Origin: Hyphochytrium catenoides
Taxonomy: Eukaryota; Protista; Hyphochytriomycota
Assembly (NCBI GenBank): GCA_900088475.1
Contig: FLMG01002209.1
Span: forward strand, 2,176-66,175
Direction: 5' to 3'
DNA length: 64,000 nt
Under the pieces are notes generated by a model. The model was not told the DNA's origin. It ran no database searches and saw only the letters and a program-made list of their open reading frames with translations. Every line of letters begins with the position of its first letter. The stretch's first letter is position 1. A program made the position numbers and the translations under genes. This document shows, in pieces, positions 1 through 64,000 of this stretch.

Positions 1-1633
1 TCAACGTTCTCTTTTCCCCTATTTCTAATCTTTCCTTCATAGCTCTGTCGCTCTTCTCCTTGGGTTGCTAGTCCATAATTATCTCTTTCTACTCTCCTCT
101 ATTCACTTAGATTCCTCTCTGGCTGCTTCGCTCATTTCAATAGTTCTCACTCTCTTTGCTGCCTCCCTCTATCGGTCTTTATTGTTATTGCTGGCATTAG
201 TTTCCACTTATAATTTTTCCACCATCGGAGGACGATAAGGTTGGGTTCAGTGCAAAGGGTTTTGGATATAAGGCCGATGGCATATTGAGTCTAGATTGCC
301 CTTCCCTGCCTGAAGCCCTCTGGGGAGGACAAATCTCCTCCTTCCGCCGTCCCGATTGCTTGCAGGAGTCCTACCGGACCTGTCTCTGTTCCTGTTTTTC
401 TCGTTTTGTCCCTCACCGCCCTCTGGTGCGATGGCTTAGACCCAAGTAGCTAATAGGCTCGAGTCCAGTTCTCTACTCCGATAGAAGAGAAAGAACAACG
501 TAGGACTGAGAATTAGCATGAGAAGCAGGCAACTATAAGTATACGAGCTGGATAATGCTGTGGAAAGTAATAGCTTGGGATCAAGGGCAGCTAAGGAGCA
601 CGGCATCTGTAACAGGCCTATCCAGAGACCGTCAGCATTGTGTAGTCCATAGGCTGCAGTAGGAGGCAGCAAGTCTTCTGCAGGAGACAAGAAGAGGCAG
701 GAGGCAAGAGCAGGAAGTCGGAGGTCGGAGCCAGTAGGGCCAGAAGCAACCAAAACGGACTCGAAGTCGAAGTGGGCAGCAGAGGCAGTAGGAAGTAGTA
801 GGACACAAGGAAACAACAAGAAGCATAAGATAGAGGTAGTAAGCCTCCAACCACCTTGCTGCCTGCCGGCTCGTGGTCCTCCCTCCCATTCTTCTCCTGC
901 GGTTGCTACCTCAGGAAGCAGCTGCGCCGAACAGAAGGAATCAAAGGCAGCAGCCGGAGGCAGTAAGGTAACAGCTGAAGACAGAAGGCAGTAGATACCA
1001 GGAACCTGGAAGAAAGGGCACCACCAGGCGCTCGCTCGCTCGCTCTCGTTCTCTGTCAACCTCATCCCGCACTCCACGCAGTCTCCCGGTTCTGAATGAA
1101 GACTCTTTCTTGCCGCTCTCACCCTCGATGCCTCTATCCCTCCTGTTCTCGCCTTTGCGCAGTCTCTCCGTCCACCATCCATTATTCTCTCCACCCAACC
1201 GGGTGAGGTTCTGTACGGCAGGGAAGCTGAGTACGTTGAGGGATCCGGTTCCTCTTGCGCTCTCTCATTCTCTCCCTTCCCTCTCTCTGGGTGAACACTA
1301 ACTTTTCCTGGTCTATATCCATCCAGGAGGAGGCAGCCAAAGAGCGAGAGAGCCTCAGTGAATGAGGTGTCTTTCCATTTCTCTTTCTTCGGTTCTCCCT
1401 CCCTGCTAGATCTATTGTTGAGGACATATGCATGTCTTGAGAAGAGGAAAGAGAGGGGAAAGGAAGAAAGAGAGAGGAGGAAGAGAACGGACGTTTATCT
1501 CTTTTTGTTTCTTCGTCTTCCTGGTACATTTGATCTCTCTCTCTCTTCGTCTTCTCTATTTGCCCGGCCGACGTTCCCCGAGGCAAGAGGGACGAAAGCG
1601 GTTAGGATGAAGAGAAAGAAGACATTAAAGCAG

Positions 1634-2153
1634 TGTAGTGGAAGTGACCCAAGAGGGAGAGAGAGAGAGAGTGAGAAGGTGCTAGTCTGTACCTTGGCTG
1701 GCATCATGGCCTCAGTTCCCGACAAGCACCACACAGTGGAAGATTTCTCGGGAAACCCCGCGAGTAACCAAGTGCCTTTTACTTCAGACAGAAGTTTATT
1801 TACTCCCTTACAGAGGTGAGAAAGAGTCTCCCTTACGAAAGAGTCAGTCTACCTGAGAATGCCAAGATAGAAGTATTGACCTGCGAGAGAGGTTGCGTCA
1901 ACAGGCTCTCCTAACAACATGCAAAGAGAAAGAGAGCAGAAGGTAAAAGAAAGAGATCATTCGCCCTCAGAGCCATTCCTTGACTCTTCGAGTCAGGACT
2001 ACCCGTCCTGAGAGTACTCTCGAAGAGAAGAGGCAGCATCCCATACACCTCTTCTAGGAGAGGCAGCATCCCATACACCGGCCGATCCTCATCCAGCGGA
2101 TCAGGTGGTTGATCAGTAGCTGAGAAGGTGCACATATAACACCCTTCCCCTTT
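1634..2153 (-). mobile_element. Polypurine tract and 3' LTR of the Gypsy element (left boundary approximate)
   Basis: The minus strand reads AAAGGGGAAGGG (2153-2142) directly followed by TGTTATATG (from 2141), the canonical PPT-TG junction. AATAAA lies at 1800-1795 (minus). The terminal CA is uncertain (candidates at 1634 or 1688). Confidence 0.7.
2029..2079. repeat. 21-bp direct repeat AGAGGCAGCATCCCATACACC x2, period 30, inside the LTR
   Basis: Read directly at 2029-2049 and 2059-2079. Confidence 0.9.
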
Positions 2154-2309
2154 AGAATCTTGGCTAGGGAAGAAGCGTAACCAGCGTTAGGACTGTTTAA
2201 TTTCTACGTCTGGTGCCGCGTTTAGCTCTCGTTGAAGCAACTGAGTGGTGGTAGATGTGTTAGTCTTTAACCCCAGGTGAAGGCATCTGTCAGTGCTGTC
2301 CCTACATCG

Positions 2310-2915
2310 CTATTCTGGAACCCAAGAAACCTCTGCCAGATTGAAGCCTTTCCATCTAGCCAAGTATTCCTCGCCAGTCCTAGTGAGAGGTATGTCTAGC
2401 AGCTCTTCTGCATCATACACTAGAGCTTGGGTGGCTGGTTTCACTACCGCGTTGGAGTTGGGGGCGTCCGAGAAGCAAAATGTAGTCCTGCTGTTCTCTA
2501 GCGTGTCTGCTACGCCGAGGGGAAATCCATTCTTCTCTACCTGTTGCCAAGAGTTGGCTGTGATTGCAGCGAGTGCCGCCATCAGAGATATCACTGGTAA
2601 CTATCCATACGCCAAATAGAAAGAAGTGAAGCCAGTAGCGGCGTGCTTCCGACGATGATGCACAACCTCTATTACGTGCAGGTCGCGTTCCCAGTTCGTC
2701 ATCTTGTAGTCCACATAGCAGCGTAAGGCAATCAGCATTGCCTTATTCACGATCTCCGTCTGACCCTCAGTTTGGGGTCTGTGTGACGTCGACATCATGG
2801 CTGGAGAAGTGCGTAACCGTTTCTGAAGCTCGGTCCAGAATGCACTTGTGAACTTGCTGTCGCTGTCTGAGATGATGACTTGTGGGATACCACGATGCTT
2901 TACCACTTCCTTTGA
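2310..2915 (-). mobile_element. Decayed Ty3/Gypsy (chromovirus-type) pol 3' end: integrase core fragment plus chromodomain
   Basis: The translation HRGIPQVIISDSDSKFTSAFW...MSTSHRPQTEGQTEIVNK...LRCYVD...W...HAATGFTSFYLAYG matches the Gypsy integrase core. After an in-frame TAG (2601-2603), YDAEELLD...GEEYLARWKGFNLAEVSWVPE is a chromodomain, ending at another TAG (2310-2312). No RT or RNase H is visible upstream. Confidence 0.9.
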
Positions 2916-4124
2916 GGGAGAGTAGCACCGCGTGTTTGGCTGTCTCCGACTTACTGCAGGGGATGGAATGCCCGTGCCTAGTAAGTTTAGGGTTTGGAGG
3001 AAGGACAGAAAAACACCAGGCAGCATTATTTGGAGGTGCAAAGAAGAAGAGAGAAACAGGGACAAAGAAATAGAGAGATTGCCCTTCCTCCCCGCTCTCC
3101 TCAGTCGTCTCATTAGAGAGGAAAATGCTGTCTGAAAAAGAGACGGTTCAAGCATGACAAGACGTTTTTTCTCGTACAGCACTTGACGAAAGAGGTAAAC
3201 CCTCTTCGGGGGTATACCCAGCTGTCTTCGTTCTTCCCTTTCTTCTTCCTTTTACTGTGCCTGTGGCTCTTTCTCTTTATTCTCCTCATCTCCACATATC
3301 TCTAATCTCCTTCTCCCACACTCATCATCCTTTCCGTCGTCTCCTCGTATCGCCTTCTTAGCCTTCTATGATCCTTCCTTACCCCTCTTTCTTCTCTCTC
3401 TTTCATCCTTCTTGTCATTCCAGATCCTTCATTACCACCGCTCTCTCTCTCTCTCTCTTTTTCTCTCCCTCTCTCTCTCTCTTTCTCTTTCCCGTTCCCT
3501 GGTTCATCTTACTTTCCCGTGGGCCCCGCTCAGACTTCCTTCATCAAATGAAAGGAGAGAAAGTAGTTTTCTCTGCAAAGGTAAGTGGTTGAGGATGGTC
3601 TTCTTCGCCACCGTCTCTTTGCCAGAGACGGTCTGAGCAGGGAGTTCCTCTCTTCCCGATCTGCGTGACGTGAAAGTCTGTGCCTTCTACCTGCCAATGC
3701 TCACATTCAACATTCTTCTTATATTGCTCCCTTCCTGCATTTGAGGTTATAAAATTATGGCCACATAATGCTGCTGCTCCACGATAAGGAAGGGTTCGGT
3801 TTGGAGGAAAGAGAGTAATAGATGTAAGGACTTGGGCCGGCTTGAGATTGACAACGAAAGTAGGGAACAAATATGTCGTAGGTCAAACAACGTGGGAACT
3901 GGGGCTTAGGAAGAAACAGTGCGGGGCTTGTCAGGTAGTGGCTCCGAAAAGGCATGTACACAAGGAGACACAGTGACGTCATGGGAAGGGTGAGAATATA
4001 TGAAATAGAGGAACTGCAGCACGCGCGGAGATAGTTTATGTCATAACCCGCGGACTAGGAGACAATGCTAATTAAGTTGATATGCATTGGTTCGGACTGT
4101 CGTTCCGTAATAGATGCCGCTGCG

Positions 4125-4180
4125 CCTAGGTAGATCTACCACATCTACCAGCTAGTTGTACCTAGGTAGATCTACCAGCT
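4125..4180. repeat. Direct repeat CCTAGGTAGATCTACCA x2, each containing the palindrome GGTAGATCTACC
   Basis: Copies at 4125-4141 and 4161-4177; ATCTACCAGCT also recurs at 4143 and 4170. Confidence 0.85.
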
Positions 4181-5526
4181 GGTCACGTCGTGTCGTCCGA
4201 CGATGCCCGATGGTCGCTATCATTGTCCATCTGTTCCGCCGCTGATCTCCTTGTTGTTCTACCATGGGACTGAGGATTGGAAAAGGAACGATGATTGGCT
4301 GGCGGGTAAGAGAACAAGTGACGAGACGAACAAGTGACGAGACAGAGAAAGAAGAAACGTAGTACGACGGTGAGGGAGAGACAGGCCATATATGGAGTGA
4401 GACAGGGCGCGAATTCTGCTTCTTGCTCTCTCTCTCTCTCTCTCTCTTTCTTCCCAATTATATTCTCCGTCTCGCCCTCGCTAGGGCTCTCTCCTTCTCG
4501 GTCTAAGCTCGTTCTTCTCGATAGGTTCTACGATTCTCTGCTCGATTGTCTCCCATAGGCAATGATGTCTTTGGTGCCATTATTTGTGTCGCTTCTCGTT
4601 CGTTGTTTTGAGTCTGGCTCTCTCCCTGTGAATTCTACGGTGATAATCTCCCCTTGTCTTCCTTCACCTTTCCTTTCGCTGTTTTTCGTTCTTTCGCTCT
4701 GTCTCTCTCTCCCTCTATATTTCTTACTCCTGTCCTTCTCTCTCTTTCTCTCTCCCTCTCACTAAATTCTCTTTGCTTGCCGTTCTCTCTCCCTGCTCTC
4801 ATTTGCCGGCTGTTCCGGGCTCTGGGGTTTCATGGAAACCGAAAAAAGGAGAGAAAGAACAGAAAAAAGCGGCGAGCGGGAGGAAGAAAGTGATGCGCTG
4901 CTGAAGACGTAGTAGGGAAGGTGGAGATAGAAGAAAAGAAAGAGTTACGGGCTGCTCTTATTATATTCATCCATAGCAATAACGAATGAAGACTTGATTA
5001 TAGGTCTTCCTTCTCCTTCTCTCTCACCACAAAAGAGACGCGTGGATTCGAGCGACCCACTAGGCAGAGGACACACGAAAAAGAGATGCTATAGCTCATT
5101 TTGACACTCTGCTATAATATATTTATATCTCTCTATTCTCTTCCCTCTTTTTTCCTCATTGGCCCTCTTTCCCCTGCTTATCTCTTCGGTTTCTCAGTCT
5201 TTCCCTTCTGTTTCTCCCCCTTTCTCTTTCTCTACCATGTTTCTTTGCATTCAGCCAGGTCTCGCTTACTATAGGCTTCCTAACTTCCGTTACAGCTCTC
5301 TATCGCTCGCCTGATCCTCTTCATTCAACGCAAATCAGGGTCTCCACTGTCTCTCTCTAGCCGTTCGTCCATCGGTGAGAGCATTTGACGCCTTATCGCA
5401 CAGGCAGGGAGACCGCCAAGAGGAGGGAGAGAGAGACGTCACAAAGAGAGAGACGCCACAAGGAGAGAAAAGAGAATAATAAAGACAAGGCAAACAGTAT
5501 AGTTAACAGCGAGGAGGGAAAAAGGG

Positions 5527-7212
5527 ATGGAGCATTATCGAGTGCAATATCGCTGTCTTCTTCTGAAAAAAACTGTTTCGGCCACTTCCTCTATCTCCTA
5601 TAACTCTCCTCTCTGTTTGTCACTGCTCCTTCTGCTTCTCATTTGTTCTCTAACTGGGAAAAATGTGACAGCAAAGACGACTTCTTCGTCTCCTTCTTCC
5701 TCTTCTTCATCTCCTTCTCTGTCTGTCTCTTTCCTTACTCGTTTGGCAGGAAGTGCCGCGACAGCTGAGACTTCTCATCATCGTGCCCAGCGGTCCTTAG
5801 AGACCTCTTCGCTCTCTCTAGCTTCTCCTGCTGAAGAGAGATACAAGGAAGAGCAAAACACTGAGGAAACACAGCCGCCGACAAAGAGAGAGGAGGAGCA
5901 GGAGAAGAGAAGAGGAAGAAACAGGAATCTGGCGTCTTTCAACAAGGATACGAGGCATCTCCGCTTCTATTCTGCTGGGGATGTGATGATTGAAGTGACG
6001 CCGCAGTCTCGAGCCTCTGGGATAAGTGGCACCGAGAGGAGAAGAAGAAGGCTGCTTCTCTCCTTTTTAACTAAGCAGCGGCATTCCGGACAACGCAGAG
6101 CTTCTCCTGCTGCTCCCTGGTCTCGCTCGCTGACAAAACCATTGAAGAGCTTAGGAGAAGGCTTCAAAGATCTGCCGTCCTACATAAGTCGGCTTACAGG
6201 CAGCAACAGGGGCAATGCTCCTTTAAAAAAGATTATCACGGAAGAAATCCCTTCTCCTAAACCGAGAGGCAGCAATGTGAGTCCAGACTTTGACCAGAAG
6301 GTGGCAAGCTTAATTGGCAGACTCCTGCGACAGCAGTCATTAGTAGGGACACAAGGAGACATAGGTAACCCTAAGCGAAACTACAATGAGAACGCGGCAG
6401 AGGATGGAGCCTCGGTTTTGAAGGCAAGGGAGGGAGAAGAAGACGGNNNNNNNNNNNNNNNNNNNNNNNNNNNNNNNNNNNNNNNNNNNNNNNNNNNNNN
6501 NNNNNNNNNNNNNNNNNNNNNNNNNNNNNNNNNNNNNNNNNNNNNNNNNNAGCTAATTGGTGACAGCTTCTGGCACGGACTCTCTAACACGCGGAGCACT
6601 CTCCTCAAGAGCTGTAGGGATATGATCCCGCCGATGGAGCGACTGGATCTCTTGATTAGCGTCATTAAAAGTAGAAACCAGAATGACGGTCGGGTCTCAG
6701 TCTATGAAACAGAGCTCCACGACATGCTCTCGTTGGAAACAAGATCACCATCTGCTATGCGAGCTGTCCACGACGCAAAAGGTCCCAATAAGGAACTGAA
6801 GACGCAAAGAAGTGGGGACGATGGCGTGAGAATAGAAGGAGAAGCTTCTAACCTGCAGAAGGAAGTTCCTCAGATGGCTCAGGAGTCCAACGTGGAAGAC
6901 GTTATAAAAGCGGAGATTAAGCTCGCGATAAGCAGTATAATGGACGAGATCGTTGAGATTATGTACCCACCCTCACGGACGATCTGGAAGAAGCTCTTGA
7001 AAGGACCAACCCTAATGGAGAAGAGAAGGCGTCGGAAGAGAGCTGAAGTTCTGAAGGTTCATCTGACGGAGCAGCTCGTGAGCCTCAACCCAAAAATGCT
7101 GGGATTGACGGTCCTCCTACTTCCAGGCCTCAATGAGGCGGAGCTCATTGGGCTTATGGTGGACAGAGCCATCCTGGAAAGACGGAAGAAAAAGAAGGAA
7201 GTACAGACGTAA
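5527..7212 (+). CDS. Predicted secreted protein, RxLR-EER-like effector candidate (paralog A)
   Basis: Single 561-codon ORF; frame across the gap 6447-6550 is assumed. Hydrophobic stretch LCLSLLLLLLICSL at aa ~29-42, RSLE at aa 89-92, EER at aa 103-105, RHLR at aa 143-146, basic NLS-like KRRRRKR and RRKKKK. The C-terminal domain resembles that of the ORF at 10598. Confidence 0.75.
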   Translation: MEHYRVQYRCLLLKKTVSATSSISYNSPLCLSLLLLLLICSLTGKNVTAKTTSSSPSSSSSSPSLSVSFLTRLAGSAATAETSHHRAQRSLETSSLSLASPAEERYKEEQNTEETQPPTKREEEQEKRRGRNRNLASFNKDTRHLRFYSAGDVMIEVTPQSRASGISGTERRRRRLLLSFLTKQRHSGQRRASPAAPWSRSLTKPLKSLGEGFKDLPSYISRLTGSNRGNAPLKKIITEEIPSPKPRGSNVSPDFDQKVASLIGRLLRQQSLVGTQGDIGNPKRNYNENAAEDGASVLKAREGEEDXXXXXXXXXXXXXXXXXXXXXXXXXXXXXXXXXXXXLIGDSFWHGLSNTRSTLLKSCRDMIPPMERLDLLISVIKSRNQNDGRVSVYETELHDMLSLETRSPSAMRAVHDAKGPNKELKTQRSGDDGVRIEGEASNLQKEVPQMAQESNVEDVIKAEIKLAISSIMDEIVEIMYPPSRTIWKKLLKGPTLMEKRRRRKRAEVLKVHLTEQLVSLNPKMLGLTVLLLPGLNEAELIGLMVDRAILERRKKKKEVQT

Positions 7213-7655
7213 TGGTAACGATGAAAGCTTTTCGAAGGACGAGAAGAAGAAGAGAAGAGTAACGGCTGTCAGAGAAGAAGATCATACTATGCGCTTCTTC
7301 GTTCGTTGGTTCTCATCATTTCACGCAATGGAAGAAAACCGTTTCTCTTCTTTCCTATGATGCCACCCTACATCCAATCCCCTGCTTCCTCTCTCGTGCT
7401 CCCTTTCCTTTTCTCTCTCTCTGTTTATCTTCTCGCTTTGTCACTAACTATGTGTTTTCAATATATCATTCTTTGTACCAGTCTGCTTCTTTGGTCCAGG
7501 TTGTTCTTCATCTGTTGCACTCTTGTTTATATGAATATCACTAGGGCACCCCTTTCCCCTGTTATTCTTTTCTTTCTCTTCCTAGATCTAGGAATACTCT
7601 CTCTCTTTCTCTTTCTCTCACTTTCTCTCTCTTTCTCTCTCTCTTTCTCTCTCTT

Positions 7656-7696
<41 letters not shown>

Positions 7697-8661
7697 CTCT
7701 CCTATCTGTTTCTATCTTCCTCTATCTCCCAGTGCGTGCCCTTTGCGCTCAGGTTACAGGTCGGACTTTGGCAGATCTCCTTCCCTCTTTGATCCCTCCG
7801 TCGCCATAGCTCGTGTAGTCCTCCTTCCCCTTGCACTCTCCTTCCCTTCTCTACTATGGCAGGCAAAAAGTTGTTTGCACTTCTCTCCGCTACTAATGGT
7901 TTTATCTGTTCCTCCTCTTCAAGTTATAGAGCGATCTTGTCTCAGTTAGCCCCTACGCCTCATATTGCATTGAGTCTCGGAGGGTGTTATTTTTGTCGCA
8001 GTTACGTCTCCTCTCTTTCTCTTTTCTCTTTTTACCTCTCCTCTCTTTCTCTCTTCTCTTTTTACCTCTCCTCTCTTTCCTATCGCTCTTCTGCTGCTCT
8101 CCCCTCTCTTCGTCTTGCCACTTCGTTCACTCTCTATCCTATGCTGTTTCTCACTTTGAGAGAGCTTCTCGTCGTCTCTCGTAGACTATTTCTTTACCAT
8201 GGTTCAGCATGAGATCCTTCTGGAAGGCTACAGAGCCTTTGCAGTGAAGGAGCTACTTTCCACTGCCCGCGGTGTCTGGCAACTGTCTCTTTCTTCCTCC
8301 TCTTTTCTTCTTGTTCCTCTTTAAGGTCTTATCCCTTCTTCTTCAACGATTAACGCTTATTGGTTGTACAAGCAGACCTAGCAATGGGTCTATCGGACTT
8401 CACTTCTGCCTTGTGCCGCGTCCTTCTTCCTGCTTTCTCTTCCGCGTGCGGCTCTGGTTGATCTTTCTTTGACTTCTTGAACTGACTGTTTGACTGGCAA
8501 GGACGCGCTAGGCCGTCACACCGCACGAAGCTGGATGATACACCGAAGAGCATCGTGAGCGATTCGAAGGAGGATGAGGGTCGTCTCCTCCGCCATCTCC
8601 TCTCTTCTAAATTTCTATGTTCTGCCAACCGTTGCGCTTTATTTACTTCCGGAGTATAGAC

Positions 8662-8792
8662 TAATAGCTTAAGGTAGAGAGTCCTTCACCTTAATAGCTT
8701 AAGATAGAGAGTCCTTCACCTTCAGACTTTGGCTCAATGACAATCGTGGCAAGTCGGCTGAACACGTACTGAAGACAAGTCGACTGAACACT
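8662..8792. repeat. Two short tandem duplications: TAATAGCTTAAGRTAGAGAGTCCTTCACCT x2 and CAAGTCGRCTGAACAC x2
   Basis: Read directly at about 8662-8722 and 8750-8791. Confidence 0.8.
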
Positions 8793-9520
8793 AAGGCCTG
8801 TAGCCTTACTGAGTTATGATTGACCAGCCAGCTTTAGTCGACCTCCGTTCCACTTACTTACACCGACAAGGACAGGGCGGAGCCTGCAGAGTATTTTCTC
8901 TCTTCTCTGGTCCTGGAACCTCGGCCCATCGGCGAACAAACAATAGGAGAGCGCTATTTGACATTCTTTCTTCGTTAACACGTTAGTTACTAGTATTACG
9001 CAGAAGAGAAGGAGGAGAAATAAAGAAGAAGAAAGACGAAGAAGAAGAAGAGACAACAAGAGCTACAAAGCCTTGGCCTTCAGATCAATGTGTTCCACAC
9101 TCACTCCTTGTCAGAAAAGGAAGAATCATAGCTGGCTTTCTCAGTGATGATGATACGACGAGGAGAAGAAAGAGGAGGAGATGACCAAGCGCAGACGACA
9201 TTGTCATCAATCAGAAAAGGGTTCAGCTGCTGGAGAGGAAGGCTTAGTTAACGAGGTGCCCACTTTCATATTCTATGTCACCGCAGGTCTTGAAGAATAG
9301 GAGTGGTACTGAACTACCATTAGGATCGTCTAATGATTGAAGAGAGGACTGGAACCACTTTGACGTCCATAAAAGCCCCTGACAGGCAACAGAGAGGAGC
9401 GAGAGGAAGACATAAGCGACAGCAAAGAGAGACGCACGAGAGAAAGCGAGCTGAGACAGGGAGGGAGGAGTGATGAGAGAGAGTGAGAGAGAACTGAGAC
9501 AGGAGAGAGTGAGGAAATGG

Positions 9521-9554
<34 letters not shown>

Positions 9555-10597
9555 AAGAGACAAAAAGAGAGAGATAGAACAGAGAGAGAGAGTGAGCGCA
9601 GAGAATAGTCCTAAGATTACCAAGTGCGGGCATTATTATAGTAGAGGCTCAGTACAGGTTCATTATTGAAGAAACAGAACTAGAAATAGAAGATAGGTGG
9701 TGGAAAGAACCGCTTTCTTTTTTCTCTGAAGGAATCAATCGTCTATGTCAACATCAGGGGGCAGCCCATGTGCCTCGCTCCTCTCTCTCCTCCCCTCTCC
9801 TACCAGAGCTCCTCCCAGGATCCACTGACCGTGATGAGCTTACCAAGCAAGGGAGATAAACAAAGCGGTAGTTCTCATCCCATTCTTAGTCTTTATCCTT
9901 GTTCTCCTTCCGTCGTGCTTGCTCCCTTGTCGGAGGCAGTCAGTCTCTCTTCTTTCTCCTCCTTGTTGCACTCTTCCCTATTTCCCTTTCTCGCTCTTCT
10001 CTCTCATCATACCTCTTTAGGGCCTCGTAAGTGTCCTCTTCCTCGTGCGGCTAACTTCACCATCGCTGGTATCTGATGTACGAGCTCCTCCCGAGTGAGG
10101 ACACGCTGCTCTTTTTCCTTCATTATCCCCGGCGAATGGACATTCTTCTCTTCTCTTTTCTTTCGCATTTTACCTGCATCCTTAGAGGTTCGCCATCAAA
10201 AGATGCGAGGTGTACTGAAAGATAAGAGCTAGGGAAACAAGCTCTAGAGAGATGACAACGCATTTGTCTTCATCTTCTTTTCTTTCTCTCATCATTCTGT
10301 TCTCTCTCTTAATTACGCTGATCCCTGCTTCCATTCTCTCTCCTGTCGGTCTGGACTCGTTCTAGCAACTCGAGATGTATGCCGCTTCCTTAGTCCTCTT
10401 TCTGTCATGTCCTTCTTCCCCCTCTCTCTCTTTCATAAAAAAGCATCTTTCCCTTTCCCACTCTCTTGCCTCTCATCGCTCGATGGGCTTCGTCTCACTA
10501 GCGTAACATCCTTCTCTCTCTCTGTTCCCTTGTTAATATATCCTCCTCCTGAAAATGTAGATGTCCGTTCCGTTCTCCCTCTAAGAGAGGCCCAGGG

Positions 10598-11704
10598 ATG
10601 ATGCATCGGGTTTCCTCTCACAACAGGGTTTTCCTGATAAGTGGCAAACTCCAGAGAGCAATGATGTCCGCTCACCGTCAATCTCTGTGTGCCAAAGGCG
10701 CACTCTCACGACGGTGTCGGCCCTCGTTTCTCGTCTCTTCTCCGACGGTATTTGTCCTGTCGCTCTGCCTCTTTGTCGTGCTCTTGTCAAGCGTTAAAGC
10801 AGCTGCTAAAGGTGTTGAACGGGTAGAAGCTGCCTCTGGATCTCAGGCCCTTGCTCTTTCGGACTCCCTCTCTGCTACTCTTCGCAGGGGAGATGTGCCT
10901 GTCTCTCTTTCAGACAATGCCCTTAGAACGAGACGGATGAGGGAAGAAGTAGAGACCATCCCACGACGCAAAGTGGGAGAAGAAGGAAGCGCAGCTGCAA
11001 GAAATCGAGGACCTGGTATCCCGACGGTCCGAGACACCGCCAGCAAGAATTACGCCATAGCCAACAAAGCGANNNNNNNNNNNNNNNNNNNNNNNNNNNN
11101 NNNNNNNNNNNNNNNNNNNNTGAAATCTATGCCTTATCTTGGCAAGCTTCTTGGTCTTCGCGAGCCCAGCCATAAATCGGGCATCGCCCCTATCAGCGGA
11201 ATCTTCGGGGGCCGAAGTATACCTCTTTCAAGGCCGAAAAGCACAGCAGGAAGAATGGCTTCCCACAAGAGGCTGGCTTTACCCGCGGAACAAGAGCTTT
11301 TGGAGCTCGAGATAGGCAACCTCAAGAGTTCGAAGAAAAAGTTTACCTATGAGGACATTCGTAGCCTTCTATCGCTGGATAATGGCGTCGCCTACGCCAC
11401 CCCAAGAAAGGGAAAGGACTTCTATCCTCAAGCTACGAGTCTGATTAATCACCTTATCAAGGAGTTTATGGCGCCTCAGCCACCGTCGTCGTCATCGCCC
11501 CTCGCTACGGTGCAGAACCTCCTCAAGCCAGACAAAGCGACGGTGCTCAGGAAGCGCCTCGAGATGGAGCTGTCCAGCCTCAGCCCGCAATTAGCGCCCC
11601 AAGCAATCAAAGACGCCGTGCAGGAGGCTATCAAGATTGAACGAAAGAAGCTACTTAGCAACAGCGCGGACCAGCAGAGGAAGGACTCCGGGGGAGAACA
11701 TTAA
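10598..11704 (+). CDS. Predicted secreted protein, RxLR-like effector candidate (paralog B)
   Basis: 368-codon ORF spanning the gap 11073-11120. Hydrophobic VFVLSLCLFVVLLSS with a VKA-A cleavage-like site at aa ~68, RRMR-EE at aa 112-117. KATVLRKRLEMELSSLSPQL aligns with RAEVLKVHLTEQLVSLNPKM in paralog A. Confidence 0.72.
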   Translation: MMHRVSSHNRVFLISGKLQRAMMSAHRQSLCAKGALSRRCRPSFLVSSPTVFVLSLCLFVVLLSSVKAAAKGVERVEAASGSQALALSDSLSATLRRGDVPVSLSDNALRTRRMREEVETIPRRKVGEEGSAAARNRGPGIPTVRDTASKNYAIANKAXXXXXXXXXXXXXXXXXKSMPYLGKLLGLREPSHKSGIAPISGIFGGRSIPLSRPKSTAGRMASHKRLALPAEQELLELEIGNLKSSKKKFTYEDIRSLLSLDNGVAYATPRKGKDFYPQATSLINHLIKEFMAPQPPSSSSPLATVQNLLKPDKATVLRKRLEMELSSLSPQLAPQAIKDAVQEAIKIERKKLLSNSADQQRKDSGGEH

Positions 11705-14700
11705 AGATAGATTCATCCCTTTGCGAATAGACAGAAAGAGAAGCAGAGCAGGGAGAGGAACAAGGACATTCGCAACTGAGGAAGAAAAGACTAGGAAAGA
11801 AGTGAAGAGAGAAGAAGCGAGAGTGATATGAAACCCGCTCTTCTCGTCATCCCAATGAAGAGCGTAAGACCGGTTTCCTTCTTTGCTGTCACCCTCCATG
11901 GCCAAAGCCTTGACTCTTCGCGTCCTTACATATTTCTATATCTATGACTTCTAATATGCCCTGGCGCGCCTCGCCATGCTGATGACTGATGGGTTGCTAG
12001 GCAGTAACATAATGTATGGAAGTAGCTTGGCAGGCTTGTTCAGTCCTTTTCCGCTGAACCCTCTCCGACACGCTTTCCACTATTTCTAAGTCTCTCTGTT
12101 TTTTCTTTATTTCTCTGGCTCTCTCTCTCTAACTTCCTCTGTCTCTCTTTCTCCCTTTTCTCTCTCATTGTACGCTGTTATCCTCTCCTTCTCTTCTGTG
12201 CTCTCTCTCTCTAAACTTCTCTCCTCACTCTATTGCTCAACTAGCTCTCTTTCCCTCTCTCTCTCCCTCCTCCCTTCTCTCCCTCCCTCCTTCTCCCCAC
12301 TTTTATTCTTCGCTCTCCTCTGGTCTTCCGCAATTAGACAGCTAGCATCGAGTGCTCTTGTTGTCGTCTGACTTCCCACCTAATAGGCCGGGCACGTCTC
12401 TCACCTTCTTTGATGCCTCATGTCTACTTTTCTTCCATCTCTCCGTCTCTTTCGCTCTCCTCTTCCTTCTTTATTCTCTCGTTTGGCATCGCTCTTGATC
12501 TGTCTAACTACCTAGAGGTTTTCTTCTGCTTGGACTACCAGCTTTGGATGGTTGATGTCGCTTACCCTCATAGAATTGACTACTTTATCTGTCAGTGGTG
12601 GCACAAGCAAACAGAAGGGGAGGAGGAAAAGAAGAACTACATTGGAGGACAGAAGACAACGCCAAAAACGAGAGGGTAGAAGCGAGTCAAAAGAGTTAGA
12701 GAGCAAAAGAAGAGAAGGAAATAGATTGCAGTCTTTGGGCACACTTCGCACTGTCATTTCTCTAGATTGTCCCTCTTCTCCTCCTTTTCTCCCCCAGCCT
12801 GCCAATCATCTGCAATCGAGGGTACCCCTGACGCCATCTCTGACGATGTAAAGACTTTTTCAATATATGAAGTCATGGCAGCGGCGTCCGGCCGCAAGAG
12901 GAGAATAAACGCAGGAAGAAGACATCTAAAGAGGCAGTGAAGAACTTCTTCATAATATGCGGCCGATGGCCAGAGTTATCATCTTCGTTGGCCAGCAGGT
13001 GCGCAGAGGCAAGCTCTTTTCTGCTGTAGAGGCCACAGCAGCATTGACGCGTCCTTTTCTGGTCTGCCTTAATGTACACGGCTCATGAAGGTTTTCCTCC
13101 CGTAGGGGCAGCGATATTGCTACCTGGATTTCCTAGTGGAGATCTTCGATAGAATCCTCCAGAAGCACTCTATCTCCTCTGTCTGAGAATTTTTCAGGCG
13201 ACTTCTCCTTCTTCTTCTCACTTTCTTCTCTTATTTGCAACTACAAGCTCACTACCATTTCTGCTCCTCCTTCTCCGCCGCCATAGCCCTCCTTCAACGC
13301 CTTCACTATGGTGCTCTCAAGTTTGTCCGCAGGGCGTGTACGATTGTTCGTGTCGTTGCTATGACGATGGCAATGGGCTTGAAGAGTGTAAAGAACCGTC
13401 GTAGAATACTATTACAAGGGAATGTTTAGCTGTTGCCAAAAGATGAAAAGACCTGCTTTTCTCTTCTCTACGGTGACCCTGGTAGGATCGTCAGGATGGC
13501 CACGAACTCTAACTATTAGCCCTCCCTCGCTCCTCTGTCCTTTAGGGTACGCGCCATCTGTGGGGCGCGTTAAGCAAAGTCTACGCCATCCAGACCGGCT
13601 GCTCTCGACAACTGTCTCCTCGGTCTACCTTTATATACGAGGCGGTCATTTGTTCTCCGCCAGCCCGTGGACAGATGCCAGTCCTGGATAATGGCAGCGA
13701 TAGTCACAAAGCACAGCGCAGTAGTGAGAAATAGCCATCAGCCCGAAGAAGAGACGCAAGTGAAGGTTGAAGCAGAGAGAGTGATGATCGAAGTGACGGG
13801 AGAAAGACAAGAAGACAAGAAGCAGGGACGGCAGTTCTGCTGGCCAGGTCAAGAGAGAGCGGGTAAGGCAACAAAAGATGCAGCAGATAGTGCTAGGCAT
13901 AAGAATTATTAGTGGTGAGGAGAAGAAACAGACAACATGGACTCTCGGCAATTCAGCGGGGTGACGTCTAAAGAGAAGTACGGAGTAGTTCTACCAGGGG
14001 CGAGGCCCGAAGAGAAGCGCTGTTCATGGCGCATTCAAAAGTCCATCCATCTCATAATAAAGCGCAAGGCTGTCAGAGGAAGGAAGGTTCATGGTGCCTA
14101 ATATCTCAGCGAAGGCCTCCACTACTGTTTCACAAGCATCGCTTATAAAGACAGTCTTATCCGTCACTTCTACTACTTCAGGAAGTGAATAAGAAGTCGG
14201 CTTCTTCCTGTACGGAATGATGTCGCAGTCCAAACACGGGGAGCCGATGTGGCCTGTCACCGTGCCGAGGCATCGTCTAAGAAAAGGGCTTCACGGACGT
14301 CAACCGTAATGAAGAGAGTGGAACATCTTTAGAAAGGACAAGAACCAGGACGGGTGGAGACGGAAAGGCTGACCAGGTGGTGAGATGAACAGGATAACAG
14401 GAAATGGTTCATTACTATTGAAGAAAAGCACTTTGCCTTCGTACTTATGCGTTGGCCTTCCTTGGACATGTGGATGAGAAAGGCGCCCAGCAAGCTGAAG
14501 AGACAGAGCGCGGTGAAAAATAACCAGTAGCGAGTGCTTTCCGACTCTGTGCATCATCAAGTTTTAGTTTGGCGAGGCGTGTGTGGGGATCAAAGTACGA
14601 GAGAAGAGGGAAAGAGATGAGGAGCACTAAAGACAGACAAGCAGTGGAATGCTGCTGGTGACCGCAGGGTCTTAAGCTCAACGGACCTCTTGCAGCTTTC

Positions 14701-15138
14701 AAACAGACCTTCNNNNNNNNNNNNNNNNNNNNNNNNNNNNNNNNNNNNNNNNNNNNCCTCCTTCTTTCTCTTCTTCTGCCTCATCTCTCGTTTCCTTCTG
14801 TTTGCCATGTTCTCTTCAACAACAAAGCCAGAACTACATTTAATTGCCTTTAAACCACCGTCCTTCATGGTCTGACCTTGTACTCTCTCCTCCTCCCGCC
14901 AGAAATCTCTCTCACTCTCATCGTCTCATTGTCGATATTTCCTTGTTGAATCTAACCCACGGAGTATTCGGCTCCGCTCGACAGACGGTACGCAGTCCTA
15001 ATACGCTCTCTCTCTCCCTAAAGTCCTGTGAGCGCCTGGAAAGAGCTGAGACTTCTTTGGTAAAGCTGGGCACACCGGGACGGGATCACTGCAAAGGAAT
15101 AATAGTTCTTGCTTGAAAACGACCATCAGTAGATAAGC

Positions 15139-16413
15139 ATGGGGTTACAACCACTCTCTTTGGTCGTCCTTCTCCTCATCATCGGAAACTTTGCGAGAAT
15201 GCCAGAAGCGGGGATGGCGCCAATGGTTAGCTCTTTGTCAGACGAAGAAGACAGTTCCAAGTCCCCCTCTCAGCGACTTCTGTCACTGTCGTCCTCAGCA
15301 CCGCAAAGACTACGAAAGGGCGAAGATGACGCCCCTCCTTCTCGGAGCTCTCGTCTTCTTAGTTCAAAGGACGGATCCTCTGTGACACAAAATTCATCCA
15401 GGTCGCGCTCCCTGCAACAAAGCAGCGCTCAAGCGACTGCCATTGCTCATGGCAACGGCGAAGCCAGGGCCTCCGCCAATGCTCAGGCCGCTAGCTGGCC
15501 TCAGATTCCGCCATTTGTTCCTGCTTCTTCCATACCTTCGACTCCGCAGCTCGGCCGTCAACAACCCCAACCACCACCGCCTTCTCTCTTCCCTTCCATC
15601 CCACCGGTCTCCAACGAGGAATACTTTCCCATTGGACAAGGCGTGTGTGACTATCGTCAACCACCTGTCATGTTCTACCCTGAGCGAGGAACTTACTGGT
15701 ACCCGAGAAGGACAGATAAGCGATATCGTCAGGTGGAAGTGAAAGGAGGGCGGATGTTCGCACTTGATGAGACAGGGAGTGCACTGTTCTTCTATGACTA
15801 TGCGAACCCGCAGTCTCCTTCCTCCTTGGTTAGCCAGGACGTCTCCTCCATCTCTTTTGACGGAAGGGTGATCTGCATTGTGCAGGCCGCGTATCAGCGC
15901 GTCCTCTGCTTGGATGTCGATAACCCTGGGTCTGGATGGCAAAATCCGATTCAACAAGGCGGCCCGCTACTGAAGCGGGTCATTGTCCGCTCTCCTAGGA
16001 TATGCGGCGTGGCGATTGACGGTATAGCTCACTGTGCTGATAACTATCAGGCACCTTACTGGCGGAGAATGCCTGGCGTGTACGGGGACGTCATAACGTT
16101 TGACGGCGTGATGCTCTGCGGAAATGGCATTAACACACGAGACCTCTGGTGCCAAAATTGTGTCAGTCAAGCTGAGCTCGTGCGTGCCAATGTCGGAAAT
16201 GTGCTGCAGGTGGACGCAGCAGACGCAGGGCAGCTATTTATTGTTGAGATGAACCTGGGAAATCTCTTCTATCTGCATCCCAAGTCGTACACTAATCGCG
16301 GCTATTGGCAGCGGGTGGAGGCCCCACCGCTTGTTGACGTTTCCTTCGGAGGCTATGAACTCTGTGGCATATTGAGAGCCGATGGAACTATCTGGTGCAC
16401 GGCTAAGAGATGA
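15139..16413 (+). CDS. Secreted tectonin/fish-egg-lectin-like beta-propeller protein
   Basis: Intronless 424-aa ORF. N-terminal signal peptide LSLVVLLLIIG and a Ser/Pro-rich linker with RLLS, QRLR-KGEDD, RLLS and RSLQ. About six ~38-aa repeats of the form W..x..V/IS-FDG..LCG....G.IWC follow (e.g. WRRMPGVYGDVITFDGVMLCG...LWC; WQRVEAPPLVDVSFGGYELCG...GTIWC). Confidence 0.78.
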   Translation: MGLQPLSLVVLLLIIGNFARMPEAGMAPMVSSLSDEEDSSKSPSQRLLSLSSSAPQRLRKGEDDAPPSRSSRLLSSKDGSSVTQNSSRSRSLQQSSAQATAIAHGNGEARASANAQAASWPQIPPFVPASSIPSTPQLGRQQPQPPPPSLFPSIPPVSNEEYFPIGQGVCDYRQPPVMFYPERGTYWYPRRTDKRYRQVEVKGGRMFALDETGSALFFYDYANPQSPSSLVSQDVSSISFDGRVICIVQAAYQRVLCLDVDNPGSGWQNPIQQGGPLLKRVIVRSPRICGVAIDGIAHCADNYQAPYWRRMPGVYGDVITFDGVMLCGNGINTRDLWCQNCVSQAELVRANVGNVLQVDAADAGQLFIVEMNLGNLFYLHPKSYTNRGYWQRVEAPPLVDVSFGGYELCGILRADGTIWCTAKR

Positions 16414-18142
16414 GAGAAGGTCTTCTTACTAGACAGGTTACCTTTGGCGCCAAGAAAGGAGATGCCATTATGATATAAATATATATAAGTTATTTGAGCA
16501 TCGATCGGACTGGTTTAGCACGAGCATCTCTTTCCATGGTCAAACATAGAGGAGAGAGCATGCGGGACAATGAAGATAAGTGACAGAAGAAGCTAGCAAT
16601 TAGAGGAGCAACCTACATAGATAACATGATCAAAGAAGCAGCCGAATAGTGGCATAGCTTGCAAACCCAGAAGAATAGAGCGCCTATGGATCGTTGCTCT
16701 GTGTGTTGCTATGCTAATCATGGAAAGCAGTGTCCGTGCAGCGTTTGTTCTATAGTAATGCGCAAGAACTTACCCCGTCGTTGAGAAGGTCTCCATCGTG
16801 GCGAGTAGACTGTTGGTAGCTTCTGACGGCTGTGCTCACCGAACATTCTGCTGCGAGTCACATGATGAAGGGGAAGAACCAAGAAAGAACGTACGATAGG
16901 GAAGACGTAGGGAGAGAGAAGAGGTTTCCATTAGAGGTGTTGGACTCGAGCAATGTCTCTATAAACTCATTGTTCTGCACCAGGTGACACCACCTTGATG
17001 ATAAGACTGGCCCTTCTTCCGCCAGCCTCGCTGCTATAGGAAGAAAAAGTAAGTCATATTATGTTTGAGCTATGGCTTCACGAATCTCTTTATTGCTCGA
17101 CTCTCCCACTGTTCTTCCGTACGGCATGGCTCCACACACTAACTCATCATCTCAGTCGTAAGGAGGCGGCAGCAGACGGCTTGCGTGACAGAAACCACCA
17201 TACTCAAGAGACCGACAGAGCACAATGCTCTTCCATAATTCAAGCACGACGACCCTTGCTTTGACTAATGACTAGGAAAAGCGCTCGCTGGTATGGCTAC
17301 ATCTATAAGACACACAAACAAGACGATGAGTTGTTGGTGCCACTCTTCACTCTCTAGTAACAAAGGTTCAGTGTGATCCCTCTTCCCTTGCTGCTCCTCG
17401 GCATTGTCGCGGTTTGGTCTCCGCTAACAATGGCTTTATTACGCCTTCATACCAGACACTCGTTGGCGATGATGATGGGAAAGATTGCGTCTTAGACCAT
17501 GAAGCGTATTCCTCTTATTACCGCCGTCGGACCCTCCGCTTGCTTGCCTGGTCGAGACTGATTATGGGTCCTGGGGCCTTCTTCTCTAAGATAATCATCA
17601 TGGCGGAGGAAAAAGGGTTTGCAAGGGACCAAGAGTTTCGCAGCTTTGTGAGCAGCCTCCTGCTCTTCCTTCTTCTTCCTGTCTTCTCTTCTAGATGATG
17701 ATGGTGATCGATCTGGAAGTCGCTCATCATCATGCAACTACAGGTAAGAGATTAGAGCCAGCCTCAGCTTCCCTGTCCGTCAGCGGCTTCACCTACCGTT
17801 AGAGTCTTTCTCTTCGTAGATTGAGCTGCATGATCACCGCTAACGGCGAGAGGGATAGGGCTGGCGCTGGCCAAGTTGTAGAGCATGCCAGCCATCAAGC
17901 CACAGATAATGAACGATGAGGACAAGAATCCTGAAAACAAGGAAAGAGATGGCATGCTATCAGAACAAAGTGCCAGTCCTTGGGGAGGAGTCCCTCTTCT
18001 GCAAAGGACAGACTTCCGAGGAAGAGCTCATCACGTTCACCATCATAGACTGAGCGTCTGCCATGGCATGACCAACAGTTCTTTCCACTGTCCGCCTGCA
18101 TTGCAGAAGGCCCCTCCCTCGGAACCTCAAGCAATTGACAGG

Positions 18143-19603
18143 ATGGACCTTCAGGAAGAGTTGAAAGTCCTGAAGAGGCTCATATACAAGAACAAGAACC
18201 AGCATAGGCGTTGCTTATACTTTCGACGCTTGAAAGAGGTCTGCAAGCGGCTTGACGCTGTTAATCTGCTGGGACTCCTTGACTTGGGAAGGGCATCCTT
18301 GGAGCTATGCAGGAAGCAGCAGAATCCACAAGTTGCGAAAAGAATGGCCATTGACATTGAGGTCTTGCTGCTGCAGCTTGGAGACGCGGGGGCAGCTTTA
18401 CATAAGGTGAAGTCTACGTGATCATCTCTACTTCATGCTGCTTGACGAATGACAATCTGACCTGTGTGTGTCCCCTTGCTGCCATTACAGGCCAAACGAG
18501 CGATTGAACTGGCCTATCTATATCCTTCTCAACCAGTCGTACAGCTCTGTGTAATACTTCGCTGCTCTCTATCGTCCTTATAGTCTCCATCATGTTGCTT
18601 TCATACCTTCCATGTTCTCTAATCAAAGCTCCCTTGTTCCTTTCGGTATTGAATGATGATGGAGTCCCTTAACTCTATGGCCCCACAGATCTCCTGACAG
18701 AGTTCTCGCTAGGGTACTTCGTACCGTTTGCTTTAGCCTCCATGAGCATCCTCTCTCGGCTATATGCAGTCACACGACCCCAGCTGGAGCTCATCAATAG
18801 CTCCTCCGCATCTCTTCAGACACTACACTTTCGGCTTGCTGCGACATTTGGCATTTGCATCGCCCCAGATTCACCCTCTCGCCGTCCTCTGGCCTTGGCT
18901 GAAGGTTTCACAGGGCTGCTGGTACCCTCAGCCCCAAAAGATGAGGCTCGACAGCACCTTCAACGAGGTAAAGAGATTCTAATGTCACTATTATCATTCA
19001 ACGTATCCGCTTAAAGCTGCTTCCGCTTCAAAGCTATAAGATCCCACCTGGCTGCCAAATGTAGCTGTTGCTGGTTCTTCTTCTCTCCTTACGTGCCTTC
19101 GTTCATGCTTGATGTTGATCTTGTCCTGGTAGTTCAGACGACTCTTACTAATCTGATATCACCCCGCTCCCGCCGAGTATCTTATGCCCTTCTTCTCTCT
19201 TACCACAGCTAAGCCTAGCAGTCGACATCCCCCTATCTCTGAGGACGAGGGACAAAATACTAAGAAAGCAAAGACTCAGATTGCTGGAGCCCAATCAGCA
19301 TTGCCTTGCCAAATTTCTATCTCGGCCCCGATCCGTTCGGTTAGTCCCAGCTCTAGTAGAGATCAGCCAACTCATCTTACGGTGGCTTTGAATGCCGCTT
19401 CGGATAAAGTCTCCCTGGAGTTGTGCTCGCGGCAAAGGTCTAAGCGAGAACTGGAAGTGGCAGAGCCTATATCCGGCGCTCCGGTCCAGAGAGGAGCTGC
19501 TGTTCCAAAAGGTGGAGCTACTCGCCCGACCGCGGCAAAGCAGCCGGATGCGGCTGACAAAGCTAAAGCAGATATTGAAGATATCTTTGCAAAGCTCTTC
19601 TAA
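18143..19603 (+). CDS. NEPRO: NEPRO/RMP1-like RNase MRP protein subunit (DUF4477); exons 18143-18406, 18491-18519, 18687-18967, 19209-19603
   Basis: Family motif LKRLIYKNKNQHRR.LYFRRL, the middle block GYFVPFALASMSILSRL and the C-terminal DIEDIF. Exons join in frame using two GT-AG introns and one AT-AC intron. The start could lie further upstream in the same ORF (17885). Confidence 0.8.
18520..18686 (+). other. U12-type (minor spliceosome) AT-AC intron, 167 nt
   Basis: 5' splice site ATATCCTT at 18520, branch site TCCCTTAAC at 18665-18673, 3' splice site CAC ending 18686 about 14 nt after the branch A. Removal restores the frame ...ELAY-L-DLLTEFSLGYF. Confidence 0.9.
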
Positions 19604-22539
19604 GAAGGCTCGACAAGGCCCGACTATTTATTCTTCTTCATTTATTACGGCGGAGGTATCCTATCCCTGCAATAGCGAAAGCTAGTCAACGGAGCAACGG
19701 CTCAGCATTGGTTCTCAATATATCAACTTTGACTGTTCACAGTCCATTCTTCGTACGCAAGAAGACATCCTCCGGCGTTCTGAATATCGTCACTGACCCG
19801 GCATAATGGTTAAGTACCTGAAGGCGGATCACCACATCACTGGCCGCAGCACTTTCTCTTGAGAGGTGATGGACAGCGTTGGTCACTTCCTAACCCCAGT
19901 CCGGGACGGACTCCTTTGAACCCTGACCAACCAAACCACCTTTGCTTACCCTTGAGCCCCTGGCTGTCCGATATGCTTATCTGTTTCTCTCCATTATTAT
20001 TCTTACATGTGACGGATGGCCTTTGCTACTTGGATTTTTGTTAAACTGTGCGGATGCGTAGCTGTTGGTCAGCTTCCTAGCCTCAGAGCTTCCCTGGGCT
20101 GGTGGTGGGAACGGCCTTCGGGACAGAACGCATTCTTCCAGTACCGTACTCTCAGTGTGGCTACCATATAAAGCGCAAGACTTTCGAACCTTCTTGGTAG
20201 TACCGTCCTTCAGCAGATCTTCCTGTGGGATGGGACGGCTGCTGGTGGTGAGCTGCTGCTGCGACTGTCAGAAAAAGACTGGGCATTATTCGTTCGAGTT
20301 AGTACTCTTAGACTCGTTTAGTAGAGAGGTTGCTTTCTTCCCCAGCCGGGCGATGAGACTGCACTTCTATCTTCTGCTGTGGACGGTTGATCCCCATCCT
20401 CCCGCTTCTCCCTTTCATACACCTCTATACTTTCAATCCTCTACTCGCCTCTGAGCGCCCCAGAAGTTCTTCTGCATTCTCAACGAGAAAGCTTTGGATG
20501 TAGATATTTTTTTATAGAATATCAAGTGCAGCGATTGTACTGAAGATGTAGAAAGTCTCGAGTTGCCAAAAACTGCGCAGAGGAAGATGGATCGACGATC
20601 TTTGCCGTGACATATTCCCCGCGCGTTGATGATGATCCTTGGGAGCATCCTCCGTCTGTACTCCACCGCCTTTCCGTCCATCAGGGATAATAAACGGCGT
20701 GTTACAGGCCACTCTTGTAGTTAATGACGTGAAGCGAGCAACATTACCTCGTTGCAGCAAATATTTTGGAGAAGAGTCAGAGAAGAGATAATGCGCGCCA
20801 TGATGTCCAGGAGTGATCAACATGACAAACATAAGAATAACCTTTTTAAAGGCTAAACATAGCGGGACCATTGAATTTTGAGAAAGTGTTTCCCTTCATT
20901 GATTGATGGTGAACGTGGCTACGGGGCCCGTTAGTCACCATAGTATATCAGCTATTCCCGGCTCGAGCAGCAGGTAGGAGCTGTGAGGGATTGCGACGAC
21001 GGCGGAACGCCAAATCACTGCTGTTCTGCGGGGGAGAACTGCTGACATTGGGAGGTAGAGGTTACGGTTACCCTCGTTCCTTTAGCCGGCACTAGCTCCT
21101 TCTTATCGAGTTTATTAGCGAGTGCGCCATCCTCCATCTCTCCTATCTTACCTGCTGCAGGCGGTTGACTTGAGTCAAGGCAGGCGGATGATGATGGAGA
21201 AGAAGTTTCTGACCGACCGAAAGGGAAGGGCTCGCAGACGGTCCTTAGGCGTTTCCACCATGTAAAGAAGCGAGTTGTTCTTTTCCCTCCTTCACTTGGA
21301 GGTCTGGGAATGATGGTTGCTTCGCTTTCTTCTATGTCTTCCTAATGCACTAGTACACTTACTGATCATGGCCACAACCCGCCTTCCTCCTTTTATCCTG
21401 TGGCCATGTCCTTGTCCGCCGTCTTTCTCATGGCTTTGGCTGTTTCTCTGTGGAGGTTCGCATGACCAACGCACCAGACCAGGGAGGCAAAACTGCAAAG
21501 GTGGCAAAAAGGCGTTGTTGTTGTTCCACGTAGTGCGTAACAGCTGTGTTTGACCTGTATACTGTATACAGTGACCTGTTATTAGGTATAAGGCCAAACG
21601 GAGGATAGTTATCAAGAATATGACTCTCCACCCTTTGGTGGCTGTACAGGAGGAGGTAGTGGGCCTGTTATTGCGGAACAAAGCTGACAGAGATCCAGAC
21701 GGCCAGACTTTTTGCCTAGAACAATCCTCTTACACAACTCTTCCTTCAAGCACAACAACTTCTCAAAAGCAGTGTGCCTTTTGTCTGTACTTACATTATT
21801 GCCTTCCCTGCCAAACTCAACATCCGAAAGATGCCCAAACTCACACAGCCATTAAACTCACACAGTCGGTTGTGTAGCGAAGGGGGGGCGAGAGCTCCAG
21901 TGCCCCTGACATGACACCACCTCTCTGTCTCTCTCTCTCTCTCCCTTTTTTGCCCTTTCCCCAGTCAAATCAGTGAGTTTGGCTCAGAGAGGCTAAGATC
22001 CGCGGTAGATTTGAAAAGTGGGGGCTTGCCCGCGAACCATCCCCTGTTTAGACAATGGGCAACGGTGCCTATGCCTACCTGTACCAGGAGGAGCCATTAA
22101 TGAGAGCCCAGGGGACAGCACGTTGAAGAGCAGCTCAAGCCTATTCCTTTCTGTCGGTTGGCACTCAGCTGACGGGAAGCTGCGAAGCCTTCGGGGTCAC
22201 ACGGCTGGCTTCGGCTCTCCCGCTATCGCTTATATAAGCCTGTGGTGGTAGAGGCCTCATAGCCAGGCCAGGCCAGGGTAAGAAGGAGGAGCTCAGGCAA
22301 GGAAGGTTCATTCGAGGCCTGTTCTCTCCTCCTTGCATCAAGCGCACAAGAATCTCGTCTCACTTGCATCAGGGCAAGTAGTGGTGCAGCTCTGGCATCC
22401 AGAACGCAGATTCTCTGGGGCTAGGCCTAAAGCCTTCATGAGGTGCTGATTATTTATGCGCAATGAAGTGAGAAAACGTGGCCGCAGTGAGACGAATTGG
22501 GAGTCACTGGCCTTGTAAGACGTAGGTAGGAGCTGCAGC

Positions 22540-25500
22540 ATGGTGAGAAGGAGCCACAGGGCTCGCTCAGAGCCCAATCGCTGGCAGAATGAAAGCGTAC
22601 AGGAGGAGAGGAGAGAAGAACAAGTGCAGACTCTCCGTGAACCGAAGGAGAAAGACCGTCGGACGCTCTCCAAGGCTAAGGTCGCCACTGGTGATAGTGG
22701 GACTGAGAGTGAGGACTTAACCGTGCTAGAGACGCCTAGAAAGAGCAGAGACACACCGAAAGAGAGGGGCGAGGATAGAGCTACTGGCCGAAGCATAGGA
22801 AGAAGAGGACGAGGGAGAAATGTTCGTGAAGTTGATGAAGCCCCGTTGGCTACAGAGCTGTCGCCTAGGCCTTCTCGAAAAACACGTACACCTCCTCCCA
22901 CTATCAGCAAGAAGCAAAAAGGAGAAAGTTCGCCGGCACAGTCTCTCCAACCTGATGCGTCAAAAATCAAGGCAGGGAAGAAGCGGAAGCGATCCGCAAT
23001 CACTTCCGGCGGCTTTGACGGCGAGCCATTAAGAGTTAGGCTAAGAAAAACTGGGCCAGGTCTTTATGTTCCGCTCCCGCCATCTCAAGGCGGGCGGCTG
23101 GGACAGAGAGGGTACGAGGACAATGAGAGCGGAGAGGAAGGTAAAAAAACATCAGGCAAGAAGAAGAAGGCTCTTGCAAGCAAAGGAGACCAAGAAAAAG
23201 AGAGTGCGTCACCTCCCAAGCTCAGCCGGAAGCAGAAGCTGAAAGAACAGAAAATACGCAAAAAGCGCCAGAGGATTGCGCTGAAAAAGCTTGCTGACAG
23301 AGTAGAATCGGTAGGCATCCTTTGTATAATCTCTGGCCCCCTGTTTTGCCAATGCTGCTTTTGCTCGTCATTGTTAATTGTTCGGGCTAGTACCGTGTAG
23401 GGGATCTGTCCGTGCCAACTTCGGCGGCTGCTCCCTCCTGGCAACGGAACTGGTCTCCGATTCTTGTCCGTCTGTACATATAATTGTTCTGTTCTCAACT
23501 GCCGAAGAGCCCCCCGCCTTGCATCTCTAAGCGTTTGTCCCCTTCCCTCTTTGTCTCTCCTCTTAGTGGGGCGGTGATCGTGCCACTGTCGTGGGTTGGA
23601 AAGCGCACTTTCTCGGTCGTTTGGATTCGAAAAAGGTTTCCTACTACCTTTCGCCCGATAAGCAGCGCTTCACCTCCTCCATTGAAGTTTTGTCTTATCT
23701 TGGCCTATTGGAGGAAGCTGAAACAAAAGCGAGAGCAGCGGCTTTTGAAGGAGCTAGGAAGAGAATACGCTGGCATCTGGCCTCTTGCATTAGACAACCT
23801 TCTTGGTCTCTCACTCTCTCCTCCCAGAAGTTGATCATTAGACGTCTGGGCTATATCGTTCCTCTTCCCAACTTTCACACAGAGAAAAACTTGTTCCCGG
23901 TATGTCAATCTCCGTCGTCCATACAACTCTAAGTTTGGTCCTGTTGGGTCCTTGTGACTGCGTGCCATCCACAGGGCTCGAAGGGTTCTTCAGCTGGAAA
24001 GGACGCGTTGCATAGCCTAGGCAGTTCGTGTTCCCGCCCCATGCTTTCTCTATTTTTGTTACTTATGTGTTCCTTATCCTGCGGATGCCCTTGTATTCGG
24101 CTCATAATGACTAAAACTATGTCCAACCAGGTTTACTATGAGAGTGCCAGGGCAGTAAGGCTGGACGCCGATACCACTTCTCCTGAAGAGAAGATTGATG
24201 ATGCAGAAGAAAGAGGACGAATTGTGCTACTTTGTTTTGGTGAGCTGATCTCAAACAGATTGACCTCTTTGTCAAATTAGTGGGTTTAACGTTATGGCGT
24301 CAGCAAGCAACAGATATTGGAATGCATCCGCTAGCGTAATGTGTTAGAATTCGTTTCCTTCTTCGCAGTTTTAGGGTTAGGGGATCATCTTGACCTAAAC
24401 AATGTTGCCTGCAGGAGTGCTCCCTGCTCCCAAGGAACCTCTCGCACCCATGTTCCGCGTGAAGATTGTAGAACGGGAGGACCAGCGTACCCTTCAGGGT
24501 AAGAGGAAAGAGGCCGCATCTTACTCTTCTCATCAAGGCGTTCGTGTCCCGTCTGTCTTTTCACCGAACGGACTCCTACTAAATCGGATGCTCTCTTTGA
24601 CAGTCATCACGGCAACGACGCCCAAGGAAGCCTGGGAGAGGTCACTTCAGAGTTTGGAAAGACTAGGGAGTTTGAGAGTCGACGAAGACCTTCAAGAGGC
24701 TCCCACTGTCCTCAGTAACGAGGAAGCCGTTACGCATCCTTTCCTTCACCTACTGGGAAGACAGATGAACATAGGTCCAGCCGATGAAAAAGAAGTCCCA
24801 ACTGAAACCTCAAAGTCCATCAGCTCAACTATTATGTCAGTACGGTTAGCGGCCTCGGAGGCATCTTCAGCTGAAGTGGCAGGGCAAGAGTTGGACACGA
24901 GCAAAACTGCAGACGTGGTAGAGGTGGCGCTGGCGGACTACTCTGTGCACGTTCTATCTCTGGCCGAACTTACCTCTCGTCTCATTCCGCTTTCTGCGGA
25001 GGCAGAGGAGCGAGAAATATACACAAGCTCGGCCCTTGTTTCCCTGGATATATCTCCAATCACTGTCCCTCTATCGGCTGCCCGGACTGTGTCTGATGGA
25101 TTTGGCTTCAGTATCCCTTATGTCAACTCTCTCCTCGAAGGCCTTCCAGGGGCTGCTTGGTCCCAGGCCTATGTGTTTAGAGCGATAAGGCTGAAGAAGC
25201 AGGAGGACGAAGAGAAGAAGAGAAAGAGGAAACACTCCGCATCCTCTCAGCGAGATAAAGAGGAAGAAGCACTTGAGAAAATGCTAAGAAAGGAGGAAGA
25301 ACAAGCGGCCAAGGCTGCCAGAAAGAGGGCCAGAGAGGAAGAAAAAGAGTTCAGGAAGGCACAAAAGGAAGAAGAAAAGAGGAAGAAGGAAGAAGAACGT
25401 CAGGAAGAGAAACGGAAGAAGGAGGAAGAAAGGCTGGAGGAAAAAAAACGAAAAGATGAGGAGAAACAAGCGCGATTTGCAGAGAGAGAGGCACTTCGAA

Positions 25501-28500
25501 TTGACAGGGACCGTCTCGCCCTGGAGAGGAGATTGATGATGGAGGAAGAACGACGGCAGAAGGAAAGAGAAAAGGAAGAGAAGTTCCGAGAGAGGAAGAG
25601 AGAAGCAATGGAGAGGAAAGTTATGGCAGATGAGGAAAAGGCGCTTCGCAAGTTCTATCGGCAAGAAGAAAGGGAAAGGACGCTACAAAGGAGAAGAGAA
25701 GAAGCAGAACAGGCTCGAAAGCAACGAGGAATGGACAAGGTGGGTGGCTACGCCTTGAGGGCACAAAACTCATAGCTTTTCAACCTACCAGCTGACTGTC
25801 TAAGCTTTCTGTTCCCTCGGGCTTGCTCATTTCTTTGTTCATTGATACGTCGTTCGAGCTGTTGCTCTGCCCAAACGTAACTCAGATTTCTCCTTTTCCA
25901 ACTGAGCAGAAGAGTCTCCGAAGCTACAAGGCACGGTTACGGGAGGAGCACGAGATGGAAGAAGCCCGAGCGGCTGCACTGGCAAGAAGACGAGCCGAAT
26001 GGGAACGACTGCTTGTCCGGGGCGTAGAAGAGTCTGTTTGGAACAGGGCGAAGTTCGAGGCGCTGCTGTTGGTTGACCCGCTGGTGGCGGCCGATAAGAG
26101 GCTGAACAAGCTCTTCCCTATCAGTGGCCCGACTACTGCCAGCACTACTCCTGCGCTCTCTCAAGAAGATAGCCATTGGGATTCTCCGGAGCCACCAAAT
26201 GCTGTGCGTTGCTTCTCTTCCTGTGCCGCTGAGGACCAAGGGGAACTTCTAAGTGTTCTAGACTTCTCTCACGCTTTCTTGCCTTCGCTGGGCTTCCACC
26301 CGGCTACGGAGGTGACACTGGAGGAGGCCATTTTGCCAATCCCGCCGTCGGTAGCTTCTCCCACACTCTCTCTATCGCACCTCATCCTTTCCGATCCCTT
26401 TCCAGACGCCTGGACGAAATTCTCTCGGCTAGCGTTCTCTTTGGTCCGTGCCGTGGTTCCTGATTTGTGGAGAATCCGCCAAGGAGAGTCTGTGATGGAA
26501 GAGGGCACCGCCGAGACCGACCGTTTGCGGCCAGACTTTGAGCGGACTAAGCCAATCTCGGCCCTGTCCTGGCCGGAGCTGGCTCGGCAGTGCCTGAAAG
26601 CTGCGGTTCAGCTTGAAAAGGGGACGCCTGCTGAAAGGATAGTCGACCTAATCTGGGGCGGAACGGGCTTCCAACCGTCACGGAGGAAAAGCATTGCGAG
26701 GAGCCAAGAAGAGGAGAAGGAACATCCCATTGTTTTGATGCTCTACCATAAAATTCATGAGAGAGGAAAGGCTCTGGTTGAGCCAGCTGTTCAACCAGGA
26801 CACATTACCGAAGAATCTGCCAAGGGAGGCAAGGTATCGGAGGTAAGCCAGCAAGAAGGCGGAAATGCGCTTCCGTCTACTATCGAACAGAGGGCCAAAT
26901 CAACATCAGACACTGGCCAGTCACATATGGAGATCGAAGGTGTGGACCTGACGCAGACGGGGAACAACAAGCGAGAATCTGTGGAAGGTAATCAGTCCGT
27001 GGAAGTAGGAGTGAGTCAAATTGTGGAAGGTGAAGTGAACAGGGCTACTCAGATCTTAGAAGATAAGGCACCCTCGGAAAGACAGCCGTCGGAAGGTGCC
27101 GGAGGAATTCTAAACATGGGGGCAATAAGTGCCGCCAAAGAGGAGGACAATGAGTCCCAATCAGGGAAAGCTCTGCTACCACACTCGGAGCAGAAAGGCC
27201 TGTCAACCCCTGCAAAAGAGCCCGCGAAAGAGAAGACCTTCCCCACGCCGACGCTTTTGCCCTCATCCATCGCTCCAGATACCTCACAATTACCAGACGG
27301 CAAAGAGTTGAAGGAGGAAAAGGAGAAATCAAGTGACAAGGGAGATAGCGATCCACGCAAAGCACCTGGCCAGATTCAGCTGGTTCTTGACCTGATGAAA
27401 AGAATAGTTCGTGCTTTACAAGCCAAGGACTATTCTCTCCCTTTTAGAGAGCCGGTCGACTCCAATCTCTATCCAGATTATTTCCTCAAGGTAAAGAAGC
27501 CTATGGATCTCTCCTCCATCTTATCCAAGGTAGAAGATGGAGATTACCTGGAAGACGCGGAGACTGCGGTGCAAAAGGCAAAGAAAGCTTCAGAGGAAGA
27601 GAAGGATAAAGCAGGAGAGGAAGATGCAACGCCTCAAGAACTCACAAAGCAACTCATCTCCCTCTTCCGCGGCGACATTTCACAGATATGGAAGAACTGC
27701 CGGATATATAATGACTCCTCGTCACAGATCTGTATCCTTGCAGATAAGATGGAAGCTGTCGCCAACAGGTTGCAAAGAGAAGGTCTATCTTGCTTCCTTT
27801 CCCCTGAAGGGGAGCTTCTCAAAGAGGAGGAAGAGATCAAGCGTGAACTGGTCAATGAGGATATCTGTAGGGCTTGCAAGAGAGGAGAAAACCTCGAGAG
27901 AATGCTCCTGTGCGATCGCTGCGACGCGTCTTTTCACACCTACTGCCTGACTCCTCCTCTGGATGACATTCCGGACGGAGACTGGTTCTGTCCTGACTGT
28001 GTGGAGGACGAATCTTTCTGGTCGAAGGAAACAGGCTTTGCGGAAGAAGAGAAAGCAGGAGAAGAAGATGAAGAAGGACGGGGAGGGGACAAAGGAGAGC
28101 TAGATGGGGTCCGTCTGCTTCGGGAGGACCAGAAGGGACGCATGATGAACGCAATCAAGCTCCTGTCTCGAGAGGATGTGACAACACTGGTGAGGAGAAG
28201 AGTACAGCTAAGAATAAGGGTGTTCGGCTTAGTCGTCAACGCCGAGATGAAATATCATTAGAGACTATAAAAGCACATGGGAGGAGCAAGGTGGAGCCTG
28301 GCTATATGACGAGCTGGGTGGCGATGACTTTATGCTTCGCGTGTTGCTCTGACGTCAAAGTCTCACTACGATCTCTATCCCATGCCAGATCCCATCCGAG
28401 CGTGTGTATGTCCTCCGAGCCCTGTGTGACATGGTGCTCTACCTCTCGGGAGCAGCTCAGCAGTAAGTCAGACAGCATCCATATCATAATTCAACCCTAC

Positions 28501-31500
28501 CAACCTCCTTGTCTTTCTGGTCACCCTTTAGCTCCATTCAAGGTTGTCCTATCTATTCTACCGTCTATGGTTTGGCCCTATTAGCTACGTTCTCTCTGAC
28601 CGTACCTCCACTTGATGCTGAGTAGAAAGCTGACGCAAGCAGATGCGAGAGTTGAAGAGTTACGCTCGATGTTCCCTCATGACGGAACGAGGGAAGTGCG
28701 ACGGGGATGGTATGAATTCCATGCTCCAGCGAAAAGGTCATCGGCTTTCCCCTTGCAAGGTCTCTTCCAAAACGACCCTCGGTCGCCTCCCACTGCTGAG
28801 CTTGAGAACAAAGAGAAGAATTTGAATGGAAACACGGACGAAGAGACGGAAGCCGAAGCAGAGGGGAAAGATTCCGAGGCACAAGTGATGACCCAGGACA
28901 AATTTGATCCCGGCAGACCAGTCATCGTTCAAAGCTTGCGTGAGCCCATGCTTCAGCCCATTCTCGGGGATGTGGAGGAGAGCAAGCCGGATAAGGGAGA
29001 AGCTGAAGGCAAGAAGGAGGGAAGTAACGCCAAGGATGAGGTGGAGAATGGTAAAGGAAGACCTGAAGCACAGCAACAGGAATACAAGACAGAGGAGCCA
29101 AATAGAACCGCTTCGGGAGAGCAGAGCTCAGTCCCTCGCAGCGGTTCAACTTCTCCATCTGTGGCAGTAGGGGAACCAGCATCAGGAGATATGAAGACGC
29201 CACAGCTCTCTAGTCTGTCTCCGGTCCGCCAGCCTCCGACAACTTCCGCTTATGACGCTTCAACGGCAGCGAAAGACCGCCCCAATGCTGCAGTCAACGC
29301 AAGTGAGCCTCCCTCCACCTTCCACCTCCCCCCTGTCCAGGAGGGCCCAAGCAACGAAGAAGACAAGGGGGCGGACGGTTCTCATTCTTTGGCGCCTGTT
29401 CGCCCTAGCACCACAGCAATAGAGAAGAAAGAGCATAGTGCGGTATCTTTGGAGAATTCTGTAGTTGCTCCGCCGAGTCCAAATAGGCTAGCTGCAGGGC
29501 AAGGTTCAGAGAATGTCCAAGATATTCTGCCGCCGCCTGAGCCCATGGATCTTGAAGAGGAGAAGGGCGAACTGTCACAGAGCAACCTGCAAAGAGTAGA
29601 GAAAATGGAGGTTGACGAAGCCTCTAGATCAACCTCAGAGGGACTAGCGCCGTCTCCTTCGCATGAGAATCTGGGGATGGCTCGTGAGCCACAGATAGTG
29701 ACAGGGAAGATCACCCACAACTCGAGCCCGTCAAAGAGTGAAAAGACGTCTGAACGGGAACCCAACAAGACAGAACCAATGACATCAATAGAGCTTGAGA
29801 AGGCATCAGAAGAAGGAGAGAAGGGTGACGACGACATGTCTGACTCTCTTACTGAGTACTCGGTCTCTTCAATAGACGGCTACTCTGAGCTCAACTTCTC
29901 AGATGAGGAATTAGCCGAACGGGAAGAAACTGAAAGAGCAGAGGAAGAAGCAATGGAACATCTCATGAACAAGCACGTGTGTGAGCTTCTGCAACTCTTG
30001 GATGAAGAAGACAGTCTTAAGACAAGGCAGAAAGAGACGGAGGAAGGATTGTGCAAACTCTGCGGTACAGCTGCTCAGGACCTGGAATGTGGGTTTATTT
30101 TTGCGCAGATTCCGCCTTTTTTCGAGGAACTTCTCTCTTATTCCGGCCTACCTCTACCCCGGGAGATAGAAGCGCAAAGAAGAAGAGAAGAGGAGGAAGA
30201 AAGACGGAAAAAAGAGAGAGAAGAGGAGAGAGAGAAGAAGCGAAAGGCTGCTCTTGCTGCCGTTTCGTCAGCTGTCCCCGAAGATATCTTCAAACTTAGC
30301 TTAGCAGAGCTCATGCAAGAGGGAGCAGTGACCGACGAGGATCTCATTCAAGTTCGGGTGTATGAGCGGCAAGTGTCTATGATTCTGCGAGTTACTTTAG
30401 AGGGATTCATCCAAGTCAAGGACTTTGTGACGCTGGATGACGGTTCTCAGGGCCCTGTGCAACGAGATGGAAGGGTCAAACGCGGGGACGTTCTCTGGAC
30501 CATAGACAACCAACTTCTTGGGCGGCCCCCTCTCTCGCTCCAAGAGACCATTACGAAGATTCGGACATCTGATAGGCCAATCCGTCTCGGATTCTGTCCT
30601 CATCCCTCTAGAGCGGAGATTGGGGAAAGAAAGAAGCAAAAGAAGGTAACTCGACCAAAAGTTGAGAAGCGAGCGGAGGAGGAGATAGCTACGCCAACGC
30701 CTGTAGCTCCTCCACCTCCCCAAATGCCGGAGCGGGTACATTGGCTTTGCGTCAACGCCCTTATCGAGTCCCGGCGCAGCGCCCTGGCAGCCATCAAGCG
30801 CACCTTAAGAGCAGATGAGGCCGACATAAAACTAAGAGCCAGTCTTGTCCGCACTCTGCCACTAGGAACGGACCGCAAGGGCTCTCAGTATTTCAAGCTG
30901 TTGACTCCTGAGCACATGAACTGTCTGTACGTAAGCAGGAAAGATAGTGGCTGGTGGTGCTATAAGGGAGTCAAGCAGGTAAGCGCAGGCACAGAGCACC
31001 GAGTTCCTTATGTTGGATCCCACTCAGCGGGTCGTATAAGTCTCTCAATTCTGTCTTTTGACTAGAGGCCTGATTTCCTTCCCTGCTACATTGGAAGGGC
31101 TCTGCCTGTACCGCTTTCTACCTCATTCAGTCTTATGTCTTGCGATTCTGACTCTCACTCCCTCATGCTTGTTTTCGCCTTACAGATTTCAAAGCTTGCA
31201 GAACAGTTAGACGGTCAAAAGTGCGTGGAGGAAGCAAGTTTAATAACGCAGGTGGCGCTGCGTTATGAGTTGCCGACTTCCCTCTCGTCTTTGCTAAGGC
31301 ATCTAAAGCAAGAGGCTTTGAGAGAGAATCCACTTCCACCAGAAATTTATACTCTTCGGGCTCCCGGTCTTCCTGTCACTCCTGTTCCGCCCTCATTCAG
31401 TGCCGATACGCCAGCACCAACGCTTCAGAAGCTAGAAGAGGAAGATGAGAAGAACCTCAGGTTCCTGCTCTTTCCTCCAGGTTTCAAGCTACGGGCTCAG

Positions 31501-34500
31501 AAAGTTGTTGCAAAGCTAGAGGCAAAGAGGAAAAGCGAGGAGCTCATTCTCTCGCTTGACGCCTCTAAAAAGAGCAAGGCAGTTGCTGCTAAGGAGACGA
31601 AGCTAGATAAAAAGACGAAAGAAAAGAAGAAAGAGGAAAAGAGAAAGCAGCTCGCCCTGCAAGTAAGCAAGGGCCAACAATTGTCGCAGCCTCTCTCTCC
31701 TCAAAGTGCAGCGCAAACGCAAACCTTCCATGGCTTAGCCCGAGTGATAGGGAAGGTGTTGGCTCATTGGGACGAGTGCCAAAAGGAGGTAAGAGGACTG
31801 CACTCAGATCTTGGTTGGAGTTACCTTGTTGGCTTGCAATGACTGTCACGTTTTCCTCCTAGCTCCATGCCTGCCCTATGCCACTATGTCGCGCTCTCCT
31901 CACTCTTTTGAGTCTCTTGGTCTGTTGAATAACATCACAATCAGCTGATTTCCTGTTCTCTTTCTGCTAGCTTACATTGGCAAGAGCGTACACGCTGTCT
32001 GCCTCCTCCACGTCCTCCCTTCAGAAGATCTATCAGTTTCTTCTGGATAGAGGATCCGGATGGAGCTTGGCTCAAATGCACTCTGTCTGTTGCTGTGTGG
32101 TCGCGATCATCTATTCTACGCAGGTACAGCGGAGATCGGTTGGTGGCTTCATCTTTCGAGTTCGGGAAGATGGACTTCCTGCCCTTACGATACCAGCTAA
32201 ACCCTGCCACTCACCTCCTTTCACTTCTCCTCTTCGGTGATGTCTGCCTTGGCCGTTCCTCTCTGCGTCAGAGAAGTTAAGAGTTGCTGCTTCTGTTCGT
32301 TAAAGTACTTTATGCAAGCGTGATATGTGCTATCAGACCGTCTCTTATGTCTAACCCTCATGTTGGTCCTTATCTCATAGGTACTGAAGGGAGTTACAGC
32401 TCCTGAGCTGTCTGGAGAGCTAGTTCAAAGACTTCGTCTGGTCTCCAGAAAGGTAGTAGCAGCTATCTTTTCCCTTATCAGACAGCCGGGCACGGCTACT
32501 GCCAAGCAGGCCAATGAATGTTGGGCCGCTTTACGCAGTCTGACCGGTAAGGTCAAAAGCGGGGATAATCTCCCAGCCACGTTGCTGTCGGCACTGAAGA
32601 AGGTGGCGGATGCACCTCGTTCTTTGTTCTTTTCCTTCCCGGTCCCGCTGCAGGATGATCCCGGAACAGTAAGACCTGTGATCGTCATTGAAGAGACTGA
32701 GGGTCAACTGGGCAAGCCATTGGTTAAACCTAGAGTTCCTAAGGTTCTGAAAACTGAGGGCGGGTTACCGGGAGAGGTGGTAGAGAAGGAAGAAAGAATG
32801 GGAGAGGGTCGAGAAGGGACAACGACGAAGGAGGTCGTCCAAGCTCCAACTTCGCAATCCGAAATGGGCGGGACTGCGTCAACATCCTCGTCGGTCGGTG
32901 TCGGGGATGTTGGTGCCCTTGACCCTCTCCAGCCTTCAGCTGCACTGTCTACGTCCTCAAACGCTCCTTCCTCACTGCTGGACTCCTCCGGCGGCATTGA
33001 TCTGCTTGCCTCAGTCACGGCTGGGGCGATGCCGGAGAGCTCTTCGATCTCTCTCCCACTAGCGGATAACTTCTCAAGCGTGCCTCTATCCTTCTCTTCC
33101 ACGGGCCCTACCTCCATATCTACATCGCTCTCATCCTCTCTCCCGGCCTCTCAATTCTCCATGGGTGTACCTCAGGTGTCCTCTAGCTTTTCGCTTGGTA
33201 TCGGGTCTTCATCTGTATCACAAACTTTAGGAGGTGGCATTGACCCCACAAACCCCTTCTCCGCTGCCTCTCAACCACTATCCTGGGCAGCCTTACAATC
33301 CCAAGGACAGCAGCAGTGGCCGGACTGGTCCTCTGCTTCTCCGTATCTACTTCCTCCTGGCATGGCGGGATCATCTCTTCTCTCGAATCAGCTCGCTGGA
33401 GCTTCTCTCGCCTCATCTTCTATGGATCCCTACACCTCTTCCTCACTCCTGCTCTCAGGAAGGAATGTTCTCTCTTCAGGATCCTCTCTACCAATGCTGG
33501 GTCAACCTTCGTACAATGCTTTCAACCCGATGATGGACAACAGACTGAACCCATTCCAATCACTTCCGGATGTCTCCATGCCTGCGTCCTCCATGCCGCC
33601 CTCGTCCGGTTCTTCCGCACTTCCTTTTACGCCAAACTTGGCAGCCTCCTTGCTTGGAGACACGTCACCCTTCGCAGTTACCGATCTTCAAGTTCTAAAG
33701 GCGGCAGCCGCGGCGGCAGCAGCGACAGGAGGTAGAGGCTTTGCTTCCCCAGGTATGGGAAGATACCCTCAGACTGGCCACCCAGCTCCTCCAGGTGCGC
33801 GTCATCCGTCCGCTGTCTCTCCACGCCCTCCCCCACCAGGCGGGGCTCGATCTGCCCCTCGTGGACCTCCTTCCTCCTCAGCCAGAGCTGCGGCAGCACC
33901 AGCTTCTCCCTTCTCCCCGTCTCCTCCCCGTTCTCCCGCGCCGACCCAAGATCCGGCTCGAGTAACAGTTCCCGTGAAGGCGGGATCTTTGGGGTTAATG
34001 TTAGAGCCTGCAGGGGATGTGGGCGCAGTTTTGACTGGATTTGTAGAAGGCGTCGAGAACTCTACCCTGATCAAGGCTGCAGGGGTTACCGTGATGAGTA
34101 AGATCATGAGCATCGCACAGAAGGATCTCTCAAACCTGACATTGTCTGATATTGTGCGGGTCATCTCCTCTTCCGCAAAGATGCACAACCGTAAGGTGGT
34201 CTTCTTGCTTCCGCAAAACAGGAAAGAGAAGAAGGGGAAGAATGTGGCTTCATCGTCTTCTTCCTCTCGGTCCTCTGCAATTCCTCCTCGTGGTCGCACG
34301 TTGTCTGCATCTTCTCCTAAGTCCAGCGCTTCACAACTGTTAACCAACTCTTTCACTTCTCCATCAAGTACCTCTTCCCCTTCTTCCTCGCAATCGAAAA
34401 GCGTTCGTTCCGAGACTCCAGGGCAAGGCACTGTTGGCCAAAAGAAGAAGAAACTGACGGTGGATGAAGGCACGCCGAAGAAGAAGATGAAGTTGTCGGA

Positions 34501-37500
34501 AGGAGGAGAGAGAGATGATGGAGCGCAACTAGCTTCAGTTCCTAGCCAGTCGTTTCCGTCTCCATCAAAAATGAAGAAAGCCTATCCGACCGCGGTCATC
34601 ATGAAGCAGCTGCTCAAAGTGGTCAGAAGTATGAACCCACAGAAGAGAAAGGCGGAAAGTGCACCATCTGGTCAGGGGAAAGAAGGAGAGGAACCTGCTC
34701 TTAAGAAAAAGCTGAGCGAAAAAGAAAGCACGTCGTCTGCTTCCCTTCTTCCGACTGGACCTGCTCAAGAGGCTGGCCGTGGTAGCTCCATTGGCACTGC
34801 CACGGTCTCCTTGCCGGCTCTGTCCGCTCACAAAGAGATAGAGCCGAAGATGCTCAGCACTTTGCCAGTGCAGGTGCCTCCAAGGAGAGTGGGAGAGCTA
34901 GCGGAAACGGCGTTCCGATCTTGCGGCCTTGATGCTTCTATGGCTCCCAAACCCACCCAGTCTCTCCAATACCTCTTTCTAGCCTCCTCACTCTTTCATT
35001 TGGAAGCCGCGCTTCCTGCCGAAGCCTTTAAGGAAGGCAGATGGACGGACGGAGTGCGCATGGGTTGGACAGAAACAATTCTATCCTCCAACAGCAGCAG
35101 AATCCTCATGGAGGTAAGTCTGCGCACAAAGGGACCACTAGGTCTCCTAGCTACGAATATGAGAATCAACAAACACGACACGACAGCAGGAAAACCCAGG
35201 GGAAGTTGAAGAGAGAGAGAGAGAGAGAGAGAGAGCAGAGACAATAAAGTTAGAGGCCCTCAGCTGCCATTAGAGAGGGAGAGAGATCTCGTCAACCTGT
35301 CCTTTCTTTATCTGGGGACAGATTCTGACTGTATTCCGCTGCCTCCGTCTCTTACCCACATCTCAGATGCTGCTGGTGCTGGAGTCGGTCGTATCACGGG
35401 ATTACCTTGAGAACTGGTGGTTCCACTCCTACACGTCTCCAACTTCCGCCCTCAGACAAACAACCTTTGCCTCGGTAGCTTTGCGGCTTCAGACCTTTGA
35501 CCGCGCCCTCCAGTTCACTCGCGCGCCACCTAAGAAAAGATCTCTAGCCGCTCCGTCCTCTCTATCTATCACACCAGGACAAGCTGCAGAGCCAAAGGAA
35601 GAGAAGCGAGATGCAGGAGACTACTCGACCCTCCCTGCCGAGATCACACGAATCTTCGGGGAGTGGATGATGTCCGGTGACCACATAAAGCATCCTTTCC
35701 CCACTCAGCAGGTAAAATCGCATTAAATTATCGAATGGGAAACGAGTCGACAGTCAGAAGAGTGTAAGGGAAGGGGTAGCGAGAGACAGAGACGGCAAAT
35801 AGAAAGGTAGAGAACAAGAGAGAGAAAGAAAGAAAGGGAGAGAGATAATTGTTGAGAGGAGGAGAGAGAGAGAAGAAGAAGAGACGGGCAGATAGAGGGA
35901 GAGAGAGAGCGGGGGAGAGAGACAGAAAGAGGGGTGCGTAACCAAGTTTAGTGGTGCAAAAGAATGTTTTCCTAGTCATCTCTGTGCATGCCACGAGGTA
36001 ATCTTCTCTCACCCCCATCCCGTTCCCGCATGCTGAGGCTGGTAGAACATCTCCGTGCTAAAAGTTTTCTAATATTGCTTATATCCTTCCTCCTTCAAAA
36101 TGTAGGAGCTGCAAGACCTTGCTCGCTCGACGGGAGCCACGGTGCTACAGATTGAACGCTGGTTCCAGGACCACCGAGACTCCGTCTGGCGCCCTTTCCT
36201 CATTTCTGTCGCTTCCGACCCCTCCCTGAGAACCAAGGCAGAACGAGGCGGACTGGTGTCTATGCTGCACGGCAAAGAGGGCAAAGGAAAGAAGGTAAAG
36301 AGCTGCTCTACCTGTCACTATTCGGACGGGAGCCATTGTGTTGTCCAAGATCTAGTCAACGTCCTCATGCATCCGTCCTCCGTCATCCTTATACTGCCAC
36401 TTTGTGCAGGATAAGAAGGCGCCTCCGCGACGACCTTCTTATCAGAAGCTTGTCACTTCCTACGTCCTCCCTGCGGCGTCCTCGGACGGCACCATTATGG
36501 ATCGTCTGCTTTTTCTCCTTGAAAAGCTGATGAAAAATCCTTTGGCACCACCTTTCAACGAGCCAGTCGATCCAGAGTTAGTGCCGGGCTACCATCGCGT
36601 TATCAAAAGTCCTATGGACCTTGGGACGATAAAGAACAAGCTAACGTCTAAGGAATATAAGACCTACATGGTGAGGCCCTTGTCAGCAACTGGTCTTTGG
36701 TACTCATATTGTATATATCTAACCTCGGAACTGCCCGCACTTGAGGGCCCCTATCGGCCACTTCCACTCCATTCGTCTGTCCGACCTTACTCATGGCTGC
36801 TTCCGTCTCTACTTTAGGATGTGGTGGAGGATGTAGAGCTTGTCTGGAAGAATTGCTTCAAGTTCAACAAGCTCGGTTCGCCCATATACTCTATGGCAGA
36901 AAAGCTATCCGGTGCGGAAGCCGCTGTACTTCAATCCTTTCCTACATATCGCGTTCTATCACTGTTGCATTTTTCTATTTACTCGAGAGAACGTAGCTCC
37001 ATCCGCGCTTACCTCGTTCGTCATTTCAGCCTATCAGTCCTTCTTTCCGTCTCCACGTTGCGCTTACATCGTCCTAGAATCCCAATCTAACTGACTCTCG
37101 TTCGTGGCTCTCTCCCTCTGCAGCCATTTTTGACCGTCTTTGGGTGATGTGGATCTCGAGTGTAGAGCCTGGTACTCCTACCTCCTCCTTAGTGGAGGAC
37201 GACACCTGCGTCGTCTGCCGAAGCGCATCGGACACGCAAAATATTCTGCTCTGTGACCGCTGTGATGCGCACTATCACACATCCTGCCTTTCACCCCCAC
37301 TTACAGCGGTTCCAGAAGGAGATTGGTACTGTCCAGACTGCACAAAGCTTAAAATTAATGATGGAGAGGAGGGAACCGCAGCGGCCGAGCCCTCTTCAGC
37401 CGCAGCATCCTCAAATTCTGCCGAACCAGGTGTTGGAGAAGTGAAGGCAGAGAAGAAAGAGGGTGACACTGCTGAGGACAGTGTGACGATTGATGGAAAC

Positions 37501-37662
37501 ATTGTCTTACCTCTGGCGGTGCTTGAGAGTCTTCTCTCCATGAGACCGTCACGACTATGGGCTCGAGCGCGCTCTCTTGTTAAGCCTGCCGCCACGCCAA
37601 AGAAGGGCAGCGGCAGAAGAGAGAAGAGCGCTGGAGGCAAGGTAAAGCTGGATCAGCATTAG
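22540..37662 (+). CDS. ~4,000-aa MBD9/BAZ-like chromatin reader (MBD-like, FYRN, FYRC, DDT, bromo, PHD, WHIM1, PDZ-like, WHIM2/3, PDZ-like, MBD9-type C-terminal block, TALE-like homeodomain, bromo, PHD). About 16 exons: 22540-23310, 23567-23899, 24131-24239, 24415-24498, 24604-25739, 25910-28189, 28389-28462, 28626-30978, 31186-31788, 31971-32123, 32381-35113, 35367-35711, 36106-36294, 36410-36670, 36818-36911, 37124-37662
   Basis: MBD-like GWKAHF...YYLSPDKQRFTSSIEVLSYLGL; FYRN LGYIV...FHTEKNLFPVYYES; FYRC DGFGFSIPYVNSLLEGLPGA; DDT GELLSVLDFSHAF; two bromodomains (PFxEPVD...PMDL...WKNC..Y/FN); two C4HC3 PHD fingers; WHIM2 RTLPLGTDRKGSQYF. GT-AG junctions are phase-consistent; the modelled CDS is 12,057 nt, divisible by 3. 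Confidence 0.85.
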
Positions 37663-38130
37663 CGCTGCTGCCCCTCTGTTAGGCTTTAGGTTTATTTATT
37701 TTATCTTTCTCATTAGCTAAGAAGTGTACTTTAATGGACAATAACGTACTTTTACATTGCTCTTTACACGGAACGTCCTTCCTTTGTTTAACATCCTCAT
37801 TTTGTGTGAGAACTTGGTGTCCTAATGTCGCACGAGGGCGGGCTATGCGCTGATGGCACCCAGTCTCATCGTTTGTCCGTCTTCATATGTATCTCGGTAC
37901 TTTCCGGTTCCATGATATGGAGTTCGAGGAAAGGGCGGAGAGAGTCCATTCAATCGTCGGTATCCCAGAGAAGCCAAAGTTATGGGATTACTTCTGAGGA
38001 CATGGGTCGTTGAAGAGGAAAGGTGCAAGCATCGTCATATAGAACTTAGAGCAAGGGTTTTCGGTACTTTCTGTTGCCTTCTGTACGAAAGCATCCTCCT
38101 TGTGATCGTTCCGTACATATACTTTGCGTC

Positions 38131-41100
38131 TTAGTAGCGCCCGCTCGTCCGCTTCAACCTTTCCAGAGCTGCCAAAAAATGCCGACGAAGGACCTCCTTT
38201 GCACGAATGTCCTCCCTCAGAGCAACGAGAACCGATTCCCGAACCAGATTATCCAAGTCAGAACCAGAAAAGCCTAGAAAGCGGCAAGAGCACGGTACGA
38301 GACAGCGTCAGAACACGAGTGATAAAGAGCCTTTATGTCTTAGCCAAGAGACGAAGAGACGAGAACATGCAACGATGTCGACAGCAACAAACAAGGACCG
38401 TTTAACTGAATGCATTGGAGCGGCTCCCCTGACTTCCATTATCTTTTCCTTAGGCTTCAATACAATTTTGCTTACCGTTGGTCGCAGCAGCTAGTTCGGC
38501 CCCCAAATCTTCTCCAGCTGTTGAGCGGAGAGGTACCTTCTGAAGTTGCTTCCGCAGCAGAGCGGTGCGGGAGGACTCGGACGGGAGTGGAAGGAATAGG
38601 TGCTTCTCCAATCGCCTATGTGGCCAATATAAACGGACGGAATCAAAAGTCAACAACGATCGGGAATGGAACGAGACGACAGACGGTACTGGGGGATATT
38701 TTGCAGAAGCACAGCAATATATAAAGAGTGACGCTGGAGAGATAGTAGATAACATGGAGGACGCATGAAAGGTAAGACCATAAGAGGAGGAGGCACCACA
38801 AGAGACAAGGATCAAGGGCTACTCGTTACTCCGTACCCGGGCCTCAAGATGGCGGAGTCAAGAAGAGAAATATGGGTTGTGGCTGCGATAATTATAACTG
38901 GCTTTTTATCTTCCCCTGCTCTGTCTCTCCCTATGCCATCCATCTCTGTCAGCAGAGTGCTCAAAAGACGTTCAACGCTTCGTTCAGTAGAGCTGTCGCT
39001 GCCTCGACGAGCAGCCAGCGATTCGACCTGACAGAGCAGGGATAGGATTAAGGTGGACCACAAAGTGCAGAAGGCAGGGTACAGAGAGAAAAAGCATACG
39101 TTAAGTGAGCGCAAATGACTGAGAGAGAAAAAATTAGCCACAAAAGAAGTGAAGACGACCGGGATATTGTCTAGTACGTGACTGTTATGTGATGGCTGCC
39201 TATAGAGAGGTGGAGACGGTAGAACCAAGAGGAGAACAGTCTACATAGAATAAGGGCAGAGACAAAAGGAAGGGCAGATATCTCCTGGGCCTTACCTGGT
39301 CGAGGAAGAGAATGCAAGGCGCCGACTCTCTGGCTGCTCTGAAGACTCTTCGAAGCCTCTCTTCCGCCTCTCCCAGCACCTTAGAGAGCACCTGGGCGCA
39401 AGGTAGAGAGAGAAGGGTGGCGAAGCCTCTGAGCTCTTGCCCCAAAGCTCGGAGGAGGAATGACTTGCCACAGCCTGAGGGCCCGTGGAGCAAGATACCA
39501 CGGGGCGGACGGATCCCTAGGCGTTTATAGGCACTGCATAAGGAGGAAACAAGAGAGAGACAATAGCGATGAAGGGAAAGGAGCCATTAGAGGAAGAGTA
39601 CCAAGAGTAGATCCGTAGTACTGGGGATTCGTCAAGCCTGAAGATGCTTTTCCACTTGAAGAAGACGACTAAGTAGCAGGGGCATTGAGTCAACAGGAAA
39701 GTATCCAAAGCCTTAGCGAGGTGCCGAAGATAGGTTGAGGACCTCTGATGGCCTGGCCTTTTGCCCTCTGGGTTCATCCCTTTTTAGCTATCTTTCTCTC
39801 TCAATCTCTCCCATTTATCGGTAAGAGGTGTGTCTCTCTTCCCATCCTCTTGACACATTATTTCACTCACCTGGGCTGCTTAAGTGGAAGGAGAAGAGAG
39901 AAGGAAAGCTCCTCAATGACCTTATCTAATCCCACCACATCCGAGAGGACAGGGCCGTCCCGTTCCTTTTGCACCAAGTCTCCAACGTCACTCAGGGTAC
40001 TGGGGCGCTCTAAACCTGATAACGCTTCCACAATTACTCCTGCAGACATGCGGAGACTCTCGTTGTCCTCTCCCATCTTTTCCCCTTGAGAGAGAGAAGC
40101 AGAAAGAGTCTTCATGCAGATAATACGACAAAGATTTTCCAGGTCAGCGGGAACACAGCCCGTGGTTCTATCCGCGAGCCAACTAGCCACGGTCTCTTCG
40201 TCTTTGCCATCCTCGTTGCCACCCATTTTGTCTGTCTTCAATTGAAGCGGAAGAACGAGACTCTTGTCGTCAAGTTTAAGATCCGATACTGACGGCAAAG
40301 GAGAAGCAAATGAGAGGGAAAGTAGATGCTGGAAGATATCTCTTCTTCCTTCTCGATCGGGTGCTTGCAATTCCAGATGGCAGTCCAAACGGCCTGGGCG
40401 AAGGAGAGCACTATCCACATTCTCTAGTCGGGCAGTCGTCGCTGGCCCAGAGAAGCAGAGGATAGATTAGAGGTACCAGGTCAAGGTGACGGGCAGAGAG
40501 TGAAACGATGTGAGTCCGTCTCTTCCAGGCAAGCCACCTAATTGAAGCACCAGAAAGCGGTCGAAGTGGCAGACAGAGAAATGATAGGAATACGCCTTGA
40601 AAAGCAGCAAATCACCAGAGACGAGGCTTGCGGACCAATTATACTTTGAGGGGAACAGAGCGTTAAAGGGCGAGAGAGAAGCTTCCTGCACTTACCAATA
40701 ACAAATAACCGGGGGTTAGCCCGGTATGCCGCGTCGATAAACTCGGCGACGCTCACAGAAAGGCGAGCCAGCCAAGGAGACTTGCGCGTTACAGTCTCAC
40801 CTGGTGCTGCAATAATGACACCAATTAGCTCGAATAACTGAATGGTGATGACGACGAAAGCACGTAGGTTGAGAGATATGAGAACTGCCAGATGGTGACT
40901 TCCTCCTCTTCGAGTTAGAATATGCAAGGCCGCCACACCTCAGACAAGTGCGAAGGCAAAAGGAATGGGAGAGCTGAGGGAAATGAGCATTACAAGTGCA
41001 TCCGAAGCATAACGATAAGAGCGCAAGGTAAGTGCATTCCTAGGAATGACCCAATTCTGTGTCCGCACCAAGTGCCTCAAGGTCGTCTACTAATAACAGA

Positions 41101-42030
41101 CACGGTCCCTCACAAGCCCTGATAAATATTCTATGAAGCTCAGCTTCTGTCTGGCCCTGCACATAGGCCATGGTCAGCATTAACAGAAAAAAAGCGTGGC
41201 CCGCAAAGAAGTGGCAATGGAAAGAAAGGCTTGCTTTAAGGAAGTCGCAAGTCGTAAGAAGCAAGAAACAAGGAGCTACATAACCGGAAAAAGAGAGTTC
41301 AAGGTACGGGAGGTGGCGTCTGGTTAAGAGAAAGGAAGAGAGAGCTGGGTCATGAGGACAAAGGAGAGGTGTCAGCTTGTCCAAGCGCATCGACGAGCCT
41401 ACCAAGTTAACTCGGAAAAGCGCCGGTGAGTCAATGAGGTGACAGGGAAGACCGCACAGGTCTCGCAGTGTCTTAACAATGAAAGTCTTTCCTGTCCCGT
41501 GGCCGCCGTAAAGCACCACTCCTAGAATGAACGTGAGGCAACATATCAGAGACGAATGAATGAGACGAGGAGACAGACCACCAGAGAGAGGGACCTACAG
41601 AGAGAGAGAGAGACCTAGTGAGTGAAAGAGGCACCATAATTATGTATTGAAAGAGCATCCATGTGTAGAGGTTTCACGGATATTACGCTGTTGGACTACC
41701 CCCAAATGTGGTGCACTAGGAAAGTCCTCACAGGCACACAGCTAGGTTCAAATAGGCGAAAGAGACAGAGGAAGGAAAGAAACAGAGAGCGAGACAGAAA
41801 AGAGGAGGACATGATAGCACAGTTGCAGAAACAAACAAAATGACGCAGCAGCAACCTTTTTTTTCTGGAAAGAGAGAGCCTCTCTCGTCGTCATCGCCTG
41901 CCTCCCAACATCTTGCCAGCAACCCCACCAATCGTCGCAAGAGCTCATCTGCCCCGATAACCCTTTTGAGAAGAGCAGCTAGTAGATCGTCTCTTCCCCT
42001 CCATAGAGACGCTGCCTGACGCTCTTCCAT
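38131..42030 (-). CDS. Two-ring CDC48/AFG2(SPATA5)-like AAA+ ATPase, multi-exon; 5' end uncertain
   Basis: D1: VLYGGHGTGKT, LLVDDLE, DSALLRPGRLD. D2: GILLHGPSGCGKS, GEAEERLRRVFRAARESAPCILFLDQ, LLSTLLTEMDG, LDSAILRPGRL, GFSGSDL. Stop TAA at 38133-38131; GT-AG exons join in phase. Confidence 0.85.
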
Positions 42031-42454
42031 TATCTCAACACATCCACTAGGAGCAAGAGTAAAGAAAAACTGTTTCAACTCTTCTAAGGAAGAACCTGGA
42101 CTTTGCCTCTCGTCTTCTGGAAGAGAAACAGAGAGAAGATGCGGGCTGTTGAACCAATAAACGACAAGGAAGCAGCCATCCCAAAGCTGCCGGCCTGCAA
42201 GCAGCTGCAGAGGGCAATAAACTTAAACGTCTACAGAGGACAAACTTGACAGAGTCAAAGCAACAGATATCCTCGAAGAAGAAATATGAAGGGAAGTCCG
42301 TGGGTTCGCTCACAATAGGAGATAAAGAACAGTGAAGAGGTGTTCAGAAGCGCTTCGAAATCTTAGGTGAGCCAGACATAAGCGCCGCATGGGGGAGCAA
42401 GGTATCGGCGAGAGGATGGGAACAGGAAAACCAGAGGTCAAGGGTAACGTCACG

Positions 42455-43405
42455 TCAGTAGGGCCGCGTTACCTTCGGAATCAGCTTTGCAATCGCCTGA
42501 TAGCTAGCCTTGACCTGATCTCTGCTCTCTTCATCCGCAGTTCCGTCTAGCTCCTTGAGCAGCTTGATGCTAAGACGGTCAACCACTCGAAGTGGCGCCT
42601 GTTCAGCTGGCAGGTGAACAACCTCAAGCTCGACGGTTTGTTCCGCGTTGATTAGTTTCTCCATTACGTCTTTGCTCTCCTTCGGAAAGTTGGCGTTTAG
42701 AATGTACTCTAACACCTGCAGGAAGGTAGGCGAGGCTAGCACTGATGCTGGCCGTTCGCTCACCGCCGGTGGAGGTCGATAGTATCGCATAGAGAAGATG
42801 CAAGTCATCTTATCAAGGGGAAGACGGAGAAAGGGGTCGGCAGTGGGGGAAGACGCCATCAACCGGATCCCTCTGATGCGGCAATATTCCATTCCCAATG
42901 GTCTCGGATGACAGTCCACCGCCGAGATAACGGGGAGGGAGAGAAAAGGCGACACGACGATGGTATCGTCGTCTGGGCTCCATGAAGGCCCCTTTCCAGG
43001 CGGAGATACGAGAAGTTTAGCCACCAAAATGTCATCCATGTCTGCGATTTATATCGCCTGTCACCACTATTTGTTGGTCCTCGACCACCGCGTTCCTGGC
43101 GAACGGTGCACCGCATAGACGAAGAGCATGCCTTGAGAGAATAGTGCCTTATCTAAGCCGTAAGGATTCAAACCTACGCCAGAGGCTCTCTGCGAGCTAC
43201 GTCTCCCCGAGGTGGCAGCGCTGAGCTGGAGGTTCTTGAGCTGGCCTTGAGCTCCGGCTTGGAGGCTGACGAGGACGAACTCTCAGGCCTCTTCTCTTTG
43301 CTCTTTATCTCTATCGGCAAGGGCTTCTGATTGATACTGGTAGCTGAGCGTTTCAATGTATTTATAGTAGCGGCTAACGCCTCCTGTGTACTTTCCAAGG
43401 GAACT
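42455..43405 (-). CDS. Uncharacterised coding exons, possibly the N-terminal region of the AAA ATPase
   Basis: A 194-aa protein-like ORF (42455-43039) with a GTAACG donor after ...KLIPK, plus a Ser/Lys-rich ORF at 43174-43398. Same strand as, and only ~400 nt from, the AAA exon at 42030. No recognised domain. Confidence 0.5.
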
Positions 43406-43616
43406 AAAGACGAGAAAGAAGGCAGCCACAGCCAGCCTCAGCAGCACCACTGCACAGTCCTTTGCCCTTGAATGATAATAATGGTTCAAAAATATGACTA
43501 AAGGACCGTGAAGTGAGCAAGAATAAAAGACAGAGGAGGCGAAAGAAAGAGGAGAGGGATTTACACTTCTTGCCGGAAAGAGACAAGCGAAGGTGCTTAC
43601 GGAGTTCCGTTCAAGA

Positions 43617-43699
43617 AGAGTCACATTGCTGCTATCGGAAGCGGTTTTCGCTATCCTTATTCGGACGCCGACCAGAGTCACATTGCTGCTATCGGAAGG
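43617..43699. repeat. 25-bp direct repeat AGAGTCACATTGCTGCTATCGGAAG x2, period 57
   Basis: Copies start at 43617 and 43674. Confidence 0.85.
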
Positions 43700-46494
43700 A
43701 ACGAGTCTGACGCTCTGGCAGGGACGAAGTCTACCTTTCCGATCTGTCCGACCGATTTGGTGGGGTCTCTTCAGGTACGTCTGATAATGGCGGGACCTCA
43801 CGACCTCTGGAGCTAGCGAGGTAAAGGAGCTGCTTTACAAGTTGTCATATATGGTTTCATTCGCAGAACGTCCTCTCAAACGTACTTCTTACGACTGCAG
43901 GTGCGTCCAGTCCAGTGGCAGGTGATCAGACAACGTTGGGGAATGACGAGGGGCCGGATGACAGTGCCGCTGAGAGTCCCCCAGTGGAAATTGAGTCGTG
44001 GGCCACCTTGGCATCTTTCTGTCGTGCTACCTCGTTCCGCGCGTGGCTCTTGTTGTCTGCCGTGTCATCAGATCACCCACTCCCTTCATCCTACGTACTT
44101 TATCGTCTTTTCTTGACCAGTCTCCTTTCTGTGTGTCTGCCTGGCCCTACCCCTCCTTGCCTTTCACAAGCTAGCTTTGCATCCAACTTATACCTCTTAG
44201 CCCGCGCTCTTTATCGACTCACATCCGCCCCGTGCATACTTGATCATTGATTCTTGCCTTCTTCCCGCTGTTTAGACGTTCGTACAAGTGGTGAGACCAT
44301 ACCATTGGCTGCGTGGCAGCTCTGTCCTTGACTCGCCTGTCATCCTTCTGCATATCTTTTATATATAGTAGAGTTCTCTCCTTCTCGTCGAACAACTGAA
44401 ATACTCATGGTGACAGTAGTAGTACACAGCCCTTGGGGACAGTTCTAACTGAGTAGCTGTGGATTTCTTTCTATCTTGTCTAGTAGTAGATGTTGTTCCT
44501 AGCTCTCCGAAGGCCACATCCAGGTCCTAACTGTCCAGACTCGATCAAAGCTAGAAAGGAAGGGAAAAAACTACTACCATGGAGAAATTCTATACTTTTA
44601 GCATTTGTCCTCATTCGTTAACAGGCATCACATCTGTTTGTCATCATCATGAAGAGGGAGCAGCTCATTATCACGCTCTGGGTCCTCATTTTGGCTATTG
44701 GTGGAGTAAAAAGAACTGCGATGGAACATCTTGCTTCCTTGCCATTTTGCAAACCTAGAAAAACCACTTTTTTACATTCTTCCCTCTGATGATGAGATGA
44801 TGATGAGCTCCAAGGCAGACGCCTGTAGATGGGTGACGAGTAGGCAGTCACCATCGACCGGACGGAACCTCTCCACATCGCGTCAAATCTGCATCGGGAC
44901 CGCCATTTTCCAACGGTGCCGGGTGGCTTATCCATGCTGGCCTTATTGCCAGGTGTTGCCGAGACACCAGGGTCAGTCTCGTCCGTTTTTCGCTCTGCCG
45001 AGTAGTGTACTCTTCATGCTCGTGTATTGGCTTCTTCCATCGATAAGGGGTTACATTAGTAACGGATAAAATCTGTCTTGAGACTTGAAGCCCACAGCTT
45101 GAAAGGATAATGAGACTGTCAAACATAAACCCACGAAAAAAACTGGTCAAACCCAGGAGTGAATAAAAGAAAAAAGCAGAAGAAGTTAGAGGTTTGGTTT
45201 TCAAGAGTAGAGATTAGGTTTTATAGAGGCAACCAAGGAGGGGATTTTGAGAAAAAGAAATGAGGTAAAATGCAGCTTTGGACTAGGCCTTAAATTTTAT
45301 TGTGTCTCTCTTTTTCATGCAGCTTTGTGAATGGAAGACTTTTAGGCTGTCCACATAAAAGCGAGCTCATTTCTTCATAAAAAATTACGGTCTACCTGGA
45401 GTAATAATACAGGGCAATGCCTTCCGAAGCTTTTGCCAAATCCCCGAGTCTAGTTCCTATCTCTTCCTCTCAGTGGTCCCCTCTATACAACAGAGAGGAA
45501 AGTGAAGGAAGAACTTTGGAGTCCAAAGGCTTCTGCCTTTGTTTGGTACAGACTTTGGCTCTCTTTTATAGAATACGCTCCGGCTTGGTCTTGAAGTTCT
45601 ATGGCTCGTGTGAGATGACTCCTCAACGTCTGTTGTGGATAGAGGCAAGGCCAAGACCAAACCGTGCTACGTCCACTGTCTCTGTGTGACCATACTTGAT
45701 GATGATGATGATGCGCTCCTGTCAAGGCTGCTCTCTCTGCCGCTAATGACTTGGTATCTCCACCACTGGGTATCTCTACGAGTTCCTACCTGTCTCGGCT
45801 ATCTCTGTCTCTATCTTTTTTCCTCCTCTCTGTCTTCCTTCAAACCGAGGTGGATGACCAACAACCTTTCCCTCACCTACGCTGCGGCGTGATCATACCT
45901 TTTGATGGTGCTTCCGGTTCATCCTTTTGTCCATGTACATCAATATATAGTCCCTTCAAAATGTGTGTCGAGGAAGTGACATGCAGGAGGCTATGATTCG
46001 TGCCTCTCATGGCCCTAGGAGTGTGGGGAAGTATCTGGATGAGCAAAGCTTTGCCAAAGGCCGTTAGTTTTATTAGCAGAAAGGGAGAACGATGTGCTTT
46101 CTCCCTGGTGCTGAGTGGAACCCACCCATCGAAACCTTACCTTTCTGCCCTCTTTCGTTCCGCTTGCAGTGGTTCCAACCCGATCCACATCTTCCTGGGC
46201 TCGTGGCTTCCTTTTTTTTGTCTATTCTTTTCCTCCTCGACCCTCACCTCTGTATCTTCTTAACTCTGGTGTTTGGGTCCAGTAGGCACTCTGTCTTCCC
46301 TTCACTTGTCTCTCCTCGTTTTATGATGGCGGGCCTAGCTGTAATAGTACGCTACACAGTTGTAGTTTCTCAGGCTTTGCAGCACTGGCTGTAGGAGTAG
46401 TAATACCAGGCGGGATGACACGCGGCCCTGATTCCAACCACAAGAGGGGCCGTTGAAACCACAGACGCCCGTTTCTCTCTCTCTCTCTCTCACA

Positions 46495-46531
<37 letters not shown>

Positions 46532-46829
46532 TCTCTCTCTCTCTCTCTTGCTCACTTCCTTTCCCTCTCTCTCTTCTGTTCTGTTGTTTCTCTTCCTCTC
46601 CCTATTGTCCCTGTCCGCTCTTTGTCAGCAAAGAGGGGAGAAAAGTGCTCACTGTCAACGGCATCGTTCAGCGTCTCTCCCACTTGCTTGTCTCTTGCGC
46701 TTTCTCTCTTCATGCTCGAGCTCAATCAAAGGCAGACAGCCTCATCATTTTCCATCATCGTTGTCAGCAGCAAGCCACTATTTTTGAGCTTAGACGGAGA
46801 CNNNNNNNNNNNTGCTCTCCCTCCCACAG

Positions 46830-49240
46830 TCTACCCGCCCCGATGTTGGCGTGAGAATCCGCCTACAGCCTGGGGAGGCTGCACCCATCCGGGTGTTCGA
46901 TGCGTTCAAGGCTACCGTGAAGAAGCATGGCTCCAAGAATGCTCTGTACACCCCTAAGGGCGATGGATGGTAGGGACCTCAAATGCATCTACTTTCGTCT
47001 CCTTTGTTGCTTGCTAACCGCTCCGTTCTCTTTTTCATCTTGAAGGAAAGTGCTTACTTTCCAGCAGTACTATGACCTCACCCTTGCCTTCGGAAAGGCC
47101 CTCATTGCCACCGGTTTCAAGCGCTATCAATCTGTGAACATTATTGGCTTCAACTCTGTGGAGTGGTTCATCTCCAATATGGGAGCTATCGCTGCTGGAG
47201 GTCTAGCTGCGGGCATCTACACCACCAATCTGCCTGACGCGTGCTTCTACATCTCGGAGCACTCGGAAGCGCACACAGTCGTTGTAGAGGACAAAACGCA
47301 GCTCATGAAGTACAAGGACATCTGCTCCAAGCTGCCACATCTCAAGCAGCTTGTCATTTACCAGGGAGGAGTACCAGAAGAAGCCAAGGATTTTTCTGTT
47401 CCTGTTTATGATTGGGCAGCCTTTCTTAAGCTGGGAGAGACAGTCTCGGTAAGCCAAGCACTGCACGCGCCATGTTCATTTGACGTGTCTCACCTATTCC
47501 ATTTGCTCTGTCCCTAGAACGACACCATTGAGGGTGTGATTGAGGCTCAGAAGCCAAACGAGGGCTGCACTCTCATCTACACCTCAGGCACCACCGGCCC
47601 TCCTAAGGCTGTGATGATCAGTCACGGTACGGCGGCATTTTAGAGTGTCCACACTTTCTACGTTCTATAGTATGCTCACGTTGTTTTCACAGATAACCTT
47701 GTATGGACAGCCAATAAGACCATCGAGACAATTGGAGGCGTTGACCACAACGATCGCATTGTTTCCTACCTTCCGCTTTCTCATATCGCCGCCCAGCTTC
47801 TGGACATCCACTCAGCTATCAATGCTGGAGTGCAGATCTACTTTGCAAAGCCTGACGCCCTCAAGGGATCTCTTGGTGCCACTTTAAAGCAGGTAGAGAC
47901 TAGACTGTTCCAGGGTCCAGGCCTATTTTTATGGCTTTATCGGACGCTAAAGAGTGATCTTCTTTTCCCAGGTCCGCCCTACAGTCTTCTTCGGTGTTCC
48001 TCGCGTTTGGGAGAAGATTATGGAAAAGATGCAGGAGATCGGCAAGTCTACCACCGGCGTAAAGAAGCAACTAGCAACCTGGGCTAAGGCAAAGGGCAAG
48101 GGCCGCTTTGAGATGGCACAGTATGGCAAGTCTGGCGGTGCGCCTTTTGGTTTTGGCTGCGCCCACGCCATCGTTCTATCCAAGGTGAAGGCTGCTCTCG
48201 GCCTGGATGCTTGCAGATTCTGCTTCACTGGTGCAGCGCCCATTGCTGTGGAATGCATCGGTACGCGAAAAGCGCAGATGGGCTGGTCTGCGCCATGTTG
48301 TTCTAACTCATCTCTGTCCTCTCCTCTTTGTCTCGGACAGAGTACTTTGGCTCCCTTGACATCCACATCTTCGAGCTCTTCGGCCAGTCCGAGTGCACTG
48401 GTCCTCAGACCATCAACATCCCACGCAAGTGGAGAGTAGGCAGCTGCGGCCCTGCCTTCACGGGCACCACCATGAAGCTCGGAGACCAGAACGAGCTGAT
48501 CTACTGCGGTAGGAACACTATGATGGGATACATGAAGGATGAGGTAAGCGGGGAGGCCTTTCCTTCTGAGTACCCTTCTTCGACACTATTGGCGTTTGTT
48601 TCTCTTCTTCCTTCTCGATGTCTCGCGTTAGGCTTAACGCTCAATGATCTCTCGCTCTCTTGCCTACTCATAGGCTAAGACTAAGGAGACCATTGACGAG
48701 GAGGGCTTCCTGCACTCCGGAGACGTTGCAAAGATTGACAGCGACGGATTCATGTCCATCACCGGACGTATCAAGGAGCTTATCATCACTGCTGGAGGAG
48801 AGAACATCCCTCCAGTGCTCATTGAGGATGCAATGAAGGATAGCATGAAGGCTATTGCAAACTGCATGGTCATCGGAGACAAGCGCAAGTTCCTTTCTAT
48901 GATCATTGCCCTCAAGGTTGAGATGGACGCAGAGGGACTCCCCACTAACAAGCTCACAGGAGATGCGCTCGCCATCAGCAAGGAGATCGGCAGCACTGCC
49001 ACAACCGTGCAGGAGGCTAAGGGCTGTGAGAAGTGGAAGAAGTACCTCGATGATGGGGTGAAGAGAGCGAACGAGAAGTCTACCTCCCGCGCGCAGCGTG
49101 TGAACAAGTGGACGATCATCAACGATGACTTTACTGTGTTAGGTGGAGAGCTAACGCCGACTCTGAAGCTTAAGCGCTCTGTTGTCGCTAACAAGTACAC
49201 CGACGTCATTGAGGAGATGTATAGCGGATCAGCCGAGTAA
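46830..49240 (+). CDS. ACSBG: Long-chain fatty acyl-CoA synthetase, bubblegum (ACSBG) type; exons 46830-46969, 47046-47448, 47518-47626, 47693-47892, 47972-48260, 48341-48543, 48674-49240. Start exon not located (gap at 46802-46812)
   Basis: AMP-binding [57 protein letters not shown] and [12 protein letters not shown]. All GT-AG junctions are in phase. Confidence 0.93.
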
Positions 49241-49658
49241 TCAAAACTATGTAACTAGCAGATATGGCGGAGTTGGAGGATTAGACAAGAGGGAGAAAGG
49301 CGCGAGTACCAGTGCGGTAGTTGTGTGTGTGAGGTTGTCCTCTCAGAGATTTAACTATTAATATTGAAAGCAGCGTAGACCCACATTCCTCGATTTGCTG
49401 GGCCCAGGCACGACATCTCTTGTCCATTATATAGCGGCCATGCAAGCCTCCTCTCTAACTCGGGGCTTCCTACGCTTGATTATTTGACCTCACTACGCAC
49501 CTCTTGCAGGTGGCGAGTTTGAGTTGTGAAGCATCACTTCACTGAAGGCAAAGAGAGACAAATCGATGGTCTAGTCCTCCTCTTCACCCGTTGTTAGACA
49601 AGCGACCAGCACCTGAGCGGTAGAAAGCGTTGATAGATAGAATATTGACTCATGCGTT

Positions 49659-50059
49659 TTAACGCAGAAATAGGACATGAAGGGCCATAAGGATGCAAGC
49701 ACCGGCGACCCATGGACTCTTCCTCTCTCCTATACGTGAGGCCTAAGTCAACAGAACCAATGATTAACTATGACCTTGATAGGACAAGACAGAGACGCGG
49801 AGCTGAATGCTTTGGGAGCTACCTTCCAGCAAATTCCCGATAGGCCCTCGTGCTTTCCTGGCTTACTGGAGTCGTCGAAGATGGTTGGAAAGCGGCCCCG
49901 AATGAACGTTGTCGTGCAGATTATAAGGAGAATAACCGTCAGGAGACTTGGGAAGTCGAACAATGCTGACTGATGTAGGTTCAAATGATGGGGAACCGGC
50001 AGAAGAGATAGTTTAGCCTATGTTAACCGCCTTTGTCGATGTTTGGTCACACTTACCAT
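49659..50059 (-). CDS. TMEM167: Protein Kish (TMEM167/Ksh1); exons 50059-50057 (ATG only), 49969-49823, 49742-49659
   Basis: MSALFDFPSLLTVILLIICTTTFIR...[28 protein letters not shown] is the Kish signature; ATG|GTAAGT first donor. Confidence 0.93.
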
Positions 50060-50671
50060 CTCTAGCTATTCGAAGTTTGCTGGAATTGATATAGATTTAG
50101 AGCAAAAAGAAGCGGACCAATTGATGTACGCAGACGGCCAAGGATTATACAGAAGGGCTTCTTGCCAGAAACAAGTAACGTTGACGATGAGGCGGGAGAG
50201 TCGGCCTTTTGGGACTATGAACTGCATCATTCAAGATACCAGGACTATGAACGCAGTTTGTCTGGATTCTCTGATTGCTCCAGACTCCAGATATTATTCT
50301 GGAGATTTGGAGGTCAGTTATCAGAAGGTGGTAATCTGTGATTATCATATATATGATCTGATATGCTGATGGACTCATCGACTCATCTGCCTTGAAGATT
50401 GAACCTCACAAAGGCGATGAAGCGTGAAACTGGAAGAGCTTCGCTGAGAGATTGGCAGCGCGATTCTGCAGATCTCAGGCAATCTCTACCCCGGATTGCG
50501 CCTTTCTGTCTACGCACATGGGGCCACTAACCTTATAGATTCCACTGATCACTTCTATGTGCAACGGACAAGCATAGGATCAGTACTAGGTAGTCTACGT
50601 CACCGAGGTCAACCTGCTGCCGCCGCTCCTTACAGGGCGAGGAGAAGGGACCACCGCGTGCTGGTTGCAGC
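50060..50671. promoter_or_regulatory. Probable bidirectional promoter/5'UTR region between Kish (-) and TRAPPC4 (+)
   Basis: Divergent start codons separated by 612 nt; no specific motif identified. Confidence 0.5.
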
Positions 50672-51922
50672 ATGTTCCTCTCTCTGTACATCATAAACAA
50701 GGCAGGAGGACTCATCTTCCAGTTGGATCTCACGTCTAATGCTCCGAAGCTGACTGGCAATGACTATTTAAGACTTGGGTCCACATTTCACGGCCTTCAT
50801 GTGATTGCGGCGCAGGTGATACTCTTTGTCTTGTTCAGTGAAAACGAGCCCTATTGGGAAAGCTAAGCCCTTTGGGCGTTCGGTGCAGGTTGCTCCAGTC
50901 GTCTCAGGAGGCATTGAGAGTCTAGAGACGGATACGTTTAAGCTTCACTGTCTGCAGACCCAAACTGGTCAGCAAGTTGATGCAGTTTCCTGTTAGCGAA
51001 CTTAGTTCTTGTTCTTCTCTCACTAGTTAGCGATCACAACTGACATCCCCTCGAGCTCCTTTTGAGCTTCTAGGCGCGGCTTCTCACTATTGACATTACT
51101 TCCGACAATCTTCAACTCAAACTTCACCCTTCCCATTCCTCTTTCTTTCCGCCATTTCTCGGTGCGACGCTTGCCTCTCTGCCTTGTAGGCACGAAGTTT
51201 TTCATCACAGCAGAGCCTGGCACCCAAGACCTTGAGCACGTGCTGCATGGCGTCTATGAGCTGTACACAGACTATGTGCTCAAGGTAACTCCAAACAAAC
51301 TTTGATGATTCCTCATTGGCCTTCTCTAGGTCCCGTCTGTCCGTGACCTTCTCTCTCTTTTACAGATGTGCCGCTCTTTACTCATCTATATCTCAATGCC
51401 TGACGTCTCTCCCTCCTTCAATGTGCGGAGCAGTCTCTCTTCATCTCTAGTCTTCTGCCTTCCAATTGAATCTCTCATAGAGAGAGAGTCTAGAAGTCGA
51501 TGCTCCCTCTTGTGACGATATGCCAACGTCTTAATATGGTGCTTCTTGTGCTGGTCTTTCCATTCCTGCATTGCACTCTACTCATCAAATCTTCCTTTTG
51601 ATTGCTCTACAATGAGGTTCAGTGTTGTTGCGCACAACCTTTGCTTTGTCTCAGTAGCTATGTTTGTCTATCTGTTCCGGCCGTCTCCGTCGCTGTATGG
51701 TCGCCCTTTCTGGTGGACTCGTTCTCATCTTCTCTGAACTCTTACTCTCTGACGATGACTGCTCTTGCCTTGCAGAATCCATTCTATGAACTGGAGATGC
51801 CAATCCGCTGTGATCTCTTCAATTACAAGCTGAAGCAGCTTATCGCCTCTTACTCACAGGACAAACGCAGGTCAACGGTGGACGCCAGGAGCTATGGACA
51901 TGACTTCCCCATTGCCCATTGA
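50672..51922 (+). CDS. TRAPPC4: TRAPP complex subunit 4 (Trs23/synbindin); exons 50672-50815, 50889-50967, 51190-51284, 51776-51922
   Basis: [80 protein letters not shown]. Confidence 0.95.
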
Positions 51923-52677
51923 GGTGGGCAACAGAGCAGATGTGTCTGGATAGGGAGAGGATGAAAGAGAAAGAGAGAGAGAGAGCAAGCGGAACAAAAC
52001 GTCTCTTCAAGGCAATCTAGGACCGCTGTTGAATGGGCTTTAGGCAGTCAAAGGTGTTCATTGGCAACGTTTGGTCTCTCTATCTCTCTCCACTATCCGG
52101 GAAGCGCTTTCTATTTATTGACAAGGAAAGTCTAACGGAACAGCACAACCCGATGTCCCTTAGGTGGTTTTCCTTGCTTGTGCCTGTCCTGTTAACTTAA
52201 TCAAGGTCTGTCTTTATAATAGAGCCAGTAATTCACCGAACATGTAGGCCCAAATCTCCATCTCTGTTCCCCTTTCCTCTCTGCTTTGCCTATACACCTA
52301 CTAAATATTCCCATCCAGAGCGAGACAGAGATTGAGACAGCTTACTTTCCCGTCTCCGCTCTCATCTTTTCCCCTAATATCTCTCTTCCAAACCCTTTGA
52401 CCTCGACGCTGCTATTTTGCCCTCGTCGTCGCCTTAATAACCTTGGTTACGAGGCGGTGGGCTCCGCTGCGGCGGTCCTGCATGAGAAAGAAGGGGAGAG
52501 TCGGTGAGGAGATAGTGAGAGAGCCGTGGTTGGACTCACTTCTGCGCATGTCTTTCTCTTTACTCTTCTTCCCACGCTGCTCTTCCACCACCCTCCTCTC
52601 GTCACATTGCGCCTAGCAGAATGTTCTACATATATCAAGTCGCTGTTCGCTTTGTCCCGCATTGTCTCATAAAGTTT

Positions 52678-55600
52678 CTACTCGTTACCTTGATCAGTAG
52701 CTCCATATCTGCCTGGGGGAACCTGTTGCTGCTGCTGCAGAAAGGCTGGGAGCGGTGTTGAAGCGTTTGGCTTCCTGGCGAAGGAGAAGCCTTCAAAATG
52801 ATTCTTCCCGTCTTCCACGCCCTTCATCTGACGCGCCAGCCCCGGCTTGTCCCCCAGCGACGGCTCCTTGAGCTCCTGCTGCACGATGTGCCTCGGTACA
52901 AACGCTACTTCGTCCTCTCCCACCTTCGGATCATAAGGCGGCCGGATCTGCTTCTGCAGCACCGCCTCCCAGTTGATTCCATGAAAGAATCGATGGCGGA
53001 AGACATCACGTCCTCCCAAGCGGCGAAGGGGATCGCGAATAAGGAGCTGGAGGTACAATTCGGCCAGACAAAGGAACAGAAAGGAACAGGGTTAGAAGAA
53101 TGATTAGTAGCTACATCAGGAAAAGCTAAGCGCTGGACTGGCGCTGGTGATCCACTCCTCAGAGCGAGAGACATGAGGATAAGAAGAGAGGGAACAAGGA
53201 GTATGCCGCGCACCCTCTGCACAATGTCAACAGCAGCGTCCGAGAAGTGCGCTGAGAAGGTGACCCATTCTTGCTTGAGAATTGTCTGGAACATGATCTC
53301 CCGGTTCTTATGGTAGTACGGAGGCTGCACAAGCCAGAGTCAGATATAAAAGACTATCGTGCGTCCCCAAGAGAGGGAGGAGAGAGAAGGGAACCCTGAC
53401 CACCACTGGAACCGCCATAGAGAGAGAGAAGGAAAGCATACTATCCTCACCGCTACTTAATGTCGCTCCCCCTTCTTCTCTTGGTGCTATCCCCTCCTGA
53501 TGTTCTCATCTTTCGTTCTCCCCTTCCAGTTCTTCCATGCACGCTCTCTCTCTCTCCCTCTCACGTTCTCTGTTTCTCTCTGAGCTCTAGGATTGCACTC
53601 ACCCTGCCCGCTATCATCTCATAGAGAAGCACGCCAAAGGACCACCAGTCAGCGGCCTTTCCATAAGCTTGGCCCTTCAGCAGCTCCGGCGCAATGTACG
53701 CCGCCGTTCCGCAGAAAGTCTTCGCTCCTCTAAGCCCGGAGACTCCGATTTTTGACAATCCAAAGTCAGTGATCGCCACATGGCCTTGAGAGTCTAGCAG
53801 GACGTTCTCAAGCTTTGCATCCCTGGTGGGGAGGAAAGAGACGAGCGGCGGAGAGTTAGACAGGACCGAGGCACACGGGACAGGTAGACGGGATGAAGAG
53901 ACAAAGGAAAAAGCTCAAGCTTCATCGACGTCGTGATTACTAGAAGGGAACTTCATGATCTGAGACAGGTTCCAAAGTCTTCTGCGTGACGCCACACAGA
54001 AACAGTAATATTCAGGGCTGAGGCAAGTAGTACGAGCGACCAGAGAGAGAGAGAGAGAGAGAGAGACAGAACGAGCATAAAAAAGAAAGGAGAGATAGCA
54101 AAACAAAAATAATGCTGGTGGACCTGTAGATAATGTTGAGGTTATGCAGGTGATGGATGGCAAGTGCAATCTCGGCCGCATAGAACTTTGCCATCTGCTC
54201 CGGAAACTTCCGCCACTTGCGCAAGTGGACGTTCAGGGATCCGCCGCTATGGGAAGAAAGAAGAGAAAGGAGGCAACACACGTCAATTTGGAACAGTGAG
54301 TAAAAAGGTTAGAGCGGCAAAGTACAATAATAACTCTCGTTGACACCCAGTTGAGGTCCGACAAGGTAAGTAAGGAAACTCTCCTGAATAATGTTGAGAG
54401 GTGGTTGCCAAGAGTAATAGAGAGCCAGAACTGCGGAAGAGACCAATGCCAGTATATATTCAGGGGAGAGAGCGCGAGAAAGGAAGAACCGTGACGGAAA
54501 GGAAGAGAAATAGTCGACCTCATATAACCCATAACAAGATAGAGTTTCTGGTCATTTTGAAAGGCGTAATGCAGCTTGACAATGAAAGGATGATTGATCT
54601 CCGTCAAGATGCGGCGCTCCGCCATCGTCGTCTTCACCAGCCCAGAAGACAGAATGCTCTTCTTGAGCAGCACCTAGATGGCAGAGGGAGTAGCTTAGTG
54701 CAGGGTAAAAGACTAAAGATAATAAATAATATATGGCATAAGATAGTGACTATGGCATAGTGGAGTTAGCTACAATCAGTCTTCGAGAAAGAAAGAGAGA
54801 AAGAAAGAGAGAAGAGAAGACACAATAAACTCGCATAAAGAGAGACACGTGGTGGTTATCTCACGGACCTTCATGGCATAGTAGGTTCCTGCATCCTCTC
54901 CTGTCTTCTTCCTAACCAAAAAGACCTTCCCAAATCCTCCCTGGCCGATCACTTGCTTCAAGTCGAAGTCAGTGTCGACACTTAGGTTTGCAGAGTCATC
55001 CTCCTCCTGCTCCTTCTGCTCGAGAGATGGGTCGTACGGGTTCTGTGTGCACGTGTGTTAGCGTGCAAGAGAGAGAGAGAGAGAGAGCCGAGAGAGGGGC
55101 CGGGAAGGAGATGAGAAGAAAGACACAGGGAGAGAGTGTGTGCGCACGCGTGAGAGAGAAAGTGAGGTCAACAGTCAGAAAAGAAAAGAAGAGGAAGGGC
55201 ACAGGACTCATAGAAGGACGACGGGCTTCAGAGACAGAATAAAGGTGGCCATAACTCGAGGGAGAGGCAAAAGAATTGCAAGGAAACTGCACAAAGAACG
55301 CAGGATAACAAAACATCGAGAGATCAACGACATGTTATAGGGAAAGGCTTTCTGACATCGTAAGGCGACGGTTGCTGCTGGGTGTAGGTCATGGCTGCTG
55401 CACTGTCCTGGTATGCTGGCTCTGGTCCTTGGTGCGATGCACGGACAGAAAGAGGGGGTAAGGGGGAGCGAGAGAGACCGTGAGCGAGGAAGAGTAATAT
55501 TGACACAGGTTATTGTGGTTGCGTTGTGAAATGAGGAGATGATGAGAGAGGATGACGTAGCCACCTCCAGATACTTTCTTGAGAGCTGTAAAAGAGAGGC

Positions 55601-56235
55601 CCAGATTGACCGCTTACTGACCTGCTGGAGGATTGAAGCCCTGGAACGCTGACTCGCGGCGCGGGATGGGCGAGCTCGAGGGCTGAAAGAGAGGCAACAG
55701 GGAGAAAGAATAGCGCGGTGAGGAAGAAGAAGAAGAAGTGCCTTTCAGACAGGTTGAATGTCACCACCTTCTCTAGACACAGATCCTCGTAATAGAAGAC
55801 GGCACCAGGATGAACAAGGAGAGAAGGAGTGGAGATCCTACCCTTAGTGGAGAGCTAGAAGGCGGGCGCACGACAGCTCTGATCGCCTTCACAATGGCGG
55901 TCATGGAGGTCTCTGCAGGGTCGGTCCCTAGCAGAGCCATCACGGAGCTCTGAGCGCCACGGAGGATATGAGAGGGCGAGGAAGGTTGAGAGGCATCTGG
56001 CGGAGGGAGAGAGAGGCATACGCATCCCACTCTTCCCTGTTCCTTCGAAAGCTGAGTGGCAATCGTTGTCTGCGCGATCTCCCAGTTAATGGCCTGACGA
56101 AGAAAATTGCCAGTTAGAAGAAGTACAAGCTCATGAAAGAGACATCCGACTGGCATTCGAGGGAGCAAGGACTTCAATGTCGGCTCCAGTGAAGTTCAAG
56201 GTAGGGAGTCACAGGATAATGGAGAAGGGAAAGAG

Positions 56236-56267
<32 letters not shown>

Positions 56268-59200
56268 CAAGAGAGAGAGAGAGAGTAGAGAATGACCGAG
56301 AGCCATTCATAAAGATTAATGAGAGATAAGTGAAAAGAGGTCTGGATACCTTCTTGGCAAGTAGCTGTAGCACGGTGTATGTCTCTGTTTTGTCTATGAT
56401 GTGCTTCGACTCAATAAACGCGATGCGGTGGAGCTTCTCCCGCAGCTGAATCTCATGAGTCTGCAGTAGAGTCTTTACGAGGGAGCCTCCTCGACCGTAG
56501 GCAATAAAGGAAACTTGGCCTACAGAGGTAGGACGAGGATCAGGCGAGGCAGACAGCAGAAAACGTTGACAGGAGGCAATACTTGCACAGAGGGAGAGAG
56601 AGAGCGCGAGAGAAACTAGCAGACGGAGCAGCCGCAGTAAGAAGGGAGCAGGATAAGGAGGTAGAAATGAGCGAAAAAAGCGAACGAGACAGCAATACAA
56701 GGGCAGGGAGTGAGTAAAAGAGAGAGACAGAACCAAGAGGAGAATGTGTGAAGACAGAGAGAGAGCGGCGAGAGGGATCCTCTTTACCTTGACAGTTGAG
56801 GAGATAAGTATTCCATAGATAGTTCATATGTTCTAGCGGCGTGGAGGACTGCGGCACGGGCAACACTCTCTCCACTCCTTCTTCGAACACAGTGCTCGTG
56901 TTGCTGTAAGGGTTAGAGAGAAGGACAGCATAACCGGCCTGCAGACAAGAGGCGATCATGGCTTCCATTGACCAAGGATCTTCTCTCGAAGGGAGAGGGT
57001 AGGCCGACTCTTGCTTCCACAGTCCCACCTGATGACAAGGAAAGAGCCACATGAGAAGGAGAGACCAAGAGACAGAGATAACAGAACCCGGAGAGACTGA
57101 AGCGAGTGAGAGAGAAAGAGCGAGAGCACACGCGCGCGAGAGAGAAAGAGAGACGGAGAGAGAGAAAGAAGAAGAGAGAGTGCATTGCTCACCTGTCCAC
57201 TATCTGCTACAAAGGCCACCACTGACGCTGCGGAGCCTGCATTTGGAGACCAATAGATTTTGCAGCGCAAGACAGAGTTGTCTGACGGAATGTATGAGGG
57301 CCTTAGACCATACTGAGACTCCAAGACAGAGAAGAGAGAAGAGGCTTTATACTCTGGAGACCGGGAGGCGTACTCCTGCCCATTTCTCTCTCTCTCTCCT
57401 CCCTGCCCTCCTCGCATAGCGGACATCTCTAGCGCCCGAGGAGGGGCAACCCGTGAAGAGAGACCGCGCGGAGGGGGCGGGTAAGCCTCAGGAATGTCTT
57501 GAGAGATTCTCTCGTCGACTGGAACATAGTCTGAGGCCTCGTGGACATTAAGAAAGGCGTCTGGATCTTCACTGAATCTTCCTCCTTCCTCTCCTCTCTC
57601 TTCCACGCCTCTTGGAGGATAATCAACAGGCACAGAGCGGAACTCTGTCTCGTCACTGAGGCGGAGTCTGGAGACTGCTGACGCGGGAGGAGCATCTACC
57701 GGGACACTAGCAAAGGCTTCTTCCTCATCCCCAGCGCCGCCACTCTCCCTTCCTCCTGCAGTCGCTGTGGCTGACCTTCTTCCTCCTCCCGATCCTCCTG
57801 ATCGACTGCTGGCTGACTCTTCAGAGATAGGCATCAGATTCTTTACATCTACAGGAGAGAGTTGCCTCTCCTTGTCCTTCCCTAGTATTATTCCTCCGTC
57901 AGACGGAGGTGGAGAAGCGGAGGCAGAGCGGACAACCTTCTCTTCTTCTTCTATTCGTGTTTGTGCCAGCTCCTCTGTGATATCATTGGAAACTATGGAG
58001 CTGTCCCTATGTTGCACCCCTTCCTCCCCTTCTGTCTTTAGCACGGCCAAAAGCAGCGTCCTTGCGCCCTCAAAAAGCTCTTGATTGCTCGTCTCGTCGT
58101 TCTCCTCCACAGCCTCGATGGTCCCAGGAGCCGGGCTCTCCATATCAACATCGTACGCCGCCTGTCCTTCCTCTTCGGCCTGTTCTGCTGTGCGTACCGC
58201 GGGGATATCGGTCGCACTCTTGACTGCCCGAGGAGGAGGAAGAGGAGGCGAAGCAGCAGGCACGGCTTCTCTTGAGCTTGTAGGGCTTCCTCTGGGCACC
58301 CCCGCAGTGTAGACAGAAGGGATCTCTCTGTCGCTGACGGGCCTTCCTCTGCCTGGAAGAGAGGATGGAGGTCCTCCTCCCACTGTGGCCACTGCAGGGA
58401 TGTCATTGGCGCTCTGGGCTACTCGTCGCCTCACTGCGACACTTCCCCTTGCCCTAAGGGCTGCGGGCACGTCAGAGTCATCCATAGGCTTAGTGTAAGG
58501 GGTAGAGGACGTTCGCCTGGTAGAGATGAGGAGAAGAGGATCGGACAGAAAGTTGTGAGCCAACCCATGTCCGCTTTCTCTTCTTTCTCTCTCGCTGGCC
58601 CTACGCTGGTGGTCTCTTTATATGGGTCACGTCCTACTGCTCCCAGAAAAGCTCCAGCTACTTAACGCGTCTTTTTTACCCTATCTAGTTGCGTCTATGG
58701 AGACTGTTTTTTACTTCTCTCTCTCTCTCTTGCTCTCTCTCTCTATGTTCTGTCTCAGAATTAGCCTTCTCCCTTCTCTCTACTTCCGCTGACAACGTTT
58801 TCTGGCCTTCGTCATACCTGCCAAAGTTCATGCTTGCTCTAATTTGTTCCTCAGGCGGGCTGGCCCGACGAGGAATAAGAGACGCTCTGCTGTCCATCGC
58901 ACCAGGCAGCTTCCTCGATGCACCAGCAATACTAGCCCCTGCCGTGGGATCATCATCTCCACCTAGAGAGAGTGAGAGTGAGAGAGACGAACATGGGAGA
59001 GAGAGAGAGAGAGAGAGAGACAGAAAAAGACGGGTGGAGCGTGTAATCAAAGAGAAAGACCGAGACAGATAGCCTACAATTCCTCTCCTAGTCTCCTGGC
59101 TATAGACTCAGGACAATCAATCCTCATTCTCTGTGCGTGTCTGTGTGTTCGTCTTTCTCCACAAATCCTCTCTCTTTGCCTAATTCCCCTTCTTCCCTAT

Positions 59201-60161
59201 GCCTTGGTACTCCGTACTCACCAGCTACTTTGGCCCCACAAATGCCACAGAACTTCTGATTTGCCTTGACAATCGCCTTGCAGATGTCACAGCGCACTCC
59301 CGCCGACTGTTGGCGACTCCCATCCAGCGCCGCAATCCAGCGCTGCCGCTGCTTATTATTCTCTGCACAGACGTAGTACGGCTCCCCGTCCGCTGTGTAG
59401 AACATAAAGGAGAAAGCGGACCATTCGGGGCGGGGCGAGAACTCTGAATAATCTCTCACTTTGGTCACCACCACTGTTTTCTTAGGCTTCGCTCCCACTC
59501 TGGCTTTCTCTTGATCCTCATAGTAGCTGAGACTTGACCCGCGAAGGACAAAGAATCGCCTTCTCCAGTTTTTTCTTCTGTGTCCTTGCTTCACGAGATA
59601 TCCTGAGAACGTGACGCCCTCAGCGTTGAACTCTGGCATCCCTTCCAGTTGTGCTCCTCCTCCTCCTCCTCCTGTCCCTCCCGCTCCTCCGCCTATCTTT
59701 GTAGTGAGAGAGAGAGAGCCCACGCCTCCCGCTCCTGCTCCTCCCACTCCTGCTGTCTGAACCCTCTGCAGCGCCGCCAGCCAGCGCTGACAGTCTGCTT
59801 CTGACTCTGCATAGCAATACCAGGCGTCCGAGCCCGCAGGAGAGCGGACGAGAAAGCCGTAAGGTTTCTCAGGGAAAGGCTCTGCTTGTCCGACTTCAAT
59901 GCTCTGCGTGTTGCTCCCTCTGTGTCCTCCATCTCTGTCTGTGGAGGCGTACAGAATGCTGCCAGACAGAGTGAGATATCGCTTCTGATAAAGGCCCCAA
60001 GACGCCTTTCGAAAGCAATATCCCTCGCATGTGACTGGCAGAGAGAAGGCGGAGGACGGGGCTGTGCTCTCTGTCTCGCCGCTAGCGTCGGAAGAGAGAG
60101 GAAGACCGAAGTTTCCTCTTTGGGCAGAAGAGATGCCCATTGACTGCCGAAGGCGGTCCAT
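52678..60161 (-). CDS. PH-PH-zinc ribbon-ARB2(FAM172)-AGC Ser/Thr kinase, ~1,450 aa; exons 60161-59222, 58962-58818, 58516-57193, 57028-56788, 56519-56350, 56093-55842, 55682-55622, 55427-55357, 55042-54869, 54673-54519, 54246-54124, 53822-53603, 53324-53214, 53046-52678
   Basis: Two PH domains (EGYCFRK...QRWLAAL; [21 protein letters not shown]...QRWIAAL), CDIC...CGIC, ARB2 blocks, and kinase motifs [28 protein letters not shown]...APE, DWWSFG with hydrophobic motif FEGFSF. All 13 introns are GT-AG and phase-consistent; the modelled CDS is 4,356 nt. Confidence 0.85.
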
Positions 60162-60169
60162 CCTTCTCT

Positions 60170-61305
60170 ATTGAAGAGAAAAGAAGAGAGAGAGAGAGAA
60201 AGAGGGAGAGAGATGGCGCACTGCAAGAGAGACAGATGTATCTTTATGGCTGGGTTTCTACTGCGTAAGATTGTGGAGAGAAAGAGAAATGAAAGAGAGA
60301 CAGATTAGGGTTAGATGGCAGTAGAAGAGTGCAAGAGAGAGAGAGAGAGAGAGAGAGTGAGAGAGAGAAAGAATGAGGTCACTTTGAAGATAACAGCCAC
60401 CAAGACCCCAAATGGACAGCGGTTGTGCACTTATGCATAACAAGCAGACAAATGTGGGGGAGAGAGAAAGGGAGAGAGAAAGGGAGAGAGAGAGAGACAG
60501 ATAGACAGACAGGCAGACAGAGAGAGAGAACAAGCGTAGGAATGTATAGAGAGGCCCTTTAGTCCGAAGGACGAAGGAAGAGGAAGCAGAATTTAGACCT
60601 TTCACTTCATGGTGCCAATAAAGGAGAACGAAAGGAGTAAATCGCCTGCAACCACCTGGCTCTACAGAGAGAGAGAGAGAGAGAGTGTGTCAGTGTCCGG
60701 GTCAACCTCAGCATGTCTCTCTTAGCATCTCTCTCTCTCTCTCTCTGTCCCTACGTCTTCTCTCTCCTCTCTCTTTCCGGACCTCTGCTTTCCCTCCTTC
60801 TTTGGCCCTGCTGACCTTCGCTATGAAGCGCTGTGATGCCCTTGTTTTTCCTTACAGTCGAGGTCGTGCGCCGTTATTCGGCCGCTAGACAATGTGTGTC
60901 TCTCTCTCTCCAGAGAGAGACAAGATCAGAGAAGAAACCCAATAAAGAGAGACGAAGAGAAGAGACAGATTGTGGGGGATCTGATGGGAAATGTACGACC
61001 GAGCTGACTAGAAGAGCTTTTGCCAGCTTTTTGGTTAGAGAGAGAGAGAGACACACACAGAAAGAAGTGTGGATTTGGTGCCGCGACCTTCGTTTTCCCT
61101 TACCTTCCATCACCGGCGGTCTCGATGCTAATAGATTAACCACCAGGGTCAGAACGATACCCTAGTGCTCTCTCTGTCTCTCTCTCTCTCGGTCTCTCTC
61201 TGTCCCTCTTTCTCCCTCTCTCTCTCTTGACACTCTCTCTGTTTATCTCTCACACTCTCTCTCTCTGTCCGCTCTCCCTCTCCCTCTCCCTCTCTTACCT
61301 CTCGT

Positions 61306-61348
<43 letters not shown>

Positions 61349-62223
61349 NNNNNNCTCTCTCTCTCTCTCTCTCTCTCTCCCTCCCAATCCTCTCCACTTC
61401 CCTCTCTTACCCCTTCTTCAGCCTCGTTCTGCTCTGTCTCTTTCCCTGTGTGTCTCTATCGACTCTCTTTGTGAGCCCTTAGGCAGTCCGTAAGCCCACT
61501 CTGTCTTGCGCTCTGTCTCGGAGCGCCTGAGCAATTGCATTTTGGCTCTTTCTCTTCCCAATGGTTTAGAGCCATGTCGTCCTCACTCTGTCTCAACGAT
61601 TCAATATTCTGTCTCTTTATATACCCTTATTAAGCTCTGGATTTGTCTACCTTATCAATTAACAGACGTATATCGTTGTCGCTCTGACTGCCGCTCACAA
61701 GGATATTCATAACCCCGAGCTAGCAGAGGACTTAGTGTACCCAAACCTTCTCCCCCAACACCACAACAACACACTCAAAAGGTGCGAGTTTACTATGGGA
61801 AACCTATAAAACAGACCGGTACACACGGTTAACATAGATTCACCTGATTACTCTTTAGCCGCCCTGCCTTACCTTTGTTAATCAATAATTCTCTTAAGTC
61901 CCGATTATCAGCCGTATGGCTGAGCTACTGCACCGATGTCTGGGTATAACCCGTTCTTAATATAATTCTCATTGAGTTTGTCCTGTCGCCCGAATATTGG
62001 CCGCTGCCAAGTCTAGAGGTCCCACCCATGATAATAATACGTCGAGAGGGTGAAGATAGATAGAGGCTTTAATGTTAAGAGCGAGGGATAGTAATACAGA
62101 CCCAGACCGCAACGGGAAACAGAATTCTAGGAGAGTCAGTGTCTTCCCCTATTTCTCTCTCTCTCTCTCTCTCTCTCNNNNNNNNNNNNNNNNNNNNNNN
62201 NNNNCTCTCTTTCTCTCTTCTCC

Positions 62224-62255
<32 letters not shown>

Positions 62256-62387
62256 TCTGCTCAAGGTTCGAAGTAGGATACTCCACTTTCCACCCGTTGA
62301 TCTGTCTCTCCGTCTCTCACTGTGTAGTTGCGCCCTGAGAGCCAAAGATCTCTCTCTCTCAGTCAGTGCTGTTGCACAATAAAACGC

Positions 62388-62420
<33 letters not shown>

Positions 62421-62947
62421 ACATACTCTGTCTGTTCCTCTCGGACTCGAAATGCGAGACACACTAATGGCGGCAGTTGAAGTGACAAACTGTGGCGCTC
62501 ACTCCTCTCTCCTCCCCGCGCCGTCAACAATCCAATCCGCACATTTCTCGTCAAGACAAAGAGGGAGGGGGAGATAGATGACAAAGAAAAGAAAGAGAAG
62601 AGACGAGGGAGAGAGAGAGGGAATAGTTCTAAAGAGAGAGAGAGAGAGAAGATCACCCAGAAGTTTCTGGCAGACAATGGGGAAGCGGAAGCGATAAGGG
62701 CCACCCCGCCACTTGTTTTGGCTCTGATGTAAGGTCTGGGGCGCAGGACTCCTTGTTTGATGGGATAAGAGAGAGAGAATAGCTAATAAAGAGGAGGAAA
62801 GAGAGAGAGAGAGAGACACGGACAGTGGTCGTGGGAGATGGCGCAGAGAGAGAGAAAGGGACACACTTTCACAGACCTTGCGGGAGAGAGACGCGCACAG
62901 GGATCGAGAGAGACACGGAGAGAGAGAGACAAGCACATACAGGTCGG

Positions 62948-62981
<34 letters not shown>

Positions 62982-64000
62982 CCCTGACGGCCAACGTAGG
63001 GAAGAACGGAACTTCAGGGCCGAGTCTTTCTGCTGGGCTGACGCTGCTTCTACCTTTCATTTGTTTCGGCGATTCGTCCTTGTAGGGTTATTAGCTAGAG
63101 AACTTTGCCTGTCCAGGGAAAGGCCTTGCCTCTTCAGCGCCATCAGAACTTCAGAGCACCGTTTGCGGGCATCTCCACAGCGGCTGAAAGCCTCGACATC
63201 AGGTCTTCCCAGCTTTAGAACTCTGACCTCTGGCGATGAAGAGCATGAAAGTGCTTAGAGTTAACTCTCAGCTGCCGTGTCTGGAGCTCTGTCTTTCTAT
63301 TTCTATCACTAGGGCTAATGGATCTCTCTTCCTGCTTCATTGACCATCTGCCCAGCCTTGAGGTGATGTCTTACTGCCTTTCCTCTTTCCTCTGACGGAG
63401 GATGTAGAAGAAAAGAGAGAAGAGAAGCGCGCTGAGTAACGTTTGGCGCCTGATGAAGAGAGAGAGAAGAAATTCAGAGAGAAGAGAGGATAGTACACGG
63501 CTCATGCCCCACGCAGATGAGAAGAGAGGGACGAAGAGGAAGAGAGAGAGAGAGAGAGAGAAAGAAGAGAAGGAGCAGACCTCGTAGGTTTTACCTCTAT
63601 TTGTCACTTTTTATAAAAAGGGAAGACGACTTGTGGAGCTTTAGAAACGGTGAGCCTTCCTGCCACCTCTAACATGGGCAGACTCAGACCGAAAGACAGA
63701 GAGAGAGAGGGAGAAAGAGAGACATTTCTACTGGCAGCCCACTCCTTACACGGAAAAGAGAGAGGACATGGCAGACAGCATAGCAGTCTGTATGCCTTAG
63801 GTCAGCTGTTAGAAAGTGTGTGTGCGAGATAGAGAAGAGAGAGAGAGAAGAGATGTCAGAGTCTCTCTTCTTCCTGTTCTGCTCCCGCGCGAGAACCCTC
63901 ACTTAGACGGAGAATCTCACGCTTCATTGGAGCCACGTGCACAGGAGAGACACTTTCTTCCGCCATCGCTGCGGGAAGAGACGGAGATGAAGAGAGAGAC
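60170..64000. repeat. Region dominated by (GA)n/(CT)n microsatellites; similar tracts at ~3440, 4425, 7600, 9520, 35210, 46475, 54040, 56240, 58980
   Basis: Long perfect and imperfect GA/CT dinucleotide runs; gaps at 61349-61354 and 62178-62203 lie inside such runs. Confidence 0.95.

Follow-up and report, generated by a model that had tools for sequence, protein, structure and literature searches.

A predicted intron-rich Hyphochytrium catenoides counterpart of the oomycete PH/zinc ribbon/Arb2/AGC kinase family

This analysis identified a minus-strand gene of Hyphochytrium catenoides that encodes tandem PH domains followed by a zinc ribbon, a long linker, and an Arb2-like domain, and then by a complete AGC kinase. 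The gene lies in a window of 64,000 nucleotides, this being the whole stretch of DNA analysed (contig FLMG01002209.1). Based on colinear homology over all domains and a shared linker motif, it is classed as the counterpart, in an intron-rich oomycete relative, of an oomycete family with three PH domains, a zinc ribbon, Arb2, and an AGC kinase. The best explanation as a whole, held with good confidence, is that this is one gene for an oomycete-type PH/zinc ribbon/Arb2/AGC kinase, which would be recruited to the membrane and would use a catalytically dead Arb2 domain for docking.

Gene model

The gene model was rebuilt independently from the sequence. The predicted coding region (60161-52678, minus strand) has 14 exons and 13 introns, with 4356 nt encoding 1451 aa. 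The exons, all on the minus strand, are E1 (60161-59222), E2 (58962-58818), E3 (58516-57193), E4 (57028-56788), E5 (56519-56350), E6 (56093-55842), E7 (55682-55622), E8 (55427-55357), E9 (55042-54869), E10 (54673-54519), E11 (54246-54124), E12 (53822-53603), E13 (53324-53214), and E14 (53046-52678). When checked by script, all 13 introns were GT-AG and 159-314 nt in size, the phases were continuous, and no in-frame stop was present before the TAG at 52680-52678, which follows the 1451 codons. The initial annotation had likewise joined 14 exons in one frame from PH to kinase; the rebuilt model is the same, including the junctions named there (59222^58962, 58818^58516, 55842^55682, 55427, and 55357^55042), and the sequence contains TFCGT, FEGFSF, and every Arb2-like block quoted there.

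The gene start is the predicted ATG at 60161. E2, E7, E8, and most of E3 are placed by frame and GT-AG sites alone, E2, E7, and E8 having no homology support from the oomycete protein matches described below. Together, E7 and E8 are 132 nt, and the frame is also kept if both are skipped. An 81-nt GT...AG stretch in E6 (56030-55950) was rejected as an intron, because the RVGCVCLS it encodes is conserved in all relatives. The gene's own protein is absent from a library of 1.84 billion proteins, in which the best matches to E4 are 36-46 % identical.

Evidence for a single fused gene

tblastn with five oomycete-type proteins gave, for each of them, ordered matches to E1, the E3 tail, E4, E5, and E6. 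Four of the proteins, the kinase-bearing ones, also match E9-E14, and the HSP ends are at the predicted splice sites. The PH-Arb2-kinase fusion is real at the DNA level, because in Pythium oligandrum a single uninterrupted ORF of 1459 aa takes in PH and Arb2 together with the greater part of the kinase. A metagenome protein, which covers the PH domains and continues into kinase sequence, is also a single ORF on its contig, as is a full-length family protein from a Logan run assembly. The colinear ortholog matches and the Pythium ORF bear out the single-gene architecture put forward in the initial annotation.

It is very doubtful that two or three neighbouring genes have been misjoined here, with a PH-zinc ribbon gene that terminates within intron 1 and an independent Arb2-kinase gene that begins in E3. 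Although E1 is joined to E3 through E2, for which there is no homology, and read-through of the first donor stops at 59124, all of the full-length orthologs are one protein, uninterrupted in Pythium. E3 is itself a 1.3-kb open frame, and it carries a linker motif between the zinc ribbon and Arb2, as in the orthologs. In addition, neither tblastn of the oomycete proteins nor a profile of the ortholog first PH domain matched the N-terminal parts of the family anywhere outside E1.

Over conserved columns, the gene is 43-48 % identical to the oomycete members, whereas two oomycete paralog groups are 51-55 % identical to each other. Every oomycete member is thus further from the gene than one paralog group is from the other, so the PH-Arb2-AGC kinase design is probably older than either group. 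This copy of the gene is probably from outside the crown oomycetes.

PH domains and zinc ribbon

Pfam matched PH twice on the ORF pieces (E 1.5e-29). PH domain 1 (60029-59760, minus strand), found as two Pfam stretches and by alignment with orthologs, corresponds in that alignment to the second of the three PH domains of the oomycete proteins and does not have the basic K-x-G...R-x-R motif. PH domain 2 (59612-59325, minus strand; residues 184-279 by Pfam) has a conserved basic strand, aligned with KQGHKRKSWKKRYF at the same place in the orthologs, and is likely to be the phosphoinositide-binding domain of the protein. The four-cysteine zinc ribbon that follows, C-x2-C-x10-C-x2-C (59300-59229, minus strand), scores below the Pfam Zn_ribbon_3 cut-off (22.8 bits versus 27); all four cysteines are kept in all aligned orthologs.

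The 3.8 kb searched upstream, which includes two short assembly gaps, gave no significant match to a third PH domain, either by tblastn at E 10 or with a profile of 63 ortholog PH-a segments. There is a possible mini-exon, ARWLQAIYSF (60664-60631, minus strand), for which the matches are not significant (tblastn E 0.1; ortholog first-PH profile E 0.9); it is noted because the 5′ end is uncertain and is not counted as a result. At about 60640, its 11 residues resemble the last PH helix, and a CT-rich tract and AG precede them.

Linker and Arb2-like domain

Comparison with the oomycete family identified a conserved linker motif of 15 residues (58080-58036, minus strand) within the low-complexity sequence of E3. 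In 60 long oomycete family proteins checked, the motif (13 residues) is nearly invariant and has the same position, between the zinc ribbon and Arb2.

The Arb2-like alpha/beta domain (57342-55866, minus strand) is encoded by the E3 tail, E4, E5, and E6, with three introns inside, as indicated by alignment, the E4 search, and the ortholog fold. On separate exon pieces, the Arb2 profile PF22749 gives 10.7 bits for E4 (profile 166-191) and 15.2 bits for E5 (profile 194-249), against a cut-off of 26.8; these matches are weak, yet colinear over profile positions 166-249. The region aligns to oomycete Arb2 without gaps across all three exon junctions, and in the orthologs it passes the PF22749 cut-off at 43-53 bits. 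E4 alone (80 aa) finds 13 proteins among 1.84 billion, 12 of which have Pfam Arb2 above the cut-off. These include stand-alone Arb2 proteins (P0006, E 2.3e-10; P0010, P0012, and P0013, E <1e-3) with Pfam Arb2 scores of 55-94 bits; stand-alone FAM172A-like proteins are reached directly by this search. In the orthologs PF22749 outscores PF09757, which places the domain on the FAM172A/Arb2 side of the family.

Searches of the PDB by sequence with E4, E5, and family profile A1 gave nothing relevant. Folds were compared using the AlphaFold model of an ortholog (P0003:780-1070, pLDDT 87.7) and not the Hyphochytrium protein. Foldseek ranked Hda1 first and Clr3 sixth; VIA-align gave Z 18.8 for Clr3 and Z 17.9 and 17.3 for Hda1, the next hydrolase being at 14.3. 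Among solved structures, the modelled Arb2-like fold comes nearest to the Arb2 domains of Hda1 (5j8j, 6z6f) and Clr3 (5ikk), at Z 17-19 with approximately 206-211 residues aligned. These are inactive, dimerising domains with 10-12 % sequence identity to the ortholog domain; their fusion partner is a deacetylase instead of a kinase. The ARB2/FAM172 assignment made in the initial annotation is upheld by the orthologs passing the Pfam cut-off and by Clr3/Hda1 Arb2 coming top in the fold search.

As the fold is that of alpha/beta hydrolases, and many esterases match the ortholog model at Z 12-14, an active serine hydrolase (esterase or lipase) working on the lipid bound by the PH domains has to be considered. 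It is scarcely credible. The elbow motif of the gene, AYGRGG, has no nucleophile, the elbow residue being G, and across the family this position is A/G/Q/H/S; Ser is present in one ortholog (Lagenidium), but nearly all relatives have A/G/Q/H. The loop past the last core strand (after CVCLS) varies in length and sequence and does not have a conserved His. Solved Arb2 domains are also without a triad and are regarded as inactive hydrolase-like interaction domains (PMC11878206). Because the nucleophile position varies, the Arb2 domain of the gene, apparently without a catalytic triad, is probably not an enzyme.

AGC kinase

The kinase catalytic domain (54967-52984, minus strand) is encoded by E9-E14, based on Pfam Pkinase pieces on E9-E12 and identity to orthologs, which is 43-86 % over E9-E13. 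E9-E12 contain a complete set of motifs: G-loop, VAIK Lys, alphaC Glu, catalytic Asp and Asn, DFG, and APE. The T-loop TFCGT lies within E12 and is conserved in orthologs. The hydrophobic motif FEGFSF of the AGC C-terminal tail, read from the sequence (52797-52780, minus strand), is FRGFSF or FDGFSF in orthologs. Against the PDB, E12 matches PKC-beta and Akt2 at approximately 1e-24, with RSK and SGK also among the best, and the best match of the ortholog kinase is Akt2 (1.5e-90), then RSK1, SGK1, and S6K1. By sequence, the catalytic core is intact and Akt/SGK/RSK-like, with the T-loop threonine and hydrophobic motif.

Proposed mechanism

Knowledge of related families suggests how lipid binding, activation, and dimerisation of this protein may proceed. 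Through the basic strand of PH domain 2, the protein would be recruited to a membrane bearing phosphoinositides. As in other AGC kinases, activation would follow from phosphorylation at two sites, the T-loop (TFCGT, PDK1-type) and the hydrophobic motif (FEGFSF). The Arb2 domain, being catalytically dead, may be a dimerisation or partner-docking module, as in Hda1, Clr3, and FAM172A, for all of which Arb2-mediated dimerisation has been reported (PMC10205598). The near-invariant 10-residue linker helix is a candidate intramolecular or partner-binding element.

A different role, in which Arb2 docks Argonaute, histones, or other chromatin/RNA-silencing proteins and the kinase ties phosphoinositide signalling to silencing, is improbable. 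The domain is on the FAM172A/Arb2 side (PF22749 above PF09757 in orthologs), FAM172A binds AGO2, and the Arb2 domain of Hda1 binds histones and RNA polymerase II (PMC10205598; PMC6753149). However, the results obtained here lend no support to such a role, which is suggested by the name of the domain; the fold is a generic interaction scaffold, and the gene sequence gives no indication of a nuclear location or of Argonaute binding. Membrane signalling fits better than silencing, because in the several AGC kinase designs that contain it in oomycetes, Arb2 is always beside membrane-lipid modules (PH, FYVE, or C2). For the oomycete-hyphochytrid Arb2 kinases in general, binding of Argonaute or chromatin proteins is highly improbable; if it did occur, phosphoinositide-regulated AGC signalling would have a direct connection with RNA silencing or histone deacetylation.

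Comparison with known systems

Fusions of Arb2 with AGC kinases were first published for Phytophthora (Judelson and Ah-Fong, 2010; PMC3019232), and at least 40 oomycete proteins of the exact PH-Zn ribbon-Arb2-kinase design are catalogued with precomputed PH, Arb2, and Pkinase domains. The premise of novelty in the initial annotation, that no characterised ARB2-kinase fusion was known, is therefore not sustained; the design is found across the oomycetes. Because the same fusion is already catalogued in dozens of oomycete genomes, the gene is assigned by homology to a known family, as a new and divergent member. Members include P. infestans PITG_20562, Pythium oligandrum TMW67046.1, and Saprolegnia diclina XP_008617065.1, labelled 'AGC/RSK/RSKP90 protein kinase' in UniProt. 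The supplement of the 2010 kinome paper gives PITG_20562 as 'PH, 2x' only and does not mention its Arb2 domain (PMC3019232). In the literature searched, that paper alone links Arb2 with oomycete AGC kinases, and there is no experimental study of any member of the PH-Zn ribbon-Arb2-AGC kinase family.

The gene and the oomycete family have in common PH, zinc ribbon, linker motif, Arb2, a YRDAKLEN catalytic loop, and F-x-G-F-S-F, in the same order. They differ in introns, 13 in the Hyphochytrium gene versus about one in Pythium, and in PH domains, two found versus three. What is new is this 13-intron divergent copy, with two PH domains found instead of three, and the near-invariant linker motif.

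P. infestans PITG_06776 and PITG_01365, the fusions published by Judelson and Ah-Fong (2010), likewise combine a membrane-lipid module with an AGC kinase, having Arb2 with C2 and/or FYVE and an AKT-type kinase. Unlike the gene described here, their Arb2 is N-terminal, they have FYVE and C2 rather than PH, they are approximately 890 aa, and the kinase is of another subfamily (YRDLKLEN). FAM172A/ARB2A and fission yeast Arb2 have PF22749, which is also the best match for the domain in the orthologs; however, these are stand-alone proteins, nuclear or chromatin-linked, whereas Arb2 here sits inside a kinase, and the FAM172A domain is split by an NLS, an insert that the Arb2 domain of the gene does not have. 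The likeness to Akt/PKB is in PH upstream of an AGC kinase with T-loop Thr and hydrophobic motif, and in the ortholog kinase matching Akt2 best in the PDB. In Akt, however, one PH domain directly precedes the kinase, whereas in this gene the kinase comes after a pair of PH domains, a zinc ribbon, approximately 450 aa of linker, and a 270-aa Arb2 domain. The kinase resembles RSK, SGK, and S6K equally well, and by the single-PH criterion the gene is not Akt/PKB proper.

The conserved parts mark what matters in the family: the basic strand of PH domain 2, the four-Cys ribbon, the linker helix, the dead Arb2 fold, and YRDAKLEN. Oomycetes include major crop and fish pathogens. Although the discovery is incremental, the kinase family can reasonably be chosen for basic study, since it is lineage-restricted and has an unusual regulatory module.

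Gene structure and flanking sequence

The minus-strand eukaryotic gene at 52678-60161 was rebuilt independently by sequence reading and a script check, giving 14 exons (E1-E14) and 13 GT-AG introns, each of 159-314 nt. The spliced sequence is 4356 nt (1451 codons and TAG), with continuous phases and no in-frame stops, and its splice junctions agree with those named in the initial annotation, which had also joined 14 exons in one frame. Exons 2, 7, and 8 are placed in the model by frame and GT-AG boundaries only; the fusion is independent of exons 7 and 8, because the frame is kept even if both are skipped.

The putative start codon is the ATG at 60161 (minus strand), and the real 5′ end of the gene may be upstream of it. 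An in-frame AG is present immediately before this ATG, at 60168-60170. Further features of this region are a CT-rich tract and AG followed by a short frame, ARWLQAIYSF (60631-60664, minus strand), that resembles the last PH helix, and an acceptor-like site, ctctctgccag, at approximately 60033, exactly where ortholog homology starts.

Downstream, on the opposite (plus) strand, are spliced genes for an acyl-CoA synthetase-like AMP-binding enzyme (47050-49240) and a Sybindin-family TRAPP subunit (50672-51919). The 3.8 kb on the upstream side is rich in GA/CT and is interrupted by two short assembly gaps (N runs at 61349-61354 and 62178-62204), both inside long GA/CT dinucleotide repeats. With other-strand genes on one side and the GA/CT-rich stretch on the other, the flanking sequence is consistent with the gene limits.

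Evidence for a single fused gene

The evidence for one gene comes from homology. When E4 alone (80 aa) was compared with 1.84 billion representative proteins there were only 13 matches, 12 of which have Arb2 above the Pfam cut-off. Among these, long oomycete proteins predominate, combining two to three PH domains with a zinc ribbon, Arb2, and Pkinase; their sources are Pythium oligandrum, Saprolegnia diclina, Aphanomyces, Achlya, and Lagenidium. Five of these, used as tblastn queries, gave colinear minus-strand matches to E1, the E3 tail, E4, E5, and E6, and the four with a kinase domain matched E9-E14 as well; the match ends coincide with predicted splice sites. In the multiple alignment, the E3 tail, E4, E5, and E6 abut without gaps at three junctions (DSGQ|VGLW, NCQ|(G)QVSF, and LAKK|AINWE). 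In the family, the PH-Arb2-kinase fusion is real at the DNA level too: a single uninterrupted 1459-aa ORF in P. oligandrum runs from the N-terminus through PH and Arb2 and most of the kinase. Two further family proteins are likewise each a single ORF on their contigs: one from a metagenome, which extends from PH domains to within the kinase, and one from a Logan run assembly, which is full-length.

Domains of the encoded protein

Pfam searches of open-frame pieces identified two PH domains (E 1.5e-29), a Zn_ribbon_3 match slightly below its cut-off, and Pkinase pieces on exons 9-12. Together with ortholog homology, these bear out the order PH-PH, zinc ribbon, Arb2-like, kinase that had been read from the sequence, as well as the complete AGC kinase, with all its motifs present, including FEGFSF. 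The catalytic core is intact and Akt/SGK/RSK-like, with the T-loop Thr and hydrophobic motif. Its catalytic loop, YRDAKLEN, is at the E11/E12 junction (54124/53822); in most kinases the Ala and Leu positions are Leu and Pro. The same loop occurs in P0009 and Phytophthora infestans PITG_20562, the orthologs of which the full sequence was read, whereas P0011, a second-group paralog, has YRDVKLEN.

By alignment, the two PH domains (PH1 and PH2) are counterparts of the second and third of the orthologs, and the basic strand of PH2 is conserved. No significant match to the first ortholog PH domain was found upstream of the gene.

Within E3, which is elsewhere unconserved, a 15-residue linker motif (58036-58080, minus strand) has a 13-residue counterpart that hardly varies among the 60 long oomycete family proteins checked. 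In both it is between the zinc ribbon and Arb2, and this matching place fixes the E3 frame far upstream of Arb2. The motif lies within the low-complexity linker after an acidic run; in the family protein P0003 it is at residues ~545-565. No description of this motif was found.

Arb2 (PF22749, cut-off 26.8) matches the E4 piece (10.7 bits, profile 166-191) and, colinearly, the E5 piece (15.2 bits, profile 194-249) weakly, these being scores of single exon pieces that are all below threshold. Orthologs score 43-53 bits. The Pythium domain, modelled by AlphaFold from the family alignment, has a pLDDT of 87.7; Foldseek against 350,000 chains placed Hda1 first (6z6f and 5j8j) and Clr3 sixth, and VIA-align gave Z 18.8 for Clr3, 17.9, 17.3, and 17.1 for Hda1, and at most 14.3 for ordinary hydrolases. 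The middle domain of the family is therefore Arb2, the domain type that the initial annotation had proposed for the window protein. A hydrolase nucleophile is a single residue between a core strand and helix. This position varies across the family (A, G, Q, H, or S) and is occupied by G in the window (AYGRGG), and no conserved His after the last core strand was found in the family alignment. On these sequence features the Arb2 domain is very probably not an enzyme, as is likewise the case for solved Arb2 domains (PMC11878206).

A divergent member of an oomycete family

The Arb2 region of the Pythium protein, used as the query of a word search, returned 47 proteins, most with PH, Arb2, and Pkinase. 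Every named protein is from an oomycete (Pythium, Phytophthora, Peronospora, Hyaloperonospora, Plasmopara, Peronosclerospora, Nothophytophthora, Globisporangium, Lagenidium, Aphanomyces, Saprolegnia, and Achlya). Tandem family paralogs are present in Aphanomyces and Pythium; same-strand neighbours were seen in Aphanomyces euteiches and P. oligandrum (locus L001, 1-2417 and 3001-6919; locus L002, 1-753 and 1501-6006). Aphanomyces astaci P0001 (2041 aa) has four PH matches and two Arb2 stretches but lacks a kinase; it resembles a merger, by annotation, of two neighbouring genes.

The suggestion that no Arb2-kinase fusion was known is contradicted by a report in P. infestans, where such fusions were presented as a novel combination (Judelson and Ah-Fong, 2010; PMC3019232). 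Its table lists two AKT-type kinases, PITG_06776 (Arb2, C2, FYVE) and PITG_01365 (FYVE, Arb2), and also PITG_20562 (1559 aa, AGC/RSK, YRDAKLEN), with domains given only as 'PH, 2x'. PITG_20562 is the true P. infestans ortholog of the window gene; its Arb2 domain, unrecognised in 2010, is in the current precomputed Pfam annotation. In a third P. infestans kinase (AGC/RSK/MSK), the entry just before PITG_20562 in supplementary table 1 of that report, the N-terminal region is Arb2-like but unannotated (GIWSRS, VVILNP, FVAFSRG, VEPSH, and HGCVCVSAG), with a FYVE-like cysteine cluster after it; oomycete Arb2-kinase fusions therefore exceed the two counted there.

Over 835 conserved columns, the window protein shares 43-48 % identity with each oomycete member, compared with 63-94 % within the main oomycete group and 51-55 % between this and the second paralog group. 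The gene has 13 introns, whereas there is approximately one in Pythium, and two PH domains rather than three. These differences are consistent with a lineage outside the crown oomycetes. A literature search found no experimental work on any family member. The gene is thus a divergent new member of a catalogued, unstudied family, and the claim of novelty is not upheld.

Predicted function

PH2 would recruit the protein to a membrane, and phosphorylation of the T-loop and hydrophobic motif would switch on the kinase; the linker helix may be a regulatory element. By analogy with Hda1, Clr3, and FAM172A, for which dimerisation or docking is reported (PMC10205598), Arb2 may be a dimerisation or docking module. 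That it docks Argonaute or histones, linking the kinase to silencing or chromatin, is very unlikely; this link takes its basis only from the name of the domain. Several AGC kinase designs of oomycetes contain Arb2, in every case next to lipid-binding modules, which favours a function in kinase regulation near the membrane over one in chromatin.
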